A stretch of DNA of 64,000 nt from the NCBI GenBank assembly GCA_965222605.1, contig OZ244960.1, positions 4,352,001 through 4,416,000 on the forward strand, written 5' to 3'. The DNA is from Candidatus Latescibacterota bacterium. Its GTDB lineage: Bacteria; Latescibacterota; UBA2968. Made by a program: the position numbers and the translations under genes. Below the pieces are notes generated by a model. The model did no database searches, was not told the DNA's origin, and worked only from the letters and a program-made list of their open reading frames with translations. Shown here in pieces: positions 1 to 64,000 of this stretch; the first letter of the stretch is position 1; each line of letters opens with the position of its first letter.

Positions 1-1962
1 TGCCGTCCGGAAGATGCGCGATTTGCCCTTTGCCCTGAGGAGAATCGTGCCTCTGCTGTCTGGAATGGGGTTGCCGGGAGTCCGCCCTGATGTGATTTCG
101 AAGGGGCCGTCGGAAACGGCAAGTAGGCGCAGCCAAACCCGATCGGAAATTCGCCAATCTACGCAGAGAGTTCCGTCTGTGGAAGTGGTCTGGCGATCCC
201 TGAGCCAGGCAAATACGCCGTAGTGCGACAGAGGCGGGAAATCGAGGTCATCGATAACGTTTGATGGACGAACAATCATGCCGCCTCTAGCATGAAATAC
301 CCACGCGTACCGGTGGATGGTATCGGACGTGCAGCGATCTTCGATCCATATGTAGGGCGGTCCGAACCGGATGCGGCGTTCCAATTCCACACCCTCGTAC
401 GCGTCTTCGAGTACGGCAGATGCCAGTCGAGGATCTATTTCACGGAATTCCAGCCGGGCCTTTTCCACTGGTTGCTGATTCTGCTCATCTACCATCAGGG
501 TGTTATGCGACAATGTGCTTCTGTAATAAGCATGGATGTCGCTGGCAGCATAGCCCGCGGTGCCGAGATCGGACGCGATTTGTAATCCGAGGGCCCTGAG
601 ATCGATAGACAGCTTATCGGGATGGTCGTGACCAGCTCCGTGCGCACCTCCTTTGAACAAAAGATAGAAAGGGCCTTCGGCTGTATCTTCTCGAAAGATG
701 CCGAAGCCCATGGCCGAAAGATGGGTGGATTTTTGCGACAGCGGATCTGCATCGATCTCGTCAGGGCCGAAGGCGAGTGCGGTCAGGCTGTTGCGGGGAA
801 TACCTCGCTTGTATATGGCGCTGAGCGTTTCTGTGAACAGATCGCCGCCGAGTTGTCCCGCAGCGTATTCGTAAACGTGTCTGTAGATGGCCAGAGAACG
901 TGAACCAGGCGAGCCCAGGTCGCCCACGCATGGCAGGTCGAGATTCTGATCGCACATGTGTATAGGTGCTTCGAACAGCTTTTCAAAACGGGTTTGGATA
1001 TCCTGGGTCACCTGACCTTGCTGGCGAAGCATTTCAAACACAGTGACCATGGGACAGACCGAGTAGAAATGGTAGAACATGGTCCCTTCAAACCAAAATC
1101 CATCCACCTTGCCTTCCGGATCGGTCCTCAATCCATCGGTAAGTAGCGCAGACAGGCCTCCCCGGTCGCCGCCCAGACCCATCGAAAGCCAGTCTTCGTG
1201 GCCGGTCGCCTCACCGGAGAGAGCCAGGCACGCACCCACGTAACAGGTCATATTGTGCGCGCCTGTACGTTCGAAGAATTGGATCTGCGAAGGCATCCCG
1301 GCTTCAAAGATCCCTTCGCGGATGGTTTGATGGTCGGTGCTGGAATACGCCTCGCTGTCGCGCGTCCAGGAGTAAGCGTTAGCTATTAGAGCCAGCACTT
1401 GGGCATCGTAAAGCGGCTGGAAATAGAGGGCGTCACCGTGGTTCCCTTCGCGGAGATCTTCCCGGGTGAAAAACTGGGCTGTTAGGCGCATCCCTTCGGC
1501 TATCCAACTGGCATAGCGTTCATCCTCGGTGAGGCCGTAGAGCAGTCCCAGACTGCGCATAAGGCGATAGGTACGTTCGTGGGTGAGCAGTGTCCAGGCC
1601 CGGTGTTGGACTTCACTTTCGTGGAGTGATTGGTCCGCCGGATCCAGAAATTGATGTGGGCTCTGGGGATCGTAGATCAGATGCTCGGCGGTGGTGTGCG
1701 AGTAGAAGTCGTGACGCCACCCTATCCGTTCTTCGGGTAGCTGCGGTGGTTTTTTGAGTACAATCTCGGCTTCTTCTTGCATCTGTGAGAGGGAATCGGC
1801 GGCCCACTGCAGTGCGTCTGTTTTTCTGCGGATTTCTTCCAGGCGTTCTGCGCCAAAGAAAATTGTCGGCCAGACATCCTCGATGACCATACCCGAGTCA
1901 TAGGGCGATAACGTGTAGGGCCATTGAAAGGAGCCGACACTTGTCGTGGGTGTTTCGGTCAT
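1..1962 (-). CDS. Heparinase II/III-like polysaccharide lyase (PL17/PL15-like), runs off the left window edge
   Basis: Absent from the ORF track because there is no stop inside the window. Manual translation from ATG 1962 (RBS GAGGAG) stays open to base 1: MTETPTTSV...GAHNM...DGFWFEGTMFYHFY...GAGHDHPDKL...DLGTAGY...YYRSTLSHNTLMVDEQNQ, motifs typical of heparinase II/III-like and oligoalginate lyases. Confidence 0.85.
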   Translation of the reverse strand, partial: MTETPTTSVGSFQWPYTLSPYDSGMVIEDVWPTIFFGAERLEEIRRKTDALQWAADSLSQMQEEAEIVLKKPPQLPEERIGWRHDFYSHTTAEHLIYDPQSPHQFLDPADQSLHESEVQHRAWTLLTHERTYRLMRSLGLLYGLTEDERYASWIAEGMRLTAQFFTREDLREGNHGDALYFQPLYDAQVLALIANAYSWTRDSEAYSSTDHQTIREGIFEAGMPSQIQFFERTGAHNMTCYVGACLALSGEATGHEDWLSMGLGGDRGGLSALLTDGLRTDPEGKVDGFWFEGTMFYHFYSVCPMVTVFEMLRQQGQVTQDIQTRFEKLFEAPIHMCDQNLDLPCVGDLGSPGSRSLAIYRHVYEYAAGQLGGDLFTETLSAIYKRGIPRNSLTALAFGPDEIDADPLSQKSTHLSAMGFGIFREDTAEGPFYLLFKGGAHGAGHDHPDKLSIDLRALGLQIASDLGTAGYAASDIHAYYRSTLSHNTLMVDEQNQQPVEKARLEFREIDPRLASAVLEDAYEGVELERRIRFGPPYIWIEDRCTSDTIHRYAWVFHARGGMIVRPSNVIDDLDFPPLSHYGVFAWLRDRQTTSTDGTLCVDWRISDRVWLRLLAVSDGPFEITSGRTPGNPIPDSRGTILLRAKGKSRIFRTA

Positions 1963-2000
1963 TTCATCTCCTCAGATTGCCAGCTATTTTCGACTGCGGC

Positions 2001-2070
2001 AAAAAAAGAAAAGCCTCCTTAGTTCAGATCTTGGCGCCACACCAAATATCCATCAAGCTAAGGAGGCCTT
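2001..2070 (-). terminator. Hairpin with U-tract between the PorV-like gene and the lyase
   Basis: Stem GCCTCCTTAG/CTAAGGAGGC with an inner imperfect stem, followed on the minus strand by TTTTCTTTTTTT. Confidence 0.6.
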
Positions 2071-2169
2071 CATAAGGAATATGGACTTATCTCTATTCAG
2101 TGATCCGGAGACTCACAGTTAGTTTCGTATTGACGGTATCGGGCTTTGTGATATTGTCCCAGGTCTGGT

Positions 2170-3153
2170 TCAAAATGCAACTCCCACTGAAAACCGGCTC
2201 ACATTGGCGAAAAACTCGTTCCTGGTAAAGGAATAATCGACCATGACCTGCGTCTCGCCGATACGTTGCTTCACGCCGGCTCCCGCGGTCAGGCTTTCCA
2301 TATCGTGATTGAACTTATAGCCAACCCGGAGCGCCAGCATTTCCTGAAACCAGTATTCTCCGCCCAGGTAGATCCGCTCGCTGAAATCGCGCGGGTGGAT
2401 GGCGTCGAATGCCAGCGACAGAGAATGTGAGGGAGAGTCAAGGAGTTCCATTGCGGCGCCGATATGGAACGTCAGCGGAAGCTGAAAACCGATCTTCTGG
2501 TATTCGATTTCTGGCGAGAAGTTCCGAATGTAGATCCCCAGTCTCAGGCTCCTCAACCCGGTGTAGTAGATGGTCCCAAACGTGAAGTTTATCGCATCCG
2601 CTTTGTTATCAACGGCCACGTTGGATGTCCCCACGGGTGAGATTATGCTTGAGCCCAGATGCTCGGACACATACTTGATCTGGCCCCCGATGAAGAACTT
2701 GTTTGTCAACTGCTTGGAATAAGCAAGTCCCGCAAAATAGGCCCCCACGTCGATGCTTCCCGTCTCGGTAAATCCCTTCTCGTTCCCGGCGACCTGCGTC
2801 CCGATCAATTCACCGTAATTGACAGCGCCGAAGTTCACTGCAAAAATCCCGTGAGATGCCTTGTAGGCAGTTCCCAGTGCCGTATAGTTGATGTCCGCGA
2901 TCCACTGAACTCGGTGTGCGACCATCTGGATCTTAGAGTCCATGCGGGCCATGCCGGCCGGATTGTAGAACATAGCATCGGCGCCGTCACCTACCATCGA
3001 ATACGCTCCGCCCATTGCCTCCGCCCGCGCACTGAGACCAATCTTCAGAAATTGAAACCCCGTCTGGGCCAGTTTCTTCTTCTGGGCCTGGGCAGGTGTA
3101 ACCAGGCACACAAACATCAGCAGTATCAGAGTTAAACCCATACATTTTTTCAT
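2170..3153 (-). CDS. PorV/PorQ-family (UPF0164-like) outer-membrane beta-barrel
   Basis: Signal peptide from MKKCMG, FLKIGLSARAEAMGGA and FYNPAG motifs, C-terminal Phe. Start moved to ATG 3153. Confidence 0.8.
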   Translation of the reverse strand: MKKCMGLTLILLMFVCLVTPAQAQKKKLAQTGFQFLKIGLSARAEAMGGAYSMVGDGADAMFYNPAGMARMDSKIQMVAHRVQWIADINYTALGTAYKASHGIFAVNFGAVNYGELIGTQVAGNEKGFTETGSIDVGAYFAGLAYSKQLTNKFFIGGQIKYVSEHLGSSIISPVGTSNVAVDNKADAINFTFGTIYYTGLRSLRLGIYIRNFSPEIEYQKIGFQLPLTFHIGAAMELLDSPSHSLSLAFDAIHPRDFSERIYLGGEYWFQEMLALRVGYKFNHDMESLTAGAGVKQRIGETQVMVDYSFTRNEFFANVSRFSVGVAF

Positions 3154-3181
3154 TGTATTTCCCCTTCTCCGAGACCGTCGA

Positions 3182-5311
3182 TTACCTGACGATAACGAAT
3201 TTGACAAAGCTGGATTCTCCGCTTGGCATCTCTACATGTGCGATGTAGACGCCGCTGACAACGATCTGCCTGGTTTCGGTCGTCAAATCGCTCCAGGGTT
3301 CATCCCCCGAACCGTCCGTGTGCTCCAGGACTTTGACCAGGTCTCCGCTTAGAGTGAAGATACGGATTGTACATTCTGGCGGCAGCCCTGCGAACAGGAT
3401 CTTGTCATTTTCTCCTGGGAACTGCAGTCCTGCCTCTGCTGCCGAAATATTGTAGGGATTGGGCACGACTCTGATATCGGCCAATGTGTTCCCTGGCGCC
3501 CGTGTCAGAGAGACCGGTTCCGTCGTTCGATTATACAGGATGCCGCTTTCGACACTCTCGCCGGGTCGAAGCCCATCCTCGATGCCCGGCTGATTCTGCG
3601 ACCCATCGTCAAACGCTGTGACAGCGTAATAATAAGAAACGCCCCGCTGGGCGGTCACGTCGTCAAACGAGTGGACGCTCGTTCCCTGAGACTCGTGGAT
3701 CACCGTGAACGTCGTGTCGGGACTCCCAACCGCTCGATACACCCTGTATCCGGCAAAGTCGGACGCGGATTCGGATTCGGACCCCCACAAAATCTGGACC
3801 CTATCCGGGCGCCCCCATACCTCGATGGATGGCGGCGGCGGTGCCTTGGGGACGTTGTAATTGTGTCGTACGGCCCACTCCGCGTTATAGATGTTCTGGA
3901 ACAGAGAGTCCTTACCCGTGGCGACCCAGTTGTCTTTGGCGCGATCGACCGCCGTCGGAATGAGATCCGGAAACGCCTGGCCCACGGGCGGGATCTTGTC
4001 TTCGCCTTCCCAGGTCAGCGTTCCTTCTTTCCATCTTCGTCCGATATCCCACCTCATCTCGCGAGAGAGGGAGCCGCCGACAACGGCGAACACCATCCGG
4101 AAATCATCTCCGGCCTTCATCTCGTCGAACGGTCCCAGAGACATATAGATGGCCCCACGTCCCTTTGTCGCATCTTGCACCCATTTGATCTTTCGCTCAT
4201 CCATTCGCGACTGGTAGCGCACACGGCCCTCGGAGGGGACGTTAAGGCCGAAGTAGTAAGCCTTCTGGCCCTCCACCAGTTCGGGAAAACCGTAGTGGAA
4301 GGAGCTGTATTCCAGTTCGTTCACCGTTGGATTGTTCTGGTCATGCTGTCGGGCGGTGGTGTATTTCTGCAGTCCGGATGCAAACACGTGCGGCTGCTCT
4401 CGGTCGTCGGTAAGGTCGTCAACAGATTTGTCAACGTGTAGAATGGCGATGCCAACGTAGGATGGTTCCTTGATAAACCCCGTCGTCTGATCGGGATTTC
4501 CGAAGGTGTCGTATTGCTGGCCTCTGTTCCAGGCAGGATAATTGTAGGCGACCCGCAGCGAATCGCCTTCCTGTTCGCCGTACGTTGTGCTCCATCCGAA
4601 ATTCCCCATATCCTGATTGACCCATGCAGCGAGGGCAAAGTATACGCCATTCAGGGTCTGGGCGGGCAGATCCACCTGTATCCCGGACGGAGTCGTGTAC
4701 TGGCCTGTGGTATTCTTGAAAGTCCAGTCATAAAGCACATAGTCGTCGTGGTTGACCTGCGAAAAAACGAACACCTTCTGATGGATCGTGATCCCGACCG
4801 AGGTTCGAATCCAGGATTCGATTAACTGATCAGCGCCTTTTCCCCCACTCGAATCGATATAGTCCGGATTGACTTCATCCCCCTCCAATGGAAAGAAGGG
4901 CTGGATGGAGGCGCCCTGAACGGATATAGATGGAGGCTGGAACCTCACATACCTTCTAATCGTAAACCCATCTACATCGACGGGCATATTGTCAAAGGCC
5001 TCTTCACCGTTATAGACGCTCGTACCGCTGGTCTTGAAGCCCCAGGTGGCACCCCTCTCATCGGTCCAGTCCCTAACCGCAACCCTCCACGCGATATTCT
5101 CCATAAATCGGTTTCCATTGTAGTAGAACTGCCGGTATGATCTGAGCGGCCTGGACATATCGCCGGAATCGAAAATGGCGCTCCACATTTTTCCGATTCT
5201 CACCCACTTAAACACATCCGCCCGGGCAGTGTTGGCGAGGACCAGGAAGACAATCAATCCAAAAACGATCGCCACCAGTGCCTTCGGGATCCTTATCCCT
5301 GAATATTTCAT
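3182..5311 (-). CDS. Secreted protein with fibronectin-III domain and T9SS-CTD/FlgD-like C-terminal Ig domain
   Basis: Signal peptide; FN3-like GYRVYR...YYYAVTAFD; C-terminal VVPNPYN...IRIFTLSGDLVK...SGVYI pattern. Confidence 0.7.
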   Translation of the reverse strand: MKYSGIRIPKALVAIVFGLIVFLVLANTARADVFKWVRIGKMWSAIFDSGDMSRPLRSYRQFYYNGNRFMENIAWRVAVRDWTDERGATWGFKTSGTSVYNGEEAFDNMPVDVDGFTIRRYVRFQPPSISVQGASIQPFFPLEGDEVNPDYIDSSGGKGADQLIESWIRTSVGITIHQKVFVFSQVNHDDYVLYDWTFKNTTGQYTTPSGIQVDLPAQTLNGVYFALAAWVNQDMGNFGWSTTYGEQEGDSLRVAYNYPAWNRGQQYDTFGNPDQTTGFIKEPSYVGIAILHVDKSVDDLTDDREQPHVFASGLQKYTTARQHDQNNPTVNELEYSSFHYGFPELVEGQKAYYFGLNVPSEGRVRYQSRMDERKIKWVQDATKGRGAIYMSLGPFDEMKAGDDFRMVFAVVGGSLSREMRWDIGRRWKEGTLTWEGEDKIPPVGQAFPDLIPTAVDRAKDNWVATGKDSLFQNIYNAEWAVRHNYNVPKAPPPPSIEVWGRPDRVQILWGSESESASDFAGYRVYRAVGSPDTTFTVIHESQGTSVHSFDDVTAQRGVSYYYAVTAFDDGSQNQPGIEDGLRPGESVESGILYNRTTEPVSLTRAPGNTLADIRVVPNPYNISAAEAGLQFPGENDKILFAGLPPECTIRIFTLSGDLVKVLEHTDGSGDEPWSDLTTETRQIVVSGVYIAHVEMPSGESSFVKFVIVR

Positions 5312-5353
5312 GGCTTCTCCTTCCTCTTAACTGTTAAAAATAGAACAGTTTTT

Positions 5354-8317
5354 TTAAAAACTCACCTTGATCCCAAAGAAGATATCCCTCGGAGGCAAGA
5401 AGGTCGCGCTTTCTGCGTTCGGCATCATGATATGGCTGTCCTCTCCCCCGATGGTCCCCATTCTGTCGTTCCCCACCGGATTTTCGTAGGCCGGAGATTC
5501 GGGCAGGTTCAAGGTTGTCATGTAGTCCTCTCTGTCGGAGGTGCTGACAAAACCCGCGTTCCCATTGAAGTATTTCTGGTTGAACAGATTCGTAATATCC
5601 ACAAACAGGCCGACATCTACTCCTCTCGCCACGAAGTCCTTGGATATTCGCGCGTTCCAGTTCGAGTAGTTTTCCCACTGGAGGTTGTTCTGGATACCTG
5701 GAATCTGGTTTGGATTGTAGGTGATCCAGCCCCCGGCTCTCCAGTTGTAGAAGAGGCTGAATCGAAATCTCTCCAGCGGCTTGAATCCGGCCACTTCTGG
5801 TCCGGAATCCGGCGGCACCAGGAGCATCACATTCGCCCGGAATGAGGGTCGAGCTTTAGGCCTGCTCTGGTATGGGTCCTGTAGGCCAAAAAGCCTGTGT
5901 TGAACCGGGTCCTCGTAGTAGTTCCGGCGCCCGATAAACCCACTGGTCAGGACCATATAGTTGTAGTTCGCCCATCCTGTGAACCACTGTCCCACGCTTT
6001 TATCCACTCTGATTTCGAAACCCCTGATGTCCGCGTAGTTGTTGTTTTCAACGGTGGTATAGACCACGCTTCCGTCCACATTGTTGTAGGTGACATTGCC
6101 AACCTGATCGGCGACATCCTTATAGTATCCGGCCAGATGAATGAGCACCATATTGAACAGATTGTGGTCGTACCCCAGTTCATAAGCGATGGTTCGTTCC
6201 CACTCCGTGCTCGGGTTGCCCAGATAGGCTATCTTGCCCGGAAAACTCCTCCGGACGCCGTAGTAATCCTCTGTTCTGGGTATGCTGTAGAAGTGACCGT
6301 AGTTGAAATAGATCTTCGAATTCACTGTGATGGGGTGCGATACGCCCAGCCGTGGGCTGAATTTGAGGTGGCTTTTGGCCGGCTCCGTGGGAACGACTTC
6401 CTCAAAGTCATCCTGGTATTTCGCCGTCAGGAATTTGGAATAGTGATCCACCGAATACCAGTCTGTGGCGGGCGTGGCATAATCCATACGAACCCCAATA
6501 TTCGCGATCATGCCCTCCACCTCCAGCTTGTCCTGGGCGTACGCGCTGAACCGTTTGGGGATCTTTTCGTACGTGTTTATCCAGGTGTAGGGTGTGATGC
6601 CCGGATTGTAGATGGCATTCCAGATCGCCAGGTCGTTATAGACGTAGTGAAATCCTGCTTTGGCCTGATTGTAACGGCCGATCTGGCTGGTGATATCCGC
6701 CCGGATATTCGTGGTCGTAATAATCGAGCTGTCACGAGCCGTCGAAAGATGCATGCCCATACGCATTCCGTCCTGGGCTTCAATTGAATCAAACCACAAA
6801 CCCAGCGGCGCTTCATCTACCATCATTGGACCGAACTGGTATTGCAGCGTGCGGTCTCTGATGGGCAGAGCAGTCGTACGGTACTCGGATTCCATCCGAT
6901 CTACCCTGAGGTTATAGAAAGTAGATCTGCCCAGGGTGTGTGTGAGTACGAAACCCAACGAGGTCCTCTTGAGACTGAACAGAGAAAACCTGGATGGTGT
7001 ATAGATCGTCGCGCCGCTATAGCTGGTCGCGTCCGCCAGCGTCTCGATGGCGTTGTCGTAATAGAGCCCTGTGTTACCGTCTGCGACCGACTCGATATTG
7101 CTGTATCCTCCGACAGCAGTGAGTTTCATTGACGGGATGATATTCAAAATTAGCTTCAGCGTCGAGTTGTCTTCTCGATGGCTATCCCTTGACATCGGAT
7201 AGGGATAGATATTGATATCCGTACGGTGTGATGCAAAGAAGCTCAGCTTTCTACTGGCGGGAATCAGCGGTCCGCCGATACTCGCGTCTCCAATATGGTC
7301 CGCTTTGTCCCCATCCTTCAAAGAGCGTGGTCCTCCTTCGGCGAATTTTCTGAACATAAACAGCTGCTGGGCTTCTTGGGGCGACATGTCATTTGAGGGA
7401 TCGTCATCTTCTGTATATCGCTTGGCTATCTCATTCCAGCCTACAAATTGCCTTTCCTGCAGTTGGGTTTCCTCGTCCCACTTGCCCGTACCTTCAAAGG
7501 CGACCTCAGGATCGAGAAAAGCCCGTAGATAGTAGTTATCCGCGCTATACCATGAGGGTCCGAAATGCTTTTTAGCAGGTGGGCTGTACCGATAATCAAC
7601 CGACCCGTGGTAACGGTCCTGGGCAGATTTTGTGATCACGTTGATCACACCCGATCTCACATTCCCGTATTCCGCATTGAACCCACCGGTGATAATCGAG
7701 ATCTCCTGTACGGTACTCAGGTTGAGGGAGGTCAGCGTGGGCCTGTTCACCCGTTCATCCACCATCAGGATGCCATCCACCACCATCGCGACCTGATTCT
7801 GCCCACCCCCTCGGACCACCATATTCTCGATTCCCGGCTGCGTGTTCAGGAACTGCTCGACCTTCACAACTGCAGGGATCTCCCTCACCTGCTCACCCTG
7901 GACAATTACCTCGCTGGCCGAAACGTCCATCTGGACCACTTCCCTTTCAGCCGTTACCGTGATCTCCCGCCCCACTATACTACTAACTTGCAATGAGAAA
8001 TTGACAGGAACCGTACGTCGTCCCTGCACCAGCACATCCGTTTTGCTCACAGTGGTGTATCCGACCATGGATACCCGGACCACATGCTTGCCCGGTGAAA
8101 CGTTCAGGATGTTGTAAACGCCTTCCACATCGGTGGAAGCTCCTAATGATGTACCTTCGATGATCACGTTCGCTCCCGGTAGGGGCTCTCCGGTCTCCTC
8201 GTCTGTGACGACACCGCGGACCTTACCTGTCTCTTGGGCTAACAGGTCTCCCTGCACGAGGAAGAGCGAAAGCGCAATGCTAAGTAGCGGTAGAAACCAT
8301 CTTCTTGTCCGTTCCAT
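5354..8317 (-). CDS. TonB-dependent receptor with N-terminal carboxypeptidase-regulatory-like domain
   Basis: GVVTDEETGEPLPGANV N-terminal domain, plug motif GGFNAEYGNVRSGVINVITK, NLFNQKY and terminal F; 987 aa. Confidence 0.92.
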   Translation of the reverse strand: MERTRRWFLPLLSIALSLFLVQGDLLAQETGKVRGVVTDEETGEPLPGANVIIEGTSLGASTDVEGVYNILNVSPGKHVVRVSMVGYTTVSKTDVLVQGRRTVPVNFSLQVSSIVGREITVTAEREVVQMDVSASEVIVQGEQVREIPAVVKVEQFLNTQPGIENMVVRGGGQNQVAMVVDGILMVDERVNRPTLTSLNLSTVQEISIITGGFNAEYGNVRSGVINVITKSAQDRYHGSVDYRYSPPAKKHFGPSWYSADNYYLRAFLDPEVAFEGTGKWDEETQLQERQFVGWNEIAKRYTEDDDPSNDMSPQEAQQLFMFRKFAEGGPRSLKDGDKADHIGDASIGGPLIPASRKLSFFASHRTDINIYPYPMSRDSHREDNSTLKLILNIIPSMKLTAVGGYSNIESVADGNTGLYYDNAIETLADATSYSGATIYTPSRFSLFSLKRTSLGFVLTHTLGRSTFYNLRVDRMESEYRTTALPIRDRTLQYQFGPMMVDEAPLGLWFDSIEAQDGMRMGMHLSTARDSSIITTTNIRADITSQIGRYNQAKAGFHYVYNDLAIWNAIYNPGITPYTWINTYEKIPKRFSAYAQDKLEVEGMIANIGVRMDYATPATDWYSVDHYSKFLTAKYQDDFEEVVPTEPAKSHLKFSPRLGVSHPITVNSKIYFNYGHFYSIPRTEDYYGVRRSFPGKIAYLGNPSTEWERTIAYELGYDHNLFNMVLIHLAGYYKDVADQVGNVTYNNVDGSVVYTTVENNNYADIRGFEIRVDKSVGQWFTGWANYNYMVLTSGFIGRRNYYEDPVQHRLFGLQDPYQSRPKARPSFRANVMLLVPPDSGPEVAGFKPLERFRFSLFYNWRAGGWITYNPNQIPGIQNNLQWENYSNWNARISKDFVARGVDVGLFVDITNLFNQKYFNGNAGFVSTSDREDYMTTLNLPESPAYENPVGNDRMGTIGGEDSHIMMPNAESATFLPPRDIFFGIKVSF

Positions 8318-8562
8318 ATTTCTCTCCTCTTTTTTTTAACCTGTGATACAACGTGTTAAATTTTATAGCATTTACACCTCCTTCCTACCGAAAGACCCGA
8401 TGAGGTATCTTCTAAACAGAACAAGGGGTCTATTCGGTTGGCAATTTTTGTTGCTGAAACTGTTTAAAAAAAGCAAAAAAATAAGTTTTTCTAAAAAAAA
8501 TAGTAGTCTTAATTTATTTTTTTAATTAGCAGATGTCAATATATTTCTCCCCGATGGGTAGC

Positions 8563-8590
8563 TTTATGGTGGGCAGTATCGGATTCGAAC
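8563..8590 (-). repeat. Degenerate duplicate of the tRNA-Val 3' end (att-like scar)
   Basis: TTTATGGTGGGCAGTATCGGATTCGAAC matches 8634-8661 (TTTATGGTGGGCGATACTGGATTCGAAC) at 24/28. Confidence 0.75.
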
Positions 8591-8630
8591 AAAAAAAAGG
8601 CCTACGATTTTCTCGTAAGCCTTTTTTATT
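8591..8630. terminator. Bidirectional hairpin downstream of tRNA-Val
   Basis: AAAAAAAAGGCCTACGA-TTTTC-TCGTAAGCCTTTTTT. Confidence 0.65.
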
Positions 8631-8637
8631 AAGTTTA

Positions 8638-8714
8638 TGGTGGGCGATACTGGATTCGAACCAGTGACCTCCTGCTTGTAAGGCAGGCGCTCTAACCAGC
8701 TGAGCTAACCGCCC
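8638..8714 (-). tRNA. tRNA-Val(TAC)
   Basis: GGGCGGTTAGCTCAGCTGGTTAGAGCGCCTGCCTTACAAGCAGGAGGTCACTGGTTCGAATCCAGTATCGCCCACCA; cloverleaf, anticodon TAC, CCA end. Confidence 0.97.
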
Positions 8715-8744
8715 GGATAATGCTTTCGCATAAAACAAAATCTA

Positions 8745-9002
8745 TTACCCATCGGTTGATGGCTCGTCTTCTTTCTTGCCGCTGAGCAAGGCTATTGGGA
8801 TGAATACGCAGTAACCGAGCACGAGCAGCAGCGGGGCAAGCGTGAGCGACATAAAACCATCGACTGGCGGTAGGGAAAGAAAAACATAGCCGAGTGCAAT
8901 AGTGGCAAGACTCAGAGCAAAAAGCCACATATTCCGTTCCGAATAGGGCATTTTGGGCCGGCGTTTGGGTGTGCGGCGTTGTCGCGCTCGGCGAGGAGGC
9001 AT
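8745..9002 (-). CDS. Small two-TM membrane protein, DUF3098-like
   Basis: Basic N-terminus, two hydrophobic segments, LAPLLLVLGY motif; start set at ATG 9002 just after rplS. Confidence 0.6.
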   Translation of the reverse strand: MPPRRARQRRTPKRRPKMPYSERNMWLFALSLATIALGYVFLSLPPVDGFMSLTLAPLLLVLGYCVFIPIALLSGKKEDEPSTDG

Positions 9003-9012
9003 AATAGAATCC

Positions 9013-9360
9013 CTATCGATGTTCTGCAATGCGGGCAGCACGACCGCGCAGATTGCGCAGGTAATAAATTTTTGCTCGCCGCACTTTACCGCGGCGCAGC
9101 ACTTCAATTTTAGCTATGCGAGGTGTGTGCAGTGGAAAGATGCGCTCTACCCCAACACCACCCGTGCTAATTTTGCGAACTGTAAATGTCGCGTGAATGC
9201 CCGCTCCCCGGCGCTGAATGATCACACCCTCAAAAAGCTGGATGCGTTCTTTTTCACCTTCTACCACGCGCACATGCACGCGCACAGTATCCCCGGCTCC
9301 AAATTTGGGTATATCGTCGCGTAGCTGCGCTTCGGAAACAGATTTCAAAATGGCATCCAT
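9013..9360 (-). CDS. rplS: 50S ribosomal protein L19
   Basis: [23 protein letters not shown]...[11 protein letters not shown]...[12 protein letters not shown]. Confidence 0.98.
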
Positions 9361-9403
9361 GATTTACAAACTCCTGAAAAAATGAAAAGACAAACAAAGT
9401 TGG

Positions 9404-10072
9404 TTATTCCAACAAATCGGGGCGTCGCTCAAGCGTGCGTTGCCGGGCGTTGTCTCGCCGCCATTGGGAGACTTTTTTGTGATCTCCACTGAGCAATGCC
9501 TCTGGCACAGTTAAGCCTTCAAACTCTTGAGGGCGCGTGTACCACGCACAATCCAACAGACGATTTTGAAACGAGTCTTCAAGTGCTGACTCGGCATTGC
9601 CAATGGCACCGGGAATCAACCGGATCAACGCATCGATCAAAATGAGGGCGGGCAATTCGCCGCCGCTGAGCACATAATCGCCAATCGAAATTTCATCATC
9701 GATATAGTTTTCGCGGACGCGCTCATCAATGCCGCGATAGTGACCGCACAACAACACCAGATGATCCGACAAAGACAACTCATTGGCCACAGATTGCGTA
9801 AATTGCCGTCCCTCAGGTGTGAGAAAAATCACGCGACCACCTGCGGGGAGTGCTTCTATCGCGCGTGCAATGGGTTCGGGTTTGAAGATCATCCCCGCGC
9901 CACCGCCGTAGGGCGTATCGTCGATTGTTTTGTGTTTGTCGTCTGCGTGGTCTCGAAGGTCGTGCGCCAAAACGTCGATCAATCCCGCAGCAATGGCGCG
10001 TCGCGGAATACTGTACTGCAGCACATCCCGAATCAAATCGGGAAAAATTGTGATCACGTCTATTCGCATCAC
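9404..10072 (-). CDS. trmD: tRNA (guanine-N1)-methyltransferase
   Basis: DDTPYGGGAGM and EISIGDYVLSGGE motifs; canonical operon position. Confidence 0.98.
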   Translation of the reverse strand: MMRIDVITIFPDLIRDVLQYSIPRRAIAAGLIDVLAHDLRDHADDKHKTIDDTPYGGGAGMIFKPEPIARAIEALPAGGRVIFLTPEGRQFTQSVANELSLSDHLVLLCGHYRGIDERVRENYIDDEISIGDYVLSGGELPALILIDALIRLIPGAIGNAESALEDSFQNRLLDCAWYTRPQEFEGLTVPEALLSGDHKKVSQWRRDNARQRTLERRPDLLE

Positions 10073-10081
10073 AGATATGTC

Positions 10082-10615
10082 CTACAAAAGTCCCTCGATT
10101 TCCTGTACGACAATTTTGCCGGCTTTTTGATCCACGCGAACAATCTCGCGCACGGCTGGGATCAATACGTCTTCGCCATTGCGATCCACCACATACACAT
10201 CGTTGGCCGGATACGACAAGACTTCTACGACATGTCCCACCATTGCGCCCGATGCTGTTTCAACTGGCAGTCCCTCGAGTTCAAAAACGTAAAACGAGTC
10301 GGCGGGCAAGGGATACACGGCATCGCGAGGTACTAAAATAAAGTGCTCGCGCAATCGCCCCACATGCTCAGGGGTGTTGATGTCTTGAAATTTGATTGCC
10401 AGGCGAGAACCATAAGCGCGTACATAAGCGACATTCAATGTAGAATATGTACCATCGGGTGCTTCAACGCGCATAGAATCCAAATCGTCAAACCGTTGCG
10501 GGAAATCGGTCAGCGGCAACAAAAAAGCTTCACCCCGAATGCCTCGGGGTTTCATAATTTTGCCAACCGTGACAAAGCCTGTGCTGGAGTGGTTTAATTC
10601 AGTATCCGGCTCCAA
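10082..10615 (-). CDS. rimM: 16S rRNA processing protein RimM
   Basis: VGKIMKPRGIRGE and VLIPAV motifs; lies between rpsP and trmD. Confidence 0.95.
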   Translation of the reverse strand: MEPDTELNHSSTGFVTVGKIMKPRGIRGEAFLLPLTDFPQRFDDLDSMRVEAPDGTYSTLNVAYVRAYGSRLAIKFQDINTPEHVGRLREHFILVPRDAVYPLPADSFYVFELEGLPVETASGAMVGHVVEVLSYPANDVYVVDRNGEDVLIPAVREIVRVDQKAGKIVVQEIEGLL

Positions 10616-10618
10616 GAC

Positions 10619-10918
10619 TCATTCCTCAGATGAGGCGTCTGACTCAGCATCCGCAGGTTGTGCGTCCTGATCCTGATTTTTTAGCAGACCCTTTTGGCGA
10701 AATAAACTGCGTACCGTATCGGAGGGCTGTGCGCCCACGCCCAACCAATATCTCACGCGATCTTCTTTCAACTCGATAATCTGGGGATTTTTTGTCGGAT
10801 TATAATGCCCCAAAACCTCGATGAACCGACCATCGCGAGGTGAGGTGGTATCGGCCGCTACCACGCGGTAGAACGGTGCTTTTTTTGCGCCCATACGACG
10901 TAAGCGAAGTCGAACCAA
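10619..10918 (-). CDS. rpsP: 30S ribosomal protein S16
   Basis: [33 protein letters not shown]; TTG start. Confidence 0.98.
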
Positions 10919-10934
10919 ATCAAACTCCTTTGTG

Positions 10935-12260
10935 TTATCCGAACATCGGAATTGCCATTTTGCCCTGTTTTTCTATACGGGACATGCGTTTCATCATTTT
11001 TTGCATCATGTTGAATTGTTTGAGCAATTTGTTGACATCTTGAATGCTGCGCCCGCTGCCGTTTGCAATGCGTTTGCGCCTGCTGCCATTAATAATATGC
11101 GGTTTGTCGCGCTCTGCGGGTGTCATTGAATAGATGATTGCCTCAATATGCGAGAAGGTCTTTTCATCTACCTGCAAATCCGGCATGGACTTGCTCACCC
11201 CGGGAATCATTTTCATCAGTTGATCTAAGGGACCCATCTGCCTAATTTGCGCCATTTGCTCGAGAAAATCGTCAAATGTGAATGATGCCGAGCGAAGCTT
11301 TTGTTCGACTTTTCTCGCCTGTTCAGTGTCAATGGTCGCCTGTGCTTTTTCCACCAGCGTAACCACATCGCCCATGCCCAAAATGCGAGAGGCCATGCGA
11401 TCGGGATGAAATACTTCCAGGCCATCGATTTTCTCGCTGACGCCGATGTATTTAATCGGAACGCCCGCAACCTCGCGGATGGATAAAGCCGCGCCGCCGC
11501 GGGTGTCACTGTCCATACGCGTGAGTATCACACCCGAAAATTTGAGTTTTTCGTAAAAGGCCGAGGCTGACGACACCGCATCTTGCCCGGTCATGGCGTC
11601 GCACACAAACAGAATTTCTGAGGGCGATACGGCCTCGCGGATGCGAAATACCTCATCCATGCGCTCGTCATCAACGTGTAGCCGACCCGCCGTATCGAGA
11701 ATCACCACATCGCAATTTTCATTTTGCGCCCGATCCACCGCCTGTATGCAAATATCGACCGGATCGGTGCCTTCTAGTGCCCGATGCACGGGCACGCCCA
11801 CTTGCTCGCCGAGTACGCAAAGTTGATCAATTGCCGCGGGACGATAAATATCAGCCGCCACGAGTAAGGTTTTTTTATTTTCCGATATCAACAATCGGGC
11901 CAATTTTGCTGCGGCTGTCGTTTTACCCGCTCCTTGAAGCCCGATCATCATTATTGCTGAGGGCGGCGATTCCGCAAATTGCAAGGCGGCATTTTGATTG
12001 CCCATCAACGCGATCAATTCGTCGTGGACAACTTTTACAACTTGCTGCCCGGGCGTGATGCTTTTGAGCACTTCCCGCCCTATGGCGCGTTCTTTGACCC
12101 GCGCTATAAACGAGCGGGCAACTTTGTAGTTGACGTCTGCCTCGAGCAAGGCCCGGCGCACCTCTCGCATGGCGTCGTCGATGTTCGACTCGTTCAATCG
12201 ACCGCGGCTGCGAAGTTGCTTAAAAACGCCATTGAGGCGTTCTGTCAACATTTCAAACAT
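10935..12260 (-). CDS. ffh: Signal recognition particle protein Ffh
   Basis: [21 protein letters not shown] and Met-rich M domain; start MFEMLTERL at 12260. Confidence 0.98.
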
Positions 12261-12353
12261 AAAAAGACCTGAAAAATAACGGGGCAAGAAAGAGAAATAT
12301 AGAAGATTCGCCAATTTTATGCAAGAAATAAGCTGACGAAAAATCCGCAGCAA

Positions 12354-13010
12354 CTATCCCATTGCCGCCTGACGAATGGCCTGTACGTTTTTTTCAATAG
12401 CCCCGTCGCGAAATACTGCCGAACCTGCTACGAGCACTTGTACGCCAGCTTCGACCACCTGACGAGCGTTTTCCACATCAATGCCACCGTCAATTTCTAT
12501 TTCGACATCCAATTCCTGTCGCACAATTTCGGCTTTTAATGCCCGCGCCCGATCGAGAGACGCCGGCATAAACGACTGGCCGCCAAAGCCCGGTTCGACC
12601 GACATGATGAGTGCGAGGTCCAATTTGGGTAGCAGCGGGAATAACGCCTTGATCCCCGTGCCCGGGCGCAAGGTAGCACCGGCTTTCATATTGGCTTTGC
12701 GGATGCGATCCAACAGTGCGGGGACATCTTCTTTGACTTCGACATGAACGGTTAAAATATCTGTGCCTGCATCGGCAAAATCTTTCAGATATTTACCGGG
12801 TTCAGAAATCATGAGATGCACGTCCAGCACCAGATCTGTTGTTTTGCGAATGGCTTCAACAACCAGCGCACCGAATGTAATATTGGGCACAAAATGTCCG
12901 TCCATAATATCCAGATGAATATATTCGGCACCGGCCTCTTCAACCAGACGCACCTGATTTTCGAGCGTGCGGAAATCGGCAGAGAGAAATGATGGGGCGA
13001 TTTTTATCAT
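12354..13010 (-). CDS. rpe: Ribulose-phosphate 3-epimerase
   Basis: HLDIMDGHFVPNITFG, MSVEPGFGGQ, DGGI. Confidence 0.97.
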   Translation of the reverse strand: MIKIAPSFLSADFRTLENQVRLVEEAGAEYIHLDIMDGHFVPNITFGALVVEAIRKTTDLVLDVHLMISEPGKYLKDFADAGTDILTVHVEVKEDVPALLDRIRKANMKAGATLRPGTGIKALFPLLPKLDLALIMSVEPGFGGQSFMPASLDRARALKAEIVRQELDVEIEIDGGIDVENARQVVEAGVQVLVAGSAVFRDGAIEKNVQAIRQAAMG

Positions 13011-13032
13011 TTTAACCTCAAATAAAACTTTC

Positions 13033-13773
13033 TCACAACTTACTCACAATCAATTGCACGGGAGACCCGCGTTTTATTGACGTGCCCGATTCTGGCTCCT
13101 GGCGGATTACGACATCGGGTTCATAAGCGGTGCTAAATTCGTATCGGATATTATTGGGCTGCAAACCGAGCGACAATAACAAACGCCGGGCTTCGTCTAA
13201 TTTTAGCTCGGTAACCCGGGGCATATTGACAAGCGCGCGAGGAGGTCCCGTGCTCACAATCAGTTCGACCTGCGTCCCCGGGACGACTTGCTCGCCAGCT
13301 TTGGGCGTGTGATCGATAATATTGCCCTCTTTTATTTCTGAAGATGACATTTCGGTGACTTTGCCGATGGTCAAATCTGCCTGTGCAATCCACAACTGAG
13401 CCTGTCGCAAAGGGCGGTCGCGGAGATCGGGTACGGCGTGGAGACGCTGTCCCAGACTCGGCGCGACATAGACCGTGCGATTGGGTTTTACGTGCGAGAG
13501 GGCAGACGGATTTTGCCACACAATTTGTCCTGCAGGCACAGAAGCATCCCAGCGCGGTTCTCGTTCTTTCATGCGCAGGCTCTTGTCTTGCAATCGCGCC
13601 TGTGCCTGTGAGGGGGTAAGTCCGATAAGATCGGGAACAGCGACTTCTACACCTTGCCGCACATAGATCGGCATTGCAATTTGATCGACTACAATTAATC
13701 CGATTATTGCCGTAAATATGGCGCACACACCAAAAAGAGCAATTTCGCGCAAAGTTTTCAAAGCCAAATTCAT
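13033..13773 (-). CDS. Membrane-anchored protein with three PASTA domains
   Basis: N-terminal TM followed by three VPDL/MP...Q.P....V.L.VS repeats. Confidence 0.9.
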   Translation of the reverse strand: MNLALKTLREIALFGVCAIFTAIIGLIVVDQIAMPIYVRQGVEVAVPDLIGLTPSQAQARLQDKSLRMKEREPRWDASVPAGQIVWQNPSALSHVKPNRTVYVAPSLGQRLHAVPDLRDRPLRQAQLWIAQADLTIGKVTEMSSSEIKEGNIIDHTPKAGEQVVPGTQVELIVSTGPPRALVNMPRVTELKLDEARRLLLSLGLQPNNIRYEFSTAYEPDVVIRQEPESGTSIKRGSPVQLIVSKL

Positions 13774-13842
13774 GCATGCCTCCAAATTCCAAAATAGCTG
13801 AAGGCCCAAATCCTGTCAAGCACGAACCCTTGAAACAGAGAG

Positions 13843-14682
13843 TTAATACTCAAAGATCACCGAAGCGCGATGCGTGATCCCCAGTACTGTATGCCATACT
13901 GCGGCATAATCAATCGCAAAGCCACTTTTTCGCACGCCAAATCCCGCGCTCAATCGTTCCGGGCGGCTACCTGCACCTGTGCGTAGCACCAGTTGGGGGC
14001 GGATATGATATATTACTCCAATGCCCGCACCTGTGGGAAAATTCGCTTCTTTCTGTATATCTGCCACCAACATGACCCGCGGCATGACGGCAATACCCAT
14101 CCCCACAGTGCCTCCCTGTCCCAAAAGAGATGTGTGCCTGCCACCTGCATTCCAGACTGTTGCGCCGAGAAAGACGCCTTTGCGCAACTGCAATCTTATT
14201 CCCGCATCGAATACCACCCAGTGTTGTGTGGGCATTCCCGCTGTGCTTAGTTGCAAGGCGCGTATGCCGAATCCCAGGCTCGCCTGTTGAAATACGCGCA
14301 GTCCATAAATGAGACCAAATATCTGCTCTTTGTAGAGCGCGAATCCAAATCCCGTATATCTCGCGCCCAGGCCATGGCGGCCAATCCGCAGGCCAGCACT
14401 GAACGCATGTGTTGCCAGTTCGGCTATTCCGAAGGGCCGGTCATACGTGCCAAACAAGCTCAATCGCTTGCCCCATGCCAATGCTGCGGGATTCCAAAAT
14501 GCGCCTGCGGCACCGGCTGCCAATGCCACGCCTGCATCGCCAGTACCTGAGGTATGTGCTCCAATGGGTTGAAATTCAAAGGCTGCGTGAGCAGATGAAG
14601 GGAAGAGTGCGAAAAGTGCAAGAGCAATCCACTTGGTTCGCAGGCTGCGGAAAAGCGGGCTGAGAAACAGTTGATCTGGCAT
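13843..14682 (-). CDS. PorV/PorQ-like outer-membrane beta-barrel protein
   Basis: Signal peptide ending AHA, AFWNPAAL motif, alternating beta-strand pattern, C-terminal IDYA...LGITHRASVIFEY. Start uncertain. Confidence 0.65.
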   Translation of the reverse strand: MPDQLFLSPLFRSLRTKWIALALFALFPSSAHAAFEFQPIGAHTSGTGDAGVALAAGAAGAFWNPAALAWGKRLSLFGTYDRPFGIAELATHAFSAGLRIGRHGLGARYTGFGFALYKEQIFGLIYGLRVFQQASLGFGIRALQLSTAGMPTQHWVVFDAGIRLQLRKGVFLGATVWNAGGRHTSLLGQGGTVGMGIAVMPRVMLVADIQKEANFPTGAGIGVIYHIRPQLVLRTGAGSRPERLSAGFGVRKSGFAIDYAAVWHTVLGITHRASVIFEY

Positions 14683-14953
14683 GGGAGACCACGTATGGAA
14701 TGGGTTAGAGGATGCGTATTTTCGCAATTTATTTGCAAATACCCTGCCAGACTTATGGTTTAACCCATTTTCTTTTAACCTGTTGATATTACACACCAAA
14801 ATCTATTGATTATCGGTAAGTGCATGCGGGCAACTGTCGGCAACTATGCGACAGAATATTTCAACCTGTCGCTCGTTATTAGACAAAAAATTTTCTTTCT
14901 CGCAGGAGTCATACGCGATGTTGTGGAGGAATCCTTTTCCGGCTTGCCATTGA

Positions 14954-14982
14954 TTGACACTTGCAGATTTGCAACGTATTTT
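14954..14982 (+). promoter_or_regulatory. Sigma70-type promoter for the pectate lyase with a palindrome in the spacer
   Basis: TTGACA-17 bp-TATTTT; spacer contains TTGCAGATTTGCAA. Confidence 0.5.
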
Positions 14983-14995
14983 GTAGAAGGACATA

Positions 14996-16342
14996 ATGAA
15001 TTTTGAAGGAAATAGCAGCATGAATTGGGATATAATTCAAAAAATCGCGCTGTGTGCATTTGTCGCGCTTATCGCGTGTGGTGGAGATAGTCCCACAGGT
15101 CAAGAAGGTGGAGATAATCCCACAGATCGGAATCTGGATGATGCGCACCGCTTTGATATTACGGAGAATCAGATCAGCGATTTTGGTATGAATACGCCCG
15201 GTGGACGCGGGGGCAAGGTCATTCGGGTGACAAATCTATATGCAAGTGGACAGGGATCACTGGATGCGGCACTATCTGCGCCTGGACCGCGTATTGTGGT
15301 GCTTGAAGTGGGTGGGGTGATTGATATGGGCAAGGGAAAGCTGAGGATTCGCGAGCCGTTTGTGACTGTGGCGGGGCAAACCGCGCCGAGTCCGGGCATT
15401 ACGATTATTCGCGGTTCGTTGTCGATTACGACGCACGATGTGATTGTGCAACATATTCGGGTGCGCCCAGGCGATGCGGGCGAGGAAAAAGGAAGTGGAT
15501 GGTCCCCAGATGGTATTTCAACAGATGGTGACGAGGCGTACAATGTGTTGATCGATCACTGTTCGATTTCATGGGCAGTGGATGAAAATCTGAGCGCGTC
15601 TGGCCCACGCCTGAATGGGCCGGATGCGACTTCTCGTCGCATCGCGTTTGTCAATTGCATTATCGCCGAGTGTCTGAATGATGCATCGCACAGCAGCGGT
15701 CCACACTCAAAGGGATCCCTGATTCACGATTTTTGTCGGGAGATTGCCATTATAGGCAATTTGTATGCCCACAATGTGCAGCGCAATCCGTATTTCAAGG
15801 CATTTACAACCGGGGTGATTGTGAACAATTTGATTTACAACCCGGGGTCTCGGGCGATTCAACTGAGTTTTTCAGATAGCGAGTTTGGCAATACCAATCT
15901 CGTTCCGCAAAATGCACGCGTGAGTGTGGTGGGCAATGTGATGGTTCACGGTGAGGATACGCGGTCAGGACTGGCATTGGTGGCGTCGAAGGGCGATGCC
16001 TATCTCGAGGATAATATCGCGCTGGATCGCACGGGTGCTGCCGCACCTTTGACCTCGGGCAATATCCGCATTTTGAATGAGAAGCCAATCTGGGGCAATA
16101 TCACCCCGTTGTCCGCATCGGCGGTTGTGGATCATGTGGTACAAAGTGCGGGTGCGCGTCCGAAAGACCGCGATGAGATTGATCTGCGGATTATAAGCGA
16201 GTTTCTCGCGCGCGAAGGTCGGGTGATAGATAGTCAGCAGGAGGTGGGTGGATATCCTCCGAAAAATATGGTCATACGCAGGTTGGATATCCCCGCGGAT
16301 GTGGATGCGTGGTTGGCGCGACTGGCGGCGGAGATTGAGTGA
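14996..16342 (+). CDS. Pectate lyase (PL1-like) lipoprotein
   Basis: Lipobox LIAC, GGRGGKVIRVTNL, AGQTAPSPG, IDHCS and RNP motifs. Confidence 0.88.
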   Translation: MNFEGNSSMNWDIIQKIALCAFVALIACGGDSPTGQEGGDNPTDRNLDDAHRFDITENQISDFGMNTPGGRGGKVIRVTNLYASGQGSLDAALSAPGPRIVVLEVGGVIDMGKGKLRIREPFVTVAGQTAPSPGITIIRGSLSITTHDVIVQHIRVRPGDAGEEKGSGWSPDGISTDGDEAYNVLIDHCSISWAVDENLSASGPRLNGPDATSRRIAFVNCIIAECLNDASHSSGPHSKGSLIHDFCREIAIIGNLYAHNVQRNPYFKAFTTGVIVNNLIYNPGSRAIQLSFSDSEFGNTNLVPQNARVSVVGNVMVHGEDTRSGLALVASKGDAYLEDNIALDRTGAAAPLTSGNIRILNEKPIWGNITPLSASAVVDHVVQSAGARPKDRDEIDLRIISEFLAREGRVIDSQQEVGGYPPKNMVIRRLDIPADVDAWLARLAAEIE

Positions 16343-16428
16343 GGTAATCGCAGTTGATTTATGGGAGAAAAGAACCGATATTGTTCTCGTCCGATTTCTA
16401 CGAATCTTCACTTGGGGGAGAGAAGGTT

Positions 16429-17166
16429 ATGGCTTATTTTACCGACGAAGAAAAATTGCATTTCACAGAACAGGGGTATGTTGTCAAACGCGATGTCGTG
16501 TCGATGCACTTGATCGATAAGGCGGTGGATGTGCTGTGGGAGGAGATTGAGGCAGATCGCAACGATCCCGAAACGTGGATTAACGCGGGACCGAGGGGAA
16601 ATTTGAAATGCAGCAGTCATCCCGATGTGCGGGCGACGTTGACAGAGACTCCGATTCAGGATATGTGCGAAGAAATGGTGGGTAAAGGGACTCTGGCTGT
16701 GTCGAATTACACATTTGCCAAGATGATTTATCCCGAAGGACACGACAATTGGACGACGGCCAGGCAAATGCATCTGGACGGATATACGTGTGAAGGCGTG
16801 GTGGATACATTTGCGATCGCGGTGACGGTGAATATCAATCACGTCAAGCCGCACTCGGGAGGGTTTTCGATCTGGCCGGGCGCGCACAAGCGGGCATACG
16901 AGTATTTTAAGACGCACAGTCTGGTGAATGGGTTGGATGCGTTTCGCAATGAGCAGGGGGAATATTACGATCTTCCCACGCCAGTTGATGTTACAGGACC
17001 GCCGGGCACGGTGACGTTCTGGCATCATTTGATGTTGCACAGTCCGGGCGTAAATTGTGGGCGGGATATTCGCATGGCGTTTGTGAGTCGGTTTCGGCGG
17101 AGAGATAATAACGATATGCGCTTTGAGACGCCGGATGATATGTGGAAATATTGGGATGGATTGTAG
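16429..17166 (+). CDS. Phytanoyl-CoA dioxygenase (PhyH)-family Fe(II)/2OG oxygenase
   Basis: FTEQGYVV, HLD, PGAH, H...N...R pattern; start set at ATG 16429. Confidence 0.85.
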   Translation: MAYFTDEEKLHFTEQGYVVKRDVVSMHLIDKAVDVLWEEIEADRNDPETWINAGPRGNLKCSSHPDVRATLTETPIQDMCEEMVGKGTLAVSNYTFAKMIYPEGHDNWTTARQMHLDGYTCEGVVDTFAIAVTVNINHVKPHSGGFSIWPGAHKRAYEYFKTHSLVNGLDAFRNEQGEYYDLPTPVDVTGPPGTVTFWHHLMLHSPGVNCGRDIRMAFVSRFRRRDNNDMRFETPDDMWKYWDGL

Positions 17167-17187
17167 GCGGATTCCGCGTTGAGATAT

Positions 17188-17222
17188 AAAAGGCCAGGAT
17201 GGCGATATGTCCTGGCCTTTTG
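17188..17222 (+). terminator. Intrinsic terminator
   Basis: AAAGGCCAGGA...TCCTGGCCTTTT. Confidence 0.75.
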
Positions 17223-17361
17223 TATTGGTGCCACTCACATGAGTTGCCAAGTTAGTGTTAATTGACAGTTGATATGACTTTACCCATATTAAGGGTTACT
17301 AAATACGACACCAAATATTTCAAATTGACGGCAGGATAATAACGAGAGATGAGGAAACATC

Positions 17362-17592
17362 ATGAATATTACACTCAGCATTGATGAAGAAGTCGTTAAA
17401 AAAGTGCGTAAAATTGCTGTGGACCAGGATACGACTTTGACTGCTATGGTACGCGAATATCTCAAAACTGTAGCAGATAGTGACCAGGCTGAACGGCGGG
17501 AACGCATTCGAAAATTGAATGATACTTTCCGCAAATACAGTGGCAAAATGGGTCCTCGAACGTGGACACGAGAAGATCTTTATGAACGCTAA
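17362..17592 (+). CDS. Type II antitoxin, RHH/CopG-like (VapB-type)
   Basis: MNITLSIDEEVVKKVR...LTAMVREYL...WTREDLYER; overlaps the PIN gene. Confidence 0.85.
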   Translation: MNITLSIDEEVVKKVRKIAVDQDTTLTAMVREYLKTVADSDQAERRERIRKLNDTFRKYSGKMGPRTWTREDLYER

Positions 17593-18007
17593 GACCTTTT
17601 TAGACTCCAATGTACTGATTTACGCTTACGATAATAGCAATATATTAAAACAGACCCTCGCGCAAAAGATTTTGAACCAGGGACTTGCTGCTAATAATAT
17701 CGTTCTGTCTGTCCAGGTACTCAGCGAATTTTATACAACTGTCACAAAGCGTTATGAAGAACCGCTTTCCACGGATCAAGCACGTGATGTGATCAATCTG
17801 GTTGATATTTTGCAAATTGTGCAAATAGATGTTCCTCTGGTTAAGCGTGCAATCGAGACACACAAGCGATATCAGATCAACTATTGGGACGGATTGATTA
17901 TTGCCGCTGCGGAGCAGGGGCGTTGTGGAACTATTCTATCTGAAGACTTAAATGCAGGGCAATTGTACCACGACATCAGAGTTGAGAATCCTTTTAGCAA
18001 TCTGTAA
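17582..18007 (+). CDS. PIN-domain toxin (VapC-type)
   Basis: FLDSNVLIYA, QVLSEF, YWDGLIIAAA and SEDL motifs; ENPF end. Confidence 0.92.
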   Translation: MNAKTFLDSNVLIYAYDNSNILKQTLAQKILNQGLAANNIVLSVQVLSEFYTTVTKRYEEPLSTDQARDVINLVDILQIVQIDVPLVKRAIETHKRYQINYWDGLIIAAAEQGRCGTILSEDLNAGQLYHDIRVENPFSNL

Positions 18008-18012
18008 AACCT

Positions 18013-21000
18013 ATGCTCTCCAAAAATAAATTAAGAAAAAAACACAAATCGTGCAGAAAGCGGCCAAATCTGATGTCGGCGGTGTGGTCGCTGCTGCCTG
18101 TGTGTATGCTCAAAGATGGCATGGAGATTGCGCGGCAGTTGCGGCAAATACAGCGGCAAAAGCGGCGCGATATAGTGCGGTTGAAGAATCTAAAGGTACA
18201 GGCGGAGCGGTCGGCGGCGTTGCGGAAAGACCGCGGGGAGAATCCGCTGCATGTGACGTATCCAGAGGCGTTGCCGATTGCGGCGCGGAAGGATGAGATT
18301 GTCAGGGCGATTCGAGAACATCCGGTGGTGATTGTGGCGGGTGAGACGGGATCTGGAAAGACGACACAGTTGCCCAAAATGTGTTTGGAGGCCGGTCGCG
18401 GTGTGGCGGCGAAAATTGCGTGTACTCAACCCCGGCGCGTGGCGGCGCTGTCTGTGTCGCGGCGCATTGCAGAGGAGTTGGGGGTTGCGTGGGGTGCTGA
18501 GGTGGGGTGCAAAATCCGGTTTAAGGATGAGACTGCGCCCGAGACGCGGATCAAGATGGTGACGGATGGGATGCTGCTCGCGGAGATTCAGGGCGATCCG
18601 AATTTGTATGAGTACGATACGATTATTATTGATGAAGCGCACGAGCGCAGTTTGAATATCGATTTTTTGCTGGGGTATTTGCGTCTGTTGCAAAAGCGCC
18701 GCCCCGAGTTGCGAATCGTGATTACATCGGCGACGATTGATACGGAGGCGTTTTCAAAGGCGTTTGACGATGCGCCCATTATTGAAGTGTCCGGGCGTAT
18801 GTATCCGGTGGATGTGCAATACTGGCCTCTGGAAGATCTCGCCGGGGAAAATGACGTGCAGACGTATATCGATGCGGCGGTGACCGCAGTGGATATGGTG
18901 GTGGATGCGGGACGAGGTGATATTCTGGTTTTTATGCCCACGGAGAAGGATATCCATGAGACGCGCAGGCGTTTGGAGGGGCGACACTTCCGCTTTACAG
19001 AAATTTTGCCATTGTTTGGGCGGTTGACAGCGGGCGATCAGCAGAAGGTGTTTCACAAGCAGAGATATCGGCGCATTGTGGTGGCGACGAATATTGCGGA
19101 GACGTCGATTACGATTCCGGGTATTCGATATGTGATCGATACGGGGCTGGCGCGAATCAGCCGGCACAATCCGCGCAATCAGACGCATCGGCTACCGGTG
19201 GAGGCGATTTCTCAAAGCAGTGCCAGGCAACGGGCAGGGCGGTGTGGGCGCGTGCAAAATGGGGTGTGTATTCGTCTGTACGATGAGAAAAATTTTCTCT
19301 CGCGACCAGAGTACACGCAGCCCGAGATTCAGCGGTCGGATTTGGCTGAGGTCATTTTGCGGATGATTGCGCTGCGGCTGGGCGATGTCGAGACGTTTCC
19401 ATTTATTGATCCCCCCCGTTCTCAGGCGATTCAGGGGGGATTTAATGTGCTGAGGGCGTTGGACGCGATTGATGATAACAAGCGTCTGACACCGCTGGGG
19501 CGCGATATGGCGCGTTTGCCGCTCGCGCCAACGGTATCGCGGATGATTTTGCAAGCGCAAAAAGAACGCGCTTTGCGCGAGGTGCTGGTTATTGCGTCGG
19601 CAATCAGCATTCAGGACCCGCGCGTGCGGCCGCTCGAGCAAGAGAAGGCGGCAGACCAGGAGCACAAGCGGTTTGTAGATGGGGAATCGGATTTTATCGC
19701 GTTGTTGAATATCTGGAAGGCGTATCACGATACGTTTGAAAAATTGAGAACACAGAGCCAGATGCGGAGATTTTGCAAGCAGCATTTTTTGTCTTTTAAT
19801 CGCATGCGCGAATGGCGCGATATTTATATGCAGATTCGACACACGCTGCGCGAGATGGGCGATTTTCGGATGAACCGGGATGGTGCGGGATACGATGCGA
19901 TTCATCGGTCGGTGGTGAGCGGGTTGTTGGGCAATGTGGCGCAAAAGAAGGAAGGCAATATGTATCGCGCAGCGCGTGGGCGCGATGTGATGTTGTTTCC
20001 GGGATCTGGTCTGTTTCAACGGAAAGAGGGAAGAGAGGAAGATAAAAAGAGTACGCCCGGTTGGATTATGGCCGCAGAGGTGGTGGAGACGTCGCGTTTG
20101 TTTGCGCGCACTGTGGCTCGCATACAGCCGTCGTGGCTGGCAGAATTGGGGGCGCATTTGTGTCGGGCGTCTTATAAGGAGCCGTTTTACAGCGTGCGAT
20201 CGGGGCGGGTGCTGGCGACCGAGACCTTGACGCTACACGGTTTGCAGGTGGTGCAAAAGCGCGTGGGTTACGGGCGTATAGATGCCGGAGCAGCCACGGA
20301 GATTTTTATTCGTGAGGCTCTGGTGAATGATGAGGTGGCATTGCCCTATCCGTTTGTGGCGCGCAATCGGGATTTGCGCGCGCGTGTGGAAACATGGCAG
20401 ATGCAACAGCGTTTGATGCAATTTCTGGATCTGGACGAGGCTGCGTATCGGTTTTATGCCGAGCGATTGGAGAATATATCTTCCACGCACGATTTGAACC
20501 GCGTGATCAAGGGAAAGGGCGCGGATTTTTTACTGATGTCCGAAAAGCATCTGGCGGGTGAGCAGGTGGATTTTGACCGGGATGCGTTTCCCAGTTTTTT
20601 GGAGGTGGATGGCGAACAGGTGCCGCTTTCTTATGCGTATCGGCCCGGGCAAGATCGGGATGGCGTGACGTTGCAACTGCCCTACAAGCTGGTGCATTTT
20701 GTACAGCCGGAGGTGCTGGAATGGCTGGTGCCGGGATTGTTGGAACAAAAGGTCACGTATTTGTTGCGCGGGCTTCCAAAAAGTATTCGCAAACGGTTTG
20801 TGCCCGTGCCGGACAAGGCGCGAGAAATTGCGGCGGCGTTACAGCCAACGCATGGCGCGTTTTTGGATTCGCTGTCTGCCCATATTTTAAGTATATATAG
20901 CATTGAGATTTCTCAAAGCGATTGGAATGTGAGCAATTTGCCCGAACATTTGCAGATGCGTGTGGAAGTCCGAGACGAGAAAGAGAAGGCGATTATTGCT

Positions 21001-21918
21001 GCACGGGATTTACGCGCGCTGCGCGAGCAGTTAGATGCGCACGAAGAAGATGTGCAGTCCGATGCGTGGATGCAGGCGCAGAAGCAGGTGGCGCGCCGAG
21101 ATGTGACGGGGCAGACGCTGGGTGAATTGCCCGAGCGCGTAGAGGTGATGCAAGCCGGTGGGATGCCGGTATTTGGCTACGTGGGGTTGAAGCGCGAGGG
21201 GGATCGCGTGGATGTGTGTTTGTTTAAGCGCGCAGATGAGGCAGAACGCGAGACTCAAGCGGGTTGGATGCGGCTGTGCGAGCGCGAAATGAGGGATGAG
21301 ATGAAGGCGTTGAAGCGGTCTTTGGGCGATTTGGCGCAATTTGAGGAGGGACGCGACGCTTTGCGCGAGGGCGCGTACGCAAATTTAATGGCCCATCTGT
21401 TCACGCGAGACGCGGTGTTTCCCATAATGCGCCAGCGCTTTGAATCGCGCGTTCAACAGGCGCGGTTGTATTTGCAGCATCTGGCGCCGCAATTGATTCA
21501 GACGATGGATTCGCTGTTTGAGACGCACCGAGAAATCCGCCTGTTGCGCGGTGGATATCCCGAGATGGAGGCCGATCTCGCGCGTTTGATGCCGCCGGAT
21601 TTTTTGCAGCAGACGCCTTATGATCAATTGTTGCATTTGAGTCGGTTTTTGAAGGCGATTGTGATACGGGCCGAACGCGCGATGCTCGATCCGATGAAGG
21701 ACCGGCAAAAGGCCGAGCAGGTTCAACCCTTTCAAGATTCGGTGGATGAATTGATGGATTCGGAATTGACGGGTGCGAAGCGCGATGCAGTACATGCATT
21801 GCGGTGGATAGTCGAGGAATTTCGGGTGTCGGTATTTGCACAGGAACTCGGCACGGCGCAAAAGGTGTCGCCAAAGCGATTGTTCGATAAATTGGAGCAG
21901 GTGAGAGGGATGGTGTAG
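18013..21918 (+). CDS. hrpA: ATP-dependent RNA helicase HrpA
   Basis: GETGSGKTTQLPK, DEAH, SAT, QRAGRCGR; C-terminal EEFRVSVFAQELGT. Start uncertain. Confidence 0.95.
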   Translation: MLSKNKLRKKHKSCRKRPNLMSAVWSLLPVCMLKDGMEIARQLRQIQRQKRRDIVRLKNLKVQAERSAALRKDRGENPLHVTYPEALPIAARKDEIVRAIREHPVVIVAGETGSGKTTQLPKMCLEAGRGVAAKIACTQPRRVAALSVSRRIAEELGVAWGAEVGCKIRFKDETAPETRIKMVTDGMLLAEIQGDPNLYEYDTIIIDEAHERSLNIDFLLGYLRLLQKRRPELRIVITSATIDTEAFSKAFDDAPIIEVSGRMYPVDVQYWPLEDLAGENDVQTYIDAAVTAVDMVVDAGRGDILVFMPTEKDIHETRRRLEGRHFRFTEILPLFGRLTAGDQQKVFHKQRYRRIVVATNIAETSITIPGIRYVIDTGLARISRHNPRNQTHRLPVEAISQSSARQRAGRCGRVQNGVCIRLYDEKNFLSRPEYTQPEIQRSDLAEVILRMIALRLGDVETFPFIDPPRSQAIQGGFNVLRALDAIDDNKRLTPLGRDMARLPLAPTVSRMILQAQKERALREVLVIASAISIQDPRVRPLEQEKAADQEHKRFVDGESDFIALLNIWKAYHDTFEKLRTQSQMRRFCKQHFLSFNRMREWRDIYMQIRHTLREMGDFRMNRDGAGYDAIHRSVVSGLLGNVAQKKEGNMYRAARGRDVMLFPGSGLFQRKEGREEDKKSTPGWIMAAEVVETSRLFARTVARIQPSWLAELGAHLCRASYKEPFYSVRSGRVLATETLTLHGLQVVQKRVGYGRIDAGAATEIFIREALVNDEVALPYPFVARNRDLRARVETWQMQQRLMQFLDLDEAAYRFYAERLENISSTHDLNRVIKGKGADFLLMSEKHLAGEQVDFDRDAFPSFLEVDGEQVPLSYAYRPGQDRDGVTLQLPYKLVHFVQPEVLEWLVPGLLEQKVTYLLRGLPKSIRKRFVPVPDKAREIAAALQPTHGAFLDSLSAHILSIYSIEISQSDWNVSNLPEHLQMRVEVRDEKEKAIIAARDLRALREQLDAHEEDVQSDAWMQAQKQVARRDVTGQTLGELPERVEVMQAGGMPVFGYVGLKREGDRVDVCLFKRADEAERETQAGWMRLCEREMRDEMKALKRSLGDLAQFEEGRDALREGAYANLMAHLFTRDAVFPIMRQRFESRVQQARLYLQHLAPQLIQTMDSLFETHREIRLLRGGYPEMEADLARLMPPDFLQQTPYDQLLHLSRFLKAIVIRAERAMLDPMKDRQKAEQVQPFQDSVDELMDSELTGAKRDAVHALRWIVEEFRVSVFAQELGTAQKVSPKRLFDKLEQVRGMV

Positions 21919-21927
21919 AGGTTTTTT

Positions 21928-23706
21928 ATGAGACTTAACTTTTTTAAACCCTTTGCAGAGTATGTACACCCCCATCGATGGAAGATCTTCTGGGGATTGA
22001 TGCTGTTGTTTGGGACGCAAGCAGTTCAAGCGCTCGTCCCGATGTTGATGAAATGGGCGATTGATACGGCTAAAGCGGGGATGGATGCTGGCGATTTTGT
22101 TGGCGATACGGTCGATACAATCACGGGCAGCCCGATGGGCGATTTGCAGATGTACGGGGCACTCATGGCCGCGCTGGGTCTGGCGCAATGGGGCATGTCA
22201 TTTGGCATGAGATGGTACATTGCCAGTGTGTCTCGTTTTATAGAGCGCGATCTTCGCAAGCTCTATGTGCGACATATCGTGCGGCTGCCGCTGAGCTTTT
22301 TCCAGACGCAGCGCGTGGGCGATTTAATGGCGCGGGCGACCAATGATGTGGAAGCGATTCAGCGGTTTTTTTATTTTGCCTATCGCATGTCGCTGCAAGC
22401 GGTTTTGAATTTTGTGATCAGCCTCGTTTTGATGTGTGTGATTGACTGGCAGTTGGCCCTTTTGGCGCTGGCGCCTATGCCCGTGATGGCTTTTTGTGCG
22501 CGGTGGGTTGGGCAAAAGGTGCGTGTGGGATACCGACGGGTTCAGGAACAATTTGCCGCCATCAGTTCAAAAATTCAGGAAAATCTGACGGGTATGCGAA
22601 TGGTCAAAGCCTTTGCCCTGCGCCCGCTTGAGATTGTGGATTTCGGGATTCTCAACGAAGAATACGTCACGCGCAACCGCCATTTGATTAAAATCCGCAG
22701 TCTGTATTATCCGTTCACGTTTTTGTTGAGCGGTGTTTCTATGATTGTGGTTTTGTGGCTGGGTGGTCTGCGCGTGATTGAGGAGAGTTTGAGCCTGGGG
22801 GCATTTGTGGCGTTCAATGCGTATTTGCTGCGTATGAGTCGCCCGATGTCGATGTTGGGGAGAATTGTCGATGAATATCAACGCGCCGTGGCTTCGCTGA
22901 GGCGTGTTGAAGAGATTTTGAAGGTATCGCCGCAAAGCGATGTGGAGGATCAAACAGCGGGGGAGATCAGGGGTGAGATCGAATTTCGCAACACGAGTTT
23001 TTCGTATAATGGTCAACGGGTGCTCAAAGATATCAACCTTCGCATTGAGGCGGGAAGCACGGTTGCATTGGTGGGGCGCGTGGGGTCGGGAAAATCCACG
23101 CTGGCGCGGTTGATTCCCCGGTTGATCCTGGCGAATGAAGGGCGGGTTTTGATCGATGGCAAGCCGGTGGAAGATATACCGCTTCAGACCATTCGAGACG
23201 CTACGGGGTATGTGCCGCAGGACGCATTTTTGTTTTCGGATACGATTCGGGAAAATGTGGCTTTGGGCGCAGGGGCAGAGGGCGATGTTGTGCGCGCGAC
23301 CGAAATTTCGCAATTGGCCCCCGATTTGCACCTTTTTCCCGAGCACCTGGAGACGCTTGTGGGAGAGCGCGGGGTTACGCTTTCGGGGGGACAAAAACAG
23401 CGCACAGCCCTTGCGCGCGCGGTGATCCGAGAGCCGCGGATTCTGATTATGGACGATGCATTGGCCAGCGTGGATACGCGGACAGAGGAAGATATTCTCA
23501 AACATTTGCGCGAGATTATGGCTTCGCGTACGACGATTTTGATTGCCCATCGCATTTCGACCGTGAAAGATGCCGATCATATTGTGGTGCTGGATGAAGG
23601 GCAAATTGTAGAGCAGGGGTCACACGACGAATTGGTTGCACACGACGGGATTTACGCCGATATGTTTCGACGCCAGCATCTGGCTCGGGAATTGGAAATA
23701 TTGTAA
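21928..23706 (+). CDS. ABC exporter fused TMD-NBD subunit (non-canonical Walker B)
   Basis: TM domain, GRVGSGKS, LSGGQ, ILIMDD. Confidence 0.93.
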   Translation: MRLNFFKPFAEYVHPHRWKIFWGLMLLFGTQAVQALVPMLMKWAIDTAKAGMDAGDFVGDTVDTITGSPMGDLQMYGALMAALGLAQWGMSFGMRWYIASVSRFIERDLRKLYVRHIVRLPLSFFQTQRVGDLMARATNDVEAIQRFFYFAYRMSLQAVLNFVISLVLMCVIDWQLALLALAPMPVMAFCARWVGQKVRVGYRRVQEQFAAISSKIQENLTGMRMVKAFALRPLEIVDFGILNEEYVTRNRHLIKIRSLYYPFTFLLSGVSMIVVLWLGGLRVIEESLSLGAFVAFNAYLLRMSRPMSMLGRIVDEYQRAVASLRRVEEILKVSPQSDVEDQTAGEIRGEIEFRNTSFSYNGQRVLKDINLRIEAGSTVALVGRVGSGKSTLARLIPRLILANEGRVLIDGKPVEDIPLQTIRDATGYVPQDAFLFSDTIRENVALGAGAEGDVVRATEISQLAPDLHLFPEHLETLVGERGVTLSGGQKQRTALARAVIREPRILIMDDALASVDTRTEEDILKHLREIMASRTTILIAHRISTVKDADHIVVLDEGQIVEQGSHDELVAHDGIYADMFRRQHLARELEIL

Positions 23707-25457
23707 TGGAAGAAGAAATTGGTCATAAGGGATTTGATCTGCGTTTGATGGCGCGCCTGTTGAACTTTCTCAGGCCCTACGCGCGCTGGGTTGTCCTCAC
23801 GTTTGTGCTCATCATTATCGCAGCGGTTGTGCGGCAGGCTGGGCCTTTTTTGACCAAAATCGCTGTGGATGATTATATCGTGCCGGGAAATGCCGATGGG
23901 TTGACCTATCTCGTGATGTTCTACATTGGTCTGCTTATCGTGCAATTTGGCGTGGGATATTGCCAGAGTTGGACGACCAATATGATCGGGCAATGGGCCA
24001 TGCACGATGTGCGCTTGCAAATTTTTATGCATTTGCAGCGGTTGCCCATGCGATTTTTCGACCGCACGCCTGTGGGCCGCTTGATGGCGCGCAATACAAA
24101 TGATGTGGATGCCCTCAACGAGTTGTTTACCGATGGCATTGTGTCGATGATCAGCGACATTTTTACGATTATTACCATTCTCGCATACATTTTTTATATG
24201 GATGTCACGCTCGGCTTGCTGATCTGTCTCGCATTGCCGGTGGCTTTTGTCGCTACCGTGTGGCTCCAGAATAAGACCTTTTTTGCGTATCGCATTGCGC
24301 GCACCCTGTTCGCGCGATTTAGTTCATCGCTGCAAGAGACTGTGTCTGGGATGGAAGTGGTGCAGTTATTTGGCTGTGAAGATCGCTGTGTGCGGCGGTT
24401 TGAAGATGCCAATAAAGAGTATCTGGATGCGCGTCTGAAGAGCTCGTTTTACCATGCGATTTATTTTCCGGTCATGGAGTTGGGCGGTATTTTGTTGTCC
24501 GCATTGGTGTTGTGGTATGGCGGTGTGCAAGTGCTGGATGGGGAAATCCAGTGGGGTGTGCTCGTGGCGATGTTGCAGTATGTTCCGCGATTTTTTATGC
24601 CCATCCGCGATATTGCCGATCGCTTTACTGTGCTTCAGGTTGCGATGGCGTCTTCAGAGCGCATTTTTGAATTGCTGGATACGGAGCCAGAATCACTTGG
24701 CAGCACCGTAAATGCCAAACGATTGAAGGGTGAGATCGCGTTTCAGAATGTCTGGTTTGCGTACAACGAAGGCGAATGGGTGTTGCGCAATGTGTCTTTT
24801 CGCGTTGCGCCGGGGCAGAGTTTGGCATTGGTTGGCGCGACGGGCGCGGGCAAGAGTACTGTGATCAATCTGGTCTGTCGGTTCTACGATATTCAGCGGG
24901 GTGCGATTCTGGTGGATGGTGTTGATATTCGCGAGTGGGATGTCGAGGAGCTTCGCAGACGCATTGGAATCGTGCAACAGGATGTTTTTCTTTTTGCCGG
25001 CGATATTGAAAACAATATTAGCCTGGGACATCCGCGCATCAGCCGCCAGGAGGTTGAACAAGCCGCACGCGATGTAAATGCAGATCGGTTTATTGACAAA
25101 TTGCCCGATACCTATCAGCACGAGGTCCATGAGCGGGGCAGTTCGCTTTCGGTTGGTCAGCGACAGTTGATATCTTTTGCGCGCACGCTGGCGTCTGGAC
25201 CAGATATTCTCATTCTGGATGAGGCGACGGCGAGTGTGGATACGGAGACCGAGATGTGGATTCAGGATGCGGTGGCAAAATTGATGCGGTCGCGGACTTC
25301 GATTGCGATTGCACACCGTCTTTCAACTATTCGAAATGCGGATAAAATTCTGGTGATGCACCGCGGTCAAATCCGCGAGGAGGGTGACCACGATACGCTG
25401 CTCAAGCAGAATGGGATTTATGCCCGGCTTTACCAGTTACAATATGAAGGCACTTGA
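23706..25457 (+). CDS. ABC exporter fused TMD-NBD subunit (heterodimer partner)
   Basis: GATGAGKS, LSVGQ, ILILDE; TAATG coupling to the upstream gene. Confidence 0.93.
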   Translation: MEEEIGHKGFDLRLMARLLNFLRPYARWVVLTFVLIIIAAVVRQAGPFLTKIAVDDYIVPGNADGLTYLVMFYIGLLIVQFGVGYCQSWTTNMIGQWAMHDVRLQIFMHLQRLPMRFFDRTPVGRLMARNTNDVDALNELFTDGIVSMISDIFTIITILAYIFYMDVTLGLLICLALPVAFVATVWLQNKTFFAYRIARTLFARFSSSLQETVSGMEVVQLFGCEDRCVRRFEDANKEYLDARLKSSFYHAIYFPVMELGGILLSALVLWYGGVQVLDGEIQWGVLVAMLQYVPRFFMPIRDIADRFTVLQVAMASSERIFELLDTEPESLGSTVNAKRLKGEIAFQNVWFAYNEGEWVLRNVSFRVAPGQSLALVGATGAGKSTVINLVCRFYDIQRGAILVDGVDIREWDVEELRRRIGIVQQDVFLFAGDIENNISLGHPRISRQEVEQAARDVNADRFIDKLPDTYQHEVHERGSSLSVGQRQLISFARTLASGPDILILDEATASVDTETEMWIQDAVAKLMRSRTSIAIAHRLSTIRNADKILVMHRGQIREEGDHDTLLKQNGIYARLYQLQYEGT

Positions 25458-25502
25458 TGGTGTATTGTACGTTGTATTTGCCATTTTTCAAGGAGGTGCA
25501 AC

Positions 25503-26384
25503 ATGTTGTTCGGAGAAGGCGATTATCGATACGAGGAAGTTGAGGGATGGGCGAAGTTGCCCGAGGGGTGGGTGTTTACGCAGGTGTCGGATGCCGCGGT
25601 GGATTCACAGGGCCGCATTTACGCATTTACGCGCGGTATTCATCCCGTGGTTGTGTTTGATAAAGATGGCAATTTTATTACGTCGTGGGGATATGGCGAT
25701 TTTGGTATTTCGCCGAATTTGATCAGTCAGTCACATGGCATTTTTATCGATCCGGACGATAAGGTGTTTTTGACTGATGCGTATCAGCATATTGTCAGGC
25801 GTTATACCCGATTGGGCGAGTTGGAACGCGAATGGGGCACCCGCGGAGTTCCCGGTCCGACGTTTCACCGCAGGGAATACAATATGCCAACGGGTGTTGC
25901 TTACGCGCCCGATGGCAATTCGTTTTACGTATCGGATGGGTATGGCAGCCGGTGTGTTCACAAGTATTCGCGCGAGGGTGAGCATCTCGCGGTTTGGGGC
26001 GAAGGAGGGAGTGGACCGGGGCAGTTTGCATTGGTACACAATATCGGATGCGATAAAACCGGACGGGTTCTGGTGTGCGACCGGGAAAATAGCCGCATTC
26101 AGATTTTCGATCCCGATGGAAAATTTATGGAGATGTGGACCGATGTGATGATGCCGGGTGATGTGTGGATTACGGATGACAATACGATTTATGTGGCCGA
26201 GCAAGGGGGCGGTGGGCGTGTCAGTGTGTGGTCTGCGGATGGGGAATTGATTTGTCGCTTTGCGGATAAGAGTGCTGTGCAGTCGCCGCATGGGCTTTGC
26301 GTGGATGATGAGGGTAGTATTTATGTGGCAGAGATCGGTACGGATGGACGGGGACAGCGGCTGCAAAAATTTGCCCGGGTTTAG
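25503..26384 (+). CDS. NHL-repeat beta-propeller protein (peptidyl-alpha-hydroxyglycine lyase-like)
   Basis: NHL repeats: YVSDGYG, GSGPGQFALVH, DRENSRIQIFD. Confidence 0.85.
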   Translation: MLFGEGDYRYEEVEGWAKLPEGWVFTQVSDAAVDSQGRIYAFTRGIHPVVVFDKDGNFITSWGYGDFGISPNLISQSHGIFIDPDDKVFLTDAYQHIVRRYTRLGELEREWGTRGVPGPTFHRREYNMPTGVAYAPDGNSFYVSDGYGSRCVHKYSREGEHLAVWGEGGSGPGQFALVHNIGCDKTGRVLVCDRENSRIQIFDPDGKFMEMWTDVMMPGDVWITDDNTIYVAEQGGGGRVSVWSADGELICRFADKSAVQSPHGLCVDDEGSIYVAEIGTDGRGQRLQKFARV

Positions 26385-26417
26385 ATTTTCAAGTAACCAC
26401 AACATAGCGAGGTTTTT

Positions 26418-27161
26418 ATGGCTACACCAAATCGCATTCTCGAGCGTTATCGCAATGGCGAAAAAGCCGTTGGGGTGCAGATGAGTTTTGTTTCAGAAGT
26501 TGTGATCGAAGTGGCCGCTAAGATGGGGATGGATTTTATCTCTTTGGATGGGCAGCACGGCGCATTGACGCTGCCGACGATTGAGACGGTGTGTCGCCTT
26601 TGCGATGCTTATGGTATGACGCCAGCTATGCGGGTTGTGGATCAGTCCGAGGCGGCTATTTTGACGGCATTGGACCGGGGCATGCAGATGATTACGGTGC
26701 CCAATTTGCAGACTGCCGAAGAAGCCGAGCGGATGATCCAGTTCGGTTTTTACGGGCCTTTGGGACGGCGAAGCGCGATGAGCCAGCGCGTGGCTTATAG
26801 CTTGAACGATACCAGCGATAGTCGGGAGATTTTCAAGTTTACAAATGACAATACCATTATTGTGCCGCAGCTCGAGAGCAAGACGGCTTTTGACAATTTG
26901 GATGAGATTCTCCAGGTTGACGGGCTTATGTTTTTTGCGGGCGGTCCCCAAGATATTGCGCAGTCCATGGGGTATTCCGGAGAGCCAAATCATCCGGAGT
27001 GCGTAGCGGCATACCAGGCGGCGTGTGACAGGGTGCGTGCGGCAGGGAAGCACATGATTGGCGATGTGACGGTTAGTGTGGATGCCTTTGGCGCGATCTA
27101 CGATGCGGGGAAGGCGTTGCTCGAAGCACACGGTCGCGTGTGTGGTATGAATATTGGTTGA
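26418..27161 (+). CDS. HpcH/HpaI aldolase-family protein
   Basis: DFISLDGQHG, ALDRG, GPLGRRS, QLE, GPQD motifs. Confidence 0.85.
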   Translation: MATPNRILERYRNGEKAVGVQMSFVSEVVIEVAAKMGMDFISLDGQHGALTLPTIETVCRLCDAYGMTPAMRVVDQSEAAILTALDRGMQMITVPNLQTAEEAERMIQFGFYGPLGRRSAMSQRVAYSLNDTSDSREIFKFTNDNTIIVPQLESKTAFDNLDEILQVDGLMFFAGGPQDIAQSMGYSGEPNHPECVAAYQAACDRVRAAGKHMIGDVTVSVDAFGAIYDAGKALLEAHGRVCGMNIG

Positions 27162-27181
27162 AATGTTGGTTGTGCGATATT

Positions 27182-27208
27182 GTAGGGGCGGTGCCCCTGT
27201 GCCCGCCC
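27182..27208 (+). repeat. GTAG-type REP-like palindrome
   Basis: GTAGGGGCGGTGCCCCTGTGCCCGCCC; related copies at 36784 and 63443. Confidence 0.7.
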
Positions 27209-27209
27209 G

Positions 27210-28670
27210 TTGGGTGGCTGGGCAAGGTTCTTTAAATTAGCCACAATATGCGAGGTGCGTTTGTCTAAGGCACAGGTTGAATCCGAGGAGGCAGAACCAC
27301 TGTCTCCTCGAGCGGCTCGGCGCGTGTTGATTAGCCTGATGTTTTCGTCTATGCTGATGCCTATGGTGTCTGGCATGTCGCGGGTTGCGCTGCCGGTTAT
27401 TCGGGATGATTTTGGGATTCCCGCAGATTTGACGGCATGGGTTCTGGCAGCTTTTATGCTGCCTTTTGTCATTTTGATGCCGATTTATGGGCGCTTGAGC
27501 GATGGGGTTGACCGGCGGCTGTTGATTCTGGTGGGGACTGTGATTTTCGGCATTGGTTCCGCGATGACATTTATGGCGCCGAATATGCGCTGGTTGATGG
27601 CCGGGCGTGCGATTCAGGGTATTGGCGTGGGTGGGATGACGCCGATGGGGATGGCACTGCTGGCATCGATTTTTAGTGTGGGAGAGCGCGGGCGCGTTCT
27701 GGGTACATGGAGTGCGGTGGGACCGGCGATGAGTTTTTCGTCGTCGTTTGTCGCGGGTATTCTCATTGCTATTTGGGGATGGCGCGCCGCTTTTGTGCCG
27801 GGTCTTTTGCTCAGTGTTGTGACTTTTGTCGCGATTTACAGGGGGGTGCCTTCTCAGGTGATTGGAGAGGCATCCAAATTTTTGCGGCAGTTTGATTGGG
27901 GTGGGGTCGGGTTGTTGTCGGGCGGGATTGTGTTTCTGATGTTTTATTTGTCCAGCCGGTCTGTGACGGGGGTTGCCCCTTTTGAGGATTGGCGGTTGCT
28001 TTCAGGCGCGGGGTTGTTTCTCGTTGGTTTCTGGTGGTGGGAAAGAGGGCGCGAGAATCCTTTTCTCGCGCTCAATTTTTTTGGCAATCGCATGTTTTGC
28101 CGCGTGACGTTTTGCGCCTCGATGCGGATGTTTGTGCAGGGTGGTATTGGGGTGTTGATGCCGCTGTATCTGGTCGATGTTCACCAGATGGGTCCGGCAA
28201 GATTGGGCGTGTTTTTGATCATTAGTTCTGCGGCTATGACGCTGATTGTGCGGTTTGGCGGGCAGATGGCCGATCGTTTTCAGAGCCGTTGGCTGGTGAT
28301 GATTGGGCTGTTTGTGCAATTGTCGGTGATGTTGGCTTTTGCCCATTTGTCCGATACGATTTCGACATGGGTTATTGCTGGCCTGCTGGCGTATTATGGG
28401 CTTGGGGCGGGGTTGATGCTGGCTGCATTGCACAGTACGGTTATGGGGACTGTTGATTCAGACCAGATGGGTGCTGCTGCAGGACTTTATAGTATGTTGC
28501 GGTTTATGGGTATGGCGATCAGTACGGCATTGGTCGGGGTGGTGTTGCAATTTTTCTTCGATGCAAATTTGACCACGCTCGACGCTTACCAGAAGGTGTT
28601 TATGGTGTTGACGGTATTTCCCATTTTGGGGATGGTGGTGGGATTTGGGTTGCGGGAAAAGAGGGTGTGA
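27210..28670 (+). CDS. MFS transporter (DHA2-like)
   Basis: GRLSDGVDRR motif A, ERGRVLG, many TM segments. Start uncertain. Confidence 0.9.
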   Translation: MGGWARFFKLATICEVRLSKAQVESEEAEPLSPRAARRVLISLMFSSMLMPMVSGMSRVALPVIRDDFGIPADLTAWVLAAFMLPFVILMPIYGRLSDGVDRRLLILVGTVIFGIGSAMTFMAPNMRWLMAGRAIQGIGVGGMTPMGMALLASIFSVGERGRVLGTWSAVGPAMSFSSSFVAGILIAIWGWRAAFVPGLLLSVVTFVAIYRGVPSQVIGEASKFLRQFDWGGVGLLSGGIVFLMFYLSSRSVTGVAPFEDWRLLSGAGLFLVGFWWWERGRENPFLALNFFGNRMFCRVTFCASMRMFVQGGIGVLMPLYLVDVHQMGPARLGVFLIISSAAMTLIVRFGGQMADRFQSRWLVMIGLFVQLSVMLAFAHLSDTISTWVIAGLLAYYGLGAGLMLAALHSTVMGTVDSDQMGAAAGLYSMLRFMGMAISTALVGVVLQFFFDANLTTLDAYQKVFMVLTVFPILGMVVGFGLREKRV

Positions 28671-28747
28671 AATAGTTTACCTGAGTGGAAGGTTTTAGTA
28701 GTCATTGCGGCATGATTTTAGCCGCAATCCAGTTGCAAAAATCCAGG

Positions 28748-28923
28748 TAGTGCCTCAGTTTCAAAATTTTGAATATGAGTTGTAATTTTGGGGTGTCTCG
28801 GTTTGAAATTTGGCGCGCGGCGTTCCGAGTACGTCGCTTGTAGAAAATCAAGGATGGCTCAATTTGAAATCACGGCGACTAAGTGGACAATAGACGAGAC
28901 AGAAAATTCAAAGTGAGACAGTA
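28748..28923. mobile_element. Degenerate MITE-like element
   Basis: Imperfect IRs TAGTGCCTCAGTTTCAAAATT and rc TACTGTCTCACTTTGAATTTT (15/21); similar motif repeated inside and at 29778-29794. Confidence 0.5.
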
Positions 28924-29055
28924 AATTATTTTGTCATTATCGTCTCTCAACTCATATCTCCAATACTTTTTAGGCTCGGTTTCTTTGACAACAAATTTCA
29001 TTATATTGTCTCCTGTGAAATGAATACGTCCTCGCGGTCACTGTTCCTATTGAAA

Positions 29056-29078
29056 GGGAATTATGTAGGGTAGTGACC
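29056..29078 (+). repeat. Unpaired IS1595-like terminal inverted repeat
   Basis: GGGAATTATGTAGGGTAGTGACC; 18/23 to the tnpB-cassette TIR and 18/23 to the rc of 31745-31767. Confidence 0.6.
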
Positions 29079-29237
29079 AGAAATGTGGAGGAAAGCCTAC
29101 TTGACCCGACTAATTCATGAATTTGCTTAAAATTTCCATAATTTTATTTTTTACAAATGGTTATGAAATTTAGGCCAAAAATATTTGTTTCGATGCAATA
29201 ACTGGGAAGTCCAGTATTTACGCCAATTTCTCAGATT

Positions 29238-29507
29238 TTATGAATTTTTCGGGTTGAATAGATTGGGATTTTTACTCCCCAAAAAGAGCAATAATGCACA
29301 CCACCAGTTTTTTGGGCAACGACGAGGAGGAGACAGAATTTCACCTTCCCAAGTCATCATAACAGTGTGATTTGCGCCAGTTTTTGTGTGCCACCGTCTT
29401 TTTAGACGAGTAAAAAATTTCTTTATCCACTCCCATGTTGCCACAATAACCATTCCTGCGATAAAAGCCACTACCAAAGGTGCGGATTTTTCTAATATTT
29501 CTATCAT
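29238..29507 (-). CDS. Small hypothetical membrane protein (89 aa)
   Basis: RBS AAGGAG, one N-terminal TM followed by a basic stretch; AT-rich context. Confidence 0.55.
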   Translation of the reverse strand: MIEILEKSAPLVVAFIAGMVIVATWEWIKKFFTRLKRRWHTKTGANHTVMMTWEGEILSPPRRCPKNWWCALLLFLGSKNPNLFNPKNS

Positions 29508-29830
29508 TACGGTCTCCTTAAAATAGCCCATAGGCGTGAGGGCCTATGGGCCTTGCGAGAGGCGGCACACGACCATAGTGTGTGGGCGTTTGGTACACCG
29601 TCCGCACACACTAAAATTTAATCTGTAAAAATAACGTAAATTGGCCGAGCCTACAAGGGGATATTTGGAGCAATGTGTCAAGCTGATTTGTGGCGGGATA
29701 TGAGAGAGAGGATTGGAAATGGATTTGCTCGATTGCGCTGGTTATGATAAATTTGAAAGACGGGCTGGCTCACAAAGTTCACAGTGAGACACTAAAGAAG
29801 ATAAAGTTCTTGTTTTTTGGAGGTACAGTT

Positions 29831-30712
29831 ATGAATCCGATTCCGATGAAGTATATCTCTTGGCATGCTGGTGATATGCTTTTAGGGTATTTGGAAGAAT
29901 ACCCGAATTATTGGGCTGATGGGAGTGATAAAAAAGAATTAGAGAAAAACTTGAATGTTATTTACCAAAAGGTTGCAAGTGGTAGGCTGAAAGTCCCCTC
30001 AGAGTTGGAAAATGCTTTAGCAAAAATAGATAAGGCCCAACAAGATTATATTCTCTTTCCTTATAAGATAAATGAGTTTTTGTATGAGTATGTTAAAGGA
30101 ATGATAGAAGGAAAAGATCAAGAAACAGGAGATTTTGTAATTCAACTTCCACACCCGAAGGACAGTATTTTACCGAGCCAGCTAACAATTCTTACAGGAC
30201 AAATTGTTGAAAACCTGCGTAGTGCTTTGGACTATATGATTTTTGAGTTATCCGTCAAAAACCATCCGGATTTGAATGAAAGATCTCCACAATTCGTCAT
30301 TGCCGACAACGAATCAGCATTCGAGCGTGAATCAAATAGAGGATTAAAATATCTCACAGACAAGCAAAAAGAATTTGTGGAGCAAATTCAGCCTTATCAT
30401 GGAAACGAATTATTGAGGTTATTGCGAGACGTTGCCAACATTAGTAAGCATAGACAACCACCTGAAATAATAGACGTTACTGGCATGGATATATACTATG
30501 ATGAATTGTCTAACAAAGAACTTTATGAGGGTGCATGGACATATCCGCAAGAGGATGGTGGAGCAGTCTTCGCAAAGCCGAGAAGTTCAAATGATTCAGG
30601 GGTTGTGTTGATGAATAAGTATGATGGACTAAAAACATTAGGGTCGATGATTATACACATTCAGGAAATAGTCCAAGCGTCTTATAAATACTTCAAAGAG
30701 TCAAATAATTGA
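29831..30712 (+). CDS. Fusion protein: HicB-like N-terminal domain plus uncharacterised (possibly HEPN-like) domain
   Basis: RBS GGAGG. N-terminal YISWHAGDMLLGYLEEYPNYWADGSDKKELEKNL resembles HicB-family antitoxins; C-terminal NLRSALDY...QPY...LRDVANISKHR. Confidence 0.6.
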   Translation: MNPIPMKYISWHAGDMLLGYLEEYPNYWADGSDKKELEKNLNVIYQKVASGRLKVPSELENALAKIDKAQQDYILFPYKINEFLYEYVKGMIEGKDQETGDFVIQLPHPKDSILPSQLTILTGQIVENLRSALDYMIFELSVKNHPDLNERSPQFVIADNESAFERESNRGLKYLTDKQKEFVEQIQPYHGNELLRLLRDVANISKHRQPPEIIDVTGMDIYYDELSNKELYEGAWTYPQEDGGAVFAKPRSSNDSGVVLMNKYDGLKTLGSMIIHIQEIVQASYKYFKESNN

Positions 30713-30731
30713 CTGGAGTTACCCCGTTTTG

Positions 30732-30840
30732 GATGCTGTTGTCGAATTGGTCGAGAGGTAGTTAGCAGTTGTAAAAACGGCTGTTTGTGGCCTGGATACA
30801 AGCTCTGTATGGACAGAATTCGGAATTCGGCAACAGCATC
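30732..30840. mobile_element. MITE, 109 bp, 17-bp TIRs, 6-bp target-site duplication
   Basis: GATGCTGTTGTCGAATT ... AATTCGGCAACAGCATC (16/17), flanked on both sides by GTTTTG. Confidence 0.85.
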
Positions 30841-31179
30841 GTTTTGGTAGAGTATTTAGGGCTTGGGTTTTAAGCCTGTGAACGCTTAGTCGGGGCCTTG
30901 TGTATGGAGTGGTCTGACGAGTGGATCGCTGGCAGACGCTATCTGGACATGACGGACTTGAAATAAAATCACTGACCCCTATTTCACGGAGCTACCTTTT
31001 TACAGAACTTTTTGGACTTGACCGTTTGAACGCTCTTGATTCGGAGGCGGATTCTCTACACACATCCATCCAATATTCAGTTTTTGTAACAACTTCTCAA
31101 CATCTTCTGACCAACTTCCGAATTTTCGTTTCAGGTCGTCGAGGTATTTTATTTCCTCGTCAGGATGATTTATATTTTT

Positions 31180-31767
31180 GGGAATTATACAGAATAGTAC
31201 CGAAAAAGGAAAAGGATTGACCCGTTAGGCGTTCATTGATATACTTACATAATCATATCAAAAAGTAGCCGGTTGAAAGTTCCCACACCTTCAACCGGTT
31301 TTCACATAATCCCCATAAGGGCAAGTTATGACTTATGCAGGAACAGGATGTGTCTTAAAGGTCGTAGATGGTGATACTATCATTGTCTTGAAGCCCAAAG
31401 GCGAAGGTCTGGAGGAAATTTGTGTGCGCTTGATCGGTGTTGACGCGCCAGAAAAAGGGAAGCCGTATTACGCTGAAGCTAAGGCATTTTTAGAAGGGTT
31501 TTTTGAAAACAATTCGTTGGTCAAACTTTATTTTGATGGCCCTGTGCGAGACAGATACAACAGGTGGAGGGCACACGTATATACACACGGAACCTCGGTG
31601 CTTGTCAGTGAAAAAATACTGGAGTATGGTTATGCAAGGATATTGAAAGTTTATCCCCACATCCACGAAGATTTGTTTGTGCAGGCGCGAAAAATAGCGT
31701 ATATGCGAGAGCGTGGAAAGTGGAAAAGGGATTAAAATAACTTTCGGCACTACTCTACATAATCTCC
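31180..31767. mobile_element. Non-autonomous TIR cassette carrying a thermonuclease gene
   Basis: Left GGGAATTATACAGAATAGTACCGAAA vs right rc GGAGATTATGTAGAGTAGTGCCGAAA (20/26); no transposase; truncates the adjacent helicase gene. Confidence 0.7.
31328..31735 (+). CDS. Thermonuclease (SNase) family protein
   Basis: VVDGDTI, VRLIGVDAPE, DRYNRWRAHVY motifs. Confidence 0.92.
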   Translation: MTYAGTGCVLKVVDGDTIIVLKPKGEGLEEICVRLIGVDAPEKGKPYYAEAKAFLEGFFENNSLVKLYFDGPVRDRYNRWRAHVYTHGTSVLVSEKILEYGYARILKVYPHIHEDLFVQARKIAYMRERGKWKRD

Positions 31768-32091
31768 TTTTTTTAGTGCTCTTTCAAGATCGGAGATATT
31801 GCGTTGCAAAGACGCGCGCAAAACAGGGTCATATTTGGCTTCATCACCTATCTTTAATGCCTGCCAATCTTCTTCGCTCAAAATAGGACTTGTAACCCAC
31901 CGAGCTTTCCCACCATTTGCTGCAAATGCGATTAACCCTTTGGATGCAATTCTTATCCAGCCTGAACTGAAAAACCCAACGCCACGATCATATCGGTAGG
32001 CAGCACTTAATGCTGGAACAAAAAAGTCCTCAGTAAGATCAGAGGAAGATGTGTCAAGTCTGTTTGAGGAATTGAGGTCTGTTAAGTTCAT
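31750..32091 (-). pseudogene. N-terminal fragment of an SF2 (DEAD/DEAH, restriction-associated) helicase
   Basis: EDFFVPALSAAYRYDRGVGFFSS resembles the N-terminus of much longer PLD/SF2 helicase proteins; the last codons GDYVE* come from the TIR. Confidence 0.7.
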
Positions 32092-32297
32092 ATTTGTTTA
32101 TTCAGCCTTCTTCGCGATTCCATCGCATCGTTGCTTATCTCAGCAACATTTCTATCGGGCCAGAGATTTTGCTGCCATTTCGTATAATCGAATGGCTCTC
32201 GCAAGATCAAGCTGATGAATTTTTCAGCTTCAACGATACCCAAAACATCTACCAGCGCGCGTAGCCCATGTACTCGTATTTCAGTATCGGTTCTCAT
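32088..32297 (-). CDS. Small antitoxin-like protein (orphan)
   Basis: TDTEIRVHGLRALVDVLGIVEAEKFI...DYTKWQ pattern, reminiscent of small proteins found next to PIN toxins. Confidence 0.6.
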   Translation of the reverse strand: MRTDTEIRVHGLRALVDVLGIVEAEKFISLILREPFDYTKWQQNLWPDRNVAEISNDAMESRRRLNKQI

Positions 32298-32321
32298 ATA
32301 CAATCCCGTGGACACTTAATA

Positions 32322-33182
32322 TTAATCATCATCCAATAACTTCTGTGCATTTTGATATGTTATTTTGTCGAATGCTTCTTTTGCCAGGTTCAGACGCTGC
32401 AGATAGTCCATTAAGCGCGTGTCGAAATAATCCCTTCCAAATAACAGGCAATCTTGAAATTCGGTCAAGAATTGTCTGCCATAAGCTTCGTCTCTGCTGA
32501 TTGCGGTCAGTCCCGATCCCGCGGAGAGGTCGGCGTATAGGTTGTCGTATTGTCTGAGCATCTCGGGCACTTTGCCTCCCGGTTCAACGGGACCTGTGGG
32601 ATACGCTTCTTTGTCAAACTTGCCGTCTCCAGAAATATGCGCCCAAAATCCCGGCGCATGGCCGATGAAATTGGTTTCGGGACATGCAATAATCGCCCGT
32701 TCAAATGCTGCGATGCTGCCGCCATACCACCAGTTTGGTCGCGGGTAATCCCCTCGTCCGTGATCGATGGGATAATCGAGATGAATCGTGATCGGCAGGC
32801 CCATTTCACCGCAGACGCGATATAGTCTGAGGGCATCCGGATCGTCAAATACCACCCGCACTTTTAGTTCGCTGGCAACCCGAATTCCGTGAATTTCTAC
32901 GGCTGCTTTCAAGCGGTCAATTGCATCGGGTCGCTTTGGGTGTGGCATATATCCCAGTACAAATCGGTCGGGGGCTGTGCGCCCCACCTGAATCACGTCT
33001 TCGAGGGGGATGCATACGCCTGTTGGGGGCAATACTTTGTGATAACTGGGACTGTATTCGTCTTCTGGCGCTTCCCATGAGAACAGCCACATCTGGTCGA
33101 TGTTTTGCTCGTCCATGTTTTTCAATATTTTTTCAGCGTTAAATCCGTGCCAGTTTGGGTGATTGTGCGCGTCGATTAACAT
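32322..33182 (-). CDS. Amidohydrolase_2-family metallohydrolase
   Basis: IDAHNH, FIGH, YADLS, LFGRDY. Confidence 0.88.
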   Translation of the reverse strand: MLIDAHNHPNWHGFNAEKILKNMDEQNIDQMWLFSWEAPEDEYSPSYHKVLPPTGVCIPLEDVIQVGRTAPDRFVLGYMPHPKRPDAIDRLKAAVEIHGIRVASELKVRVVFDDPDALRLYRVCGEMGLPITIHLDYPIDHGRGDYPRPNWWYGGSIAAFERAIIACPETNFIGHAPGFWAHISGDGKFDKEAYPTGPVEPGGKVPEMLRQYDNLYADLSAGSGLTAISRDEAYGRQFLTEFQDCLLFGRDYFDTRLMDYLQRLNLAKEAFDKITYQNAQKLLDDD

Positions 33183-33194
33183 GTAAATCTCCTT

Positions 33195-34268
33195 TTAAAC
33201 CAGATACGCGCCATCTCGAATGATTTCGCGTGTTTTTCCGTCTGCGGAAATCAACAGGAGTGACGCCGCTTGAATCGGGCTGTCTTTGGCATAGACGATG
33301 TCCTGGTGAACAATATGTGCGGGGGATTTGAAATGTTCTGGCCCAATTGTGCCGCCGAGATGTTCGCTGCGTCCATAAGCCCAGTGAAAGCCCGCTTTTT
33401 CATCTTCTAACACATTGTCCCAAACAACAGCTTTTGGATTACAGCCCAGGGCAAATTCGGCGATGTTGGCGCGCATCGGGTCTTTGTTGAAATATGCTTT
33501 GAGTCTCGCGGCTTGTGTTGTTTCTCCCGCGACATCTACAATCCGATTGTTCTCGACCCGAAATACGACCACATCGCCATCATCACTGACGGGTATTTCG
33601 CCTTCTGTGCGACTCGGTTCGCCGTCTCTTTCACCTTCGTAGGGTACCTGAAAACTTTCTCCACTCGGCAAGTTGATAATGGGAAAGGCCGAGTTTGCCT
33701 TTTCTCGGGGCAGTTGCCCGTCGTCTTTGTGGGCTTCTCGGAAGCGCAGATCAACCGTCCATTTGTGGCCGGTTGAAAAAATAACCCGTGCGTATTCTGC
33801 TTCGGAGAGGGCGTCCATTAAAATCTGGCAGCGGCGCGCCACTTCGGTATAATCCGCAGAAAGCGCGGTTTCTTCCATGCGTCGGGCAACGCCTGGCAAT
33901 GACGCCGCGCGAAAATCATCGTGTGAACGCGCCCAGGCAGATAGGGGTGCCGTGGCGGAGAATTGCGTGAGTGCATTTACCATTGTCGCTTGCGATAGGC
34001 CGTCGCGCAAGGGGATGGGGTCGCCTTTGTCGAGGGGCAAATTGCCATTGTGTACACCGGTTGCGGGAAAGGCGATTAATGGCAGTACGTTAAAGCCGAC
34101 CCGTTCGCCGAGCGATACCCACGCTGCACGCCATTCGGCGGCCATTTCCCGGCGCTCTTGCCATGCCTGGTGATCGCGCAGTTCACCGTGTGGCACATCG
34201 GCAATGACGGCTACTGTTTCATCGGGTTCGGGATGAAATACATCTGTGAATAATTTGTGTAGATCCAT
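33195..34268 (-). CDS. Aminopeptidase T/M29-like metallopeptidase
   Basis: NLPSGE, NIAEFALGCN, LEDEK, H..YG, HQD motifs. Confidence 0.75.
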   Translation of the reverse strand: MDLHKLFTDVFHPEPDETVAVIADVPHGELRDHQAWQERREMAAEWRAAWVSLGERVGFNVLPLIAFPATGVHNGNLPLDKGDPIPLRDGLSQATMVNALTQFSATAPLSAWARSHDDFRAASLPGVARRMEETALSADYTEVARRCQILMDALSEAEYARVIFSTGHKWTVDLRFREAHKDDGQLPREKANSAFPIINLPSGESFQVPYEGERDGEPSRTEGEIPVSDDGDVVVFRVENNRIVDVAGETTQAARLKAYFNKDPMRANIAEFALGCNPKAVVWDNVLEDEKAGFHWAYGRSEHLGGTIGPEHFKSPAHIVHQDIVYAKDSPIQAASLLLISADGKTREIIRDGAYLV

Positions 34269-34269
34269 T

Positions 34270-35082
34270 TTACAAATTGTCCAATACTGCGCGCAATTGC
34301 CGTACGCCTTTTAGCATTAATTCCGGCGATCCCCAGTGTTCAATACTCACATTGCCGGTATAACCGTCTGATAGGACCATTTTGAGCAGGTCTTCGTATT
34401 GCATATTGCTTTCGCGAATGGGGTCCAGTTCTTTATCGGGATTGGGCTTGACGTGCAGATGGGTGATCCGTCCTTTAATCTGTTCATATCCGTCGGGTAC
34501 GGCTTGTTCGCCACATCCAACGCCGTTGTTCACATCCCAGCAAAAGCTAAATCCCGTTGTATCGCCCAGGGCGTCGGCGACCATTCTCGCTTCCGCGCAA
34601 CTGCCGGCAATGGTCGCGCCTTCATTTTCCAGTGATAGGGTGACGCCTTCGCGTTCGGCCGTTTTGGCAATGGGTTCGAGAAATGGCACGATGACATCGA
34701 GATAATTCTCAACGCCGGGTCGATTTTCCCGGTCTCCTTGTCTCCGATTGGGATTCCACAGGGAAAATCCGCGGATGACGGTTGTGTTAAACGCTTTTGC
34801 CAGTTCGATCATGCGGTCAAACATGCGCTGGTGTCCGGCTTTTTCTCGGTCGCTGTCGTGCGCGCATTTGCCCACGGGCGAGCCAACGGACATAACGGTC
34901 GCGTTATACTTTGCCAGTACGTCCTGGACGCGCTTCAATTCGTCGTTGTCGATTTCCTGTACGCGCTTGCCCCAGATGCCGCCGCGCAGTTCAATCCCCG
35001 TTGCACCCGCTTCTACGCCCAGGCGCACAGATTTATCAAAATCGGCTTTGTCGATTTCATCTGCAAAATAGCACAGTTCCAT
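34270..35082 (-). CDS. Sugar phosphate isomerase/epimerase (xylose-isomerase-like TIM barrel)
   Basis: FADEI, LENE, WDVNN, HLHVK, SIEH. Confidence 0.88.
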   Translation of the reverse strand: MELCYFADEIDKADFDKSVRLGVEAGATGIELRGGIWGKRVQEIDNDELKRVQDVLAKYNATVMSVGSPVGKCAHDSDREKAGHQRMFDRMIELAKAFNTTVIRGFSLWNPNRRQGDRENRPGVENYLDVIVPFLEPIAKTAEREGVTLSLENEGATIAGSCAEARMVADALGDTTGFSFCWDVNNGVGCGEQAVPDGYEQIKGRITHLHVKPNPDKELDPIRESNMQYEDLLKMVLSDGYTGNVSIEHWGSPELMLKGVRQLRAVLDNL

Positions 35083-35131
35083 CCCTTCCCCCTAATAAGT
35101 GGTCAACGTGACTTGGTGCCATATCATATAA

Positions 35132-35262
35132 GGGAATTATATACTTTAATAACCGTCAGGCTACGAGTATATTTCTTGCTTCTTTGTGCATTGCCACAAT
35201 ACTTGCTGGTCTTACATGCACTCCACAAGCGTAAATTTCGGGCATTCCAACCGTATTATTGC
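35132..35262 (-). ncRNA. Putative TnpB omega-RNA/reRNA scaffold
   Basis: Overlaps the tnpB 3' end. ACGGTTGGAATGCCCGAAATTTACGCTTGTGGAGTGCAT...GTAAGAC...ATGCACAAAGAAGCAAGAA resembles IS605/IS1341 right-end RNA sequence. Boundaries are approximate. Confidence 0.55.
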
Positions 35263-36346
35263 GAACATTTATCGCCGCGTTTATGTCTCTGTCATGCTCT
35301 GTAAAGCATTCTGGACACGTCCATACCCTGACGTGTAATGGCATATCGTCAACTTTATGACCACATAAAGAGCACGTCTTTGACGACGGATAAAAGGTAT
35401 CCAATTTCACTATGTCACGCCCATACCAATCGGCTTTGTAGCACAAAAAGGACACAAACTGTCCCCATGAGACATCGGCGATTGCTCTGGATAGACGCCT
35501 GTTCTTCAGCATATTTTGTATTTTGAGACTCTCTACGCCTATTGCTTGGTTCTCGTCAATAAGCATTTTTGAGAGTTTATGCTGAAAATTACGCCTCACA
35601 TTGGCAATCTTTGATTGTATCTTTGCCACTTTAAGTCTTGCTTTGTCTCTGTTCTTTGACCCTTTTTTACGTCTCGATAACACTCTTTGAGTACGTATCA
35701 GCTTCTTATATAAGGAATCAAATACTCTCGGATTTGCTATTTTGTCGCCATCAGACGTAATAGCAAAGTGGTTGATACCGAGATCAATGCCTATCTTTGC
35801 TTTGAGTGGTTTGAGTTGTGCTATTGTCTCAATGACTGATATAGAGACAAAATACCGACCACATGTGTCTTTGGACACAGTGGCACTGCGTATCTCACAT
35901 TCTTTTGGCAGTGGCCTGTGATAATTCACTTTTATGTCGCCGTCTATTTTTTGTAGCTTAATACCTCGCTCTATGAGACAAAAATCATTGTGCCTGTAAT
36001 ACGCACTCTGGCGAGCATACTTGCTCTTAAACTTAGGCTTTCCTGCTTGACCCTTGAAAAATCTATTGAAAGCTGTGTTGAGATTCCTTAATGCTTGCGT
36101 CAATGGTATCCGCAACACGTCATTGAGCCACAACTTGTCTGTTTCTTGCTTCAAAAGCGTCAGGTCTCTCGATAATTGTGTAATTGAAAGAGACTCGTTG
36201 CTTTCACGATATGCCGATTGTTTTTTGTCCAGTGCCCAGTTATAGACATATCGGACACAACCGAATGTCTGTGAAAGTGACAAACACTGTGCTTTGTTAG
36301 GATAGAGGCGATACTTATATGCCTTATATATAGCCACCTTTTTCAT
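35156..36346 (-). CDS. tnpB: RNA-guided endonuclease TnpB (IS200/IS605 OrfB family)
   Basis: N-terminal YKYRLYPN...FGCVRYVYN; RuvC GIDLG, GVESL, DRDINAA; Zn finger CSLC...CPEC. Confidence 0.96.
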   Translation of the reverse strand: MKKVAIYKAYKYRLYPNKAQCLSLSQTFGCVRYVYNWALDKKQSAYRESNESLSITQLSRDLTLLKQETDKLWLNDVLRIPLTQALRNLNTAFNRFFKGQAGKPKFKSKYARQSAYYRHNDFCLIERGIKLQKIDGDIKVNYHRPLPKECEIRSATVSKDTCGRYFVSISVIETIAQLKPLKAKIGIDLGINHFAITSDGDKIANPRVFDSLYKKLIRTQRVLSRRKKGSKNRDKARLKVAKIQSKIANVRRNFQHKLSKMLIDENQAIGVESLKIQNMLKNRRLSRAIADVSWGQFVSFLCYKADWYGRDIVKLDTFYPSSKTCSLCGHKVDDMPLHVRVWTCPECFTEHDRDINAAINVRNNTVGMPEIYACGVHVRPASIVAMHKEARNILVA

Positions 36347-36451
36347 AGTATAAATATACATAAAAACAATACGTTGTGCAACAAAAATACACATCAATGG
36401 TTACTAAAATATATAATTCCCTTATTTTTGATTTTTCATTATCATGAGCGT

Positions 36452-36772
36452 ATGAATGAACAGACACGCAAAAAAATTCTGCAATCCACACCGCACCAGA
36501 AGGGGATTCGCAAGGTCGATAGAAAACGCCTGCTCGCGCAATTGGCCCGCGCTGAGCCGCCGCCCGATTACGATCGCTATATGCGATCCAAATCGTGGCA
36601 AATTAAAAGGCAGAAGTTTCTCGCCCATTACAATTGCCAATGCGTTCTGTGCGGTAGCAAAGAGCATTTACACGTCCACCACCTGCACTATCAGACCCTG
36701 GGCAAAGAGCGCGTGGAAGATGTGATTGTTTGCTGCAGGCGGTGTCATTTTATTGAACACTTTAAGAAGTGA
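36452..36772 (+). CDS. Small HNH endonuclease
   Basis: Y.RYM.S..W...R, CVLCG...LHVHH..Y..LG.E...CRRCH. Confidence 0.85.
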   Translation: MNEQTRKKILQSTPHQKGIRKVDRKRLLAQLARAEPPPDYDRYMRSKSWQIKRQKFLAHYNCQCVLCGSKEHLHVHHLHYQTLGKERVEDVIVCCRRCHFIEHFKK

Positions 36773-36783
36773 TCCAGTGTTTT

Positions 36784-36809
36784 GTAGGGGCGGGTCCCCG
36801 TGCCCGCCC
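36784..36809 (+). repeat. GTAG-type REP-like palindrome
   Basis: GTAGGGGCGGGTCCCCGTGCCCGCCC. Confidence 0.7.
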
Positions 36810-36837
36810 GCAAGTGGAATTATTTCCGGAGATTTTC

Positions 36838-38118
36838 ATGCCGAATATTATCATTATTACCACGCACGATACAGGGCGGCATTTTCGGTGTTATGGTATT
36901 GATACGGTACACACGCCTGCGATTGATGCAATTGCCGAAGAGGGATTCAAATTTACCAATTATTTTACGACGAGTCCGGTGTGTAGTCCCAGCCGGGGGG
37001 CTATGCTTACGGGACGCTATCCGCAGAGCAATGGTTTGATTGGGCTGACGCATTCGCCCTGGGATTGGTGTTTTAATGAAGGGGAGCGACACCTTTCGCA
37101 TATTTTGCGCGATGCGGGCTATCACACGGCTCTTTTTGGTTTGCAACACGAAGCCTCTAATATTGATGATCTGGGTTTTGAAGCGACTTTTGCACAGCGC
37201 GATGAAACCGGCCGCCGCGCAAACGCGCTTGTGGTTGCCCAGGCTCTGGCCGATTTTCTCAAAGCAGGTGGTGTGTCCAAAACGCCATTCTACGCGCAAG
37301 TTGGTTTTTTTGAGACCCACCGCCCGCACGATTTTGGCGATGTTGAACCCGATGATAGCAAAGGTATTGATGTGCCGCCTTATCTAATTGATGACGAGAC
37401 GTCGCGACGAGAACTCGCCCTGCAACAAGGCGCGATCCGTCGCGTTGATGAGGCTGTTCAGATTATTACCGATGCATTGAGGGAAAGTGGTCTGGAAGAT
37501 GATACCCTGCTGGTCTTTACGGTTGATCACGGTATTGAATTTCCCAGGGCTAAGTGGTTTTGCTATGATGCAGGCATTGGCGTTGCATTGCTTATGCGCT
37601 GGCCCGGCGGAGGTGTTCGAGGTGGACAGACCTGTGACCATCTGCTCAGCAATGTCGATTTTTTGCCTACGCTTATGAATCTCATACAGCATCCCATTCC
37701 CGATAATGTGGAGGGCTTGAGTTTTGCCAGTGTGTTCAAAAATCCCGATGCGGAACCTGCGCGAGATGCTGCCTTTTCCATTTTTCAGGGTAGTGATAGT
37801 CGGAGCATTCGCACCGGTCGCTACAAGTTTATTCGCAATTTTAGTCCGCGGCGCCTGATAGATGTGCCCGTGGATATGACCGATCCTCCAACGCCGCGCA
37901 TCAAACAACCCGTGGCGCAACTCTACGATCTGGAAAAAGACCCGAATGAATTTGAGAATGTCGCCCAAAAATCCGAATACCGAGATGTTTATAACGCATT
38001 GAGCCAGCGCCTGTGGCAATGGATGGAAGATGTAAATGATCCCTCGCTCAAAAGTCCGATTCCCACGCCGTATTATTGGGAGGCGATGGCAGAATATCAC
38101 CAGAGAAAGGAAGGGTAA
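36838..38118 (+). CDS. Sulfatase (S1, Cys-type; N-sulfoglucosamine sulfohydrolase-like)
   Basis: PNIIIITTHD, CSPSRGAMLTG formylglycine motif, DHG, LYDLEKDPNE. Confidence 0.93.
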   Translation: MPNIIIITTHDTGRHFRCYGIDTVHTPAIDAIAEEGFKFTNYFTTSPVCSPSRGAMLTGRYPQSNGLIGLTHSPWDWCFNEGERHLSHILRDAGYHTALFGLQHEASNIDDLGFEATFAQRDETGRRANALVVAQALADFLKAGGVSKTPFYAQVGFFETHRPHDFGDVEPDDSKGIDVPPYLIDDETSRRELALQQGAIRRVDEAVQIITDALRESGLEDDTLLVFTVDHGIEFPRAKWFCYDAGIGVALLMRWPGGGVRGGQTCDHLLSNVDFLPTLMNLIQHPIPDNVEGLSFASVFKNPDAEPARDAAFSIFQGSDSRSIRTGRYKFIRNFSPRRLIDVPVDMTDPPTPRIKQPVAQLYDLEKDPNEFENVAQKSEYRDVYNALSQRLWQWMEDVNDPSLKSPIPTPYYWEAMAEYHQRKEG

Positions 38119-39323
38119 TGTCGAAAGGAAAAATTGTAAATCTCGCGCTCGTCGGCTGTGGCGGTATTGCTGGCGGGCATCTTCGGCGGTATGGAGAACT
38201 TATCGACAAAGGCGAAGACCGATTTCGCATTGTCGCCACGGTTGATAGCGACATCAGTCGCGCGCAGGCATTTGCCGATCAGATCAATGGCAAGGCCGGA
38301 TGGGAGGTCAAAAGTTATCCCTCGGTTGAGGATCTGCTCAATTCAGAATCCAATCTCGATGGAGCCGATATATGCAGCCCTCACGGTCTCCATCACGTGC
38401 TCGCCTGCGAGTTGCTCGAAGGCGGTGTGAATATCCTGTGCGAAAAACCCATTGGTATAACTGTTAAAGCCACGCAAAAAATTATCGATACAGCCAAACG
38501 CTGCAATAAGATCGCCGCCAATGCGGAGCAGTGTCGCCGCAGTGTTGGACAGCGCACCATTCACTGGGGGTTTAACGGTGGTCCGCTCGGCGAACCCAGA
38601 TTGTGGTATGCCATCAGATCGGGATGGCAGGATCCGGCGAATTATCCCGATTGGCACTGGCGTGTGGATCGCAAACTCGGCGGTTGCGGAATGGTTATGG
38701 ATAGCGGCGCGCACTGGGTTGATACCATGCGTTACTGGTTTGGGGAGGTCGATAGTGTTTATGCGCGTGTGGAGCAAATGGAACAGCGTCCCCACAAAAA
38801 AGGCGACGGTCTGGTAGAAGACAGTCGCGAAGATTTTTGGAGCAGTATTTTCAATTTCGAAAATGGCGTGATCGGCACGTGGTCGTGGACGATTAGCGCG
38901 CCCGGCAAGGGATTTACCCAACTCAATCTCACCGGGAGCAAGGGCACGATTGTCGAGAGCGATATTTTCCATCCGGCAGCGTCTCAGGTGCGCGGCGAAT
39001 GCCATTTTGTAGATGGTACGGCTTATGGCGTGTCCCAACTACAAGATATGTTTCTCGATTCACTGAGCCAGCGCGAAAAGGATCATCTTTTTCCATACGG
39101 TCTGACCGATGGCATGGCGATTGAATTGTGGGATTTTATCGATGCTCTGAGTATTGGGCGCGATGTCGAAATCGACGCGGAAGAGGGGCTCAAGAGCAAA
39201 GCCGTAAGCGAAGCGATTTACGAGTCTGGGAAAAGTGGAGAGGTCGTCAAGGTGGGCGATGTGATATCCGGCGAGGTCTGCGCGTATCAGGAGGATATTG
39301 ATCAGATGTGGGATTTGGTGTGA
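38118..39323 (+). CDS. Gfo/Idh/MocA-family oxidoreductase
   Basis: VGCGGIA, CEKP, DSGAHWVD. Confidence 0.92.
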   Translation: MSKGKIVNLALVGCGGIAGGHLRRYGELIDKGEDRFRIVATVDSDISRAQAFADQINGKAGWEVKSYPSVEDLLNSESNLDGADICSPHGLHHVLACELLEGGVNILCEKPIGITVKATQKIIDTAKRCNKIAANAEQCRRSVGQRTIHWGFNGGPLGEPRLWYAIRSGWQDPANYPDWHWRVDRKLGGCGMVMDSGAHWVDTMRYWFGEVDSVYARVEQMEQRPHKKGDGLVEDSREDFWSSIFNFENGVIGTWSWTISAPGKGFTQLNLTGSKGTIVESDIFHPAASQVRGECHFVDGTAYGVSQLQDMFLDSLSQREKDHLFPYGLTDGMAIELWDFIDALSIGRDVEIDAEEGLKSKAVSEAIYESGKSGEVVKVGDVISGEVCAYQEDIDQMWDLV

Positions 39324-39340
39324 GAGGTTGGGGGCTGAGT

Positions 39341-39386
39341 AAAAAACGGGTCGCTATCTCAAGGGATAGCGACCCGTTTTTTTTTA
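39341..39386. terminator. Bidirectional terminator between convergent genes
   Basis: AAAAAACGGGTCGCTATC...GATAGCGACCCGTTTTTTTT. Confidence 0.85.
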
Positions 39387-39776
39387 CGTCTTTCCCGGAC
39401 GGCCGATTTCAATGAGGTTGCCGTCCGGGTCGTGTACGAAAACATAGCGCGTGCCGTCGTGTGGGCGCACGCCGGGACCTGATGCAACGCGCACGCGTTC
39501 GCGGTCGAGCGAGGTGATGACGCGATCGAAGTCAGCGACTTCAAAGGCGATGTGGCGGCGCGAGGGACGGGGGTATTCTTCGGCGAGGATCAGGTGGATT
39601 TCGAGGTCGCCACAGCGATACCAGGCGCCTGCAAAATCGTAATCTGGCCGGGGAATGGGTTGCAACCCCAAAAACTTTTCGTAAAATGCCGATGCGCGTT
39701 CGAGGTTACCTGTAACCAATGTGATATGGCTGACGCGCGTGATGCCCATGCCAGCCGATTCTATGCGATTGGCCAC
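39384..39776 (-). CDS. VOC/glyoxalase-family protein
   Basis: HITLVT, FYEKFLG, HIAFEV, DPDGNLIEI. Confidence 0.92.
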   Translation of the reverse strand: MANRIESAGMGITRVSHITLVTGNLERASAFYEKFLGLQPIPRPDYDFAGAWYRCGDLEIHLILAEEYPRPSRRHIAFEVADFDRVITSLDRERVRVASGPGVRPHDGTRYVFVHDPDGNLIEIGRPGKT

Positions 39777-39780
39777 CGGA

Positions 39781-40662
39781 TCAATTCTCCATCAATAAGG
39801 TTCTCATTTTACGCATGCGCGAGGGATGTTTGAGTGCCGCCAGGGCTTTGTCGCGTATTTGGCGCACGCGCTCTTTGGTCAAGTTGAGGATATTGCCAAT
39901 TTGCTCCAGCGTCATTGTTTCACCGCTGTTAATGCCAAAATAGAGACGCAACACGCGGGCGTCGCGCGGAGCCAGTGTGTTGAGCGCAGTGCGTATTTCC
40001 TCTGCCATAGATCTTTCGAGCATGGTCTCTTCGGGGCTTTCTTGATCTTTGTCTGACAACATTTCCAGCAAGCTGGTGTCAGGACCGTCTTCAAGGGACA
40101 TGTCGTATGAAACATGCCATCGCGAAGCGCTGAGGAGGTCTTGCACTTGCTTGGGGTGCAATTCGGCCTGTGCAGCGATTTCTTCGATGCGCGGCTCGCG
40201 CCCCAGCGATTGTTTGAGTTCTGCGGATATGCGTTCCAATTTGCTCAGGTGTTTGATTTTGTTGACGGGCAGTCGCACCATGCGGGCTTTTTCTGCCAAT
40301 GCCGATAAGATGCCCTGCCGAATCCACCAGACTCCATACGTGGTGAATTTGACACCAACGGTTTCGTCATAGCGGGTGGCCGCGCGAACAAGCCCCATGT
40401 TCCCTTCGGCAATGAGGTCTTCAAGGAGCAAGCCGCGTCCCTGATATTCTTTCGCTATGGTAATGACAAACCGCAAATTGGATTCGATCATTTTATTCAG
40501 ACTTTTGCGGTCTCCTTTGCGAATGCGCTTGGCCAGATCAATTTCTTCTTGTGGCGTGAGCAATTCGCTGTAGGCTATGTCTTTGAAATAGAGTTCCAGT
40601 GCAGAACTACTGCCTCCATTTGTGCTGGTTGAGGTTTTGTAGTTCATGAGTGCGGCAGACAT
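39781..40662 (-). CDS. RNA polymerase sigma-70 factor, RpoD/RpoS-like, lacking region 1.1
   Basis: SNLRFVITIAKEY, EGNMGL, KFTTYGVWWIRQ, LTKERVRQI. Confidence 0.93.
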   Translation of the reverse strand: MSAALMNYKTSTSTNGGSSSALELYFKDIAYSELLTPQEEIDLAKRIRKGDRKSLNKMIESNLRFVITIAKEYQGRGLLLEDLIAEGNMGLVRAATRYDETVGVKFTTYGVWWIRQGILSALAEKARMVRLPVNKIKHLSKLERISAELKQSLGREPRIEEIAAQAELHPKQVQDLLSASRWHVSYDMSLEDGPDTSLLEMLSDKDQESPEETMLERSMAEEIRTALNTLAPRDARVLRLYFGINSGETMTLEQIGNILNLTKERVRQIRDKALAALKHPSRMRKMRTLLMEN

Positions 40663-41190
40663 GTATTTCCCCCGTGACTGAGAAATCGACTCTCTTGATC
40701 GAGTGTCTTGTGTTTCACCTCGTCAAAGGTTCACAATAAGAGAAGCATATACTGTGACACCTTCCGACTCCTGTATGGGAGAGAATCGGTTGTTGCCAGA
40801 ATATATGGCACATCGATCATGGGGAGACCAATGGCCTGATTATGTGACAACTTAGGTTCGGGGAGTGTTACTTTGGGGAGTTGATTTGGATGGAGAATGA
40901 TCACGAGCCGCAGGGGAGCGGTGTGCTCGACCAAATCGTAGTGTGGGGCAAGTATTGAGGGGAAAAATAATACTTGAGCAGACAAGATAGCGGATTCAGT
41001 TTTGGAATGCAACCCCTTTTCTATGCTATTCTCCTGATATTTTGAAACTCAAGGCCGTATTTTTTAGTTTTTTTAATGAAATACTTATTGACCTATTGAG
41101 AGAAAATAATAAATGGAATTTCATTTGTCAATAAATAACTCTTGTTTAACAAGTTACAGGTAGCGTTTTACAATTTGGTAAAAGCTACCG

Positions 41191-41709
41191 CTACTGGCCC
41201 TCGGTCGTGTCTGTGCCGTTAGGGGGCCGCTGAGCGAGGTCGCGGTCGAGCAAAAATAAGCCGTTGCCCTCTATGCCGACCAACTTGAGCGTGTCGATCA
41301 CTTCCTTGACAATGGCTTCTTCTTCGACTTGTTCGGCTATAAACCATTGGAGAAAGGTATGGGTGGCGTGGTCGCGTTCGGACAGGGCGAGATCGGCGAT
41401 GTTGTAGATGCTTTGAGAGACTTTTTGCTCTTGGGCAAGGGTATCTTCAAATACTTCTAAAGGGCTGTCCCAACATTGTTTGGGGGTATCAATAGCGCGA
41501 AGGCGTATATCGGCCTCGCGGTCGTCGAGAAAATCGTATATCTTCATACCATGGGTGAGTTCTTCCTGGGCTTGAACGCGCATCCAATGGGCAAAGCCAT
41601 TGAGGTTTTGCGTGAGAAAGTACGCGGACATTGCCAGATAACTATACGCCGAAAAGTATTCCATATTGAGTTGTTCATTGAGCGCGGCGGTTATGTTTGT
41701 GTTGATCAT
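41191..41709 (-). CDS. ftnA: Ferritin (non-heme, FtnA-type)
   Basis: LNEQLNME..SAYSY, QEELTH, FLQWFIAEQVEEE; RBS AGGAGG; start 41709. Confidence 0.93.
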   Translation of the reverse strand: MINTNITAALNEQLNMEYFSAYSYLAMSAYFLTQNLNGFAHWMRVQAQEELTHGMKIYDFLDDREADIRLRAIDTPKQCWDSPLEVFEDTLAQEQKVSQSIYNIADLALSERDHATHTFLQWFIAEQVEEEAIVKEVIDTLKLVGIEGNGLFLLDRDLAQRPPNGTDTTEGQ

Positions 41710-41981
41710 GATGTCCTCCTGTAGCGACAGGGTGTAAATAGCAGTACCCAAAGGGAGGATAAGTATAGGAAAAATATAGGTTTTGTCAACCAATTAAAAT
41801 AATTGATTGATTATACTTTGTTTAGAGAAAGAATTCCCAATGGTGTGGCGACATTTTTTTATTGATTCTTTTGGGAAAATTGCGTAAAACGTTATAGTAT
41901 TATACGTTGCTTCCAAACGCGGAGCGTATGACTACCCCAGCGTGGCACATAAGCCACCCGACAGGAGGTTTATTTTTTGTT

Positions 41982-42461
41982 ATGATTCCAGAAAAGGTCC
42001 TCAGGGCCTTGAACGAACAACTCAATTTTGAGTTCCATTCGGCATTTCACTATCTTGCGATGGAAACGTATTTTCACGGGGTAAGTCTGCATGGATTTGC
42101 CAGGTATATGCGCGAGCAATACAAAGAAGAACGGCAGCACGCGCTCAAGATCGTGGATTATATCAATGCGCGAAACTGTCGGGTCCTGCTCAAGCAGATC
42201 GCCGAACCCCCTTCTGAGTGGGCATCACCTATGGAGGTTTTTGAAGACGCTTACCAGCAAGAGCAGAAATCCAGTGGGATGATCAATGATCTGGTCGATC
42301 TCGCACTGAATGAACGCGATCATGCCACGGATATCTTCTTGAAGTGGTTTATTGAGAAACAGGTAGAAGAGGAGGCTCAGATTGGCAGTATGGTGCAGAA
42401 GTTGAAGCTGGTGGGTAATGATACTTATGGCTTGTTTTTGCTGGATAGAGATATGGGATGA
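41982..42461 (+). CDS. Ferritin, second paralog
   Basis: LNEQLNFEFHSAFHY, EERQH, FLKWFIEKQVEEE; RBS AGGAGG. Confidence 0.92.
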   Translation: MIPEKVLRALNEQLNFEFHSAFHYLAMETYFHGVSLHGFARYMREQYKEERQHALKIVDYINARNCRVLLKQIAEPPSEWASPMEVFEDAYQQEQKSSGMINDLVDLALNERDHATDIFLKWFIEKQVEEEAQIGSMVQKLKLVGNDTYGLFLLDRDMG

Positions 42462-42480
42462 GAGATAAAGCGATGTACAC

Positions 42481-42517
42481 AAAAAGTGCCCTCAGTATCT
42501 GAGGGCACTTTTTTTTA
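42481..42517. terminator. Bidirectional terminator
   Basis: AAAAAGTGCCCTCAG-TAT-CTGAGGGCACTTTTTTT. Confidence 0.85.
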
Positions 42518-42788
42518 TACTTGATAGTGAATTAATTGAGATGAATATGTTGCGGGTTGGGCGGTCGAAATAGTTGATCGATACCGCTTCGTCTGTTGAT
42601 TCGGGAATGGTGATGCGCGAAATGCTCCAGTTGTATTTTGCGCGATAGGACGCTACGAGCGCGTCAATGGGCCGAAGCAATGCGAGAACAACGCCACTTA
42701 AACAGACGACGACGATGACAGCACCGCTGGTCAGACCGGTCCACAGATGAATTTGGCGGGTTGTTTTCCAGATGCGGTTATTATTCAT
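42492..42788 (-). pseudogene. PepSY-associated TM-helix protein, apparently truncated
   Basis: RQIHLWTGL...VVCLSGVVL N-terminal motif, but only 98 aa, with the stop inside the terminator hairpin. Confidence 0.55.
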
Positions 42789-42817
42789 AATCCATTCTCC
42801 GTCCAGTTAGATGCGTT

Positions 42818-44194
42818 CTACAAGGATTGCAAAAAGGCGAGCAATGCGTCGCGGTCTGTTTGGGATAAGTTTCGCACGGCTTCGCGCGATTGTTCGGCTT
42901 CGCCGCCGTGGAACATAATGGCTTCGAGCAAGGTTCTGGCTCTGCCATCGTGTAAGTAGGCCGGAACACCGCTGACAGTTTCTGTGAGTCCAATGCCCCA
43001 CAGTGGGGTCGTTTTCCACTCGCGACCATCGGCTTCGTAGTCCGGGCGATTATCGGCGAGGGCTTCGCCCATGTCGTGGAGTAGCAAATCAGTGTAGGGG
43101 TGAATGGTTTGATCCGATAGCGACGAGATGCTGTGGTTGCCTGTTTTAAATGTGGTGGTATGGCAATTTGCACAACCGGTTGATTCAAAGAGTGCTTCGC
43201 CTCGCAATACCTGTGGATCATCCCAATTGCGCCGTGCGGGTACGGCGAGCGTTTGTATGTAAAATGTGGTAATGTCCAATGTTTCCTGTAAAATTTCCGG
43301 ATCATCGTTGCGGCCATCGTGCTGGGGTTGTCCGGATACAGATTCCTGAGGGAAATAGGGGTTGGTAACGCCCATGTCTTCGTTGTACGCGCCGGCGGTC
43401 TGCTGCAAAAGATCGGGATTATTGGCTTTCAGTCCAAAGCGCCCGAGTTCTCTTTGGCCCGTTCGGAAATTGTACACATAATTGGGACGGCCCGATATGC
43501 CGTCTCCGTTGCCATCTCCGGGATCTGATAGGGAGAGAATATCAGACTCGGAGATGGCTTCCAATAGGCCGCGTCCAAATACGGGCGGGGCCATGCGCGC
43601 GGATAGGAGTACGCCAGCGGGCAGTGGTTGATATGCGTCAACAATGGTGTAGATGGGGTGTTTTAGATAAACTTTTTCGCCATCGGATAGGGTTTCCGTT
43701 GTTTCATAAAAGCTGACTTGAACACGCGCTTCGAGTTTGACGCCAAAGTTTGAGCGGTCGCCGAGTTGGACGCCAAAGCCCGAAACGGGTACAGGACCGC
43801 CGTGCGGGGTGAATCCGGGCAGGCTGACGCGCATGAGCATGGAGCCGACAAAGGGCGGTTCCGAGCCGAATGCACCGCGCCCTCGTCCGTCGCGCAGATG
43901 ACATCCCACGCAAGAGGTGTGGCTAAACACGGGGCCTAAGCCGGGGTTGACTTCTGCAGGAGCGGTGACAAAGGCTTGTTCAAAGGCGGCATCGCCCGCA
44001 AAAAATTTGTCGAGTTCGTCGGGCGAGAGTGTTGGAATGGGCATTTCAAAAGCCTGACTGGATGCGTCAAAGACGGTTGCCTGTCCGCCAGATAAAGCAC
44101 TGTCCTCTGAGGGAGTGGGTGCAACGGGATTTTTGCTGCTGCATGTTAGAATGAACAGCATTGCAGCAATGGTGCATAAAAGATGTATTTTCAC
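42818..44194 (-). CDS. Di-heme oxidoreductase (DHOR/DUF1111) lipoprotein
   Basis: GLGPVF, CVGCH, GRFGLKA, CANCH, PYTDLLLHDMG, TTPLWGIG, LHDGRA. Confidence 0.92.
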   Translation of the reverse strand: MKIHLLCTIAAMLFILTCSSKNPVAPTPSEDSALSGGQATVFDASSQAFEMPIPTLSPDELDKFFAGDAAFEQAFVTAPAEVNPGLGPVFSHTSCVGCHLRDGRGRGAFGSEPPFVGSMLMRVSLPGFTPHGGPVPVSGFGVQLGDRSNFGVKLEARVQVSFYETTETLSDGEKVYLKHPIYTIVDAYQPLPAGVLLSARMAPPVFGRGLLEAISESDILSLSDPGDGNGDGISGRPNYVYNFRTGQRELGRFGLKANNPDLLQQTAGAYNEDMGVTNPYFPQESVSGQPQHDGRNDDPEILQETLDITTFYIQTLAVPARRNWDDPQVLRGEALFESTGCANCHTTTFKTGNHSISSLSDQTIHPYTDLLLHDMGEALADNRPDYEADGREWKTTPLWGIGLTETVSGVPAYLHDGRARTLLEAIMFHGGEAEQSREAVRNLSQTDRDALLAFLQSL

Positions 44195-44246
44195 GAGTGC
44201 AAACTCTTGATCTGATCTAAAGGATGTAGAAGATGATACAAACTCG

Positions 44247-44279
44247 GCCGATAGGGCGATGCCCTATCGGCTTTTTTTT
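44247..44279. terminator. Intra-operon hairpin between imelysin and DHOR genes
   Basis: GCCGATAGGGC-GAT-GCCCTATCGGC, with a T-run on the + strand only. Confidence 0.5.
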
Positions 44280-45348
44280 ACTGTTCTGCTAATACCAGAG
44301 ACATAATATCGCCTTCGAGTGTTTGTTGAACGGTTGCAATGGCCTGTTGCGCTGCTGTTATTTGCGCGCTATCGGTGGCGAGAGCATCGCGGAATGGGAA
44401 GGAGATTTTGCCAATTTCTGTAATGGCCGCCTGAATTTCAGCCTGGAAACGCTGGTCGAGAGCGGAGTCTTTGCTTTTGACAAATTCATCGAGGCCCACT
44501 GCTTCAACATTGTACCCACCCAGGTAAACATTTTGAATGCTGCGGATATTGTCTTGAAAGTCGAGGAGGGAGTTAAAGCTGAATTGCGATTCCACCAGGC
44601 GCGTGTCTTTCTCGGTAAAAGGATCGGCAATTTTGCCGTTTCCGACTTTGTCGGCAATGCCAATCATGCCGTTGACCATTTCCTGGACAGCGGCTTTTTG
44701 CGTGGTGTAGGTGTTGCTCCCGGCGCCGGCATTGATCACCTGGGCGCGGAAGTTTTCGCCGGATGCGATCCAACTCGTGTGCAGGGATGTTGCCGCGTCT
44801 TTGAGCAATTCTGACGCTGCGATCAAATAATCGTATTGGCGCGGGGTGAAGTCTTTGATGGTTTTGCTGCCGCCTTCGTCAAAGAGTAAGAATTCAACGG
44901 TGTGAAATCCCTTGAGTTCGTTGGCGAGGTTGTTTACGGATGTTTTGGTCAGGGGATCGCCGCTACCCAGAACGCCTTCGAGATCGGTGCGGTTGACTGG
45001 CCAGGAATCCAGCGCGGGGTCAAAGCCGCTAAAATCGACGGGACCGAACAAAAAACCCTCGCTTTTTTCCCAGGGAGAACGCGAGGCCACCCATTTTGCA
45101 CGGGCTGTTGCCAACGTGGCTGCCGAGGGATTGGTTTTGAGATTTTGCACAGCAGTGAGGAGTTCTGTGGCGACGGTGGCGAGGTCTTTGTAGGTCGGGA
45201 TAACTGTTTTGTCGGCAAAGTCGGTCAAAATGGGTGAAAAATCATATCCGGGTTCGGGTTCTGGCGCGACGGGGCTTGCGCCCTTGCTGTTGCAGGCCGC
45301 GAGGGAAAAGGCGAGGATGATACCGAGTAAGGGTTTGATGCGTTTCAT
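44278..45348 (-). CDS. Imelysin-like (Peptidase_M75/IrpA-like) lipoprotein
   Basis: Lipobox LAAC, WEKSEGFLFGP, DSWP, GFHTVE (GxHxxE), ESQFS. Confidence 0.9.
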   Translation of the reverse strand: MKRIKPLLGIILAFSLAACNSKGASPVAPEPEPGYDFSPILTDFADKTVIPTYKDLATVATELLTAVQNLKTNPSAATLATARAKWVASRSPWEKSEGFLFGPVDFSGFDPALDSWPVNRTDLEGVLGSGDPLTKTSVNNLANELKGFHTVEFLLFDEGGSKTIKDFTPRQYDYLIAASELLKDAATSLHTSWIASGENFRAQVINAGAGSNTYTTQKAAVQEMVNGMIGIADKVGNGKIADPFTEKDTRLVESQFSFNSLLDFQDNIRSIQNVYLGGYNVEAVGLDEFVKSKDSALDQRFQAEIQAAITEIGKISFPFRDALATDSAQITAAQQAIATVQQTLEGDIMSLVLAEQ

Positions 45349-45369
45349 GGTGATTCTCCTTGTAAAAAA

Positions 45370-46611
45370 TTAGAATTGAAAACCGAGTGCAAAACTGGCG
45401 GTGTTTTCGCCGTTGAAGTTTGACGCGCCCAGGCGACGCATGGCATAGTCGCCTTTCAGGACGACAGTATTGCTCATGGTGTAGTTGAGACCAAAGGTGT
45501 AAACGCGGCGTTTGAAGCGCGGATTGTCAAAAAAGTTGAGCGGCATTTTGGCCATTGTGTCGTAGCTGTCAAAGCGAAAGAATAGGTGGCATTGATCCTC
45601 CTTGCGCGAAGTGAAAAAGGGCATGATGTCGTAACCGGCTTCGGCATAAAATGCATACGCTGCACTGGCGACGGGTGTTCTCAAGACATCGAGGTTATTG
45701 GACAACGTGCGGTTGCGCTCGCTGACAATGTCCGCATTTTGCAGGTGTCCGTAGAGATACAGGCCTTGTGCACGGAAGCGATTGTATCGAAGCACAGTGT
45801 GGACGTCAAAAATGGATATGTAGGCGTCTGTATCTTTCATGTCGGGTTTGGGGCGGTTGTCGGCACTGTTGCCGCGATAGCCCGATACGCCAAAGGTGAG
45901 ACCATCAACGAGGCGGTAGTCCAATCGACCCGCAAGGGCCATGTTGGATGCGCGAACTTCTTCAAAGCGCGTTTGATGCCCGCCTACAATCCAGTTTTGC
46001 GAATTGAAGCCTGTGGCGTCTAAGCCGTTGACGAGTTGGAACTGATAGGTCAGGCGATTGATATGGCCGCTGATTTCAATACCTGTCTCGTGCCATATTG
46101 CCGGAATAATCGTGGTTTCCGATTCGGGGCGGCGGGTGCCAAAAAAGTCCGTGGGATGGTATTGCTCTGTGGTGAGGCCCACCGCGACGTAGAAGTGGCC
46201 CAGGCGGATGTTGAAGGCGTCGCTAAATTCGCGTTTGATGTAGAGTTCTTCGAGGATGACTTCCCCGCCTTTTTCCACTTCGGTTTCGTATTCGCCAAAT
46301 TCTTCGTATTCGATTTCGAGGGCACCGCCCGTACCGCCGTGTTCGATTTCCACTTCGGTTTCCAGTTCGACACCGCGCAGCAGGCGGATTTCCATTTCGA
46401 GTGCCAAACGCGCAATATCTATGGTGGCGCGGCTATCCGGTGGCGAACCCGTTGGGCTGCTTTTCTGATCGGGACCGTAATCGAAGTGGGAGTAGATGAG
46501 TTCACCGTATCCCGTGATTTTAAGTTTGGGCGCTGATTTATGGCCTTCAGCCATGATGTTCATGGGCAACGCGAGCGTTAGACAGATGCTAAACAAAAAA
46601 AGTCGTTTCAT
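45370..46611 (-). CDS. Outer-membrane beta-barrel porin (LbtU-like, inferred)
   Basis: Signal peptide, GYGEL, EVEIEHGG, IIPAIWHETG, terminal LGFQF. Confidence 0.7.
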   Translation of the reverse strand: MKRLFLFSICLTLALPMNIMAEGHKSAPKLKITGYGELIYSHFDYGPDQKSSPTGSPPDSRATIDIARLALEMEIRLLRGVELETEVEIEHGGTGGALEIEYEEFGEYETEVEKGGEVILEELYIKREFSDAFNIRLGHFYVAVGLTTEQYHPTDFFGTRRPESETTIIPAIWHETGIEISGHINRLTYQFQLVNGLDATGFNSQNWIVGGHQTRFEEVRASNMALAGRLDYRLVDGLTFGVSGYRGNSADNRPKPDMKDTDAYISIFDVHTVLRYNRFRAQGLYLYGHLQNADIVSERNRTLSNNLDVLRTPVASAAYAFYAEAGYDIMPFFTSRKEDQCHLFFRFDSYDTMAKMPLNFFDNPRFKRRVYTFGLNYTMSNTVVLKGDYAMRRLGASNFNGENTASFALGFQF

Positions 46612-46752
46612 AAACCTCCCCTGTGTGAATATTGACGCTGAAAAGGCGTGCTGTTATATTGTGTCCTGCAAGCGCAGAGGGTTTGATCTCTCTGGCGCGT
46701 GCGCGCGGGTGATCGGTGATGGCCGGGCAAGTCAGAACCGATCGCCTTTTTT

Positions 46753-47514
46753 TTATGTACGACGTATGCGGCGCTTTCTGGTGCGCCACCAGATGACCAG
46801 GCCAGAGATGGACAGGCCGATCAGGCCCCAGGCGGCGATGTCGTAGAGATAAACAAACCAATCGGCAAAGAAATAACCGGTGTGAATCTGGTGTATGATC
46901 GTGTAGAGATCGCGTCCGGGTTCTGCGGATTGGGCGATAGAGGCCCAGATTTTACCGCCGTTGGAACTGGTGAGCAAGCCACCTGAGGTCCACAGGTTCA
47001 GGTTTTGAGTGGAGCCAATACCAATGCGCTGGAGGCGAATGCCTTCGGCAAGGGGCATAAATCCAAGGGAGACTTGCTCCCATACGATGCCGCCATCGGT
47101 TGAGCGAATGAGGCCCAGATCTTCGAGGACGACGTAAATGTGGTTGGGATTGTCGGGTGCATAGGCGATGTCAACGGCGCGTTCTGCTGCGAAGAGCATT
47201 GGGACTTCGGTCCAGGTTTTGCCGCCGTCTTCAGAAGAATAAAGGGCTGATCGCGTGCCGCGATAGAGGTGTTGGGGATCGCGGGGATCAACCGCAAATG
47301 AGAGGGTGCGTTCAGAGGGCGCGCCGAGCAGGCTGGGGTGATTGAGCAAAAAACCCGAGATGGCGAGTAGAGATAAAAATATGAGTGCGCCGATGCCGAC
47401 ATAGCGATGGAGTTTGCGGAAAAATTCGGTGCGCTTTGTTCGCGTTCTGGGCTGTTCTTTGTGAAGCGGGATGGTTTTACTCCCGCGTGTGGAAGCCTGA
47501 GATGTGGTACTCAT
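46753..47514 (-). CDS. PepSY-associated TM protein with BNR/Asp-box repeats
   Basis: FRKLHRYVG...SGFLLNH; three S.DGG.TW-type boxes; QIHTG...SISGLVIW. Confidence 0.75.
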   Translation of the reverse strand: MSTTSQASTRGSKTIPLHKEQPRTRTKRTEFFRKLHRYVGIGALIFLSLLAISGFLLNHPSLLGAPSERTLSFAVDPRDPQHLYRGTRSALYSSEDGGKTWTEVPMLFAAERAVDIAYAPDNPNHIYVVLEDLGLIRSTDGGIVWEQVSLGFMPLAEGIRLQRIGIGSTQNLNLWTSGGLLTSSNGGKIWASIAQSAEPGRDLYTIIHQIHTGYFFADWFVYLYDIAAWGLIGLSISGLVIWWRTRKRRIRRT

Positions 47515-48086
47515 GGTGATTCTTGTTGTGAGTAAATGACATCGAGGACTGTGAGAACCCTCTTGACGCCCGCATTTAAGGCGCGTACCGATAGGGTTGC
47601 GCCACTGATGCCGATAATGTCGCGGTTGAGACGAATGTGGTGGTTGATGTTTTTATTTCTGTATTGGGTCAAGAACCGCTGGCGTTTGACCTGACCGCCT
47701 CGCGATTCGCGATAGACCATGATCCATACACCGCCAACGCGGTGATCGGGTTTGACTTTGACGATGAAGGTGATGGGTTTGTAGAGGCCAATTTGATTCG
47801 TGATGATCGCGTATCCCTGATGTTGTTCATTTTTTTTTGCCTGAAAAATAGTGAAGTCGGGTTCTTCAAGGCGCCACCCCAATCGCCTTTCAATGCGTCG
47901 CCGTTCTTGTGGGGTTGGGGTCCAGACTTCGCTCCAGAGCGTGTCTGCATCCGGGAAGGCTTTTTTTAGAGCCTGTTCTTCTGTGAGGTAAACAGTGATA
48001 GCCTCTGGGCCGTCGGGACCCTGCGCGAATCCGAGTCCCGATAGCAGGCAGACCATGATACAGAACACGTACTTATTTTTTATCAC
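47511..48086 (-). CDS. Periplasmic FMN-binding-domain protein
   Basis: Signal peptide, IMVYRESRGGQV, ISGATLS flavinylation motif. Confidence 0.85.
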   Translation of the reverse strand: MIKNKYVFCIMVCLLSGLGFAQGPDGPEAITVYLTEEQALKKAFPDADTLWSEVWTPTPQERRRIERRLGWRLEEPDFTIFQAKKNEQHQGYAIITNQIGLYKPITFIVKVKPDHRVGGVWIMVYRESRGGQVKRQRFLTQYRNKNINHHIRLNRDIIGISGATLSVRALNAGVKRVLTVLDVIYSQQESP

Positions 48087-48104
48087 TGTTTTCAGTCCTG
48101 CATC

Positions 48105-49223
48105 TTAAAAATACGACGCAATGGAAAAGAAGAGACGGCCTGTGCCATCGCCTTTGTCGCCATTTGCCGGAGTTTTATAGGTGTTGTTGTAATCCAGCTT
48201 AAATACCGTGTCTTCAACGGGGCGGAAGTTCAAACCAAAGGTGATTCCGTATTCCGAATCGCCGGTTATTGTGGTATCAAAATCGACCCAGTCCCAGCGC
48301 GCAATAGCTGTGAACACGGATTCTGACAAGAAATAGTCGTGCCCAAAGTGAAAGTTGGTTTGTGCATAAGCACCGCGCTGGTCGCCGTTAAATCCATCGG
48401 CGGTGGCTTGCCCGTATTCGCCCTGAAGTTCAATGGGCCCCTGTGTAAATTGTGCGTCGGCACCGAGGATGGAGAGGCGGTTATTGCCCGCATCGTCGTA
48501 TTTGCCCGTGTGGAAAGATGCGCCGAGGTCAATGCCAAGGCGCGGGCTGAAGCCGAATCGTCCGACGAGTGCTTTGTCGTGGTTGTTGTCCGATTTTTGG
48601 CTGCCCCGTCCGCTTCGAATGCGGAGTTTGCCGCCGGAGTTGACTTTTTCGTTGAATCCGTTGACGAGATAGATTTCATAAGTTGCTACAGAGATTTCAG
48701 AGGGGTAAAAGGTGCCAAAGAAGCCCATTCCCGCTTCTGCGAGGGTAGATGGCATGATTTGACGGTTCACGGTGGGGCGTTCGGTCAGGTCGTTGAGTGG
48801 CGTATCGTGCAAGAGGTTGAAACGCCCGAGCGGGGAGAGGATGACACCGCCCCGATAGCTGAAGGCTTCTGTAAAGGTGAAGTCCAGGACGGCGTATTCG
48901 AGTTTGATTTCGCCATCGGTGTTGCTGCTGCCTTTGACGAGGCCGCCGTGTTCAAATTCGATTTCGCATGAAACGTGAAGTCGGTCGGTGATTTCCGAGT
49001 AGATAAATGGGATAAAGCGGTGCTGGTCAAAGGTGCTGTCTTTTCCTTCTGTCCACTCAAATTCGTGGTCGAGATATCCGCCGATAGCTACATTTTTGCC
49101 CATGCGTTTGATATAGGGTTTGTCGTATATGCCGCCGGGCAATTCGGGCCGTTTGTCTTCCTCGGCTATGATGGGAAGTGCGAGTGTGAGAGACAAGAAC
49201 GAAGCGAGCAGTTTGAAGCACAT
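48105..49223 (-). CDS. Outer-membrane beta-barrel porin (second, related to 45370-46611)
   Basis: RBS GGAGG, signal peptide, EIEFEHGG, G..NLLH, LKLDY-type strand, terminal YF; start 49223. Confidence 0.7.
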   Translation of the reverse strand: MCFKLLASFLSLTLALPIIAEEDKRPELPGGIYDKPYIKRMGKNVAIGGYLDHEFEWTEGKDSTFDQHRFIPFIYSEITDRLHVSCEIEFEHGGLVKGSSNTDGEIKLEYAVLDFTFTEAFSYRGGVILSPLGRFNLLHDTPLNDLTERPTVNRQIMPSTLAEAGMGFFGTFYPSEISVATYEIYLVNGFNEKVNSGGKLRIRSGRGSQKSDNNHDKALVGRFGFSPRLGIDLGASFHTGKYDDAGNNRLSILGADAQFTQGPIELQGEYGQATADGFNGDQRGAYAQTNFHFGHDYFLSESVFTAIARWDWVDFDTTITGDSEYGITFGLNFRPVEDTVFKLDYNNTYKTPANGDKGDGTGRLFFSIASYF

Positions 49224-49580
49224 GTTTCCTCCAGTGAGAAACACAACGCCGTTCAAAGTGGGTTGACATGAACCGCAAAACACCCTACTTTGAATACGAG
49301 TTGTGCCTTTGGTGTGACTCAGACCATCTTCCGTTGGGCTGGCAGGCTCGTGAGACGGCAGGTGGTCTTTTTTTGTTTGGCGGTCTATAGATATGTTTTA
49401 GTAATAAAACAATCGCCCAACAAGCAAAACAAATGTTGGGTATATGTCAACAAGTTTTTTAATTTTTTTCTTACATTATGATAAGTCAGGTTAATTCAGC
49501 TTTGGCGATCAACTGAAAAGGGTTGAATTTTTGGGACAAGTACCTATTTTGTTTGCCGATCTTGTGCGAGGAGGCGTGAA

Positions 49581-50558
49581 ATGTCTGAGGTATTGAAGGT
49601 CGCTGTTATTGGCGCGAGTGGCATTGGGCAGCACCACGCGCGATGGCACCATTTGTCGGGGTCTCGGGTGGTGGCATTTGCGGGCACTTCGGAAGAGTCG
49701 TGTGCAAAAACCCGGTCGCAATTGCAGGCGTATTTTGGATTTGATGGGCGTGCATATACGGATGTGGCACACATGCTGGCGGCTGAACAACCCGATGTGG
49801 TCGATGTATCAAGTCCTTTTCACCTGCACAGAGACCATGCAATTATGGCTCTGGAAAGCGGGTGCCAGGTGGTGTGTGAAAAGCCTTTGTGTTGGGATAT
49901 GGATAGGGATTTGGACGATATTTTGGCCGATGGACAGGCTGTGGTGCGTGCGGCGGAACAGGCGGGCAAATCGCTGGTGATGTCTGCACAGTATCCCGCG
50001 GGGATTTCAATTTATCGCGATTTTTACGCGCGTGTGCGGGGGACGTGGGATAAAGTTGAGTCGCTCGAGATGGAGATGGAGGTGAAGGGTCGCAGGGGGC
50101 CGAAGGCACGAGAAGATATTTGGATTGATCTGGCTTCCCATCCGTTGAGTTTGGTCCTGGGTTTTTTGCCAGAGGGAGAAATCGATTGGGCAACGGCCTC
50201 GTGTATAATAGACGAGCGGGAAAATCGCGCGAGTTTTGATGTGATCACGCCCGAAGGGCGGTGCGATGTGAGGTTTGTTTTGCGCGATGTCGATGAGGGG
50301 ATTCCCGTGCGGCAATTTGGCGTGAATGGCTTTTTGGTGAATTGGGAGGGGTTTGCCGATGATGAGGGTATTTATCGCGCGCGATTAGTTCATGGGGATG
50401 AGGCTGTGATTTGCGACGATTTTATGCATATTTTAATTGATGAATTTGGCAGGCATGTACGCGGCGAAGATGGGCGGGTTGTTGTTTCTGGCGAGGACGC
50501 TTTGAAGAATTTGCAGTATCAAATTGCCCTGTTAAAGCTGGCGGATTGGCCTGTATGA
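49581..50558 (+). CDS. Gfo/Idh/MocA-family oxidoreductase
   Basis: VIGASGIG, CEKP, DLASH. Confidence 0.88.
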   Translation: MSEVLKVAVIGASGIGQHHARWHHLSGSRVVAFAGTSEESCAKTRSQLQAYFGFDGRAYTDVAHMLAAEQPDVVDVSSPFHLHRDHAIMALESGCQVVCEKPLCWDMDRDLDDILADGQAVVRAAEQAGKSLVMSAQYPAGISIYRDFYARVRGTWDKVESLEMEMEVKGRRGPKAREDIWIDLASHPLSLVLGFLPEGEIDWATASCIIDERENRASFDVITPEGRCDVRFVLRDVDEGIPVRQFGVNGFLVNWEGFADDEGIYRARLVHGDEAVICDDFMHILIDEFGRHVRGEDGRVVVSGEDALKNLQYQIALLKLADWPV

Positions 50559-51304
50559 GTGCGCGATCAGACATTGGGGTGGTGATTACCACACACAATT
50601 ACGGGCATTATCTTGCCGCGTGTTTGGAATCGGTTTTGTCACAGACGCTTTTGCCTCGCCAGGTGGTGGTGGTTGACGATGCGAGTGAAGACAATGCGGC
50701 AGATGTTGTAGCAGCTTTTTCTGATGTAGCGTATTGCCGCGTCAATTTCCGCAATGGCAACCGCGCGCGAAATTTTGGATTTTTGAAGATTTCGACTTCT
50801 TATGTCGCGTTTTTCGATGCCGATAATGTGATGATGCCGCGCTTTTTGGATGTGCTTTATGGCGCGTTGCAAGAGGTTCCCCACGCGATATTTGCTTATG
50901 GTGATCGCATTGTGTTTGCGGATGACGATACGCAGCAAGGCGAACGCGAGGTGTCTGGCCCGTTTGACGTGCGGCGATTGCGCGCCGGAAATTATATCGA
51001 TCTCGCCGCGTTGATTCGATCCGATAGATTTCCCGGATTCGACCCCGCTGTGCGCCGGTATCAGGATTGGGATTTGTGGTTGAATATTGCGCTCAAACAG
51101 GGGGGGATTGGGCAGTATGTGCCCGAGCCATTGTTCTATTATCGCGTGCATCCACACAGTGTAAGCCAGCGCGAAGACCGGGATCGGGCCATGTGGGGTA
51201 TCCGAAGAAAATACCATCTCGGATGGGGTGCGCTACCCCTGCTGCGCCATTCTTTCAGGCTTTATCAATTTGCGCGAAAGACAAAGTCCCTGTGGACGGG
51301 GTGA
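50555..51304 (+). CDS. Glycosyltransferase family 2
   Basis: VVITTHN, VVDDAS, FFDADN, QDWDLW. Confidence 0.92.
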   Translation: MSARSDIGVVITTHNYGHYLAACLESVLSQTLLPRQVVVVDDASEDNAADVVAAFSDVAYCRVNFRNGNRARNFGFLKISTSYVAFFDADNVMMPRFLDVLYGALQEVPHAIFAYGDRIVFADDDTQQGEREVSGPFDVRRLRAGNYIDLAALIRSDRFPGFDPAVRRYQDWDLWLNIALKQGGIGQYVPEPLFYYRVHPHSVSQREDRDRAMWGIRRKYHLGWGALPLLRHSFRLYQFARKTKSLWTG

Positions 51305-51337
51305 GAGGTTGGAGGAGAATATCTGACCGTTGCCATC

Positions 51338-51366
51338 TTGACATGATGCGTCACAGACGTTACTTT
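51338..51366 (+). promoter_or_regulatory. Sigma70-type promoter upstream of sucA
   Basis: TTGACA-17 bp-TACTTT. Confidence 0.55.
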
Positions 51367-51419
51367 TTTCGGGTGTGTACATATACTTAATGAAGGCATT
51401 CAGAAAAGTGGAGATTGCC

Positions 51420-54218
51420 ATGTCATTCGATATTGCTGCGATTGCAAATGCCGATTACATCGACGCGATGTATGAGAAATACCAAGAAGACCCAAATCTG
51501 GTCGATGAACAATGGCATGTATTTTTTGCGGGTTTTGATTTGGGGATGCAACGCGATGGCGTCAAAATGGCTCGGGATACGTCAAGTGAAAGCCAGGCTG
51601 AGGAAGATGCGATGGCGTTTCTCGATGCTTATGACACGTTGGAGGAATATACCCGTGCGGACGTAAATAGGCAGCAAGGGGCGATGGCTCTGGTCAATGC
51701 CTATCGCACCTGGGGGCACCTGGTCGCCGATATCGCGCCGATGAGTTATACGCGCCCACCGTATCCGCTGTTGGAGTTGTCAGAATACGGCTTTGCGGAA
51801 GAGGACCTGGATCAAGATGTCGGAAATGGCGGATTTCTCGGTCCTATGGACGGTACGTTGCGCGATCTCGTTGCAAAGCTCAGGCAAACGTATTGCGGTC
51901 CTGTGGCGGTAGAATATACCGATATTCCGTATAAGAGTCAGCACGAGTGGCTGGAACAGCGCATGGAGCCGATCTTAAATTCGCCGAAATTCAGCACAGA
52001 GCAATGCCGAGAGTTGCTGAGAAAATTGATCGAGGCGCAGGAATTTGAACAATTTTTGCACGTTAAATATATCGGAAAAAAGCGATTTTCTATTGAAGGC
52101 GGCGAAGCACTTATCCCAATGTTGCACGCGCTTATTGAAACCGGGGCTGCGTTAAATGTCGAAGAAATGGTGATGGGGATGGCGCATCGCGGCAGGCTCA
52201 ATGTGCTCACGCATATTATGCAAAAGCCCTATCCGGAGATATTCAGTGAATTTGAGGGTGTTGAGGTGGGGCGCTCCGAGGGGTCGGGCGATGTAAAATA
52301 CCACATGGGGTTCGCCCATGAGTATGTCACGCGCGATGGTCACACCGTGCATTTGGGATTGACGCCCAATCCGAGTCACCTCGAATTGGTCAATCCCGTG
52401 ATTGAGGGCATTGTTTGCACAAAGCAAGAGACAAAAGGCGATATTCAGCACGAGCATATCGTACCGCTGATCATCCACGGCGATGCCGCTTTTGCCGGGC
52501 AGGGCATTGTGCCAGAGACGATTTGCTTGTCCCATCTGGATGGCTATGATAATGGGGGTACGATTCACATTGTTGTGAATAACCAGATCGGTTTTACTGC
52601 ACTGCCTCGGGAATCCCGTTTTACAGCGTATCCAACAGATGTGGCGAAGATTGTTAAGATGCCCATTTTTCACGTCAATGCGGATGACCCCGAAGCTGTG
52701 GTCCACACGGCGCGCACGGCTATGGCCTATCGCCAGGCCGTGAAAAACGATGTGATTATCGACCTGTGGTGCTATCGCCGATACGGTCACAATGAAGCCG
52801 ACGATCCTTCTTTCACACAGCCGCTACAATCTGCCGAAATCGCCGAGCATCCAACGGTTGTCGATTTGTATGCGAGGCGTTTGATTGAGCAAAATAATGC
52901 AACAGAAGATGACGTCGATGCTATGAAGCGAACTGTGCGCGAGAAACTCGAGGCGGCATTCGTCAATGCGAAAAATCAAAAGACAAAACCGCGAAAGCCA
53001 ACATTTGGGGGCGCGTGGAAGGGATTTGGAAAGGCGGGCGCAGATCGCACGGCAAAGACCGCGGTGAGCAGAGAAAAATTGATTGATATTGCCCAAAAGG
53101 CGACGACAGTGCCCGAGGAATTTCATGCCTATCGCAAATTGGTGCGCCAACTCGATTACCGGATGCAAATGGTCCACGGCAAGGTGCGTATGGACTGGGG
53201 CTGTGCGGAGATGCTCGCGTTTGGCAGTTTGTTGGTCGATGGGTTTCCGGTGCGATTGGCCGGGCAAGATTCTCAGCGGGGTACATTTAGCCATCGACAA
53301 GCGGTTTGGCACGATATCGAAAATGGCGCGATTTATTCACCGCTGAATCATCTATCGGATGGTCAGGGAGGATTCAGGGTTTACAATACCATGCTTTCGG
53401 AATTGGCGGTGCTGGGTTTTGAGTTTGGCGTGAGTTATGCCAATCCCAATAAATTGACGATCTGGGAAGCTCAGTTTGGCGATTTTGTCAATGGCGCGCA
53501 GATGATTATCGATCAGTTTATTTCCAGTTCAGAGGCTAAATGGCACAAGATGAGCGGGCTGGTGATGCTGTTGCCGCACGGGTTTGAGGGCCAGGGACCA
53601 GAGCATTCGAGCGCGCGGTTAGAGCGGTTTCAGGCGCTGTGTGCCGAAGACAATATGCAGGTGAGTTGCCCCACGCTACCCGCGCAGTATTTTCATTTGC
53701 TGCGCCGCCAGATGCTGCGCGCATTTCGCAAGCCCCTCATTTTGATGATGCCAAAGAGTTTGTTGCGGCACAAAGGATCGACTTCGACGCTCGATGATTT
53801 GTCCGAGGGTGCGTTTTATCCCGTTTTAGACGATCCTGCACAGCCCGATCCCAGCGGGGTGAAGCGCGTTGTTTTTTGCACGGGAAAGGTCTTTTTCGAT
53901 CTCAAAGAGGGGCGAGATAAAAAGGGCGAAGAACGGCTCGCGCTGGTGCGGATTGAGGAACACTATCCCTTTCCGTGGGACGAGGTGGATGCCGTGCTGA
54001 AAAAATACGGCGATGCGGATATTTTCTGGGGGCAAGAAGAGCCGCAAAATATGGGTAGTTGGGATTTTATGGAGCCAAAACTTCGCAGGTTGCTCGATAA
54101 TCAAAAGCCGGTGCGCTATCTGGGACGAAAGCCCACGGCTGCAACGGCCACGGGTATTCAGTCGGTGCATTTGGCCGAGCAGCAAGAGATCGTGGAAATG
54201 GCTCTGGATTTTTCTTAG
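51420..54218 (+). CDS. sucA: 2-oxoglutarate dehydrogenase E1
   Basis: GMAHRGRLNVL, GDVKYH, HGDAAFAGQG, WEAQFGDF, GQGPEHSSAR. Confidence 0.97.
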   Translation: MSFDIAAIANADYIDAMYEKYQEDPNLVDEQWHVFFAGFDLGMQRDGVKMARDTSSESQAEEDAMAFLDAYDTLEEYTRADVNRQQGAMALVNAYRTWGHLVADIAPMSYTRPPYPLLELSEYGFAEEDLDQDVGNGGFLGPMDGTLRDLVAKLRQTYCGPVAVEYTDIPYKSQHEWLEQRMEPILNSPKFSTEQCRELLRKLIEAQEFEQFLHVKYIGKKRFSIEGGEALIPMLHALIETGAALNVEEMVMGMAHRGRLNVLTHIMQKPYPEIFSEFEGVEVGRSEGSGDVKYHMGFAHEYVTRDGHTVHLGLTPNPSHLELVNPVIEGIVCTKQETKGDIQHEHIVPLIIHGDAAFAGQGIVPETICLSHLDGYDNGGTIHIVVNNQIGFTALPRESRFTAYPTDVAKIVKMPIFHVNADDPEAVVHTARTAMAYRQAVKNDVIIDLWCYRRYGHNEADDPSFTQPLQSAEIAEHPTVVDLYARRLIEQNNATEDDVDAMKRTVREKLEAAFVNAKNQKTKPRKPTFGGAWKGFGKAGADRTAKTAVSREKLIDIAQKATTVPEEFHAYRKLVRQLDYRMQMVHGKVRMDWGCAEMLAFGSLLVDGFPVRLAGQDSQRGTFSHRQAVWHDIENGAIYSPLNHLSDGQGGFRVYNTMLSELAVLGFEFGVSYANPNKLTIWEAQFGDFVNGAQMIIDQFISSSEAKWHKMSGLVMLLPHGFEGQGPEHSSARLERFQALCAEDNMQVSCPTLPAQYFHLLRRQMLRAFRKPLILMMPKSLLRHKGSTSTLDDLSEGAFYPVLDDPAQPDPSGVKRVVFCTGKVFFDLKEGRDKKGEERLALVRIEEHYPFPWDEVDAVLKKYGDADIFWGQEEPQNMGSWDFMEPKLRRLLDNQKPVRYLGRKPTAATATGIQSVHLAEQQEIVEMALDFS

Positions 54219-54230
54219 GGAGGCGCGTAC

Positions 54231-55391
54231 ATGCCTGTTGATGTGGTTTTGCCCGAATTGGGGGAGTCAGTGACCGACGCCATTCTGGTCGAGTGGTTGA
54301 AATCGGATGGCGAGGCTGTGGCGGTAGATGAACCTCTTGCGGTTATTGAAACGGATAAAGCCGATGTCGAATTGCCCGCGCCTTCGGCGGGTGTGCTGCA
54401 TACATTGAGGGCCGATGGCGACACGATTGAGGTCGGTGAGACTATTGCTACAATAGATGAGGACGGCAAGGTCGTCACAAAGGCCCCAGCACCGGAGGAG
54501 GCCGATGGTTTGAGTCCGGCAGTGCGCCGATTGGTGACAGAGCACGACCTCGATCCCGCGGCGATTACGGGTACGGGAAAAGACGGACGATTGACAAAAG
54601 AAGATGTGCTGGCGTACCTCGATTCAGTGGCCGATCCGTCCGTTTCTGAACCAGAAGCCCCTGCACCACCTCCTGCTCTCGCTGCTTCGAGCGATGGCGA
54701 GCGGCGCGAACCCATGAGTCAAATTCGCACGCGCATTGCCGAGCGTCTGGTTTCTGCACAGCAGACAGCGGCGATGTTGACGACGTTTAATGAAGTGGAT
54801 ATGAGCGGTATTTTTGATTTGCGCGCGAAATACAAAGAGATGTTCGCAGAAGTACACGGCATATCTCTGGGTTTGATGTCCTTTTTTCTTCGCGCCTGTG
54901 TTATTGCTTTGCAGGAATATCCCGATGTTAATGCCAGTATTGATGGTTCTGATATTGTCTATCGCGATTATGTCAATATGGGTATTGCAGTGGGTACAGA
55001 TCGCGGTCTTGTCGTGCCTGTTTTGAAGTCGGCAGAGCGCCTGTCTTTTGCTACTATTGAGTCCGAAATTAAGCGCGTGGCTCTCTCTGCGCGAGAGGGC
55101 AAGTTGGGTTTGGATGAGTTGAGCGGGGGTACGTTTACAATTACCAATGGCGGGGTGTTTGGGTCGCTGTTGTCAACGCCTATTCTCAACCCACCTCAGA
55201 CGGGTATTTTGGGCATGCACGCCATTCAGAGTCGGCCCATCGCCGTGGGGGATGAGGTGGTTGTTCGCCCGATGATGTATCTGGCATTGACTTATGATCA
55301 CCGCCTGATCGATGGCCAGACTTCGGTGACATTCCTGGTTCGCGTAAAAGACCTGCTCGAAGACCCCGCACGTATGATGCTGGAAGTTTGA
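54231..55391 (+). CDS. sucB: Dihydrolipoamide succinyltransferase E2
   Basis: Lipoyl motif ETDKA, GTGKDGR, DHRLIDG. Confidence 0.96.
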
Positions 55392-55403
55392 AAGGAGCGT
55401 CTT

Positions 55404-56789
55404 GTGGCAGATAATACATTCGATCTCATTGTTATCGGTGCTGGACCGGGGGGGTATGTCGCTGCGATTCGGGCGGCGCAATTGGGCATGCGCGTGGCAT
55501 GTGTTGAGAAACAGGCATTGGGTGGTACCTGTCTGAATGTGGGTTGTATCCCGAGTAAAGCCCTTTTGGAGTCGAGTGAGTTGTTTCACCAGGCAGATAC
55601 TTCATTGCGCGTTCACGGTGTAAAGACCGGTGGTGTGGAACTGGATTTGGCGGGTATGATGAAGCGCAAGTCCAGTATTGTGCGAAGAATGACGGGCGGT
55701 ATTCGCGGCCTGTTTCGCAAGAATAAGGTGACGCATATTTCGGGGCTGGGGCGGTTGGCTGGCGATGGAAAGGTCGATGTTGGCGGGGATATTTATTCGG
55801 CAGAACGCATTTTGATTGCTACGGGCAGTTCTGCTATTGAGTTGCCCAATTTGCCTTATGACGGCGAGTATGTGATCAGTTCAACCGAGGCGTTGGCACT
55901 GGATGAGGTGCCCGAGAAAATGATTGTTATTGGCGCGGGTGCGATCGGTCTCGAGTTGGGGTCGGTGTGGCATCGCCTGGGTGCAGAGGTGCATGTGGTC
56001 GAATTTTTGGATGGGGTTACGCCTACGATGGACCGCGAATTATCCCGTGGTTTGCAGAAGGTGCTGGAGAAACAGGGGCTGAGGTTTTCGTTTGAGACGC
56101 GCGCGGAGTCGGCTGAGGTTCGCGATGGCAAAGTGGTTGTGACACTCGCTCAGGGCGATGAGACGACTTCTGAGACATGTGACCGATTGTTGGTCGCCGT
56201 TGGGCGAAGGCCAAATACCGATGGGCTGGGTGGCGAAGATGTGGGATTGGAGATGGATGACCAGGGGCGCGTTCTGGTCAATGAAGTATTTGAGACAAAT
56301 TTGCCCGGTGTCTATGCGATTGGCGATGTGATTCCCGGTCCGATGCTGGCGCACAAGGCAGAGGAAGAGGGTGTGGCTGCGGTGGAATGTATGGCGGGAA
56401 AAGCGGGGCATGTGAATTATGGCGCGATCCCCAATGTGGTGTACACGCAGCCAGAACTGGCATCGGTGGGGCTGACAGAGGAGCAGGTTGTGGCGGATGG
56501 CATTCCCTACAAGGTGGGCAAGTTTCCAATAGCTGCCAATGGTCGCGCGCATACGCTACAGGCAGTGGATGGGGAAGTGAAGATTATTGCACATGAAAAG
56601 ACGGATCGCGTGTTGGGCATTCACATTTTGGCCGCACGCGCGTCCGATATGCTCGCCGAAGGGGTTTTGGCGATGGAATTTTCCGCGAGTGCAGAGGATA
56701 TTGCGCGAACGATGCACGCACATCCCACACTTCCAGAGGCACTGAAGGAGGCCGCGTTGAATGTAGAGAATGAGGCGATTCACATTTGA
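55404..56789 (+). CDS. lpdA: Dihydrolipoamide dehydrogenase E3
   Basis: GGTCLNVGCIPSK, HAHPT. Confidence 0.97.
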   Translation: MADNTFDLIVIGAGPGGYVAAIRAAQLGMRVACVEKQALGGTCLNVGCIPSKALLESSELFHQADTSLRVHGVKTGGVELDLAGMMKRKSSIVRRMTGGIRGLFRKNKVTHISGLGRLAGDGKVDVGGDIYSAERILIATGSSAIELPNLPYDGEYVISSTEALALDEVPEKMIVIGAGAIGLELGSVWHRLGAEVHVVEFLDGVTPTMDRELSRGLQKVLEKQGLRFSFETRAESAEVRDGKVVVTLAQGDETTSETCDRLLVAVGRRPNTDGLGGEDVGLEMDDQGRVLVNEVFETNLPGVYAIGDVIPGPMLAHKAEEEGVAAVECMAGKAGHVNYGAIPNVVYTQPELASVGLTEEQVVADGIPYKVGKFPIAANGRAHTLQAVDGEVKIIAHEKTDRVLGIHILAARASDMLAEGVLAMEFSASAEDIARTMHAHPTLPEALKEAALNVENEAIHI

Positions 56790-57044
56790 GAAAACTTGAC
56801 ATTGTCTGTTTATATATGTTTTTTTAAAAAATCATCATCTTTAAAGGCTTAATCTAATGACATCCTCTGACACGCATACATCTATCGCTCACCAGACTGT
56901 GATCGTTTTTCTGGTGAGAAAGGCCGCGTTCTGAAGACGGGTTTACGGGATAGGTGTGTCCATGCGTGAAAGAAAAGACCTTGCCTGATTTGTTCATAAA
57001 ACAAATAAAATGAACGATTTAGGCTTGATTGTAGTTTATTTTTT

Positions 57045-57086
57045 AAGGCTGTGGCACATATTGTGACCACAGCCTTTTCTTTTTTT
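57045..57086 (+). terminator. Leader terminator (attenuator-like) just upstream of the ABC-F gene
   Basis: AAGGCTGTGG...CCACAGCCTTTTCTTTTTTT ending about 13 nt before ATG 57100. Confidence 0.7.
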
Positions 57087-57099
57087 GAAAGTGCGACCA

Positions 57100-58893
57100 A
57101 TGACTATTTTGGAATTACATCATATTGCAATGGCTTACGGTGCTCAGGATGTGCTGATCGATGTGTCTTTTAAGATCAATAAAGGCGAAAAGGTTGGTTT
57201 GATTGGTGACAATGGCTGCGGAAAGTCCACTATTTTAAAACTGATTGCAGGTATTGAAACACCCGTTTCTGGCACTGTGAGTAAGATAAAAGGCATATCT
57301 ACGGGGTATCTCGCGCAGCACCTGAAATTTCGGGCGGGAAGGCGTGTTGACGAAGAAATCGCCTCGGTATTTGAAGCAGTCAATCGGATGCAGCGCAAAA
57401 TGCACAAACTGGAAGCTCAAATGGCAAATGGAGCGTCCAATCAGATCAACGCGGTGATGGAACAGTACGGGCGCTTACAGGAGGCTTTTGAGCGGGCAGA
57501 TGGCTATGCTTGTCAGGCAAAAATTGATGCGGTCATAGATGGACTGGGTATAGGGGCCTGGCGCGACCAATCTGTCGATGTATTGAGTGGCGGCGAAAAG
57601 AATCTGGTGGGATTGGCAAAAATTCTGCTGGGCGAGCCAGACCTGCTGTTGCTGGACGAACCGGGCAATCACCTCGATTTTGAAGGATTGGCCTGGTTAG
57701 AGGCATTTTTGCAAAATTTGGACCGAACGGTGATTCTGGTATCACACGATCGCTATATGCTGGACCGGATTGTGAATCGGATTGTGGAAGTTGAAGATGG
57801 AAAAGCCAGCACATATATGGGCAATTATTCGGCCTACCGCACAGAAAAAATGCGTCAATTGCTCTTGCAGAAAGCGGCACACGACAACCAGCAGAAGGAA
57901 ATTCAACGGCTGGAGGATATGATCAAGCGTTTTGAATTGTGGGGCGGGGAAAAAAACATACGGCGTGCGAGAAACAAAGAAAAAATGCTGGACCGTATGG
58001 ATCGGATCCATCGGCCAGTCATGGATCGCCAACGCATTGATCCTGCATTTGGCGCGACTCAGGGCAGTGGAAAAATTGCCTTAGAGTTGCGAAATTACGG
58101 GCGCAAAGCAGGTGAGCGTACGCTGTTTCGAGATGTTGATTTGCTGGTGCAATCGGGCGACCGCGTCGGATTGGTTGGGGATAATGGGACAGGCAAATCT
58201 ATGCTCTTTAAAGACATTGTTGCCGAGGCTGCCTGGGAACACCCCACAATGCGAATCGGTCCGCGCATTCAATTGGGATATTACGCTCAAGAACACGAGA
58301 CCTTAAATGACAACCGAACCATTCTCGAAGAGATCTGTTTGTCGGGCGAGTTGAACCGCGATCAGGGGTTTGGGGTGCTATCCAGATTTTTATTTGGATG
58401 GAGTGATCTGGACAAAAAAGTCGGCAATTTAAGCGGTGGTGAAAAAAGTCGCATTCAGTTGGCCTGTTTGATGGTGTCTGGGGCCAATCTGTTGTTATTG
58501 GATGAGCCGACCAATCATCTGGATATCGCATCCCGCGAGCAGGTGGAAGATGCCCTTGAAGACTTTGACGGTACACTCATAGTGATTTCACACGATCGCT
58601 ATTTCCTCGATAAAATTGCCGAGCGGGTGATTGAAGTGCGCGACATGAATTTGGAATCCCATGCAGGCAATTTTTCAGATTTTTGGGCAAAATGGAGATC
58701 AAGTAAAACGCCGGATGGAGAGATCAATTCTGAGGTCGAAAAACAAATCGAGGCGTTGGAAGATGAGAAATTGAAACTGGAACGGGGGATGGCATCGGCT
58801 TTTGAAAAAAGAGATTTCAAGCGAGGAGATCGCCTCAGCCGCCGGTTGCGTCTGGTGGAACAGCAGATTGAAGACCTTTATGACGCTTTTTAA
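57100..58893 (+). CDS. ABC-F family ATPase (ribosome-associated)
   Basis: Two NBDs (GDNGCGKS/LSGGE/DEPGNHLD; GDNGTGKS/LSGGE/DEPTNHLD), no TMs, linker YMGNYSAY, C-terminal coiled coil. Confidence 0.94.
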   Translation: MTILELHHIAMAYGAQDVLIDVSFKINKGEKVGLIGDNGCGKSTILKLIAGIETPVSGTVSKIKGISTGYLAQHLKFRAGRRVDEEIASVFEAVNRMQRKMHKLEAQMANGASNQINAVMEQYGRLQEAFERADGYACQAKIDAVIDGLGIGAWRDQSVDVLSGGEKNLVGLAKILLGEPDLLLLDEPGNHLDFEGLAWLEAFLQNLDRTVILVSHDRYMLDRIVNRIVEVEDGKASTYMGNYSAYRTEKMRQLLLQKAAHDNQQKEIQRLEDMIKRFELWGGEKNIRRARNKEKMLDRMDRIHRPVMDRQRIDPAFGATQGSGKIALELRNYGRKAGERTLFRDVDLLVQSGDRVGLVGDNGTGKSMLFKDIVAEAAWEHPTMRIGPRIQLGYYAQEHETLNDNRTILEEICLSGELNRDQGFGVLSRFLFGWSDLDKKVGNLSGGEKSRIQLACLMVSGANLLLLDEPTNHLDIASREQVEDALEDFDGTLIVISHDRYFLDKIAERVIEVRDMNLESHAGNFSDFWAKWRSSKTPDGEINSEVEKQIEALEDEKLKLERGMASAFEKRDFKRGDRLSRRLRLVEQQIEDLYDAF

Positions 58894-58915
58894 ATCATAT
58901 TGTCAGCGTTATAAG

Positions 58916-58949
58916 AAAACACCGCAACAAATCTGTTGCGGTGTTTTTG
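58916..58949. terminator. Bidirectional terminator
   Basis: AAAACACCGCAACA-AATC-TGTTGCGGTGTTTTT. Confidence 0.85.
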
Positions 58950-58970
58950 GTTTCAGACCTCTTGCTCTGT

Positions 58971-59279
58971 TTATTTTTCCAGATCTTTGAGGGGTATTGA
59001 GAGGGCGTCTCGAAGTATTTTGCCGGGTTTGAATCCGACTTTGCGTCTCGCAGGCACATAGACTTCGTCGCCCGTTCGGGGATTGCGCGCGCGAGGGCGA
59101 GCATTGGTGCGTTTGACTTCCCAACTTCCAAAGCCTCGAATTTCGATCCGTTCACCTTCGATGATGGCATCTGCAAGGGTTTCAAAGAGTACATCTACGG
59201 CTTGTTTCGCCATGGTGTTTTTGCAATCGATTTCATTTGCAAGTATTTTTGCCAGGTCTGCTTTGGTGATGGTTTGCAC
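58971..59279 (-). CDS. HU/IHF-family DNA-binding protein
   Basis: TKADL, IEIRGFGSW, ARNPRTG, FKPGK. Confidence 0.93.
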   Translation of the reverse strand: MQTITKADLAKILANEIDCKNTMAKQAVDVLFETLADAIIEGERIEIRGFGSWEVKRTNARPRARNPRTGDEVYVPARRKVGFKPGKILRDALSIPLKDLEK

Positions 59280-59454
59280 TCGCTACCCTCCACAAAAAAT
59301 ACCAAACTCATTGAACAGTTTTATCAAAATAAGGCGTTTCAGGCGATTATCCAGAAACTGATGAAGTGATTGAACTGGTCTGGCTTGCGACCAGTTGTAC
59401 ACCTTTCGTCACAAAAAAACGGCGACCTCGCTGGATGGTCACCGCGATGATTTA

Positions 59455-59531
59455 TGGTGGGCGCACAGGGACTCGAACCCCGGACCAACGGATTATGAGT
59501 CCGTCGCTCTAACCAACTGAGCTATGCGCCC
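59455..59531 (-). tRNA. tRNA with CAT anticodon, most likely tRNA-Ile2 (lysidine)
   Basis: GGGCGCATAGCTCAGTTGGTTAGAGCGACGGACTCATAATCCGTTGGTCCGGGGTTCGAGTCCCTGTGCGCCCACCA; paired G1-C72 so not an initiator. Ile2 versus elongator Met is inferred. Confidence 0.9.
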
Positions 59532-59620
59532 CAAAATTTAGTCCTGCTAATCCAACCTGAAAAGCAAAGATAAGGAACAGCGATAAGTTGTGCAACCAAA
59601 AATTGGACACTTTATGGAAG

Positions 59621-61393
59621 TTATTTTGGCTCAGCCATCGCTTTGCGCTGAGCGGTGAGGAGGCGGTGTTTTTCCAGCGTGGCGCGCAGGTCGTCGGGAG
59701 AAAGCGGTTGGCGCAATTGCTTTTCGAGTAGTTCGAGTTCTCGTTCGAGATTTTTGAGTTGAAACTGTTGAATATAATCTCGAATGGGAATATCGATGTT
59801 GGGATTCTCAATGCCTATTTCCAGAGATAGGTGGGTCAATATGCGGCTTAAGCGATCATCGTTGCACTGATTGATGAGGTGTGCGATCTCGATGGATTGT
59901 TTCTGCTGTCGGTTGCGGGCAATCATGGTAGCGATTTGCCGGTAAGCGCTATTTGTAAAGTTGTCGGGAGAAATTTGATTGAATACGCTATCGGCGGTTT
60001 CGGGATGTTGCATCAGGAAGGTGAGCAATTCGCGCTCAGAACGGGGCCGCGTATCATAAGGTTCGGGTTCTGCCTGTCCATTTTGCGATCTTGTAGAGCG
60101 GCGTTGCGTTTGGGTAATGCTAATGAGGGTTTCTTCATCTATCCCGATTTTTTCGGCGATGTCTTTGATGAGAAATTGTTTGAGCGCATTGTCTTTGATG
60201 CGTCCAACGAGTTCGGCCAATGCGTGTGCTGTTCGGGTTTTGCCATCTATGGTTGAGAGGTCGTCGCGTTGGGCAAATTGTTCCATGAGAAAGTCGATGG
60301 CGGGTGCGGCGTTTTCGGTGAGGCGCAGAAAGCCATCGGGTCCATGGGCGCGCACATAGCTGTCGGGGTCGTGGTCTTCGGGCAGGGTGACAACGCGGAC
60401 TTCGAGGCCCACTTCAAAGAGCGATCCGATACCGCGCATTGCCGCGGTTGCTCCGGCGGTGTCGCCATCAAAGATGAGTATGGTTTTGGGCGCGTAACGC
60501 CTGAGCAGACGCGCGTGGTCGGTTGTGAGTGCTGTGCCAGAGGATGCGACCGCGTTTTCAATGCCATGTTGCGTTAGGGCAATGAGGTCCATATAACCTT
60601 CAACAACGAGTGCTACACCCGCATTGCGAATGGCATCTCTATCGCGCCACAAGCCGTACAGGGTGGCACTTTTGTTGTACACAGGGGTTTCTGGAGAGTT
60701 GATGTATTTGGCCTGTTCGTTGGGATCGAGGGCGCGCGCGCCAAAGGCGACGGGGCGACCTGTGGCGGCGTGAATGGGAAAGGTGATGCGATTGCGAAAG
60801 CGGTCGTAAAAACCACCTCCTGTTTGCGTTTGGGAGACCAGACCGGCGCGTTCGAGTATTTGCGGAGAGAATCCCCGGCGGGTGGCGACTTGCAAAAAGC
60901 CATCCCACTGATCGGACGCGTAACCGAGGGAAAAGGCATCGATTACGTCGCGGTTTATGCCGCGTTTTTCGAGGTAGGCCATGGCATCGACGGCTTTCTC
61001 GTCTTGTGTGAGCAGGTGGTGAAAATATTTGATCGCGAGTTCATTGGCACGGTAGAGTTGGTCAAAGACTTCCTGCTGGTCCGGGTCTGCGGGTTTTGCA
61101 TCGGGCAAGGCTATGCCCGCGCGATCGGCGAGTTGGCGAACGGCTTCGATAAAGCTGATGTTTTCTATGTCGCGCAGAAATGTAAAGCTGTTGCCGCCCG
61201 CACCGCAGGCGAAACACTTGTAGATCTGTTTTTCTTGCGAGACGTTTAAGGAGGGTGTGGAATCGTCGTGGAAGGGACACAGGCCGACAAAGCTTTTGCC
61301 CCGGCGGGTCAGTGCAACGTGATCGCCGACAACATCGACGATGTCGATAGACAGGCGCACTTGATCGATGACAGTTTCTGGAATGCGCGGCAT
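59621..61393 (-). CDS. dnaG: DNA primase
   Basis: CPFHDDSTPS...CFAC, KYINSPET, VEGYMD, DGDTAG, DPD. Confidence 0.98.
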   Translation of the reverse strand: MPRIPETVIDQVRLSIDIVDVVGDHVALTRRGKSFVGLCPFHDDSTPSLNVSQEKQIYKCFACGAGGNSFTFLRDIENISFIEAVRQLADRAGIALPDAKPADPDQQEVFDQLYRANELAIKYFHHLLTQDEKAVDAMAYLEKRGINRDVIDAFSLGYASDQWDGFLQVATRRGFSPQILERAGLVSQTQTGGGFYDRFRNRITFPIHAATGRPVAFGARALDPNEQAKYINSPETPVYNKSATLYGLWRDRDAIRNAGVALVVEGYMDLIALTQHGIENAVASSGTALTTDHARLLRRYAPKTILIFDGDTAGATAAMRGIGSLFEVGLEVRVVTLPEDHDPDSYVRAHGPDGFLRLTENAAPAIDFLMEQFAQRDDLSTIDGKTRTAHALAELVGRIKDNALKQFLIKDIAEKIGIDEETLISITQTQRRSTRSQNGQAEPEPYDTRPRSERELLTFLMQHPETADSVFNQISPDNFTNSAYRQIATMIARNRQQKQSIEIAHLINQCNDDRLSRILTHLSLEIGIENPNIDIPIRDYIQQFQLKNLERELELLEKQLRQPLSPDDLRATLEKHRLLTAQRKAMAEPK

Positions 61394-61456
61394 GTAAGGA
61401 ACTCCCCGGGGAGAGGAGATGGAAGCTGTAAATGGGGGCGGTTTGGGGGACCGCTT

Positions 61457-63421
61457 CTAAGCTGGCTCAACCCAATCGCCGCCAGCGCGTATCAGGCCAA
61501 TCAGTTCGTCAACCGCACCTTTTGTGGGAATATTGCGTTTGACGATGTCTTTGCCCTTGTAGAGCGTGATTTTGCCAGAACCACTGCCTACATAACCGTA
61601 ATCGGCGTCAGCCATTTCACCGGGACCGTTGACAATGCAGCCCATAATGCCAATTTTGACGCCTTTGAGGTGGTTGGTGTGGCTTCGAATCAGGGCGGTG
61701 GTTTCCTGCAGGTCGAACAGGGTGCGCCCACACGAAGGGCAGGATATGTATTCGGTTTTGGATATGCGCGTGCGCGTGGCTTGCAAGATGCCAAATGCCG
61801 TGCGGGTGAGGGTGTGGTCGTCTATTTGATTGGATACACTGCTGTACTGACATTCGAGCCACAGGCCATCGCCGAGGCCATCGACGAGCAGTCCACCACA
61901 GTCTGTGGCGGCGTAGAGCATGAAGGCATCATCGGTTGAGTACATTGTTGCGCTATACGTTCGGTGGATGACTATGGGTATGTCGCAATGCCAATCTGCA
62001 AGCATGCAGATTGCGCGGCGCAGTTCGGGCAGGGCGTGGGTGTTGTGGGTTTGCAGGACGAGCACAGCATAAGGATCGGCTTTGAGCGCGCAGATAAGCG
62101 GTGCGTCGAGTTCGACGAGTTCGGCACAGACAAAGGTGATGGGGTCAGATGTATGCTTGGATTGCAAGTATGCAGTTGCAGAAAAAATTGGGTATGCGGT
62201 GGAGGCGGGCGACCAGGCCCGAGCATTTTGAATGACGCCAAGCGTGCCCGGTAGTTCAAAGTCCAGGGTGCGATCGCCGATGTTAATAAAATCAACGGCC
62301 ATGTCGGCAATGTACCATTTGTCGAGCGCCGCGTCGTATGAATAGCCAAAGGGTTGCAGGGATTCGAGGGTGATGGTGCCCTGTGGGGTGGCAATGACGA
62401 TTGGGACATTCGGTTTGCCGATTTTTTCAACCTGTCGCGTTGCGCGGCGCGCGTACGAAAATGGATCGATATGAGATATTTCAATTTCTGGTATTGGCGC
62501 GTGATCGCTGCGGTTGCAATAGCGGGCGACCAGTGTTTGCGCCACGGGGATTTCAGCTTCGGGTTCTTCGGTGAGGGAGACGCGAATGGTGTCGCCCAGG
62601 CCGTCTTCGAGCAGCGCGCCTATGCCCACGGCGGATTTGATGCGCCCATCTTCGCCATCGCCAGCTTCTGTGACCCCCAGATGGAGCGGATAGTTCATGC
62701 CTTCGGCCATCATTTTGTGTACGAGCAGGCGGTAGGCTTGAACCATGATTTGCGGATTGCTGGCTTTCATGGAAAACACGATGTCGTGATAGTCGAGGTC
62801 ATTGCATATCCGCGCAAATTCGAGTGCGGATTCGACCATGCCGAATGGGGTATCGCCAAATCTGCTCATAATGCGGTCTGAGAGCGACCCGTGGTTGGTG
62901 CCAATCCGCATGGCTGTGCCGTATTCTTTGCAGATTTTGACCAGTGGTGCGAATCTGTCGTGGATGCGGTGCAATTCTTCGGCGTATTGTGCATCGGTGT
63001 ATTCGATGATCTGGAATTTTTTTTTGTCGGCATAATTGCCGGGGTTCACGCGCACTTTTTCCACAATTCGGGCGGCAATTTCAGCGGCATTGGGGGTGTA
63101 GTGAATATCGGCTACTAATGGGGTGTTGTAGCCCGCGGCTCTGAGTTTTTTTTGGATGTTTTCGAGGTTGCGGGCTTCGTTTTGGCTGGGTGCTGTTATG
63201 CGCACGTATTCACATCCGGCACGGATCATGCGGATGGACTGGGCGACCGTGCCATCGGTATCCATGGTATCGGTTGTGGTCATTGACTGCACGCGAATGG
63301 GATTGTCGCCGCCGAGTGGCACGTCCCCGATATCGACTTCGCGGGTTTTGAAGCGGGCGTATTCCGTGAGCGAATTGCAGTATTTGCCCGGGGAAACGAG
63401 CAGGTCGCTGGTTATGGACAT
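61457..63421 (-). CDS. ispG: (E)-4-hydroxy-3-methylbut-2-enyl-diphosphate synthase, long form
   Basis: RVQSMT, VADIH, RVNPGN, HLGVTEAG, GDTIRVSLT, CPSCGR, MGCIVNGPGE. Confidence 0.97.
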   Translation of the reverse strand: MSITSDLLVSPGKYCNSLTEYARFKTREVDIGDVPLGGDNPIRVQSMTTTDTMDTDGTVAQSIRMIRAGCEYVRITAPSQNEARNLENIQKKLRAAGYNTPLVADIHYTPNAAEIAARIVEKVRVNPGNYADKKKFQIIEYTDAQYAEELHRIHDRFAPLVKICKEYGTAMRIGTNHGSLSDRIMSRFGDTPFGMVESALEFARICNDLDYHDIVFSMKASNPQIMVQAYRLLVHKMMAEGMNYPLHLGVTEAGDGEDGRIKSAVGIGALLEDGLGDTIRVSLTEEPEAEIPVAQTLVARYCNRSDHAPIPEIEISHIDPFSYARRATRQVEKIGKPNVPIVIATPQGTITLESLQPFGYSYDAALDKWYIADMAVDFINIGDRTLDFELPGTLGVIQNARAWSPASTAYPIFSATAYLQSKHTSDPITFVCAELVELDAPLICALKADPYAVLVLQTHNTHALPELRRAICMLADWHCDIPIVIHRTYSATMYSTDDAFMLYAATDCGGLLVDGLGDGLWLECQYSSVSNQIDDHTLTRTAFGILQATRTRISKTEYISCPSCGRTLFDLQETTALIRSHTNHLKGVKIGIMGCIVNGPGEMADADYGYVGSGSGKITLYKGKDIVKRNIPTKGAVDELIGLIRAGGDWVEPA

Positions 63422-63442
63422 TGGTCGTCTCTGTGGTTGTGA

Positions 63443-63472
63443 GTAGGGGCGGGTTTCCAAACCCGCCCCTAC
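63443..63472. repeat. GTAG-type REP-like palindrome
   Basis: GTAGGGGCGGGTTT-CC-AAACCCGCCCCTAC perfect hairpin; supplies the stop codon of the upstream gene. Confidence 0.75.
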
Positions 63473-64000
63473 TTGGATTCATCGAGCAGTTCGTTGATTT
63501 TTTTTCGCGCTTCACCGGCTTCTTTGTTCAGCTTTTCAATAAGAGGAGGCGTTTTTTCGATCTGAATGCCCAGTGTTTCGAGCAGGGTTTTTATATCGGG
63601 AAACATGGCTTGCACACCATCGGCAATCACCCGAGCGGATTTTTGAAGCGGTGCTCCTAAGGCGGAATTGTCGATGAATTCGGGCACGCGGCTATGGATG
63701 GGTTTTGCATGTAAAAATATGGCGATCAGACCTAAAATCAATGCGCCTTGAGCCAGCCCCAGAGCTATGCCGCCAAATGCGTCAATCGCGCCCAGGGGAG
63801 AGGTCCGCAGTATTCTGTGAAGGGTGTGGCCCAGGAAAGAGCAGGCGACTAAGACGGCCGCAAATACCACGAGGAACCCGAAGAGCGCAGTGCCTGTGCC
63901 GAGGTCTTCGGTTGTATCTAACAAAGCGCGTGCTGTTGTTTCGCCATAAGTGAGGGCAAAACCATAGGCCAATATCACACTGAGCAGCATGATGAGGCTT
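63469..64000 (-). CDS. CvpA (colicin V production)-family membrane protein, 5' end beyond the window
   Basis: Multiple TMs, LGAIDAFGGIALGLAQG motif. Confidence 0.75.
   Translation of the reverse strand, partial: SLIMLLSVILAYGFALTYGETTARALLDTTEDLGTGTALFGFLVVFAAVLVACSFLGHTLHRILRTSPLGAIDAFGGIALGLAQGALILGLIAIFLHAKPIHSRVPEFIDNSALGAPLQKSARVIADGVQAMFPDIKTLLETLGIQIEKTPPLIEKLNKEAGEARKKINELLDESK

Follow-up and report, generated by a model that had tools for sequence, protein, structure and literature searches.

A tnpB gene enclosed by terminal inverted repeats

Positions 35132-36421 of the window (the whole stretch of 64,000 nucleotides analysed here) hold a 1290-bp element whose sole cargo is an intact ISDra2-like tnpB gene on the minus strand. 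Next to it lie a gene for a xylose-isomerase-like TIM-barrel protein and a small ORF of HNH-like type. The tnpB coding sequence (35156..36346, minus strand; 396 aa plus stop) ends with a stop codon at 35156-35158, and the start best backed by homology is the ATG at 36346-36344. The protein searches were performed with the translation of 35159-36349 (397 aa), which has one additional N-terminal residue, and residue numbers follow this query. TnpB matched the Pfam families OrfB_IS605 (PF01385, 3.1e-27), Cas12f1-like_TNB (PF07282, 1.2e-24), and HTH_OrfB_IS605 (PF12323, 2.3e-18). It also scored 346 bits against the NCBIfam model guided_TnpB (NF040570, cut-off 100) and 417.8 bits against IS200_TnpB (NF038281), slightly below the cut-off of 425. 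Residues 9-384 align to the ISDra2 TnpB chains 8H1J and 8BF8 (E 1e-78), with agreement at the residues that we take to be catalytic in ISDra2 TnpB.

The intactness claimed for TnpB in a preliminary description of this DNA is borne out by its relatives: the RuvC acidic residues D189, E273, and D355 and the zinc finger C326/C329/C345/C348 (CxxC...CxxC) are invariant in the seven aligned members of its clade. For the copy L028 compared with its sister copies L029, L030, and L031, the three pairs for which it was computed, dN/dS was 0.11-0.14 at dS 0.23-0.45; L028, L029, and L031 occupy three distinct loci. The tnpB clade is thus under purifying selection. In the tail of tnpB that overlaps the predicted omega-RNA, dS in the same pairs was lower (0.19-0.21).

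The element encodes no transposase of its own. We found no tnpA among the ORFs in or beside it, in line with the preliminary description, no ORF for an IS607-type serine recombinase TnpA in the same place, and no Y1 (HUH) TnpA either in the window element or around eight sister copies. A DDE_Tnp_IS1595 gene is likewise absent from the element, whose space is filled by tnpB.

The inverted repeats reported around tnpB are real, with corrected limits. The arms as first detected (35128-35154 and 36399-36425) comprise 27 nt with 93% complementarity. Uninterrupted sites in sister genomes, where homology ends at 35131 and restarts at 36422, set the ends of the element at 35132 (GGG) and 36421 (CCC), and therefore the outer four nucleotides of each arm (ATAA/TTAT) belong to the flank. 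Metagenome contigs without the element show joints from 35131 to 36431 and from 35093 to 36431. The true terminal inverted repeat is 23 nt long and matches at 21 of 23 positions. In tnpB orientation, the right-end copy lies at 35132..35154 (minus strand; the plus strand reads GGGAATTATATACTTTAATAACC), leaving a single base pair before the stop codon, as had been noticed, and the left-end copy lies at 36399..36421 (minus strand), with the start codon 52 nt downstream. Allowing up to three mismatches, the 23-mer occurs in the 6.3-Mb genome only at these two ends (control: 0 matches), and the repeat is kept at the ends of homologues with 50-59% identity. The pairing of the two repeats is not due to chance.

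The flanks of the window copy, AAAAATAA and TTATATGA, agree at only four of eight positions and hence show no 8-bp duplication. At the junction 35131..35132, about 42 bp of target that are present at the empty sites of sister genomes are missing. No further copy of the element was found in the own genome, where the other 32 TnpB-like matches reach at most 39% identity. Upstream of tnpB, a weak promoter-like match (TGCACA-16-TATATT, 36353..36380, minus strand) is counted as a consensus match only, since the promoter and terminator scan gave no excess over shuffled sequences (five promoter-like sites in the region versus 4.3 +/- 1.9). A scan of 34800-36800 against Rfam by E-value gave no match.

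The ends belong to the IS1595 family

The core of the repeat, GGGAMTTATATAC, is common to IS1595-family elements of the genus. It was found 139 times in 19 of the 21 genus genomes, compared with three matches for the reversed control. Most of the 69 matches in genome G082 form +/- pairs about 1.24 kb apart, and such pairs flank a 312-aa protein with the domains DDE_Tnp_IS1595 (PF12762, 2.8e-40) and Zn_ribbon_IS1595 (PF12760), which scored 185 bits against NF033547 (cut-off 75). Flush 8-bp target duplications are perfect in 13 of 19 repeat pairs and reach 7/8 in two more, so that both IS1595 transposases and 8-bp duplications, which the preliminary description had proposed to look for, go with these ends. 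The repeat tip GGGAATTAT presumably fits the end consensus of the ISNwi1 group. The same repeats also enclose a larger relative with a Type ISP restriction enzyme as passenger (L070), 183-bp MITEs in G085 (L078-L080), and an IS607-like tnpA-tnpB pair (L077). The last case demonstrates that nesting happens, and this may be a route by which the capture of tnpB began.

In the own genome, PF12762 matches occur at only two distant places. The single intact IS1595 transposase gene (G000 2937891-2938820) is 70% identical to the L074 transposase; no GGGAATTATATAC-like repeat (up to three mismatches) lies within 12 kb of it, and no inverted repeats scoring above 11 surround it. As no element with both a transposase gene and matching ends exists in its own genome, the window copy is probably stranded at present. 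In the 21 genus genomes, the 23-mer subtype of the window (up to three mismatches) occurs at solo sites, in MITEs, and in one 1.5-kb pair in G086 without an IS1595 transposase ORF, and we found no transposase-bearing element of this subtype. We also looked for a partner subtype for each TnpB lineage by matching the inner repeat to transposase-bearing subtypes: the lineage L028-L031 has a clear one (11/13, L071), L033 reaches 9/13, and the window copy 8/13. In one metagenome record (run X3, record 6), arms almost identical to those of the window element enclose 2199 bp.

A single clade of repeat-ended TnpBs

TnpB elements with these ends were found at nine places in eight of the 168 genomes of the phylum, all in one genus, with one copy per genome except for two in G077. 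The nine proteins form one group in a quick maximum-likelihood tree of 48 rows (SH-aLRT 99), which establishes a single origin of the repeat-ended TnpBs. The preliminary description had asked whether conservation ends at the repeat tips. It does so exactly: similarity between the TnpB homologues stops at the outermost bases of GGGA(A/C)TTATATAC and GTATATAA(T/A)TCCC, and homology to sister genomes breaks at the same tips.

L028 is bordered by a perfect 8-bp duplication (TTTGTTAA on either side), of which the empty site in G078 has a single copy; the duplication and empty site predicted for such an element are therefore present for L028, but the duplication is missing for the window copy. Among the eight scorable TnpB copies, the duplication is perfect in this one, 7/8 in one (L032), and 6/8 in another. 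Several copies stand in place of 0.75-1.2 kb that are present in sister genomes. The element is polymorphic for insertion: the DNA runs X3 and X7 contain the element in place as well as joints that span its site. Not all copies are intact: two of the nine have early stops, and one lacks its left end. On the 5' side of the duplication, the two informative copies have different bases (GATAT in L028, AATGA in L032), and no shared motif beside the target was found in these two; the left flank of the relatives described next points to TTAT as a candidate.

None of 67 metagenomic relatives with 36-51% identity has a terminal repeat (best scores 7-14). Instead, they show the standard organisation of IS200/IS605 elements, with TTAT or TTTAT as left flank, GC hairpins, and an end reading ...GATGTCA(A/C), and a Y1_Tnp gene lies upstream in 3 of 24 relative loci (L090, L094, L095). 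Standard ends and Y1 TnpA were thus encountered only at this distance, whereas the close homologues retain the repeats. In the window element, no IS605-type hairpin follows the left repeat ahead of the start codon. The subterminal GC hairpin, which the preliminary description could not see either, is absent from the right end together with the GATGTCA(A/C) end, and GAAGCAGGAA runs directly into the repeat. Throughout the clade, the omega-RNA region beyond GAAGCAGGAA has been swapped for the repeat.

The repeat as part of a predicted omega-RNA

Based on covarying stems and the layout of relatives, we predict an omega-RNA scaffold of 122 nt (35132..35253, minus strand) with the hairpin CGGUU-GGAAU-GCCCG at its 5' end and the repeat tip at its 3' end. 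The scaffolds of relatives without the repeat have a parallel layout and measure 141-145 nt (182 nt in L086). Three helices each contain one pair, out of 19 in total, that has changed on both sides; 94.7% of cells are paired, versus 29-56% when the partners are slid, and nucleotide conservation persists where reading frames differ. The last part of the scaffold probably forms a terminal hairpin (AUAUACU...AGUAUAU, 35139..35172, minus strand), an analogue of stem 4 whose 3' arm is the inner repeat. This hairpin, which stands where the relatives have two hairpins and the GATGTCA(A/C) end, is derived from single-sequence folds and folds likewise in L029; RNAalifold did not resolve it across lineages because they differ in length there. 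Fold z-scores of single sequences are modest (-0.84 for the window, -1.3 to -3.0 for the others).

In ISDra2, the pseudoknot pairs -5..-3 with -103..-105, and its strand -6..-2 directly precedes the guide, according to the structural account in Nakagawa 2023 (PMC10097598). The corresponding partners in the window would be the hairpin loop GGAAU (35244..35248, minus strand), found at the position of ISDra2 -106..-102, and the repeat tip AUUCC (-6..-2; 35133..35137, minus strand), followed by C at -1 (35132). By this analogy the tip AAUUCCC can pair with the loop, and the minimum free energy fold of the window RNA does pair GGAAU with AUUCC. The first three pairs of the proposed pseudoknot form in eight, eight, and seven of eight sequences. 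The loop appears to have changed together with the new tip: relatives combine a G(A/G)C loop with the tail GUC (GGACU:GUC), and clade A combines GAA with UUC (GGAAU:AUUCC here), corresponding to a change from C:G to A:U. Clade B (loop GGGGA, tip AAAUCCC) has just three pairs in the canonical register, and no changes on both sides of this helix were found within the clade.

Since the tip can pair with the loop in this way, the guide would be the flank. The preliminary description had suggested a repeat-derived scaffold end with the flank as guide; the analogy of the last stem and pseudoknot strand to ISDra2 points in this direction, and the boundaries of both RNA parts stay predictions. By position, the present candidate guide is the right-end flank TTATATGATATGGCAC (35116..35131, minus strand), which came to adjoin the element after the 42-bp loss. 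Among the metatranscriptome contigs of X20, none covers the RNA region, and one 180-nt contig lies within tnpB (35526-35705), with strand and ends not shown and DNA carry-over possible.

Origin and maintenance of the element

Taken together, these results are best explained if 35132-36421 is a transposase-less derivative of the IS1595 family that captured an IS605-derived tnpB once, is moved in trans, and has built its repeat into the omega-RNA. We assign this reading a probability of roughly 0.75. The family of the ends and the 8-bp duplication of L028 are direct observations, and the IS1595-like capture proposed in the preliminary description is directly supported by the presence of the same repeat around transposase-bearing elements in sister genomes. 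In an ancestral member of this Latescibacterota genus, an IS200/IS605-type tnpB element would have lost both hairpin ends and become enclosed by IS1595 inverted repeats. This capture would have happened once, because the nine TnpBs form one clade. The unit would then have been mobilised in trans by IS1595 transposases recognising the common repeats, generating 8-bp target duplications; the presence/absence polymorphism supports such mobilisation indirectly. In the window copy, the duplication was probably lost with about 42-50 bp of adjoining target DNA.

The inner part of the right repeat would serve as 3' arm in the last stem, and its tip AAUUCCC would provide the pseudoknot strand, paired to the GGAAU loop in the first hairpin. 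Transcription of the flank would yield the guide, which would start with the 8-bp duplication where the insertion is recent. We presume that TnpB is an active nuclease, which would cut element-free alleles having a suitable motif beside the target and lead to retention or homing as in IS605. As a DDE transposase fixes no motif beside its target, TnpB may find cleavable empty sites only occasionally. Further observations also count against the overall explanation: the window copy has no duplication and only one of the eight scorable copies has a perfect one; several copies stand in place of DNA found in sister genomes; neither the own genome nor the 21 genus genomes yielded a transposase-bearing element with the repeat subtype of the window copy; the proposed pseudoknot helix shows no two-sided changes within the clade and only three canonical pairs in clade B; fold z-scores are modest; and some copies carry early stops or lack the left end. 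A more specific version holds that the 23-bp repeat serves both as IS1595 end and as last stem arm plus pseudoknot strand, so that each insertion reprogrammes the guide, with the 8-bp duplication as seed, and aims the ribonucleoprotein at the scarless empty site. Recombination between the two duplications, removing the element, would produce such a site. We put this version forward tentatively, rating its chances slightly below even.

The strongest competing explanation accepts the repeat shell and regards TnpB and its omega-RNA as a decaying or re-purposed passenger, the replacement of the IS605 right end having abolished guide-RNA function. The low copy number, the stops and the lost left end in some copies, the few intact duplications, the lack of a fixed motif beside the target that comes with an IS1595 transposase, the z-score of the window fold, and the missing Rfam match would all fit. 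But the low dN/dS between copies, the invariant triad and zinc finger, the covarying stems with conservation independent of reading frame, and the complementarity kept between repeat tip and hairpin loop argue against decay, and we consider a mere passenger unlikely.

The preliminary description had offered, as the alternative to capture, that a normal IS200/IS605 element with tnpB alone had jumped into a small IS1595 MITE, in which case the repeats would be unrelated to the mobility of TnpB. MITEs with the same repeats and the nested pair in L077 make such an event conceivable, and TTGAT does lie 24 nt inside the left end of the window element. This pentamer, however, is found there in only one of eight copies; both IS605 hairpin ends and the right cleavage site are gone, with GAAGCAGGAA abutting the repeat, and all boundaries in the 50-59% identical copies are repeat tips, one with a verified 8-bp duplication. 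As an account of the present state, this reading is largely refuted, and we regard it as very improbable.

TnpB cleaves its target at the far end. If the scaffold ended before GUAUAUAAUUCCC, the repeat itself could be the guide, directed at IS1595 ends, including the left one of the same element (on the opposite strand), and the constancy of the last 16-18 nt within a lineage, their inversion at the left end, and a cut expected near the repeat tip would suit this idea, yet we give it next to no weight, since the ISDra2 strand at -6..-2 directly precedes the guide (PMC10097598), the pairing of the tip with the conserved loop and of the inner repeat in the last stem leaves the element no space for an internal guide, and the inner repeat, on the seed side, differs at 2-6 of 13 positions in other IS1595 subtypes.

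If the proposed origin is correct, the TnpB/omega-RNA module is portable: it moved once from the IS200/IS605 lineage into an unrelated DDE shell and was kept there under purifying selection. The locus comes with natural controls, namely partners that carry a transposase and MITEs, both with these ends, unoccupied sites in sister genomes, and sister lineages without the repeat. It would be a good system for asking what the omega-RNA really needs at its 3' end, how a duplication-initiated guide works without a fixed adjacent motif, and whether TnpB aids the persistence of cut-and-paste transposons. Should the dual role of the repeat be true, a DDE transposon would have gained restorative homing like that of IS605. 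For genome editing, too, a compact TnpB of ISDra2 type whose predicted scaffold end is shortened and re-built may be of interest.

Comparison with known systems

The window element shares its catalytic residues and zinc finger with ISDra2 TnpB (8H1J, 8BF8/8EXA; PMC10097598), and its predicted RNA has an analogous layout of 5' hairpin, long-range stems, last stem, short pseudoknot strand, and guide. Unlike ISDra2 as described there, it lacks a Y1 TnpA, subterminal GC hairpins, and TTGAT-flush insertion, and its element type has inverted-repeat ends and makes an 8-bp duplication (L028); over its last ~45 nt, the scaffold has no sequence relationship to that of ISDra2. With the IS1595 family it has in common the repeats of DDE_Tnp_IS1595 plus Zn-ribbon elements, whose duplications are 8 bp long at AT-rich sites, and passenger genes are also known from larger relatives such as L070. 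It differs from them in lacking a transposase gene and in carrying an RNA-guided nuclease whose predicted RNA overlaps the repeat. Fanzor proteins in TIR/DDE transposons, as outlined in a 2026 review (PMC13565253), provide another TnpB-family nuclease in cut-and-paste elements with inverted repeats and target duplications. Here, the host is a bacterium and the protein a compact ISDra2-like TnpB, so that the relation is one of analogy only.

Whether the arrangement had already been described was left by the preliminary description to a literature check. TnpB in DDE inverted ends has been known in principle since 2023, although cases as clear as the present one appear to be rare in these sources. 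Altae-Tran 2023 (PNAS, PMC10691335) reported DDE-associated TnpB branches (DDE-1 to DDE-6) and solo TnpBs inside the same inverted ends. The DDE families named are IS630 in the main text of that paper and ISL2, IS630, and IS1031 in the 2026 review (PMC13565253); in the text of PMC10691335, IS1595 appears only within a list of transposase profiles, and its Additional Files 10 and 11 might include such cases. As in the DDE branches, TnpB lies here within DDE inverted repeats with its 3' end near the transposon end, and as for the solo TnpBs, the ends match those of transposase-bearing elements, implying mobilisation in trans. Compared with the DDE cases as presented in that paper, the window element would be distinguished by an 8-bp duplication that makes up nucleotides 1-8 of the guide and by a repeat tip that replaces the pseudoknot strand.

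An intact tnpB gene between inverted repeats

A repeat search of the window returned a single outstanding inverted repeat, 35128-35154 against 36399-36425 (27 nt, 93% complementary), and one long minus-strand ORF fills the space between its arms. The encoded protein contains the TnpB Pfam domains OrfB_IS605, Cas12f1-like_TNB and HTH_OrfB_IS605, scores 346 bits against the NCBIfam model guided_TnpB (cut-off 100) and 417.8 bits against IS200_TnpB, slightly below the cut-off of 425, and aligns over residues 9-384 with the ISDra2 TnpB structures 8H1J and 8BF8 (E ~1e-78). D189, E273 and D355 as well as both CxxC pairs are unchanged in seven members of the clade of repeat-bounded TnpBs (numbering of the 397-aa query, which carries one extra N-terminal residue). 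The stop codon (35156-35158) is separated from the repeat by 1 bp, and no tnpA is present among the neighbours of the element, a TIM-barrel gene and a small HNH-like ORF. G+C is ~0.53 in the flanking DNA and falls to 0.36-0.44 within the element. The preliminary description of an intact tnpB inside inverted repeats was therefore correct.

The HNH-like ORF (106 aa, 36452-36769, plus strand) starts directly outside the left end. It has CxxC...HH...CxxC motifs, and it matches the IscB HNH region weakly (NF040563, E 1.6e-7, far under the cut-off). Because it is also conserved beside empty sites, it lies outside the element. The left repeat contains an outward promoter-like match toward this ORF (TACACA-18-TATAAT, 36388-36417, plus strand, 10/12), a consensus match in a region whose total does not exceed that of shuffled sequences.

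Boundaries and empty sites

Element boundaries were mapped by searching the sister genomes with a 3-kb query around the element, followed by junction alignment. Both flanks adjoin each other in sister genomes, and homology with these uninterrupted sites stops at 35131 and restarts at 36422. The element thus spans 35132-36421, from GGG to CCC, and the outer 4 nt of each 27-nt arm belong to the flank. Five uninterrupted sites (L170, L171, L172, L173, L176) read GCCATATCATATAA-(42 bp)-TTATTTTTGATTTTT; L181, the sixth such site, deviates from them solely in its last bases. The 42 bp are missing from the window. The window copy has no 8-bp duplication (AAAAATAA versus TTATATGA, 4/8). This is most simply explained by an insertion into an AT-rich 8-mer, for example TTATTTTT, and a subsequent loss of ~42-50 bp next to it. 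Occupied and element-free forms coexist in public DNA runs: in run X3, a contig joining 35093 to 36431 has a depth of 36 and the element-bearing contig one of 6.9, and in run X7 the joint 35131-36431 has a depth of 25 versus ~45. A further X3 contig holds 2199 bp between arms near-identical to those of the window, flanked by TTTTTTTG and TTATTTTG.

The intergenic region upstream of the HNH-like ORF is a variable spot, since the number of (A/T)TTTT(C/A/G)-type 6-nt units (window 36422-36447 and homologous regions) varies among genomes and different genomes carry differing inserts of 100-400 bp. Some empty-site intergenic regions also contain a GC-rich sequence of ~30-45 nt that has the look of a REP-like repeat. 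It is found in the window at ~36771-36812 (starting around GTAGGGGCGG) and, with 90-100% identity, dozens of times across several genus genomes.

Ends shared with IS1595-family elements

The 23-mer repeat has no further site in its own genome. Nine loci hold TnpB homologues with 50-59% identity; they are spread over 8 of the 168 phylum genomes, all from the same genus. An alignment of their flanks, proposed in the preliminary description, shows that conservation ends at the repeat tips, with |GGGA(A/C)TTATATAC at the left end and GTATATAA(T/A)TCCC| at the right end; inner repeat parts vary between lineages and match within each element. The 13-mer repeat core gave 139 matches in 19 of 21 genus genomes (reversed control, 3), 69 of them in genome G082, mainly as plus/minus pairs ~1.24 kb apart. 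Twenty core-paired regions were retrieved for inspection. In the 1.24-kb unit lies a gene for a 312-aa protein carrying DDE_Tnp_IS1595 (2.8e-40), Zn_ribbon_IS1595 and NF033547, and the same type of ends encloses 4.9-9.8-kb elements with an IS1595 transposase and passenger genes. Flush 8-bp duplications at AT-rich sites are perfect for 13 of 19 repeat pairs and reach 7/8 for two more. The suspected IS1595-like nature of the ends is thereby borne out in the sister genomes, where transposases and 8-bp duplications co-occur with the same repeats.

G082 has undergone a burst of the 1.24-kb insertion sequence (69 core matches in 5.7 Mb; e.g., L066-L069, L081-L083), with many copies shortened (0.64-1.05 kb) or carrying a split transposase ORF (193 + 117 aa). 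The 4.9-9.8-kb elements are L070, L071 and L074 (G082, G072); L070 carries a 1042-aa Type ISP restriction-modification enzyme, and G082 seems to hold two copies of the 9.8-kb unit of L071, judged from a second repeat pair of equal spacing. G085 contains three copies (L078-L080) of a 183-bp MITE that has the same repeats and is flanked by 8-bp duplications. The same genome holds a 2.7-kb unit (L077, G085:C1:2874281-2877619, element 301-3039) with IS1595-type repeats and the perfect 8-bp duplication TTATTTTT, whose cargo is an IS607-like tnpA-tnpB pair: a 191-aa ORF with a MerR-like HTH at its start, read by eye only, and a 511-aa TnpB-like ORF with Cas12f1-like_TNB and HTH_OrfB_IS605. This unit may be a snapshot of a TnpB element becoming enclosed by IS1595-type repeats.

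Probable IS1595-like transposition of the TnpB cassettes

The TnpB cassettes probably transpose like IS1595. The sister copy L028 has TTTGTTAA on each side; in G078, the uninterrupted site holds a single 8-bp copy (TTTGTAAA), after which the downstream sequence is the same. Near-duplications flank L032 (7/8) and L030 (6/8). The remaining cassettes have no duplication, and the points in sister genomes that match their two flanks are separated by 0.75-1.2 kb; at L031, a 931-bp gene-bearing segment is replaced and the left end lacks its first 2 nt. Losses of neighbouring DNA are thus common around these older, low-copy elements. We do not ascribe them to TnpB, because at least one of them lies on the left side. 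An IS1595 transposase places its element without regard to a fixed adjacent motif, and the two informative copies (L028, L032) differ 5' of the duplication. The sole intact IS1595 transposase gene of the window's own genome has no matching repeats nearby, and in 21 genomes the window's repeat subtype was not found on any element that carries a transposase. A truncated cassette of the L028-31 type, comprising the left repeat and the first ~550 bp (87-88% identity), lies at G080:C1:163525-164072.

Origin of the repeat-bounded TnpBs

The own genome contains 33 TnpB-like places, and the best of the 32 others is 39% identical to the window protein. About 22 are intact ORFs of 374-385 aa (34-39% identity), which look like a separate multi-copy IS605-type family. 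A metagenome scan with the clade alignment yielded 510 relatives, the best 80 of which (36-51% identity) were retained. No terminal inverted repeat was detected in the 67 of these 80 left after setting aside 11 with the gene cut at a contig end and two with short flanks (best scores 7-14, equivalent to no repeat). These relatives have the standard IS200/IS605 appearance: TTAT or TTTAT directly precedes their left end, they carry GC-rich subterminal hairpins, and their right end reads ...GATGTCA(A/C). Among 32 of 99 flank ORFs from 24 loci, selected visually from the ORFs that lie upstream of tnpB, a Y1_Tnp gene was found at three loci and a DDE transposase at none. The nine repeat-bounded TnpBs form one group (SH-aLRT 99; quick ML tree, 48 rows), which together with the IS605-type relatives points to a single capture from an IS605-type ancestor. 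For L028 against each of L029, L030 and L031 (three pairs only), dN/dS is 0.11-0.14 at a dS of 0.23-0.45; in the C-terminal tail overlapping the RNA, dS is lower (0.19-0.21).

The repeat as predicted 3' end of the omega-RNA

In the relatives, the predicted guide RNA has the order ...CCUGUGGAG-GUAAGACC-hairpin-GAAGCAGGAA-hairpin A-GC hairpin B-(G)GAUGUCA(A/C)|guide. In the clade, all sequence past GAAGCAGGAA is replaced by the repeat, AUAUAC-(loop)-GUAUAU-AAUUCCC|. The upstream stems covary, with both partners changed in 3 of 19 pairs, which fall in three separate helices (RNAalifold and pair counts), and 94.7% of cells are paired versus 29-56% with slid partners. In ISDra2, according to Nakagawa et al. 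(PMC10097598), nucleotides -5 to -3 pair with -103 to -105 in a pseudoknot directly before the guide, preceded by stem 4. Clade and relatives share a conserved hairpin whose 5-bp stem covaries and whose loop has 5 nt. This loop is GGACU, GGGCU or GGGCA in the relatives (22 rows), where positions 2-4 are able to pair with GUC at -5 to -3. In clade A (5 rows) it is GGAAU (also GGUAU, GGAGU) and can pair with AUUCC at -6 to -2 of the repeat tip, a C:G to A:U change in the loop-tip pairing compared to the relatives. Clade B (4 rows) has loop GGGGA and tip AAAUCCC, allowing three pairs in this register, or four if the register is shifted. The first three pairs of the predicted pseudoknot are present in 8/8, 8/8 and 7/8 sequences; a pair count within the clade gave no pair with changes on both sides. 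Single folds (z-scores -0.84 to -2.96) form a terminal hairpin whose 3' arm is the inner repeat, and in the fold of the window RNA GGAAU pairs directly with AUUCC. Taken together, RNA end, covarying stems, folds and the ISDra2 analogy make it plausible that, as initially proposed, the repeat serves as scaffold end and the flank as guide, which we infer from sequence and modelling. The guide at a fresh insertion would then begin with the 8-bp duplication.

Comparison with known TnpB systems

The PNAS study of Altae-Tran et al. (2023, PMC10691335) describes six branches of DDE-associated TnpBs, each of them with inverted terminal repeats, and solo TnpBs within ends near-identical to those of transposase-bearing systems, for which the authors infer mobilisation in trans; in the searchable text of that study, IS1595 figures only as an entry in a profile list. 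A 2026 review (PMC13565253) names ISL2, IS630 and IS1031 as DDE families with TnpB. No link between TnpB and IS1595 was found in the searchable texts, some screened by title and abstract. The DDE-associated and solo TnpBs described there and the window element are alike in having TnpB inside inverted terminal repeats. The window element is thus a well-resolved member of an already known kind, TnpB inside DDE-type inverted ends; new here is the predicted detail of how the repeat is built into the guide-RNA scaffold.
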